In this document: piece after piece, positions 1-22,551 of the stretch | Position numbering within the stretch: position 1 is the first letter of the stretch | Layout of the letters: the number at the start of each line of letters is the position of its first letter | Assembly (NCBI GenBank): GCA_040220235.1 | Contig: JAVJTO010000161.1 | From: Coleofasciculus sp. B1-GNL1-01 | GTDB taxonomy: Bacteria; Cyanobacteriota; Cyanobacteriia; Cyanobacteriales; Coleofasciculaceae | Direction: 5' to 3' (one strand) | DNA length: 22,551 nt | Notes under the pieces: model-generated | What the model was told of the DNA's origin: nothing | Seen by the model: only the letters and a program-made list of their open reading frames with translations | Databases searched by the model: none | Made by a program: the position numbers and the translations under genes

Positions 1-191
1 TTGCAAAAATACCGCGATACGTTCCTTCGGAACAGGCTCCGCCAACGCGGTATTTTTGCAATATGACAAGAGATCGGTTGAAACCCACGCTACATCAAGG
101 TTTCAGCGATTGTACATAAGTAGGGCGGCTAAAAAATCGCGGAAAGCCGCACGGTGAGGCAGTTTTGATTTTTTGGCTGGGGGAACTTCAG
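1..191. mobile_element. Right part of an IS1634-type non-autonomous element/MITE (runs off the window edge)
   Basis: Near-identical to 5069-5259 and ends in GGGGAACTTCAG, the same terminus as the 4898-5259 copy; related to the terminus of the IS1634 remnant (22065-22076). Contains a 16-bp inverted repeat at 1-16/46-61. Confidence 0.7.
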
Positions 192-326
192 GCTAAAACT
201 CATTTACAGCATATTGCTACAGCTTGTGCTATGAATTTAGCTCGTTTTTTTGCCCAGTCAAATGGAGTGTTAAAAGCTCAAACTCGGATAAGTTCATTTG
301 CCCGCCTACGCAGGCAGTACGCTTAA
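192..326 (+). pseudogene. C-terminal fragment of an IS1182-like transposase
   Basis: Manual translation AKTHLQHIATACAMNLARFFAQSNGVLKAQTRISSFARLRRQYA*, resembling the 'GLAKTHLQH..TA.A.NL.R' C-terminal motif of IS1182-type DDE transposases. Cut on the left exactly at the element terminus (191). Confidence 0.7.
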
Positions 327-351
327 TCAATCTTAGCTATTTTGAATAAAT

Positions 352-379
352 TAAATATATAGATCGATCTATATATTTA
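352..379. repeat. Perfect 28-bp palindrome
   Basis: TAAATATATAGATCGATCTATATATTTA equals its own reverse complement. Confidence 0.95.
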
Positions 380-706
380 TCAATGCGGAGTGAGGAACAC
401 AATTTATACGCCTCAATTTTAGGGTGGTTTAGATGCGCCCTAAACTGAAGTATTTCCGTACAAATATACTAAATCCAGCGTTAAGCTTTATGCCGTAATA
501 GTTTTAGCGTTCATCCCCAAACATACATAAGTAGCCCACAGCTTGGTATTCGCGATCGCGCCATTATTGGGAACAGACATTCTTAGGGAGTTGAATTAAC
601 ACTATGTCAAGGTTTCTACGGCAAAATCGTTGTCAGGCTCCCCATATTGTTCCCTACCCATTCCCAATTTAAATGCGTGACACCTTACCTTAATTAATGC
701 CTCATT

Positions 707-813
707 CTAGAGCGCCAGTAAGCGTAATCCCAGCTATAACGCAAAACGGTCATTCTGGTACTCATTCTCAACGGAAAATCAGGCTCTTTACTATTAGTTG
801 ACCGACGCTCTAG
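707..813. mobile_element. Small MITE bounded by CTAG
   Basis: CTAGAGCGCCAGTAA ... TTGACCGACGCTCTAG imperfect terminal inverted repeats; the right end is the exact reverse complement of the left end of the 14156-14257 element. Confidence 0.55.
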
Positions 814-896
814 GGCGCAAGCTGACGGGTTCCTCTCAGCGTGAACCATGAATGGACGTGAAGGAATAGAGCAGCGGGGTGAGGGGTCTGACCCCT

Positions 897-913
897 GATT
901 CGCCAGCAGTATC
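897..913 (+). mobile_element. Probable right terminus of the IS1182-like element
   Basis: GATTCGCCAGCAGTATC lies exactly where the next transposase reading frame is truncated. The matching left terminus is not in the window. Confidence 0.4.
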
Positions 914-915
914 TA

Positions 916-1589
916 TATACAGGCAAGGGACGACCGAGAAAACACGGTCAAAAATTTAAGCTCAATGATCCTTCAACTTGGTGGGAAGCTACTGAAACTA
1001 TTGAGGTTGAGGATGCCAAACTGGGGCAACTTCGAGTCCGTTGGTGGCAAGATCTACACTTTTCGGGCAGTGCTTCAACTCCAATGCAGTTAATTTTAGT
1101 TGAACGACTCAATCTTACATCATCACAGTCTAAGTCTAAACCTTTATGGTTAGTGTGGGTTGGTCAGTCCATGCCTCCTCTTGAGAGGATTTGGCGCAAA
1201 TATTTGCGCCGATTTGCGGTTGATCATTGGTATCGCTTTTTGAAGCAGCGACTACATTGGACAGTTCCTCAACTTAGCACTCCCCATCAATGTGAACGGT
1301 GGAGCGATTTAATGCCAATTATGACTTGGGAGTTATGGTTAGCCAAAGATTTAGTCGCACAGTATCATCTCCCATGGCAAAAACCCATTCAAAATTTGAC
1401 TCGCTTGTTGGGTAGCTCAGTCAATTTCATTACTTTTACGCCTTGATTGGTACACCTGCTGTGGCTCCCAAACTCCGTGGAAAGTCTCCCGGTTGGACTG
1501 AGGGGAACAAGCGTACTAAAAGAACACGTTATCCCTTGGTCAAAAAAGGTAAATTACGATACAAAAAACCGACACAAACAGCCTCTTAA
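916..1589 (+). pseudogene. 5'-truncated, frameshifted DDE transposase (IS701-like cyanobacterial type)
   Basis: Frame open from 916 (YTGKGRPRKHGQKFKLNDPSTW...) into ORF 1084-1446 (YLRRFAVDHWYRFLKQRLHWT...PWQK). After frameshifts near 1400-1445 it continues as LIGTPAVAPKLRGKSPGW...RYPLVKK to TAA at 1587-1589. Putative terminus TAGTCTAAAGTCCAG at 1654-1668. Confidence 0.8.
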
Positions 1590-1745
1590 TCTTTAAATTT
1601 TAAGGAATTTTCTTTCTTTCTCAGCTTCGGATTATAGCTGGGTTGATTTGTCGTAGTCTAAAGTCCAGTACTTAGCAACAATAAGCTGTCATGCATTTAA
1701 ATTGGGTATAGGCAGGGGCTGCTGAATAAGCCCTGTGGTGAGGGG

Positions 1746-1850
1746 AGGGAACAAGGAACAGGGAATAGGGAACAGGTAAGGTAGAGTTTTTAGTTAACTT
1801 CCTCATCTCCCTCATCTCCCTCAGCTCCCTCAGCTCCCTCAGCTTCCCCC
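1746..1850. repeat. Short tandem repeats (GGGAACA-type heptamers and CTCCCTCAG/CTCCCTCAT nonamers)
   Basis: Directly visible tandem units at ~1746-1775 and ~1800-1850. Confidence 0.85.
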
Positions 1851-1861
1851 AACTCCTCTCT

Positions 1862-2710
1862 TTACACGGCTTGACGGCGTAGAAACAGCAGCAGATTATT
1901 ACTCACCTTCTCAGACCAATGGTCTTGGGGATAATGTCCAGCTTCTTCTAGTTCTACCAATTCGACATTCTTGATCATTTTGGCAAATTCTTGAACTTGA
2001 ACCAAGGGAAGCCACGGATCTTTTATCCCCCAAAGAATCAATGTGGGTTGATTCCAGTTGCGAAACCCGGCTTCGATTTCTGCCATAGAGGATTTAATTT
2101 GCAGGTTTTTAACCGTCATTAGTAAACTTCGTCCTGCATCAGAACTGCTGAGAAAGGGACGGCGATATACATCTAAATCTTTATCAGACACGCGATAGCC
2201 ACTACCGCCTTCTAAGGTGCGATCAACCAACAACGGGTCTTGGGTCAACATATCACCGACCAAGGGTAAGCCCAATTGCTTGATCTTCCACGGTAACTGA
2301 CTCGCTGATGAGACAGGGGTGTTGAGAATGGCTAACCGTTCAACCTGATCGGGGTAACGCAAAGCGTATTGGAGTCCCACTGAACCCAGAAACCCTTGGA
2401 CAACCAGATAAAATCGCTCGATTTGCAGATGTTGGATAAATTCTGCTAAGGCTTTAATAAAAGCATCTGGCGTATAGGCAAACTTACGACGGTCTGGTTT
2501 AGCAGAGAAACCCGCACCAATCCAGTCTGGCGCGATCGCTCGAAACCCTTTTTCGGCTAAATCGGGCATTAGCGCTGACCATGAGTAACTCTGGGATGGC
2601 AAACCATGAAGCAGCAGAACAGGGGGTTGTGTGCTGGGATTAACCGGGGTGGCTTCCCGATAAAACCACTCTAGCGACCCGACCTGAATTGAGTTTTCCT
2701 GAATGGACAC
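1862..2710 (-). CDS. Alpha/beta-hydrolase fold protein, haloalkane-dehalogenase-like
   Basis: 282 aa; LLHGLP, APDWIGAGFSAKP, LILWGIKDP and AGHYPQ motifs; the nucleophile elbow reads VVQGFLG. Confidence 0.9.
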   Translation of the reverse strand: MSIQENSIQVGSLEWFYREATPVNPSTQPPVLLLHGLPSQSYSWSALMPDLAEKGFRAIAPDWIGAGFSAKPDRRKFAYTPDAFIKALAEFIQHLQIERFYLVVQGFLGSVGLQYALRYPDQVERLAILNTPVSSASQLPWKIKQLGLPLVGDMLTQDPLLVDRTLEGGSGYRVSDKDLDVYRRPFLSSSDAGRSLLMTVKNLQIKSSMAEIEAGFRNWNQPTLILWGIKDPWLPLVQVQEFAKMIKNVELVELEEAGHYPQDHWSEKVSNNLLLFLRRQAV

Positions 2711-2916
2711 TGTTATTTCCTACACCTTGACCGTGCTTTGAGCTTACCGCCCTGTAGACGTTTGAGCAAGTTTTCTTGGTAATTTCCGATCTCCGGAAAT
2801 TGTCAACAAATCACAACATATCCCTTGTCTGCTAAACAGATAGCCAACAGACTCGCTAATTGTAATAAATAATGAAGCAATCTTGTAAATAAGCGTTAAC
2901 CATAGGAGATTTAATC

Positions 2917-3333
2917 ATGAATGCTGCGGAACAAGCCAATGGTTTAGAGGTAACCACCAAAATTGCCGCTATAGTCAACTTGTTTAAGTCCCAGTTTCCC
3001 GATGCCAAGGCGGACTTGAAACCTTGGCAAAATGACCCCGATACTCGCAATCTAGTTGATCCTGACTCAATCGATATCGGTTTTCACTTTCCTGGGTGGA
3101 GTAGAAAGTTACAAAGCCGCAGCATCTTACTACAAATTCGGTTTTACCAAGATCCCTTAGAAGAGTCTCATCGCTTGATCGGCTTAGATGCCGCAGGATT
3201 TAATCATCAAGGAGAAGCTTGGCGACTTTCGACGGTTGAAAACTGGCAATGTGTCGGTAATTATCAGCCTGCGCCGGAGGTGAGTGACAAGCTCAAACAG
3301 TTCTGCCGACAAGTCTTTGAGTTATTCATCTAA
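2917..3333 (+). CDS. Conserved cyanobacterial hypothetical protein
   Basis: 138-aa ORF with AGGAG ribosome-binding site upstream, protein-like composition, divergent from the hydrolase gene. Confidence 0.8.
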   Translation: MNAAEQANGLEVTTKIAAIVNLFKSQFPDAKADLKPWQNDPDTRNLVDPDSIDIGFHFPGWSRKLQSRSILLQIRFYQDPLEESHRLIGLDAAGFNHQGEAWRLSTVENWQCVGNYQPAPEVSDKLKQFCRQVFELFI

Positions 3334-3353
3334 TTGAACCGGGTGTCTTCTGT

Positions 3354-3442
3354 AGGACTTACGCAAAACCTCTATATGTAGGGTGCGTTAGCGTAGCGTA
3401 ACGCACCATTGCCGCGATATGTGGTGTAGTTTTGTAAGTCCT
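3354..3442. mobile_element. MITE-like repeat with an internal REP-like hairpin
   Basis: AGGACTTACGCAAAAC ... GTTTTGTAAGTCCT imperfect inverted ends; internal GTAGGGTGCGTTA-GCGTAGCG-TAACGCAC hairpin. Confidence 0.55.
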
Positions 3443-3495
3443 GTTCTGGTTGAGACAGCAAGAGGACACCCAACACCATCACCCACAACACAAAC

Positions 3496-3524
3496 AGTGG
3501 GGACACGACATGTCGTGTCCCCAC
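3496..3524. repeat. REP-like palindrome / possible terminator between convergent genes
   Basis: GTGGGGACACGACATGTCGTGTCCCCAC is a perfect palindrome just downstream of the peroxiredoxin stop codon. Confidence 0.7.
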
Positions 3525-3539
3525 AGATGGTAGTTCAAA

Positions 3540-4112
3540 TTAACCAACAAATGCCAGACGCGGCTCAGAGACACCTGCGGGTTCTTGTCCCTTCAGGGAA
3601 GCGAGCATCGTATCTGCATCAGACACTTCAAATGGGTCATCTGGGCAGTTGTCGCTATAACCCGGTTCTGCAAAGAATTTTTCAATCTTGCCGTCGTTCA
3701 CCAGCATCGAATAGCGCCAGGAACGCATTCCGAAACCGAGGTTGGACTTATCGACTAGCATTCCCATCTTGCGGGTAAACTCGCCATTACCATCGGGGAG
3801 CAATAACACATTCTTTGCCCCTTGCTGCTTACCCCACTGGAACATAACAAACGCATCATTCACCGACAGGCAAATGATTTCATCGATACCCTGCGCCTTG
3901 AACTCATCATAGAGTTCTTCATAGCGAGGCAGGTGGTTGGACGAGCAGGTGGGTGTAAACGCACCCGGTAAGGAAAATACAACAACTTTTTTGTCACCAA
4001 AGATTTCCTGCGTTGTCCGATCTTGCCAACGGTAGGGATTTGAACCCCCTACAGACTCATCACGCACGCGAGTCTTGAACACAGCGTCGGGTACACGATC
4101 AATAACAGCCAT
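3540..4112 (-). CDS. Type II (Prx5-like) peroxiredoxin
   Basis: 190 aa; [12 protein letters not shown] peroxidatic motif, [26 protein letters not shown]; divergent from a Fur-family regulator, as known for cyanobacterial prxII-perR loci. Confidence 0.95.
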
Positions 4113-4172
4113 ATTTACCTCGTTTTACAGACGACTAGATTTTTGTTTGCTTTAGCTATATCTAACTATAAT

Positions 4173-4187
4173 TCAGAATAATTCTGA
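4173..4187. promoter_or_regulatory. Putative Per box (PerR operator)
   Basis: Perfect 7-1-7 inverted repeat TCAGAAT-A-ATTCTGA between the divergent prx and perR genes; this is the geometry of Fur/PerR boxes. Confidence 0.7.
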
Positions 4188-4294
4188 TTTAAGAATGAGT
4201 CAATAGTAATAAATACTTATTTTTTAGTCTAGCTGCTAGACAAGTATAACTCCTAAAAAAGAGTGTTATAATTAAAGAACTGCTTATAAAAACG

Positions 4295-4720
4295 GTGAAT
4301 ACCATGCAGCAGCAAGCAGAAAACCTGATTAAAGTCTTGAAATCCAAGGGGTTGAGGGTTACCCCACAGCGATTTTCTGTCTATGCCAATTTGCTGACTC
4401 GTTTTGATCACCCGACGGCAGATCAAATCCTCAGCGATCTCAATCACCAAGCGCCAACATCTTCTCAAGCGACTGTATACAGTGCGCTACAAGCACTGCG
4501 GGAAGTGGGACTGGTGCGGGAAGTTTTATTAGAGGAAGGTGTCTGTCGTTACGATGCGAATGTTGATCGCCACCATCATTTTCGTTGTCGCTGTTGCGGT
4601 GCGATTAAAGATATTCCTTGGGATACATTTGAAAGCATTGACTTAAACCGCCTACCGCCCGGTATGCAAGCTGAAAGCTATGAGGTGACGGTGCATGGAG
4701 TCTGCGATCGCTGTCAATGA
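4295..4720 (+). CDS. perR: Fur-family peroxide-stress regulator PerR (start may be ATG at 4304)
   Basis: GLRVTPQR, HPTAD, SQATVY, HHHFRCRCC and C-terminal CDRC motifs; divergent from the peroxiredoxin gene. Confidence 0.88.
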   Translation: MNTMQQQAENLIKVLKSKGLRVTPQRFSVYANLLTRFDHPTADQILSDLNHQAPTSSQATVYSALQALREVGLVREVLLEEGVCRYDANVDRHHHFRCRCCGAIKDIPWDTFESIDLNRLPPGMQAESYEVTVHGVCDRCQ

Positions 4721-4789
4721 TTTGTCATTTGTCATTTGTCATTTGTCATTTGTCATTTGTCATTTGTCATTTGTCATTCGTCCTTTGTC
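4720..4789 (+). repeat. Heptamer tandem repeat (ATTTGTC)x8 plus 2 degenerate units
   Basis: Counted directly; the same unit occurs at ~8611-8650 and, reversed, at ~7733-7750 and ~14514-14540. Confidence 0.95.
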
Positions 4790-4897
4790 GCGGAGATAGG
4801 GGAGTTCTCGGGTTGACTCAATTTTGCAATTTGACCGGGGCGGGTTTATACCAAGTTGCAGTCAAAGAAGTAATATGATGTCCGGCAAATCACCCTA

Positions 4898-5259
4898 CTG
4901 AAGTTCCCCCCATCCCGATTGAGGATAGAAGCCGAAACTCCGACTAAGCAAACGTTTGAGCCAATTAGACTGAAGTTCCTGCCGTGCGGATGTACTATAC
5001 CCAGGCTAAATCCTTATTCCGTGGTGGTTTTAGCGCTCAAACCCTCCAAAACTGTACCCATGTAGACCTTGCAAAAATACCGCGATACGTTCCTTCGGAA
5101 CAGGCTCCGCCAACGCGGTATTTTTGCAATATGACAAGAGATCGGCTGAAACCCACTCCACATCAAGATTTCAGCGATTGTACATAAGTAGGGCGGCTAA
5201 AAAATCGCGGAAAGCCGCACGGTGAGGCAGTTTTGATTTTTTGGTTTGGGGAACTTCAG
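4898..5259. mobile_element. 362-bp IS1634-type MITE
   Basis: 12-bp perfect terminal inverted repeats CTGAAGTTCCCC / GGGGAACTTCAG; second internal CTGAAGTTCC at 4970; 5069-5259 duplicated at 1-191; no transposase ORF; no clear target duplication. Confidence 0.7.
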
Positions 5260-5884
5260 TTTATGGAATACAAAATTGTATCGGCTTGCTTTTCAGCGCA
5301 ATCATCGTCTGTAGTCTATTAACTTGAAAACTGCTGTAAGTTGGGTTTACTGGCGTCAACCCAACCTAGACATTCACCATTTTAATAGCGACGCCAAGCT
5401 ACTTAGAACCTGATCCAATTGTCTCTAAGAATGACTAGCTGTGGGGTTAGCTACATACTTAAAGTCGGGTGCAGAATTCCACGGCTTATCACCTTGTTGA
5501 GGGTTGCCGTCTGACTCTGTTGATAAGTTGTAGGACTGTAGAGATTGTTTTGAATTGACTAAACCGTACACCTAAAAAAATATGCCTTAAGCAATAGACA
5601 TCCTCCATCTGACTCGAATTAATCGTCTGGCTTAGGTGGATACTTCAGTCAGAAAATAGGCTTTTATTCAGATGTCTGTAGTAACCTACCCATAATGGGT
5701 TCAGCGTGGCGGAAATAAAGTGAGTCCTGACGCCTTACCGGAATTTCTTCCTTTATCGCCTTGAATTGTTGTACTTTACTTTGTAGGGAGAAAGAACGAC
5801 TCCCTAATGCAGCATGGCAGAAATAACTGACCAGCTCACATCTCCCCCAGCTTATCCTTTGTCCGCCACTCCCCTGCTGAACTT

Positions 5885-7606
5885 ATGAGCCTGCGCCAGA
5901 AAACCCTACTCCTGATTGGTCTCACCCTTGCGGGTTTAATCGGTGTCCTTTACGCCAGTCTATCGCTAATTTTAATCCGTAGTTTCGCGCAAATCGAGGA
6001 ACAACATGCGTATCGTAATGTGCGACGGGTACAGGAGGCGTTATTCGATGAATTAGATAATTTAGCTGTTTTAGCGGCTGATTATGGTGAGTGGGATGAT
6101 ACTTATGCGTTTATTGAAGATACCAGTCGAAGTTATATTCAAGAGAATCTCTCAGATACAAATTTAACGAATATTAACCTCAACCTGGTTTTATTCTTTA
6201 ACCGCCAAGATGAATTGGTTTTTGGTAAACATTTTAACTTAGCTCAGCAGCAAGAAATCCTAATTCCCACTCCCTTAATTCAACAACTGAATTCCGATAA
6301 TGTTTTACTACAGCATCCTGATACAACCAGTAGCGTTACCGGTTTAATTCTCTTACCCCAGGGACCGTTAATGATTGCCTCAAATCCCATTCTTACCAAC
6401 GAGGAAACTGGTTCAATACGAGGGTCTTTGATTATGGGTCGCTACCTGAATGACCAGCGTGTTGAGGCGTTAGCGGAACTCACCCAACTCAATCTCAAGG
6501 TCTACCGACTCGATAATACCCAATTACCCGCTAAATTGCAGACTGTGCAGTCTAGCCTATCTGAACAGGAGTCCCAACCCAATCAGGCTCCCATCTTAAT
6601 CCAGATTATAAGTCGGGAGGCGATCGCAGGCTATACCCTCCTCCGCGATATCTATGGTCAACCCGCGTTACTGGTTCAAATCGACATCCCACGAGAAATC
6701 TATCAACAAGGTCGCCTTAGCCTACGTTATCTTATTTTATCCCTTTTAGGTTTAGGGATTCTTTTTAGTGTAGGCACTCTTTTCCTATTGGAAAAAATAG
6801 TACTGTCTCGCCTAGCAAATTTGAGTAAAAATGTACAGGAAGTTGGCACAAGTAATGACCTATCGCTACGAGTTAGCGCCAAGGGGAATGATGAATTAAC
6901 CCACCTGGCGCAAACAATTAACTCGATGTTAGACGCCTTAGAGTCTTCTGCCAAAAACCTGGTTGCTGAACGAGAAAAGGCAGAAAATCTCCTCCTGAAT
7001 ATCTTACCGGAATCTATTGCCAAACGCCTGCAAAAAGACTCGGAGACGATTGCTGATAGTTTTGAAGAAGCCACAGTTCTCTTCTCCGATATTGTGGACT
7101 TTACTCGCCTATCAGGAGAAATCTCCCCCACCGAACTGGTCAATCTTCTCAATGAGATTTTCTCGCGATTTGACCGTTTAGTAGAACTCCATGGCTTAGA
7201 AAAAATTAAAACCATTGGCGATTCTTATATGGTTGTCGGCGGCTTACCCCTACCGCGTCAGGATCACGCTGAAGCCGTTGCCGAATTTGCCCTGGATATG
7301 CAAAAGGAAATTGATGCGGTTAATGCCCAACAAGGACACGCTTTCATGATGCGTATTGGCATTCACAGTGGTCCAGTCGTCGCTGGGGTGATTGGGTTGA
7401 AAAAGTTTATTTATGATTTGTGGGGTGATACGGTTAATACGGCTAGTCGTATGGAATCCCATGGTCTTCCGGGTTATATTCAAGTTTCCGATGCCACGTA
7501 TGAACATTTAAAAGATAAATACATCTTTCAAGAACGCGGTTCAATTTCCGTAAAAGGTAAAGGTGCAATGACTACCTACTTTCTCAAAGAACGTAAGCCA
7601 AAATAA
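5885..7606 (+). CDS. Membrane class III adenylate cyclase (TM-CHASE4-TM-HAMP-cyclase)
   Basis: 573 aa; DYGEWDDTY (CHASE4-type), HAMP motif DELTHLAQTINSM, VLFSDIVDFT, KTIGDSYM, KKFIYDLWGDTVNTASRMES. The Lys/Asp specificity residues indicate ATP as substrate. Confidence 0.93.
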   Translation: MSLRQKTLLLIGLTLAGLIGVLYASLSLILIRSFAQIEEQHAYRNVRRVQEALFDELDNLAVLAADYGEWDDTYAFIEDTSRSYIQENLSDTNLTNINLNLVLFFNRQDELVFGKHFNLAQQQEILIPTPLIQQLNSDNVLLQHPDTTSSVTGLILLPQGPLMIASNPILTNEETGSIRGSLIMGRYLNDQRVEALAELTQLNLKVYRLDNTQLPAKLQTVQSSLSEQESQPNQAPILIQIISREAIAGYTLLRDIYGQPALLVQIDIPREIYQQGRLSLRYLILSLLGLGILFSVGTLFLLEKIVLSRLANLSKNVQEVGTSNDLSLRVSAKGNDELTHLAQTINSMLDALESSAKNLVAEREKAENLLLNILPESIAKRLQKDSETIADSFEEATVLFSDIVDFTRLSGEISPTELVNLLNEIFSRFDRLVELHGLEKIKTIGDSYMVVGGLPLPRQDHAEAVAEFALDMQKEIDAVNAQQGHAFMMRIGIHSGPVVAGVIGLKKFIYDLWGDTVNTASRMESHGLPGYIQVSDATYEHLKDKYIFQERGSISVKGKGAMTTYFLKERKPK

Positions 7607-7644
7607 ACCGGATAATTCGGTTGAGTCGAAGCATGAAAACCAAC

Positions 7645-7710
7645 TGTAGGGGCGGGTTTAGCCATTTAATTATGATACCTATCGATAACCTTTCAACAAA
7701 ACCCGCCCTT
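7645..7710. repeat. GTAG-type REP-like inverted repeat
   Basis: GTAGGGGCGGGTTT ... AAACCCGCCC; related copies at ~8656-8718 and ~4836-4847. Confidence 0.75.
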
Positions 7711-7765
7711 CATCAAGGTTAAAGATGTCTAATAAATGACAAATGACATAAGACAACTGACCAAA

Positions 7766-8614
7766 TTAATCAGCCATCAATAACCAAAATCCGGTATACG
7801 TCATTCCCGAATCATCCGGTTGCACCAACAAAAAATGTAATCCCTGACTCGTTTGCTTGCGTTGTTCATACAACCTCGCCGCCGCCGCTACTTCTTCATC
7901 TTCAAAGGTTGCCATTACCCAGCGTTCCACTAATCCGGCTTCTAAAATTAACCCATCTGGCGCACCGGGAATATAATTAAGTGCTACAGGTTGCACCTCT
8001 TGCAGCCAACGCGCTAATGGCATCGACTGACGCCCCCCATCAATTACGACTCCGGGAACAGCTACCGTTGAGGCTAAACCTAATTGGAGGGGTAAGAGTT
8101 GATTTGGCATCTGTAAAATTGGAATCGGGCGTTGGGCAAACCCCTCCTCAATATCCCCTGCGGGAATACTAGCAAATCGCCAGCGATCGCCCCAGAGATT
8201 TTCGGGTAAGGGTACGGGTGGCGGTTTGTCCAAGCTAAGGGGATTGTACGCTTCCCCAGTGTAATTCTCGTGCTGTTGATAATCTAACGTTCTTTCCTGT
8301 AATCGTTGCTTTAAGGTTGGGGTACGTCGTGTGGCTTCTACCTTAATCTCTAATTGTTGTCCCACCTCTTGGAATAAATTGAATGACTGCGGACGAAAGA
8401 TGTGAATCGCATCCGGTAATCCTGTCTTAGTCGCCGCGATTTTCACCTGCGATAGCAACCAATCACGGGTTACATCTGGCTGAGGACAGAATGATTGATA
8501 TATAACATTACCTGTGGTGTCACAAATTAATAATTCCCATAAGACTTGTCCCGTTTCATCTCGCAGAGGACGCCGATAAAAATCTGCTTGCCAAACATTC
8601 ATTGATAAAGTCAT
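7766..8614 (-). CDS. Tab2/ATAB2-family RNA-binding protein (DUF1092)
   Basis: 282 aa; WQADFYRRP, WELLICD, PPPVPLPENLWGDRWRF and GLHFLLVQPDDSGMTYTGFWLL motifs. Confidence 0.9.
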   Translation of the reverse strand: MTLSMNVWQADFYRRPLRDETGQVLWELLICDTTGNVIYQSFCPQPDVTRDWLLSQVKIAATKTGLPDAIHIFRPQSFNLFQEVGQQLEIKVEATRRTPTLKQRLQERTLDYQQHENYTGEAYNPLSLDKPPPVPLPENLWGDRWRFASIPAGDIEEGFAQRPIPILQMPNQLLPLQLGLASTVAVPGVVIDGGRQSMPLARWLQEVQPVALNYIPGAPDGLILEAGLVERWVMATFEDEEVAAAARLYEQRKQTSQGLHFLLVQPDDSGMTYTGFWLLMAD

Positions 8615-8720
8615 TTGTCATTCGTCATTCGTCATTTGTCATTTCATTTGTAAAGTTGGGGCTGGTTTAGTTACATCTGGGTGTAACCAAAAAGATAGTC
8701 GTGAAACCCGCCCCTACACA

Positions 8721-8770
8721 ATCTCCCCCATCTCCCCCATCTTCCCCATCTCCCCCATCTCCCCCTGCTT
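8721..8770 (+). repeat. Nonamer tandem repeat (ATCTCCCCC)n
   Basis: About five adjacent units visible. Confidence 0.9.
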
Positions 8771-8837
8771 CATCGTATCTACGAAGCTGCTCAAGTATTT
8801 TTATGCCCGCTGCACTAGACTGTCACAGGAGTACAGA

Positions 8838-9000
8838 TATCTGTCATTGTGGCTTTTATGAACTACGACGACTTACTTCGTTGAAGTCGTCGTTTCTGAC
8901 GCTTCTGAGCTCCTAGTTGCTTCATGCTTCCACAATCAGTAGAGCTAGGCAGCTCTGCGTCTGAAGAGGTTCGTTCCAAACCCCTTGCCCAAATCTCATT
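8838..9000 (-). ncRNA. Predicted omegaRNA/reRNA of TnpB (5' boundary approximate)
   Basis: By established TnpB biology the scaffold overlaps the tnpB 3' end and right-end hairpin, and the guide is the flank beyond 8858 (AAAAGCCACAATGACAGATA). Inferred, not directly visible. Confidence 0.55.
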
Positions 9001-9960
9001 AATTTGAGCAGCATTAACATCTCTATCTTCGACGTGCTTGCAGTCGGGATTAGAGCAAACATGAACTCTATCGCTCAAAGTCTTAGGCGTTAATTCCCAA
9101 CATTTAGCGCACCGTTGAGTTGGCTTGAGCGTCCTAGTTGGTGACTCAACATAAAACCCACCTGCCTCAGCCGATTTGTAGGTTAATAAATCACCGACTC
9201 TACCAAACCCAACGTCAAGAATAGACCGATTTAACCCGGCTTTTTGCTTCTTACGCTTACCCTTCTTTGCTTTCCGAGTCATACCCTTGACGTTTAACTG
9301 CTCACCACCGATTAGGCTATTACCGCTCACTATATCGCTGGTTACTTTGTGCAGCCAATTTTCCCGTTGTCGGGCTATCTTGCTCTGAAGTTTAGAGATG
9401 CGCTTGCGTTCCTTTTTCCATCGTCTCGATCCCTTAACTTTTTTGTTCCTATTAGGCGGTTTTTTACGTCTTAACCGCTTTGAGGCGGCTTTAACCTTCT
9501 TATGTCCCTCCTGAATAAAATCTGGTTTAGCGATTTTTTCGCCAGTTGAAAGCGTCACCGCGTCTTGGCAGCCAAGGTCGATTCCGATTGAACCCGTACC
9601 TGTTTGACGGATTGGGTTGCACTGCACAGTGATTGACGCATACCACAAACCATTTCTGAAAAAGATTGTGCAGGTTGTTGGAGTTCCCCAGGTCCTAGCT
9701 TGCCCCCGCATTTGAATCTTTAAACCAAGGTCTCTTAGTTCCAAGTAACCGTTTTTACCGTTAGATAAAGCCTTCCAACCTGCTTTGTCTGGATATGTCC
9801 AGCCACTATACCGCCGCTTGGCTTTGAACTTAGGATACTTGCCTAATCCTTTGAAAAATCGCTTATAGGCAAAATCAACCCGCTTTAATGTAGCTTGTAA
9901 CGTATGAGAACCTAATTCGGCATACTCAATCCAAACTTTCTTAAACTCAGGCAAACAGTT
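8863..9960 (-). CDS. tnpB: TnpB RNA-guided endonuclease, exon 2 (365 aa; spliced product 420 aa)
   Basis: Begins NCLPEFKKVW; RuvC motifs GIDLG, GEQLNV, DRDVNAA; Zn finger CAKC...CSNPDC; FPK/YPKFK linker; in frame with exon 1 after intron removal. Confidence 0.92.
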   Translation of the reverse strand, partial: NCLPEFKKVWIEYAELGSHTLQATLKRVDFAYKRFFKGLGKYPKFKAKRRYSGWTYPDKAGWKALSNGKNGYLELRDLGLKIQMRGQARTWGTPTTCTIFFRNGLWYASITVQCNPIRQTGTGSIGIDLGCQDAVTLSTGEKIAKPDFIQEGHKKVKAASKRLRRKKPPNRNKKVKGSRRWKKERKRISKLQSKIARQRENWLHKVTSDIVSGNSLIGGEQLNVKGMTRKAKKGKRKKQKAGLNRSILDVGFGRVGDLLTYKSAEAGGFYVESPTRTLKPTQRCAKCWELTPKTLSDRVHVCSNPDCKHVEDRDVNAAQINEIWARGLERTSSDAELPSSTDCGSMKQLGAQKRQKRRLQRSKSS

Positions 9961-11988
9961 ATTAAACTCAGCGAGACTGTCACCAGTCCCGCTGGTCTTC
10001 AAAACCGTGCGTGAAAGTTTCCTCTCACACGGCTCCTCAACGATAAGGTGCAAGTCAAGCATACCTCATTACCCATTTATCCTCGACTCTTTCGAGCCTT
10101 TTGGTGAGCTTAGGCTTGGCACTGTTACAGCCAGATTGGTTGCCGAGACTGCCATCTGTGACGGTCTTTGTGTCATGGCAATGTCTATGTAGAAGCTGCC
10201 AATTATCGTAGGAATCCTTTCCACCTTGCGACTTAGGGATTCTGTGGTCAACTTCCATCACATCGTTTTCACGGAAAATTAATCCGCAGTGAGTACATTT
10301 CCCTTTTTGCTTCTTCAACAATGTTGCCAGTGTCTTAGGCATTTCAGGGTTGTTACCCATCCTTGAACTCCAATAAACCAGGTTGCCGTTGTATGGGGAC
10401 GATTCGCCCTTAACCTTTACATAGCGCTTAATTGGTGTTTCGCTATGTTTTAGTAACCGCATCGGGTTATTACCTTTTTGCCTGGTTGCGAATACCCAGT
10501 TGTCGCCGTCTATGGATTGCCAATACTTCTTTGACACCCATTCCCCGGATTTTTTGGGGTGTCGGCGCTTTGCCCAAGCTCTGAGCTTCTGGTACATGAG
10601 GTAATCTTGGTCACAGTAAGCTACCTTACTTACTTGTGTTGCGTAGTAGTTAGCCCATCCCCGAATAATCGGGTTCAGTTTCTTAATTAGCGCCACTTGT
10701 GGCGCATTCCTGTGGGCGTTAATGACTTCCGCTATTTGTTCGTAGTGTACCTTCTGCTTATCCTTGCTTGGGGTGATGATTGGTTTGATTCCTAGCAATT
10801 TTCCATACTTATCTTTATCAGAGTGGTATTTACCCACCTTGTATTGACGTATAGTAAAACCAAGAAAGTCAAATCCTGGTTGTTCTTGCTCATACGGGTT
10901 GAGGGTGTGAGCAAGTCTTGTTTTGCTAGGTTTTAATTCCAAACCCATGTCTTTTAACCATTCCTGGATTATCTCCTTGCAACTTTGGACAACGGTTAAG
11001 TCTTCGTGGAGAATTACGAAGTCGTCGGCATATCTAATCACAGATGGAGGATAGAAGTCCTTTTTTTTCCCATTCTCGGAATATCCTCGTCTTGGGAATC
11101 TCTTTTTGATTAGATTTTCCATCCCGTGGAGGGCAATATTAGCCAATAACGGGGAGATGACCCCGCCCTGTGGCGTACCCTCAGTTGTTGGAAACAACTG
11201 CTTGTTATCCATCACTCCCGATTTTAGCCAAGCTCGAACTTGTCGGCGGATGGTAGGGAATGTATTCAGTTTGTTTAGCAGTGCTTCATGGTCGATTTGG
11301 TCAAAACATTTGGCAATATCGGCATCAAGGACGTATTTGCCCTTGAACTTGATTGCATTATATATAGCTTGAACCGCATCATGACATGAGCGTCCGGGTC
11401 TGAAACCGTATGAGTTAGCTTCAAATCGCGCCTCCCATTCTGGTTCTAGTGCCAGTTTGACAAGCGCTTGCAACGCTCGGTCGTTCATTGTGGGGATGCC
11501 TAATGGTCGCTTCTCATCCTTACCAGGTTTGGGAATCCATACTCGCCTGGTTGGGGCGACTTTTGAGCTTAATTTCAGATTGGCAATCAAGTTGAGACGC
11601 TGCTTTGGGGTCAGCGATTTAACGCCATCCACACCTGCCGTCTTCTTCCCTTGATTGTCTTGTGTTACCCGACGAACCGAGAGACATTTTGCCGCCCAAG
11701 ACTTCATCAACATCTTTTGGAGTCTGCGAGTTGTTTTCACATCACCACGCTGAGAGGCTTGATAGATTCTTTTCTGCAACTTAAAGACTTTACGCTCTAG
11801 CTTTTGCCAAGGTATTGTCTTCCATTCCACCGTAGTCTTTAAACTCGTCTTAGACATATATATTGCTACTAGAGACTCCATCTTCCTTATCATCGTGAGT
11901 CTGTTAGCATATCTCTCCTATTACAAGAGAGCTTTCGCTTTTAATCCTCTTTCCATTTCAGGAATAGTTTCTACCCAACGATTCGCAC
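9961..11988 (-). mobile_element. Group II intron (IIB, chloroplast-like class), 2028 nt, apparently lacking domain I
   Basis: 5' end GTGCGAATCGTT at 11988; domain V GAGCCGTGTGAGAGGAAACTTTCACGCACGGTTT (10035-10002, AGC triad, GAAA loop); domain VI CAGCGGGACTG-GTGA-CAGTCTCGCTG with bulged A at -8 (9968); 3' end AAT at 9961. Removal rejoins tnpB in frame. Confidence 0.92.
10055..11857 (-). CDS. Group II intron reverse transcriptase/maturase with HNH endonuclease (600 aa from the likely start MSKTS; ORF open to 11893)
   Basis: RT0 GKKTAGVDG, RPLGIPT, SYGFRPGRS, DADIAKCFD, GTPQGGVISPLLANI, RYADD, FDFLG; domain X LNPIIRGWANYY; HNH CTHCG...VDH...LLHRHCHD; no internal stops. Confidence 0.96.
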   Translation of the reverse strand: MSKTSLKTTVEWKTIPWQKLERKVFKLQKRIYQASQRGDVKTTRRLQKMLMKSWAAKCLSVRRVTQDNQGKKTAGVDGVKSLTPKQRLNLIANLKLSSKVAPTRRVWIPKPGKDEKRPLGIPTMNDRALQALVKLALEPEWEARFEANSYGFRPGRSCHDAVQAIYNAIKFKGKYVLDADIAKCFDQIDHEALLNKLNTFPTIRRQVRAWLKSGVMDNKQLFPTTEGTPQGGVISPLLANIALHGMENLIKKRFPRRGYSENGKKKDFYPPSVIRYADDFVILHEDLTVVQSCKEIIQEWLKDMGLELKPSKTRLAHTLNPYEQEQPGFDFLGFTIRQYKVGKYHSDKDKYGKLLGIKPIITPSKDKQKVHYEQIAEVINAHRNAPQVALIKKLNPIIRGWANYYATQVSKVAYCDQDYLMYQKLRAWAKRRHPKKSGEWVSKKYWQSIDGDNWVFATRQKGNNPMRLLKHSETPIKRYVKVKGESSPYNGNLVYWSSRMGNNPEMPKTLATLLKKQKGKCTHCGLIFRENDVMEVDHRIPKSQGGKDSYDNWQLLHRHCHDTKTVTDGSLGNQSGCNSAKPKLTKRLERVEDKWVMRYA

Positions 11989-12153
11989 CTGTTGCTCAAA
12001 ATAGTCAACAGAATGACCAAAACGCTTGTACTGCGTCCTCCGGTTAGCAATTGCCGCGTTATAGAGTTCGCCGTGCATTTTCCTAGCCCAATGAAGCTGG
12101 TCACATTGAGCCTTGTTTGGATAAATTCTATAGGTCACTCTACGTGTTTTCAT
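11989..12153 (-). CDS. tnpB: TnpB exon 1 (55 codons)
   Basis: MKTRRVTYRIYPNKAQ...LYNAAIANRR...SVDYFEQQ is a typical TnpB N-terminus (YRIYP, LYN). The ORF track's last residues VRIVG* are intron sequence. Confidence 0.9.
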
Positions 12154-12159
12154 GACTAT

Positions 12160-12168
12160 ATTTTACCA
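12160..12168 (-). promoter_or_regulatory. Putative extended -10 promoter of tnpB
   Basis: TGGTAAAAT (TGn-TAAAAT) six nt before the ATG; no Shine-Dalgarno sequence. Confidence 0.45.
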
Positions 12169-12285
12169 TAGAAATTTGACAAACTGCGGAATATTTAATT
12201 CCTAGTTTGTCTGCTATCCTTCCCCGACTTACTGTCGTTGAAGTCGGGGAATGCCGCAATTACGTTCAACAACCGTTACATCAAT

Positions 12286-12849
12286 TTAACGCTGATGCCG
12301 ACGACGCGCTCGATAAGAGGCGCGAACCCGCCGAATCAATGTCAATCCTAGGAAATAACTACAAATTCCACCAACCATCCCTACCGTAAAGCAGCCAACA
12401 AATAGCGTCCAGATAATCTCAGATCCTAACGCCTTGAACTCCTGCCAAGATCCGAGGCTAATATCGGTTAAGCTATTTTTCTGGAGTAGCCATTTCCCCA
12501 GATGGAAGTTAAATGCATAAATCGGCACATAAGTCAAGGGATTACTCACCCAAGTACCAGCCGCCGCGATAATTTTATTGCCGCGAAAGATCAGCGCTAG
12601 ACATATCCCTAAAATCGTTTGTAGTCCAAATAGGGGAAACAGCCCCGCAAACACACCACAGGCTAATCCGCGTGCGATCGCCTCTGGGGGTCCTTGTAGA
12701 CGAATCAAGCGCCAGTAACAGTATTGTAAGCGCCGTCGGAAACTGGGTCTGGCTTTGCGATTGCGATCAGGGAAAGGACGAATGGGTGCAGGTTTAACCT
12801 CTGATGATGAACAGTGGGGACGAGTTTGCAGGGAATTTCTAGACGACAT
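12286..12849 (-). CDS. DUF2062-family membrane protein
   Basis: PEAIARGLACGVFAGLFPLFGLQT and TWVSNPLTYVPIY motifs; hydrophobic helices. Confidence 0.88.
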   Translation of the reverse strand: MSSRNSLQTRPHCSSSEVKPAPIRPFPDRNRKARPSFRRRLQYCYWRLIRLQGPPEAIARGLACGVFAGLFPLFGLQTILGICLALIFRGNKIIAAAGTWVSNPLTYVPIYAFNFHLGKWLLQKNSLTDISLGSWQEFKALGSEIIWTLFVGCFTVGMVGGICSYFLGLTLIRRVRASYRARRRHQR

Positions 12850-13009
12850 ACAGGCTAGAGAAGAAACAGTTACAGCAAGGGCAGCACAAGATAATACACT
12901 TATCCTAACCGACCCGTGCGATCGCGATCGAGTTCCATGCGTTCTCCTTTGTTATTAGTCCTTTGTCCTTTTTTATTAATTCTTTATGCATCATTCATCA
13001 TCATTTCAA

Positions 13010-14122
13010 TCAGATGGTAATCGGTGAATCCACATAAATCGTCGGTTCATTCATCTTAAAGTTAATTCCATAGGCGAGTAACTGCTTGGAAATTTTGTCA
13101 TTAGCCAGTTCCAATAGGCGCTTCCGTAATTGAATAGAATTTTCGCTTGAACCCAGAATGAAAAACGTTACTCTAGCCCGCGTAGAGTTGTCCTCCAGTG
13201 AGGGGATTAAGGTAATATTTGTACTTCCCGGATCGATCCCGAATAAAGAATTCGTACTATCGGCAATAATTTGTTGAACTAAAGCCTTTTCTCGTTCTTC
13301 CAGAAGTTGAGAAAAATCCAAATAGAGTAACACCATCACCTTCTTACCTCGGGTGACATTTTCGATTTCCCAATTTGCCATCGTTGAATTCGGAACAATC
13401 AAAAGTGTGCTTTTAGCCGCCGTGCGAATTTTTGTAGACCGCAAACCAATCGATTCAACCCGACCAAACACTCCATCCGGTAAGCGAACATATTCTCCAG
13501 GAATAAATGGGCGGTCTAAATAAAGAACAATTGTCCCCAAAAGCTGCTCCAAAGTCTTTTGTGCCGCAAACGCGATCGCAATACCGCCAATCCCAAAACT
13601 GGCAAGTAAGCCGACTAAATTGACCTGTTGGCTTTGAGCAAATGCAACTACAGCAATAAATCCGATGATTACATTCGCTAGAGTCTCAAAAACCAGGAGC
13701 AATTCATCAACTTCTCGACCTAGTTTCCGCACTAATCCTATCCCATACACGCGCACAAATTGGCGAAATAAGCGAGAGGCTAACCACGCCACACTCACTG
13801 TTACGGCTAAATCCATAAAGGGACGAATGAAGTCATGCAGTCCCTGATATACTTCCAGCCAAGCCAGTGAGAATGAGAGTAATATTAAGGTTCCTGCAAA
13901 TTTAAACGTTTGTTGGAGTGGAGCGATCAAATTATCATAAATTTCCGTTCCTAGCTGAAGTGAAAATCGGTGAATAATCCAGCTTACCAGAATCGGTGTG
14001 TATCGACCCGCCAAAATAGAAAGGAGAGCAAAAATCAGGAAAATAACATAGTTGGGCAAATTTAAGGAGTACACAAACAGAGAAACATCACTAATCGTGT
14101 TAGGTATATCAGTTAACTTCAT
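13010..14122 (-). CDS. MscS-family mechanosensitive channel
   Basis: 370 aa; N-terminal TM helices, GIGGIAIAFAAQKTL, DRPFIPGEY, GRVESIGLRSTKIRT, VPNS. Confidence 0.92.
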   Translation of the reverse strand: MKLTDIPNTISDVSLFVYSLNLPNYVIFLIFALLSILAGRYTPILVSWIIHRFSLQLGTEIYDNLIAPLQQTFKFAGTLILLSFSLAWLEVYQGLHDFIRPFMDLAVTVSVAWLASRLFRQFVRVYGIGLVRKLGREVDELLLVFETLANVIIGFIAVVAFAQSQQVNLVGLLASFGIGGIAIAFAAQKTLEQLLGTIVLYLDRPFIPGEYVRLPDGVFGRVESIGLRSTKIRTAAKSTLLIVPNSTMANWEIENVTRGKKVMVLLYLDFSQLLEEREKALVQQIIADSTNSLFGIDPGSTNITLIPSLEDNSTRARVTFFILGSSENSIQLRKRLLELANDKISKQLLAYGINFKMNEPTIYVDSPITI

Positions 14123-14155
14123 CAGCGAGTACGGCTACTTTAGAAATCAGAATGG

Positions 14156-14257
14156 CTAGAGCGTCGGTCAAGTATTCCCAGAAACCGGGTTTCTCGTGAG
14201 GATGACAAATATCAACCTTTCACCCAAAGAAACCCGGTTTCTTGACCGATGTCCTAG
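14156..14257. mobile_element. 102-bp MITE bounded by CTAG, with internal AGAAACCGGGTTTCT inverted pair
   Basis: CTAGAGCGTCGGTCAAG ... CTTGACCGATGTCCTAG; internal AGAAACCGGGTTTCT / AGAAACCCGGTTTCT. Confidence 0.65.
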
Positions 14258-14417
14258 ACTGACACGACATATCGCATCTGTATTTTATATAATAAACTGT
14301 AATGCCTTGTATTTTAAAATTTAAGATCTCCATACAGAATAGCGAGCGAGACGCTCGCACTGTTGCCTCCTACCTTCTACCTTTTCCCTCCACCACAAAA
14401 CTTATTCAGAATGCCCT

Positions 14418-14576
14418 AAGTAGGTCGGCGGCAATAAACCTACCTATATTAAGTTCTGTAAATACACCTCAAACCCTTACAAATGACGTAGCTTGCTTCT
14501 CGCTTGCGCGAGTATGACGAATGACGAATGACAAATGACAATCTCAGCCGTTAACTTTTATTGTCCCCATCTACTT
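14418..14576. mobile_element. MITE-like repeat containing heptamer repeats
   Basis: AAGTAGGTCGGCGGCAATAAA ... TTTATTGTCCCCATCTACTT imperfect inverted ends; internal ATGACGA/ATGACAA units. Confidence 0.5.
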
Positions 14577-14578
14577 CC

Positions 14579-15661
14579 TTAGATCGTAATCGGTGAATCC
14601 ACATTAATGGTTTGTTCTTCGATGTCAAAGGCAATACCATATTCCTTGAGTTGCTTGGTGATATTTTGTTTGGCAATATCCAGGACTTGACGGCGCAACT
14701 CCATCGAGAATTCACCGGAACCCAGGATAAAAAAGTTAATTTGGGCTTCAGTCATTCCCGGCGATCCATCTTGGATAATATCTTTAAACGTGACATCTGT
14801 ACTGCGAGAGTCAATCCCAAAAATATCAATCGTGCTTTCTAAGATAACTTGGCGGATCAGCGATTTTTCTTGGTCGGGCATCGGACGATAGAAAATTAAT
14901 GAGATAATCGAAATAACCTTCTTAGCACCCGTGAAGTTTTCGATACTGACCTGAGTTAGCGAACTATTGGGAATCACCATTAACGTTCCTTTCCCAGAGG
15001 TGCGGATTTTGGTAGACCGCAGTCCAATGGATTCCACTCTGCCAAATGTGCCATCGGGTAAACCAATATAATCATCGACGACAAAGGGACGGTCAATATA
15101 AATTACAATACCACCAAGTAGCTGTTCCAGGGTTTTTTGCGCTGCAAACGCCACCGCCAATCCACCAATTCCCAAACTTGCCAACAAACCAAAAATATTG
15201 ATTTGATGAGTTTGGGCAAAGATAATGATGATGGTAACAATAATCAGTAAATTGACAACCAGTTTGGAAAGGAGTAATAATTCACTATTAACCTTCCGTC
15301 CACTTTGCAGGGTAGCGTTTAACAGATAGGCATCAAAAAACCGCTTGAATAACCGAGAGCCTAACAAACTCGCTGTAATCGCTAAAGTGAGACTGATGGG
15401 AAGTTCGATCAGCTTGATAAACTCTCGTCTGGCATAAGCGAGAAAAATAATATCGGTTAAGGTTAGACTCAGGACTAACCCGAGTAATTCTTTTTCCGGT
15501 TGAATCACCTTAGGATAGATATCCCTGAACCGTTCCCATAGCGAACCCAGCCAGCGAAAGGCAAACAAACCGCCCGCGATCGCGAAAATCCCGGCTAGTG
15601 CGAGTAAGATGAATGTTTTTAGGGTATCGAAATCCAGGAATCCTGGTAAGGCATCCAGCAT
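14579..15661 (-). CDS. MscS-family mechanosensitive channel (paralog; likely start 15661)
   Basis: GIGGLAVAFAAQKTLEQLLGG, DRPFVVDDY, GRVESIGLRSTKIRT; GGAG RBS before ATG 15661; shares the C-terminal VDSPITI with the downstream copy. Confidence 0.92.
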   Translation of the reverse strand: MLDALPGFLDFDTLKTFILLALAGIFAIAGGLFAFRWLGSLWERFRDIYPKVIQPEKELLGLVLSLTLTDIIFLAYARREFIKLIELPISLTLAITASLLGSRLFKRFFDAYLLNATLQSGRKVNSELLLLSKLVVNLLIIVTIIIIFAQTHQINIFGLLASLGIGGLAVAFAAQKTLEQLLGGIVIYIDRPFVVDDYIGLPDGTFGRVESIGLRSTKIRTSGKGTLMVIPNSSLTQVSIENFTGAKKVISIISLIFYRPMPDQEKSLIRQVILESTIDIFGIDSRSTDVTFKDIIQDGSPGMTEAQINFFILGSGEFSMELRRQVLDIAKQNITKQLKEYGIAFDIEEQTINVDSPITI

Positions 15662-15713
15662 AGGAATCTCCAATTTAAGCAATGAGCCGTGATGAACTAT
15701 TATGGCGTGCAGC

Positions 15714-16496
15714 TTACAGCTCCCCCAAACTCCTCGGTTCGTTAAAGATAACATAACCCACGCTCAACTCTTGGCTGGGCAGTTCTAAGTTAACCCCTTT
15801 CCCTTGCAAGAGGTTGCGCCAGTCTTCATCGGTAACGTGGGGCGAGTTAGCCAAACGAAGATTCGCTAAATGCGTTAATGCATCAAACCAAATTCGGTTG
15901 GCGACATAAACCTGATCCTCTCGCGGTTTAGCAGTATTGAGTTGATTCTCTAGGGTGGGAGTTAAAGGAATTCGCTGTATCCATCCTTGGGCAAAAACTG
16001 GACTAGCAGATTTGTCGCGATCGCAATACAGTGAAAAGTACCAGCGATACCAGTTACCCCTTTTCAGTGGTTCTTGAGTATCCGGAATGCTGAGACGAAC
16101 CAAACCCGGCGTTTGCGATAACTGAAACGGAAGTCGATAGACATCATTACCCGCTTCATCTTGCAACACAAACTCTCCCACAGGGGCTTGTTCTGGAGAA
16201 TAAGGAACATAAAACCACAATGTCGGGTGTGCCGCAACGGTTCTCCCCCAGTTCGATTCAGGAACTAACGCGGTTAGGGGAAAATCCATTGGGGGACACT
16301 TGCTACGACTTCCACCTCCAGTGCGGTTCCCACTTCTACCATCAGATTGAAAGTCAATAGTATCGTCATTTTCTTGGGCGAACACACCAGGCATAAGTAG
16401 TCCCGGAATGCTAGGAGACTCTGTGCCTAAGCCGGAGGGAACATAGCTCCAACTTATACTGTAGACGAATGGAATTAATAGGTGTTTAATCTTCAT
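15714..16496 (-). CDS. DUF928 domain protein, probably exported
   Basis: 260 aa; hydrophobic N-terminus, GNRTGGGSR-x-C, LTALVP, PTLWFYVPY, YRWYFSLYC, IWFDAL motifs. Confidence 0.85.
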   Translation of the reverse strand: MKIKHLLIPFVYSISWSYVPSGLGTESPSIPGLLMPGVFAQENDDTIDFQSDGRSGNRTGGGSRSKCPPMDFPLTALVPESNWGRTVAAHPTLWFYVPYSPEQAPVGEFVLQDEAGNDVYRLPFQLSQTPGLVRLSIPDTQEPLKRGNWYRWYFSLYCDRDKSASPVFAQGWIQRIPLTPTLENQLNTAKPREDQVYVANRIWFDALTHLANLRLANSPHVTDEDWRNLLQGKGVNLELPSQELSVGYVIFNEPRSLGEL

Positions 16497-18871
16497 ACCG
16501 CTCGGCAGAAATAAAATACCTTAACAATCGTAAATGCGACGATCGACGGCATCAGAGGTAACCAAAGTCCGGTTCGCCACAGGAAAACAAAGCCGCATCC
16601 CCATAGCGCGGCTAACGCGATACCCCCAGCTAGGATCAGATAGAGTCGCCGCTGATGCCATCGTTCCATGCATACACCTGCGATTCCAGACCAAGCCCAC
16701 ACCCAAAGCAGATCACCCCACTGTGGAAACCACCATACCACAGGTCGCTGATTTAATACGGCACTGATGATGTGACTCACCATCTGCGCCTGGATTTCAA
16801 CCCCTGAGAGTTCTTGAATCGGCTCAAACGCGGCACTGTAGGGAGTGAGATGATAGTCTCCATAGCTGTTGTCGATTGTACCAATCAGCACAATGCGATC
16901 GCGGATTAAGGTTGCCAATTCCCCATCTTTTGACCCGTCTAAAATTTGCTGTAGAGGGACTTTTTGGGCAATTCTCTGTGTCGCCCGGTAATTCAGCACC
17001 ACTTCAAAGCCACCGGAATCGAGATGATGATAGCCTCCCCTGTGGCGTTCCAATTTGGGGAAGATACGGGTGCCAATTTGAAACCGGGTGCGGGAAAGCC
17101 GTTTAAATTCTATATCCCGTGAGGTTAAATAGTGACGGGCAAGCTGAAAACTAAAGGATTGCTGAGTCTGACATTGGGTTCCCGCCGCCATGCCAAAAAT
17201 CTGGCGTCGGATGACTAAATCGGGATCATTGGGGAGATCACTAAACCCTACCTGCTGCACCGGAACGCCTGATTGCGGGGGGATTTCCGGGGATTCTCTC
17301 ACACCTCCCCCGATTTGGCAAATGTCGATAAATCGCTGATCTCGCTCACGAATCGCCTGTTTTGTGGCGTCGGGATCTAGTGTAAACGCCACTGGATCAC
17401 GATAAATGTCTAAACCAATGACAGCGGGTTGGTGGGGTTTAATTTTGTCCAAGAGGTTGACTAACGCCTGATCTGCTAGTGATCCTTGCCGTTTCATTCC
17501 CTGCTGATCTTGATATTGAATATCGGCGGCGTCTATGGTAATAATCACTAGGCGATCATCGGGTAGTTCTGTCGGGCGCATTCGCATCAAAGTATCAAAC
17601 GCCCAAAGTTCTGTAGATTGCAGGAACCCCAACCACCGCACTCCCATCACCAACCCTGTCGCGATCGCACTACTTAAGAGGAGAGTTTGCCAACAGGGGC
17701 GTCTTGCTCCCAGGATAGACGGTTTAGGGGCAGGTTTTGGCTGTTGCCGCCAATCTTGCCAAGTCGGTGCGATTGGTGTCGGTGTTTGTACAATGATCGG
17801 TAACCAGCTTGCACCGGGAAAGTCACCCTCTAATCCTTGCAATCGTTCCCGTGCTTTCCGTACCGCTAAATCGAAGCATCGCCCCCCAGCCAACTCAATC
17901 AGAAAGTATTTAAGGAAGGCTTGGGCTACATGATCGGGGACAGGTTCGCGCATGACAATAATTTGCGGAATCTGTAGATCCGACAGTTGTCGCGCTAATC
18001 CTAACCCATCACAGGAGTTAAAAATTGCCAATTGTAACCCCGCCGCGATCGCTTCATTGAGGGCGTGTTTTAATTGAGGAATGGTTAAACGTTCATGGGG
18101 GTTAATATAAATCTCCCCAGAATTTCCATCTCCTTGGCTAGAACTATGTCCGGCAAAAAAGAGAATCGTCCATCCCTGATGATGCCAAAGCTGCTCATTT
18201 AACTCCTGTCGGCGGGGTTCGACTAAAAAGACGGTTTCGGCACCATCCAGACTAGCAAGGTATTGCCGATCCACATCAATATTAAGTCCCGTAGCATCGC
18301 CGAGAATTGCCAAGATTCTCACGGTTTTAGTTGGCGTTTGAGTTGTTGTTCTCGGTTCAATGTTGAGAGAACTCAACGACACTTCGGCGTGGGGATAATC
18401 CCGAAAAAATCGCCAGGTATACCAGGGTAATTTTCTCAGGTTACTGTCTTCGGTTTGAAGAATGACGCGAATGTCTTGATTCGGGTTAAATTGCTGATAA
18501 AGTTGACGGCATATCGGACTAAATTCTGGGGAATCGAGCCAGGTATCAATCTGCTGTTGTAATTCCTGACAAACCTCAGCAAAATCCGTTTCGCCAACGT
18601 GAGTTACGTCAGTATCATCAATTTGGATATCTTCATCAATGTCGATGGGTTGAGGATGAGAGCGATGGATAATAAATGAACGTGCCTGATAGAGTAAATC
18701 GTAGAGTAATTGCCAGTGGCGGTAAAGTTCCACCAGATGAGGGGCGGCGGGTAAACTGCCGATTACCTGCCGATTTTGGGATTGATCTTGTACCTGTAAC
18801 TGAGCCGTAACCCAGGCAAAGCCATTGTACAAGTCTCCTCGTCCTAGGTTCAAGACCACTAAATTACTCAT
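16493..18871 (-). CDS. CHAT (caspase-like) protease fused to a CHASE2 sensor with C-terminal TM helices (likely start 18871)
   Basis: LPW, FFAGHS and IFNSCDG (His/Cys dyad), MREPVPD; TM helix; CHASE2 motifs ELWAFDTLMRMRP, VIGLDIYRD, DPDLVIRR, GVEIQAQMVS; three C-terminal TM helices and no further output domain. Confidence 0.9.
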   Translation of the reverse strand: MSNLVVLNLGRGDLYNGFAWVTAQLQVQDQSQNRQVIGSLPAAPHLVELYRHWQLLYDLLYQARSFIIHRSHPQPIDIDEDIQIDDTDVTHVGETDFAEVCQELQQQIDTWLDSPEFSPICRQLYQQFNPNQDIRVILQTEDSNLRKLPWYTWRFFRDYPHAEVSLSSLNIEPRTTTQTPTKTVRILAILGDATGLNIDVDRQYLASLDGAETVFLVEPRRQELNEQLWHHQGWTILFFAGHSSSQGDGNSGEIYINPHERLTIPQLKHALNEAIAAGLQLAIFNSCDGLGLARQLSDLQIPQIIVMREPVPDHVAQAFLKYFLIELAGGRCFDLAVRKARERLQGLEGDFPGASWLPIIVQTPTPIAPTWQDWRQQPKPAPKPSILGARRPCWQTLLLSSAIATGLVMGVRWLGFLQSTELWAFDTLMRMRPTELPDDRLVIITIDAADIQYQDQQGMKRQGSLADQALVNLLDKIKPHQPAVIGLDIYRDPVAFTLDPDATKQAIRERDQRFIDICQIGGGVRESPEIPPQSGVPVQQVGFSDLPNDPDLVIRRQIFGMAAGTQCQTQQSFSFQLARHYLTSRDIEFKRLSRTRFQIGTRIFPKLERHRGGYHHLDSGGFEVVLNYRATQRIAQKVPLQQILDGSKDGELATLIRDRIVLIGTIDNSYGDYHLTPYSAAFEPIQELSGVEIQAQMVSHIISAVLNQRPVVWWFPQWGDLLWVWAWSGIAGVCMERWHQRRLYLILAGGIALAALWGCGFVFLWRTGLWLPLMPSIVAFTIVKVFYFCRAV

Positions 18872-20132
18872 CAGTCGCAAACGGCGCGATCGCGAAGTTT
18901 TCGGTAATACTAAATTCACCCAGCGCTACCCGGATGCTGAACTGTTTCCCTACAGGACAGGTGAATCGTTTGAGTTGAATTAAATTATCGTGTATTCGGG
19001 CTTGATATTCCTGAAGTATAGCACCCGATTGAGAGAGTAAGGCGACGCGAATATTAGGGGGTAAGATAGGGGTTTCTCCCACCGGATACAACTGTACCCG
19101 AACACCGATTCGTTCGTCTATCTCTCGGGCTAAACCCACCAACAACGCCACGGCTTGATTGTTGAGTTCTATCCCCAAATCTATTACCTTAATCCCTTCT
19201 ACATAAACTTGTCTCTCTGGATTGCGTTGAGATCGTCTATGTCTAAAACTAACGGCAACCTGGACTGAATTTTGGTTTAAAAAGACGTCTAGAGATTGCC
19301 AACCCGACTCAAATATATTTTGCCACCATTGTCCTAGATTAATCCGGTGTGGATCAGGTTTTGCCACTCTTTGAACTTGTCTTAATCGTCTTTCATATAA
19401 GTCTTGACGCCATTTTTCATTTGTGACAAATGCAGCCCACTGGTCATAAGAAACCGCAAGACGCGGGGTGGAAACAGAGGATTGACTCAGTTGTGCCAAT
19501 AACCGTTCAGCGGTTTCCTGGGTTAAAGATGGTATTGATTCAACTTGTACATTTTTCGGAAAAACGGGTTCAGGTTGGAGTAACATCAGAGTCAGATCTG
19601 GAGTTAAATATTGTCCAGAAATATAATACGCGCGATCGCTTTCTTCGTATATCGCTATTGGCTTCAATTTTTGATAGCTAATATATCCCCACAGTCTCAT
19701 CCAGGATGTATCGGGACTATCCAGGTTTATTTGTACGGCGAGATAATAATCGGCTCTCCAACTGACAATATCCACCCACTCTTGAGGAACACAAACCTCA
19801 TCTAAATCTGTGCTATCTGTGGGAATCAGCGCCAGTCGAATGTTACCGAAGTTAATTAGGCTACCATTGATGAATTCCCATATACTGGGTAAGGATGATT
19901 CTGGAAAAGTACGAATTTGAGTCAATTTTTCGTTCTCTTGTCCTTCTTGACACCACCCCTCCAGCCAAGGGATAAATGCCGTTAAACAGAGTTCATTTAG
20001 GTAGGCATTACAGCGAGTCATCGCATTAGCATGATTTTGCGATCGCTGCCAAGCTTGTTTTTGTTGTTCTTCAGATAAATTCAACCAAATCTGATTGGGA
20101 TACGTCCGGGATAATTCCAGCAAATTAAACAT
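18864..20132 (-). CDS. DUF1822-family protein (likely start 20132)
   Basis: AYLNELCL, SIWEFING, VPQEWVD, ADYYLAVQ, LWGY, NLGQWWQNIFESGWQ, KVIDLG motifs; GGAG RBS before ATG 20132. Confidence 0.85.
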   Translation of the reverse strand: MFNLLELSRTYPNQIWLNLSEEQQKQAWQRSQNHANAMTRCNAYLNELCLTAFIPWLEGWCQEGQENEKLTQIRTFPESSLPSIWEFINGSLINFGNIRLALIPTDSTDLDEVCVPQEWVDIVSWRADYYLAVQINLDSPDTSWMRLWGYISYQKLKPIAIYEESDRAYYISGQYLTPDLTLMLLQPEPVFPKNVQVESIPSLTQETAERLLAQLSQSSVSTPRLAVSYDQWAAFVTNEKWRQDLYERRLRQVQRVAKPDPHRINLGQWWQNIFESGWQSLDVFLNQNSVQVAVSFRHRRSQRNPERQVYVEGIKVIDLGIELNNQAVALLVGLAREIDERIGVRVQLYPVGETPILPPNIRVALLSQSGAILQEYQARIHDNLIQLKRFTCPVGKQFSIRVALGEFSITENFAIAPFATDE

Positions 20133-21969
20133 TATACGACTCTCCACTATGAAGTTCATTTAAATCCAAACAATACAACTGGTTGAGCCAAGTTTCAACA
20201 GCTTGACTCACCTGGTCTTTTTCCGGCTCTAGAGAAATTCCATACGTTCCATAAGTCCACTGGAGTAAAGCCTTCTGTAATTGCTGCTTGGCTTGGTTAA
20301 TGGCTTGGCTTACATTTTCTTTGGGCAAAAGTCGAGCAATTTTTTCTTCAGGCATTCTCTGAGCATACCGCATTTGTATAATTTTTCGGGATTTAATTTC
20401 CGAGAAAGCCATCACGAGTTGGTCAGATATAACTTGCTTGTAGTGGTTTTTGATGAATTGCTCAATATAACTGATCTTGAGTTTGTTTATTGTTTCAATT
20501 GCCGCTAATTCTAAATCATGTTGAACCAAGTTTAATTTTTTCTCAATTGTATCGCTGGACTCATTGTCCAAACACTTAACAATAGTATCAATGCTATAGT
20601 TTTGACCATAGCGCAGTTTTAGGAGCAATTGTAAATGGGGTTCTAGAGATTCAATGGCAACTGTTAAAGCTCTATCGATTTCCTGATTTTGATGAGGATT
20701 AGTAAATCTCTTGGACAAAAACTCTTTTACATAGTTTTGACTCCAAACCTGCAAATCATTATCTAACTGAGTCCGAATCAGACTATCCATTTGAGTTAAT
20801 AGGGGCGATTTGTAGGTATTGGCGATATAACGAGCCACTGTTCCCTGATTGACTCCCACTTTCTTGGCAAACTGTTCTTGAACCAGCAGCGAAAGTTCGT
20901 GAGGATAGCACAAAGGCATAACTGCCGGACGGAATTGCCGAGGAATTTTACTCCGAATTTTGTCGAAATTTTGCTCAACGCGCTGAATTTGTGCCTGTAA
21001 ACTGGGAGTAATTTGATTAATAAATTCAGCAGAGTCTTGGTCAGACTCCAACGTTTCCCAAGGATTAACCGACTGATCATAGTGTTTTTCATAGCTATCG
21101 GCATCCCTAGACAGTTCCACCCGTTTTTTAGAGTTGCGTAACGCCTGAACACAGGTATTCATCCACTGTTGAATCGTCTCCGCTGTTACGTTTGAGCCAG
21201 ACGAAACTTGCAGGGGAGCATCAGCAAGAAATCGATTCAGATTATAGTTTCTAGCCGCTTCCTCAAAATCTGTTTGTTCGGGTTGAACCCACGTCCTGCT
21301 TTTTCTTTGACTTGGATTATAAAGCCGATTATTTTTATAAATAGGAACAAAGCATTGCCAAGCAAAGCAGTATTGAGACACCAGGGGTTCAGTTATCCCT
21401 TGTCGGAATAAAGCCTCTCTCAATTTTTGCACGGCATTATTGAATTTGCGGCGACTGGTGAGATCCACATTGCATAAGAGATGCCAGTCGGATTCCCAAT
21501 TGATTTGGTTAATAATAATATTCTTGAGTGCGCCTTCTACATAAGTTTTTAAATTAGCGGCGTTACTCGTATTGGCATTATGTCCATGAATGATTTTTTT
21601 AAAATGATCGCGATTGTATAGAACGTCAGTTGTCAGATCAAATAAATGGAGACAAGTGGCTAAAGGAAAGGGAAATTTTCGAGCAAACTGGCGGATAAAA
21701 TGGCAGCGAGAGGCATCCAAATAAGCAACCAGATGGAGATGGGCGAATTGTTGTTCCGATTCGGGTTGTGATTCCTGGTTAATAATACTACAGAAATAGT
21801 CAACATAATCATCACTGTGCCACTCTGGATGTAACTGAACCAGTTTTTCCATCTGGCGTTTCAGGCGCTGTTGCATCGATGGCTTGAAGCCACGATAACT
21901 AGGGTGACTGGTTTTCTCGTATAAAATACAGAATTGATCAATGATGTCCTGACGTTGTAAGTTCGACAT
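20125..21969 (-). CDS. Divergent sigma-70-like / multi-HTH transcription factor
   Basis: 614 aa; HLVAYL and NLKTY (region-2-like), SDWHLL, and sigma4-like segments VQEQFAKKVGVNQGTVARYI, LLKLRYGQNYSIDTIVKCL, IIQMRYAQRMPEEKIARLL; first gene of the DUF1822 operon. Confidence 0.65.
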   Translation of the reverse strand: MSNLQRQDIIDQFCILYEKTSHPSYRGFKPSMQQRLKRQMEKLVQLHPEWHSDDYVDYFCSIINQESQPESEQQFAHLHLVAYLDASRCHFIRQFARKFPFPLATCLHLFDLTTDVLYNRDHFKKIIHGHNANTSNAANLKTYVEGALKNIIINQINWESDWHLLCNVDLTSRRKFNNAVQKLREALFRQGITEPLVSQYCFAWQCFVPIYKNNRLYNPSQRKSRTWVQPEQTDFEEAARNYNLNRFLADAPLQVSSGSNVTAETIQQWMNTCVQALRNSKKRVELSRDADSYEKHYDQSVNPWETLESDQDSAEFINQITPSLQAQIQRVEQNFDKIRSKIPRQFRPAVMPLCYPHELSLLVQEQFAKKVGVNQGTVARYIANTYKSPLLTQMDSLIRTQLDNDLQVWSQNYVKEFLSKRFTNPHQNQEIDRALTVAIESLEPHLQLLLKLRYGQNYSIDTIVKCLDNESSDTIEKKLNLVQHDLELAAIETINKLKISYIEQFIKNHYKQVISDQLVMAFSEIKSRKIIQMRYAQRMPEEKIARLLPKENVSQAINQAKQQLQKALLQWTYGTYGISLEPEKDQVSQAVETWLNQLYCLDLNELHSGESYNV

Positions 21970-22064
21970 TGTTATTGGCTCGTGTAGAACTTAGAATGCT
22001 GATACGTTATCGCTATCGTCATCAAGGTTAGGAAAAATTTAACAGATCTCGCAACCCAGTTACA

Positions 22065-22365
22065 CTGAAGTTACCCTTTTGCAAATCGCTACACCGTATG
22101 CCTATCCAGGCTTAGGGCGATTTTTATTTCGGCTTCACTGGGTACAAATCAGGCTGACGCCCAACAAATCTAAAGCCTTTCTTTGTACAGGAGTCGGTTC
22201 CGTTACCTTGTCAAAGTCGAAATTTACACCTGGGATATTAGACTGAATTCGATTGTTAACAATTGTCCCTAAATCAGCCAACAGGGTTTGAAAGCTATGC
22301 ACAGGCAAATTATCGGCTGTCCGCTTCTTTTGGGCTTTCTTATGTGCCGAATCGCTCCGAACACC
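22065..22365 (-). pseudogene. IS1634-family transposase C-terminal remnant with right terminus
   Basis: Manual translation VRSDSAHKKAQKKRTADNLPVHSFQTLLADLGTIVNNRI...EPTPVQRKALDLLGVSLICTQ* (stop 22137-22135); terminus GGGTAACTTCAG (22076-22065). Confidence 0.8.
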
Positions 22366-22550
22366 GGCTCTCCCGTACTTAGGGTGATAATAAAGTCTTA
22401 TGAATTAAGCCAAAGTCCCACGGTGTAATGCTTGTAGGTTGGGTTGACGAAGGAAACCCAACTAATTAAGCGATTAAGCTAGGTTTTCTTCAAATCAAGC
22501 CAATCGCTACACATATAAGGAAAATTTATCACCTTATGTACGGGAGAGCC
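22366..22550. mobile_element. 185-bp MITE with 25-bp terminal inverted repeats (GGCTCT ends, ISL3-like)
   Basis: GGCTCTCCCGTACTTAGGGTGATAA (22366-22390) versus TTATCACCTTATGTACGGGAGAGCC (22526-22550): 23/25 match. Confidence 0.8.
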
Positions 22551-22551
22551 A

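Follow-up and report, generated by a model that had tools for sequence, protein, structure and literature searches.

A group II intron lacking most of its ribozyme core in an IS200/IS605 tnpB gene of Coleofasciculus sp. B1-GNL1-01

In Coleofasciculus sp. B1-GNL1-01 an IS200/IS605 tnpB gene is interrupted in frame, between codons 55 and 56, by a group II intron that lacks a 482-nt part of its ribozyme. Comparison with full-length relatives makes it highly probable that the intron arrived by retrohoming and afterwards underwent the deletion, so that neither the intron nor the tnpB gene, now knocked out, is functional any more. The two tnpB exons are intact, as is the ORF of the intron, a state which on its own would also be compatible with a working element. 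The window referred to below is the whole stretch of DNA analysed, 22,551 nt of contig JAVJTO010000161.1 (assembly GCA_040220235.1); the features discussed are compiled in Table 1.

Table 1. Positions of the tnpB element, its intron and related features in the window
Feature	Position	Strand	Remarks
IS200/IS605-type tnpB-only element, whole	8858..12264	(-)	3407 bp, 1379 bp without intron; no target duplication
Target motif (TAM) TTGAA, outside the element	12265..12269	(-)	in the G006 empty site (L080) TTGAA runs straight into the right flank
Left-end hairpin	12222..12249	(-)	read from the sequence; the C45 tnpA-tnpB element has a similar end
tnpB exon 1	11989..12153	(-)	55 codons; Pfam HTH_OrfB_IS605 26 bits, cut-off 21
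Intron target (IBS2, IBS1)	last 13 nt of tnpB exon 1	(-)	pairing with EBS2/EBS1 of a full-length relative
Group IIB intron, internally deleted	9961..11988	(-)	2028 nt; GUGCG start, AAU end; RF00029
Breakpoint of the 482-nt deletion	11941..11943	(-)	after intron nt 46-48; best single-deletion fit
Intron-encoded protein, intact	10055..11857	(-)	600 aa from the conserved ATG, 612 aa from 11893
Intron domains V and VI, intact	9961..10037	(-)	Rfam RF00029 54.8 bits, cut-off 40; ends exactly at 9961
tnpB exon 2	8863..9960 (coding 9960-8866)	(-)	365 codons + stop; NF040570 217.9 bits, cut-off 100
Right-end hairpin and terminal TTCAT	8858..8893	(-)	compensatory changes between window and C42; boundary from the G006 empty site

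The initial annotation had stated that tnpB is split in frame by a group II intron, and the lengths of the exons, the intron ends and the Rfam match terminating at the intron boundary agree with this. Joining the exons on paper, with EQQ at the end of exon 1 and NCLP at the start of the stop-free exon 2, gives a frame of 55 + 365 aa, in which, as had been claimed, the RuvC residues D183, E275 and D369 and the zinc-finger cysteines C339, C342, C357 and C362 are all present (motif positions). Alignment to an uninterrupted homolog and a search for an intron-free copy, which that annotation had proposed, led to a tnpB paralog elsewhere in this assembly, on contig C42. Its DNA is 94% identical, and its 420-aa product, with 26 amino-acid differences, is colinear with both window exons without any gap at the junction. 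Six of the differences between the window and the C42 copy fall within the final 22 nt of exon 1. Values of dN/dS for exon 2 and the intron ORF were between 0.10 and 0.17 (0.11 for the intron-encoded protein against the L043 intron), and no decay was visible. The ORF list also contained the 60-aa and the 399-aa frame described before, which bears out the warning that ORF calls are misleading at this locus.

The insert possesses GUGYG...AY ends, domains V and VI and, in domain IV, an ORF for an RT-maturase-HNH protein, and it belongs thus to the group II introns. Compared with the intron-free C42 paralog, it is inserted precisely and without target duplication, and just about 130 nt lie between the 5' splice site and the intron ORF. 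The encoded protein comprises a reverse transcriptase with YADD, a maturase and an HNH domain (TIGR04416, 331 bits at a cut-off of 300; Pfam RVT_N, RVT_1, GIIM and HNH); its best plasmid matches were cyanobacterial ltrA/RT genes (67-74%). We take this protein to be of the chloroplast-like (CL) class, and the class of the intron presumably differs from that of RmInt1, with which it is compared below. All Rfam matches in the window were to group II introns and none to a group I intron, the kind that characterises IStrons. The nesting of a retroelement in a DNA transposon, in reverse order to that of IStrons, had thus been recognized correctly.

While the window intron has 2028 nt, three copies in genome G003 have 2511 nt and one in G009 has 2519 nt, all four residing in the same tnpB site between EQQ and N; twelve more distant complete introns have 2488-2640 nt. 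The four relatives, identified in a search of 61 genomes, are approximately 92% identical and match nucleotides 1-47 and 49-2028 of the window intron with a long stretch in between. Alignment to the 2511-nt intron of L043 gave 1879 identities and 148 mismatches. Gone with the 482 nt are J2/3, domain II, most of domain I (including EBS1 and EBS2) and, at the base of domain III, the 5' strand; the intron retains domains IV-VI, the distal part of domain III and the 5' strand at the base of domain I. The domain names derive from the fold and from gamma-gamma' covariation and not from a curated structure. In all seven introns showing the J2/3 motif, out of 13 examined, the base that opens the motif covaries with the one that ends the intron; in the window intron the motif is absent.

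The missing stretch also contains the words by which the relatives appear to select their target. One of its loops pairs at six of six positions with the last six exon bases in all six targets tested, and a second word pairs at four to six of six positions with exon positions -13 to -8. For three distant introns, the equivalent loop pairs at five to six of six positions with their different exons; under its strict boundary patterns, the wider structure alignment behind this comparison retained five of 21 loci, and two of 21 in its other version. These words can be read as EBS1 and EBS2. They are found in L043 and L046 and are absent from the window intron, the first 130 nt of which contain no 6-nt complement of IBS1. 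The target in window exon 1, on the other side, matches EBS2 and EBS1 of a full-length relative at 6/6 and 6/6 positions, with one G-U pair each.

As most of domain I including EBS1/EBS2, domain II and J2/3 are deleted, splicing of this copy in cis is not expected from what is established on ribozyme structure, in which domain I serves as the scaffold and holds the exons in position (PMC4424553). The earlier proposal that splicing rebuilds TnpB and gates its output is not supported for this copy. Among group II intron copies in bacteria, most have been truncated or inactivated (PMC4424553), and in Enterobacteriales 87 of 198 copies are full length (PMC3522654).

The deletion rests on a single draft assembly of 172 contigs. 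It could be an assembly error, the true intron being of full length and its splicing both producing the 420-aa TnpB and setting its level, and the intact exons, intron protein, domains V-VI and target pairing as well as the full-length copies in relatives would fit such an error. However, in the full-length relatives the two breakpoint regions have no word longer than 5 nt in common, too little for a repeat to have collapsed. The missing piece lies on no other contig: nothing in the rest of the assembly matches it at more than 70% over its length, the nearest sequence being the C45 intron (70%). Moreover, even RmInt1, an intact intron residing in an IS, spliced at 0.07% in vivo (PMC3035460). 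We consider an assembly error unlikely. The deleted form was encountered in one genome, and none was present among the matches listed in 51 other genomes; these matches include one in G063, on whose sequence none of the conclusions depends. Of 24 sequencing runs listed, 20 carry part of the locus words, with a best share of 0.35 and none reaching half; such small shares are no evidence.

The copy without ribozyme might also have been retained as an expression cassette for the intron protein and a translationally coupled 399-aa TnpB devoid of its first 55 residues. An ATG overlapping the stop of the intron protein does open a frame through domains V-VI into exon 2, and the same ATG exists in L043, L045 and L046. 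This frame is likewise open through domains V-VI in eight of eleven distant introns at unrelated sites, which indicates a by-product of the ribozyme sequence, and we rejected it as a tnpB-specific adaptation. Furthermore, the 55 residues that are missing align to the N-terminal region of a solved TnpB (8bf8), and the deleted form was encountered in a single genome, making a cassette very unlikely. It is extremely improbable that this copy retains splicing through another RNA that provides the missing domains in trans, a situation known from the discontinuous introns of chloroplasts. Trans-splicing from separate pieces is possible for group II introns (PMC4424553), and what is left here comprises domains IV-VI, the distal part of domain III and the 5' strand at the base of domain I, but the assembly contains nothing closely similar to the missing piece, and the nearest sequence, the C45 intron, is complete and lies in a different tnpB site. 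The full-length members in G003 and G009 restoring an active 420-aa TnpB by splicing and moving as a retroelement-in-transposon composite, with the same taking place here by way of an assembly error or domains supplied in trans, is an improbable scenario.

The host element shows subterminal hairpins and an insertion 3' of a short motif without duplication, the traits of the IS200/IS605 family. Its boundaries are common to the C42 copy and the G003 copies and were fixed by an empty site in G006, in line with the claim that both IS ends are intact. On the basis of TnpB biology, the right end is presumed to be the 3' end of the omega-RNA scaffold. Whether the composite could be moved by TnpA acting in trans, as had also been suggested, appears doubtful within this genome, because the sole tnpA beside similar ends, on C45, is truncated and frameshifted (draft assembly) and the intact IS200-type tnpA genes of C63 and C86 adjoin other end hairpins. 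The latter genes, the two whose flanks were read (the remaining Y1 matches are distant), share 37% and 24% identity, respectively, with the G003 homolog. No empty site with at least nine guide matches after TTGAA was found in the own genome, and a promoter scan gave five sites against 5.3 expected and thus no signal. A 74-nt piece (G000:C30:88357-88430) matches the right end alone of this IS family and is possibly a short non-autonomous copy or a guide-RNA remnant.

The IS copies in the window (12264-12155) and at G000:C42:30510-30630 have swapped flanks. In G006 the left flank of the window is joined to the right flank of C42, and the C42 left flank precedes the gene of the window right flank; G003:C52 carries the IS at the first of these loci (window left flank/C42 right flank). 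An allele switch between IS nucleotides 94 and 110 points to a crossover there, and a real rearrangement seems more likely than a misassembly. Heptamer tandem repeats are common in filamentous cyanobacteria, and short ones with very many matches genome-wide were seen at window positions 4720-4790 and 8610-8651. ORFs near both contig ends (165-326, 1084-1446 and 22135-22308) resemble transposase fragments by eye.

G003 contains two identical introns whose host IS copies are almost the same but occupy unrelated loci. A third intron of this genome differs by 1 nt and lies in a tnpB whose DNA is only about two-thirds identical; this distribution across two tnpB types argues for recent retrohoming. 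Since G003 also harbors intron-free copies with an identical exon 2 (L032 and L047, the former also with the same target), composite transposition and repeated homing are indistinguishable there. Of 24 stretches examined, eight lacked a usable 5' boundary or flank; in the other 16 the sequence upstream of the related intron could be read, and 7 of these introns, the C45 intron included, abut tnpB, at several different positions. Distant relatives of this kind abut tnpB at its 3' end, in RuvC III or in its middle (L008, L016, L017 and L021). Exact junction-pattern scans, whose patterns are insensitive, yielded one real tnpB-intron junction among 12 genome-contig matches (L092, a duplicate locus) and none among 12 metagenome-contig matches.

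The strain contains further introns. A second, complete group II intron of 2547 nt (G000:C45:6200-10950, L002) lies within a 3' fragment of tnpB, in its third RuvC motif, and directly adjoins the element with the broken tnpA, the tnpB of which contains an empty perfect target for the window intron. Neither this target nor the matching one in C42 has been invaded. Escape of the C42 copy through target mutation was rejected, as it still pairs at 6/6 positions with EBS1 and at 5/6 with EBS2. At G000:C83:12583-17210, two tandem group II intron ORFs are 55-57% identical to the window protein, possibly representing a twintron or a tandem insertion.

During retrohoming, the spliced RNP reverse-splices into the sense strand, HNH cuts the other strand and the RT makes the copy. 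For the window element, we propose that a conserved codon stretch of tnpB around the EQQ-N junction, matched by the EBS words as the target pairing demonstrates, was the landing site of a cyanobacterial group IIB intron, which would have entered this IS copy by the RNP/HNH/RT route. Soon after homing, the deletion revealed by the comparison would have taken away J2/3, domain II and the greater part of domain I. Judging from knowledge of ribozymes, an RNA without EBS1/EBS2 and J2/3 could neither define the 5' splice site nor build the active site. Transcripts would then yield the 60-aa stub and perhaps the intron protein, without full TnpB, and the intact right end may still give omega-RNA for TnpB from the C42 copy. 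The signatures of purifying selection on the intron protein and exon 2 suggest that insertion and deletion are both recent, and we infer that the element is a young double relic. More speculatively, an RT-HNH ORF without ribozyme in tnpB resembles the proposed intermediate of HNH capture, but the site is N-terminal and not within RuvC.

The arrangement, the target site and the idea of composite transposition have been known since 2016 (PMC4810608, Fig. S9). In Suppl. Fig. S9, Kapitonov, Makarova and Koonin (2016) described three 2511-bp introns encoding RT, maturase and HNH in Coleofasciculus chthonoplastes, inserted at the EQQ-NC/SL site of two TnpB types in the elements IS605-1_CC and IS605B-1_CC. 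They stated that composite transposition and independent insertion cannot be told apart and mentioned many other tnpB insertions; Anabaena and Nostoc are named in the main text, and the supplement uses these as comparison IS copies (PMC4810608). The window intron shares with the published ones the insertion point, the domain set, the orientation and a protein of about 600 aa, and our full-length relatives share their length and copy pattern (two identical, one 1 nt off, two tnpB types). The window copy differs in being approximately 92% identical to these relatives and in lacking 482 nt of ribozyme, the comparison with PMC4810608 being one by description and not by sequence file. A literature search, with subscription papers mostly outside its coverage, found no test of the splicing of these tnpB introns.

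Introns of TeI3 family F4 in ISEL1 of Thermosynechococcus elongatus are likewise cyanobacterial and home to a conserved site of the IS200 family; they have kept the ribozyme and have no ORF, whereas the window copy has kept the ORF and lost the ribozyme core (PMC2882425). RmInt1 in ISRm2011-2 is also a group II intron within an IS gene, yet it is intact and mobile despite its low splicing and has a different host IS (PMC3035460). IStrons combine an intron and tnpB in one mobile unit as well, but as group I introns that enclose the IS genes and have common ends with them, in contrast to the group II intron inside tnpB in the window (bioRxiv 10.1101/2023.11.20.567912).

As a relic of a published arrangement, the window copy has little consequence by itself. 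It calls for caution, in that perfect junctions, intact domains V-VI and an intact RT ORF do not prove the ability to splice, a question settled here by comparing the length of the intron with that of its relatives. For the question of how much TnpB remains once an intron has invaded, which the 2016 paper did not answer (PMC4810608), the full-length relatives provide suitable material in the form of identical IS copies with and without the intron.

What the first reader, a model, noticed from the sequence alone, without database searches (positions are those of the whole stretch)
11857..11988. Group II intron with precise ends and intact RT/HNH but apparently no domain I
Seen: the 5' end GTGCGAATCGTT (11988-11977) runs directly into GGGTAGAAAC-TATTCCT..AGGATTA (DII-like), GCGAAAG-CTCTCTT-GTAAT-AGGAGAG-ATATGC (DIII-like hairpin) and AGACTC..GAGTCT (DIVa-like hairpin), then the RT ATG only 131 nt from the 5' end. 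DV, DVI, the branch A and the 600-aa protein all look intact. Known: domain I is the largest domain (several hundred nt) and carries EBS1/2/3 and the DV docking sites needed for splicing and retrohoming. Inference: either (a) a one-off deletion after insertion that fixed a dead intron, or (b) a distinct class of domain-I-less group II retroelement that gets domain I in trans from a separate RNA (analogous to trans-spliced organellar introns, and in effect a separable guide) or uses protein-driven site recognition. The lack of decay elsewhere keeps (b) worth testing.
Basis: partly seen in the sequence, partly recalled or inferred. Interest (0 to 1): 0.92.

Follow-up and report, generated by a model that had tools for sequence, protein, structure and literature searches.

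The report
Dead group II intron, internal deletion
This is an ordinary mobile group II intron that recently lost about 480 bases of its ribozyme in a single deletion, which leaves a dead copy inside a transposon gene and not a new kind of intron.

Summary
The window holds a precisely bounded 2028-nt group II intron (11988..9961, minus strand).

Intron positions 1-47 are colinear with the start of domain I in full-length relatives, and positions 49-2028 with their domain III onward. The junction is at window 11942|11941 and about 483 nt are missing.

All four close relatives in the genome search (92% identity: three in a same-genus genome, one in another genus) are full length at about 2.5 kb. 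They sit at the same tnpB site. Contigs from four other public runs, 99-100% identical beside the junction, also run on into full-length sequence.

The junction was found in no other genome or metagenome contig. It cuts through helices and not at domain borders. The genome holds no separate copy of the missing part.

Verdict: a recent one-off deletion, splicing-dead and immobile. The ORF looks undecayed because the event is young. The source reads could not be checked. Interest is low.

The parts
9961..11988 (-). Group II intron, internally deleted copy (2028 nt; full-length relatives are 2511 nt)
   Evidence: GTGCG...AT ends and the Rfam DV/DVI hit. blastn to L015 gives two colinear blocks 483 nt apart.
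11942..11988 (-). Retained 5' 47 nt: GUGCGAA, the 5' strand of the domain I basal helix (intron positions 8-12), and most of the first domain I hairpin
   Evidence: 95.7% identical to positions 1-47 of the full-length L015 and L016. Helix assignment comes from the consensus fold of 14 relatives.
11941..11942 (-). Deletion junction. About 483 nt are missing (positions 48-530 of the full-length form), with 1 nt (A) of microhomology.
   Evidence: Contigs of runs X1, X2, X4 and X5 all leave the window sequence at 11942 and run into full-length sequence. The X2 contig carries about 479 extra nt.
11896..11938 (-). Remnant of domain III: distal hairpin (11938..11907) and the orphaned 3' strand of the basal helix (GACTCA, 11901..11896)
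   Evidence: Aligned to columns 634-678 of A3. The basal helix columns 624-629/673-678 show compensatory changes at 4 of 6 pairs.
10055..11857 (-). Intron-encoded protein, 600 aa: RVT_N, RT (with YADD), maturase (GIIM), HNH
   Evidence: Pfam hits. Same length as the L015 protein, with dN/dS 0.11.
9961..10038 (-). Domains V and VI with the 3' end
   Evidence: RF04357 at 55.3 bits and RF00029 at 54.8 bits, both above their gathering scores.
11989..12153 (-). tnpB exon 1 (55 codons, HTH_OrfB_IS605), ending ...GAGCAACAG (candidate IBS1)
   Evidence: Pfam hit. Joined reading frame.
8863..9960 (-). tnpB exon 2 (OrfB_IS605 plus the Cas12f1-like TNB domain)
   Evidence: Pfam hit. 93.6% nt identity to an uninterrupted paralog on C42.

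Best explanation
A full-length (about 2.5 kb) group II intron of a lineage that homes into a conserved site of IS605-type tnpB genes (codons YFEQQ|N) sits in this tnpB copy. It has lost about 483 nt in one deletion event. The deletion runs from position 48, inside the first hairpin of domain I, to position 530, just after the 5' strand of the domain III basal helix.

The lost part holds the rest of domain I, including the exon-binding loop, all of domain II, and half of the domain III stem. By established knowledge of group II ribozymes, domain I is the scaffold that binds the exons and docks domain V. It follows by inference that:
- the RNA can neither splice nor reverse-splice;
- tnpB stays interrupted, with translation stopping 5 codons into the intron;
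- the copy is immobile.

The reverse-transcriptase gene, DV and DVI look intact only because the deletion is evolutionarily very recent.

Shown: the colinearity, the junction, its uniqueness, and the full-length state of relatives. Inferred: the loss of splicing and mobility, and that the deletion is real in the organism and not made by assembly.
For: (1) blastn of the intron to L015 (same genus): positions 1-47 match at 95.7% and positions 49-2028 at 92.4%, separated by 483 nt in L015. L016 gives the same result (alignment).

(2) All 4 relatives at 92% identity are full length: three copies of 2511 nt in G017 and one in G048. They lie at the homologous tnpB site (...AACAACAG|GTGCG, or ...GCAACAA| in a second paralog), so this lineage is an ordinary mobile intron.

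(3) Read laying: contigs of 4 of 4 runs are 99-100% identical on the ORF side (X1 0 differences in 237 nt, X4 1 in 212, X5 1 in 139, X2 5 in 441). All leave the window at 11942 and run into sequence that matches the full-length DII/DIII or DI. One X2 contig spans both sides with about 479 nt between them.

(4) Uniqueness. In 52 family genomes, only the window's own row spans query 1-2028 among the 150 listed of 275 matches. The junction pattern gave 0 hits in genome contigs. It gave 15 hits in metagenome contigs, none extending beyond 30 nt.

(5) The consensus fold of 14 relatives has 134 pairs, 86 with compensatory changes. It places the break points inside helices: the 3' strand of the first DI hairpin, and just past the 5' strand of the DIII basal helix.

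(6) 23 of 29 loci from other genomes carry the complete 5' part, profile positions 1/2-606/607. 13 of those 23 were rows of the profile and match by construction.

(7) The best matches to the deleted 483 nt in the own genome are 70-77% identical and lie inside other introns. A genome-wide profile scan finds no free-standing domain I.

(8) A review states that most bacterial group II intron copies are truncated or inactivated (PMC4424553, passages read).
Against: - The reads behind this assembly could not be examined. No served run holds more than 0.47 of the sampled words, so the junction itself has no independent read support.
- Run X1 holds a 100% identical stretch joined to full-length sequence. 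The deletion could therefore be a minority variant, or conceivably an artefact.
- The ORF is complete and dN/dS against L015 is 0.11. That would also fit a protein still in use.
- Loss of splicing is inferred and not measured.
- One of the 14 rows in alignment A3, and one of the 23 full-length loci, is L024 from G005, an unpublished genome.
Confidence: 0.88

Rival explanations
1. Assembly artefact or minority variant. The organism's real locus carries the full 2.5-kb intron, and the contig lost about 483 nt through chimeric reads or a mis-resolved path among paralogous introns.
For: - The genome is fragmented into 172 contigs, and other intron copies break contigs (C14/C74 and C134/C117 ends), so introns did trouble this assembly.
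- A 100% identical ORF-side stretch joined to full-length sequence exists in run X1.
- The source reads are not available.
Against: - The two deletion ends share only 1 nt, so there is no repeat that an assembler could collapse.
- The closest paralog in the genome is only 71% identical, too far to create a false path.
- The window copy differs from the full-length relatives at scattered sites on both sides of the junction.
Confidence: 0.07
2. The deletion arose during retrohoming and not afterwards. The reverse transcriptase jumped on the intron RNA template from about position 531 to position 47 and then finished the cDNA to the true 5' end. This would give a precisely integrated but internally deleted copy from the start.
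For: - Both intron ends and both exon junctions are exact.
- Microhomology is minimal at 1 nt, as expected for template switching. That group II reverse transcriptases switch templates with little homology is recalled knowledge and comes from no call.
- The skipped part is the compactly folded DI-DII block.
Against: - Nothing in the sequence separates this from a later DNA deletion by slippage or end joining.
- No second example was found.
- Either way the outcome is the same: a dead copy.
Confidence: 0.2
3. A functional domain-I-less retroelement. The missing domains I-II are supplied in trans by another RNA, or target recognition is done by protein, and the element still splices or moves.
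For: - Intact 600-aa RT/maturase/HNH ORF, DV, DVI and exact ends.
- Tripartite organellar introns with a break in domain I exist (PMC4424553, passages).
Against: - The junction does not recur anywhere searched.
- All close and near-identical relatives are full length.
- The break cuts helices of DI and DIII and not a domain border or loop.
- No stand-alone domain I was found. The four domain-I-bearing loci in the genome that lie inside their contigs run on into their own DII-DIV, and the best match to the deleted part is 77% or less.
- Two uninterrupted tnpB paralogs with near-identical target sites remain empty in the same genome.
- The review says no trans-splicing intron had been reported in bacteria as of 2015.
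Confidence: 0.02

Closest known systems
Truncated or inactivated copies of bacterial group II introns (as summarised in the review 'Evolution of group II introns', PMC4424553; passages read)
   Same: A retroelement-type intron lying in another mobile element. It is disabled by loss of part of the ribozyme and is present as a single decaying copy.
   Different: Many described dead copies are truncated at an end (recalled, from no call). Here both ends and the whole ORF are kept, and only an internal 483-nt block (DI, DII and half of the DIII stem) is gone.
Full-length relatives in G017 (L015, L069, L070) and G048 (L016)
   Same: 92% nucleotide identity over positions 49-2028 and 95.7% over positions 1-47. 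Same tnpB target site, same 600-aa protein length, and the same DV/DVI.
   Different: They carry the 483 nt that hold domain I (with a loop complementary to the 5' exon), domain II, and the 5' strand of the DIII basal helix.
Tripartite trans-spliced organellar introns (Chlamydomonas psaA intron 1, Oenothera nad5 intron 3; named in PMC4424553)
   Same: Part of domain I is not encoded next to the rest of the intron.
   Different: In those introns the missing part is encoded elsewhere, the exons lie on separate transcripts, and the split is conserved. Here no complementary piece exists in the genome, both exons flank the intron in cis, and relatives are unsplit.

Membership tests
Group II intron (bacterial retroelement form) | 5' GUGYG and 3' AY boundaries at an exact exon junction | tested here: met
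   GTGCG at 11988 and AT at 9961. The joined exons give an open 420-aa TnpB.
Group II intron (bacterial retroelement form) | Domain V hairpin and domain VI with a bulged A | tested here: met
   RF00029 at 54.8 bits (gathering score 40) and RF04357 at 55.3 bits (gathering score 53).
Group II intron (bacterial retroelement form) | Intron-encoded RT / maturase / endonuclease protein in domain IV | tested here: met
   RVT_N, RVT_1, GIIM and HNH. 600 aa, the same length as the L015 protein.
Group II intron (bacterial retroelement form) | Domain I with exon-binding sites and receptors for DV | tested here: not met
   Only positions 1-47 remain. The profile of relatives matches only positions 517-607.
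Group II intron (bacterial retroelement form) | Domains II and III | tested here: not met
   DII (positions 455-516 of L015) is deleted. DIII lacks the 5' strand of its basal helix.
Group II intron (bacterial retroelement form) | Splicing or retromobility activity | not testable with these tools
   Needs RT-PCR or an in vitro splicing assay.
Trans-spliced (split) group II intron | A separately encoded piece carrying the missing domains | tested here: not met
   The deleted 483 nt find only 70-77% matches, all inside other introns. The genome-wide profile scan gives 8 hits and no free-standing DI. Two hits (C14, C74) run off contig ends and cannot be judged.
Trans-spliced (split) group II intron | The split form is conserved among relatives | tested here: not met
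   Relatives are unsplit and the junction is unique.
IS200/IS605-family TnpB (host gene) | HTH_OrfB_IS605, OrfB_IS605 and C-terminal TNB/zinc-ribbon domains in one open frame | tested here: met
   Pfam hits on both exons. The frame is open only after removing the intron in silico.

The most novel reading that the evidence does not exclude
The deleted copy is kept because its intact protein still works. It would serve as a free-standing maturase or reverse transcriptase for the other group II introns of this genome, or the crippled RNA would be rescued by domains I-III of another intron RNA. That would be a first bacterial case of a group II intron depending on a ribozyme part supplied in trans.
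Probability: 0.03. Interest if true: 0.6.

Novelty: already known. Interest (0 to 1): 0.08.

Why it matters
It matters little beyond annotation. The locus should be annotated as a tnpB pseudogene interrupted by a defective group II intron.

Its value is as a clean, datable example of how a bacterial group II intron dies. A single internal deletion removed the ribozyme scaffold while the protein gene is still untouched. Near-identical full-length copies are still present in public metagenome runs.

Had the domain-I-less reading been true, it would have been the first natural bacterial intron needing a trans-acting ribozyme part. The evidence does not support that reading.

Tried and rejected
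- **Rfam 5' models.** Rfam models for the 5' domains gave nothing in the window at gathering or at E up to 10. In seven own-genome loci, which include the complete L002 copy, only DV/DVI families and one Cobalamin riboswitch reached the gathering scores. Rfam silence over domain I is therefore uninformative. I built a profile from 14 relatives instead.
- **Junction pattern, genome contigs.** 0 hits. The tool notes that the window's own genome may be left out.
- **Junction pattern, metagenome contigs.** 15 hits, about the number I estimate by chance for a 20-mer with three two-fold positions. None extends beyond 30 nt of the intron.
- **The look-up of sequencing runs.** Parts of the stretch without cover in X1, X2 and X5 say nothing.
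- **Microhomology-driven deletion.** I first suspected a deletion between the 5' end and an internal look-alike, from the alignment to the 71% paralog L002. That alignment was misleading. The 92% relatives place the junction at 47|48 with 1 nt of homology.
- **Imperfect repeat near both ends.** A repeat (GGAAAGA...GATT) lies near both break points, but recombination in it would give a different product.
- **Fold of the 135-nt leader.** Not more stable than shuffles.
- **Earlier notes of this scan.** Nothing near this place or like this sequence.
- **Paper search for 'group II intron', tnpB, IS605.** 19 papers held all three terms and 10 were listed. I saw the listing only. No title or abstract start was about group II introns homing into tnpB. 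I make no claim that this is unpublished.

Full report
**What is there.** On the minus strand, window 11988..9961 is a 2028-nt group II intron.
- It starts GTGCG and ends AT.
- Rfam finds DV/DVI at 10037..9961 (RF00029, 54.8 bits, gathering score 40) and DV at 10038..9998 (RF04357, 55.3 bits).
- The long ORF carries RVT_N, RVT_1, GIIM and HNH. From the ATG at 11857 it is 600 aa.
- The host gene is an IS605-type tnpB. Exon 1 (12153..11989) has HTH_OrfB_IS605. Exon 2 (9960..8863) has OrfB_IS605 and the Cas12f1-like TNB domain.
- Removing the intron in silico gives an open 420-aa frame joined at YFEQQ|N.

The precise ends, the intact protein and the 131-nt leader are therefore real.

**Where the break is.** That is wrong.
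- A search of the 52 genomes of the family found four copies at 92% identity: three in G017 (same genus) and one in G048.
- Against L015 (G017), the window intron matches in two colinear blocks. Positions 1-47 match at 95.7% and positions 49-2028 at 92.4%, with 483 nt between them in L015. L016 (G048) gives the same result (alignment).
- The junction therefore lies at window 11942|11941.
- The full-length form is 2511 nt. All three G017 copies are full length and lie at the homologous tnpB site. Two have identical flanks, and the third is in a different tnpB paralog.

**Independent sequence at the junction.**
- No served public run holds the whole stretch. The best share of sampled words is 0.47.
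- I laid four runs from four studies. All four hold contigs that are 99-100% identical on the ORF side of the junction: X1 0 differences in 237 nt, X4 1 in 212, X5 1 in 139, X2 5 in 441.
- All of them leave the window sequence exactly at 11942. The loose ends read as the DII/DIII sequence of the full-length relatives.
- On the other side, X4 shows the domain I continuation. One X2 contig covers both sides with about 479 nt in between.
- The two flanks share one A.
- Near-identical full-length copies therefore exist, and the deletion is young. None of these runs shows the short form. None can be taken as the source of the assembly.

**What was lost.** A consensus fold of the 5' parts of 14 relatives gave 134 pairs, 86 of them with compensatory changes. 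One row, L024, is from the unpublished genome G005.

Mapped on L015:

| Element | L015 intron positions |
|---|---|
| Domain I basal helix | 8-12 paired with 445-449 |
| First DI hairpin | 13-50 |
| Stem-loop complementary to the 5' exon | 358-382 |
| Domain II | 455-516 |
| Domain III basal helix | 523-528 paired with 570-575 |

- The loop of the 358-382 stem-loop is complementary to the 5' exon (...AACAACAG). I take this as a candidate EBS1, which is my inference.
- The deletion (48-530) removes the last three bases of the first hairpin, the rest of domain I, all of domain II, and the 5' strand of the domain III basal helix.
- It cuts through helices and not at domain borders.
Four of the six pairs of that helix covary.
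- The residual 135-nt leader folds no better than shuffles.

**Is the short form a recurring kind?** No.
- Among the 150 listed of 275 matches in 52 family genomes, only the window's own row spans positions 1-2028.
- A pattern across the junction found nothing in genome contigs.
- The same kind of pattern found 15 places in metagenome contigs. None resembles the intron beyond 30 nt.
- A profile of the 5' part finds the complete part (profile positions 1/2-606/607) in 23 of 29 loci from other genomes. 13 of those 23 were rows of the profile.
- Of the other six loci, four are partial (L017, L034, L040, L042) and two gave no hit (L031, L038).
- The window matches only profile positions 517-607.

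**Is domain I supplied from elsewhere?**
- The deleted 483 nt of L015 find only 70-77% matches in the own genome, all inside other introns.
- The profile scan of all 8.66 Mb gives 8 hits:
  - C45, C34 and two on C83 run on into their own domains II-IV.
  - C46 is a remnant, and C161 is the window.
  - C14 and C74 are 5' ends that run off contig ends. They belong with 3' ends on C134 and C117 that carry an HNH ORF tail. I read these as a multi-copy intron that broke the assembly.
- No free-standing domain I of this lineage was seen.
- Two uninterrupted tnpB paralogs with near-identical target sites are still empty. One is on C42 (93.6% nt identical, site ...GAGCAGCAA|AACTG). The other is on C45 (site ...GAACAACAA|AACTC). 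This fits immobility but does not prove it.

**The protein.** The ORF has the same length as that of L015, and dN/dS is 0.11. This reflects selection along the whole divergence of the two copies. It says nothing about the short time since the deletion.

**Mechanism and verdict.**
- By established knowledge, domain I carries the exon-binding sites and the docking surface for domain V. An RNA without it cannot splice or reverse-splice.
- I therefore read this as a dead, immobile copy that leaves tnpB interrupted. After the last exon-1 codon the frame reads five codons and then stops.
- The sequence cannot say whether the deletion happened in DNA after insertion or by a template jump of the reverse transcriptase during insertion.
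- An assembly artefact is unlikely, because the ends share only 1 nt and the nearest paralog is 71% identical. It could not be excluded without the source reads.
- The review PMC4424553 (passages read) states that most bacterial copies are truncated or inactivated. It also states that no trans-splicing intron had been reported in bacteria.
- This is a known kind of thing, and interest is low.

Noticed in passing
window 11989-12010 and 9940-9960; L015, L069, L070, L016: This intron lineage homes into one conserved site of IS605-type tnpB genes (codons YFEQQ|N). It does so in at least three genomes and in two different tnpB paralogs within G017, so it is a mobile element specialised on another mobile element.
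   Followed up: partly
G000 C42:30626-31888 and C45:9632-10792 (L002 4586 onward): Two uninterrupted tnpB paralogs in the same genome carry near-identical, unoccupied versions of the intron target site.
   Followed up: partly
G000 C14:3070-3207, C74:27370-27507, C134:1-259, C117:10325-10583: 5' ends and 3' ends (with an HNH ORF tail and DV/DVI) of another group II intron lie at contig ends in two copies each. This is a multi-copy intron that broke the assembly.
   Followed up: partly
G000 C83:14411-15083 and 16995-17730 (L004, L006): Two intron 5' parts and two DV/DVI hits lie about 2.6 kb apart on one strand. They are either tandem or nested introns.
   Followed up: no
G000 C46:56595-56814 (L005): A second intron copy in this genome lacks most of its 5' part. 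The profile matches only positions 426-606, and the RT matches are fragmented.
   Followed up: no
L034 (G001:C1) 3420-3477 and 4161-4430: The 5' part of a 71% relative is split into two profile pieces about 680 nt apart. This may be an insertion inside the ribozyme.
   Followed up: no
window 12221-12250: A perfect 10-bp inverted repeat (TCCCCGACTT ... AAGTCGGGGA) lies about 70 nt upstream of the tnpB start. It could be the subterminal hairpin of the IS left end. No tnpA lies beside it.
   Followed up: no
window 15714-21969: A minus-strand gene row encodes DUF928, a CHAT+CHASE2 protein, DUF1822 and a protein with sigma-70 region 4. Elsewhere in the window are a CHASE4-HAMP adenylate/guanylate cyclase (5885-7606) and a Tab2-like RNA-binding protein (7766-8614).
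   Followed up: no
L002 1140-1282 (G000 C45): A cobalamin riboswitch (64.8 bits) lies a few hundred bases from the 3' end of the full-length paralogous intron.
   Followed up: no
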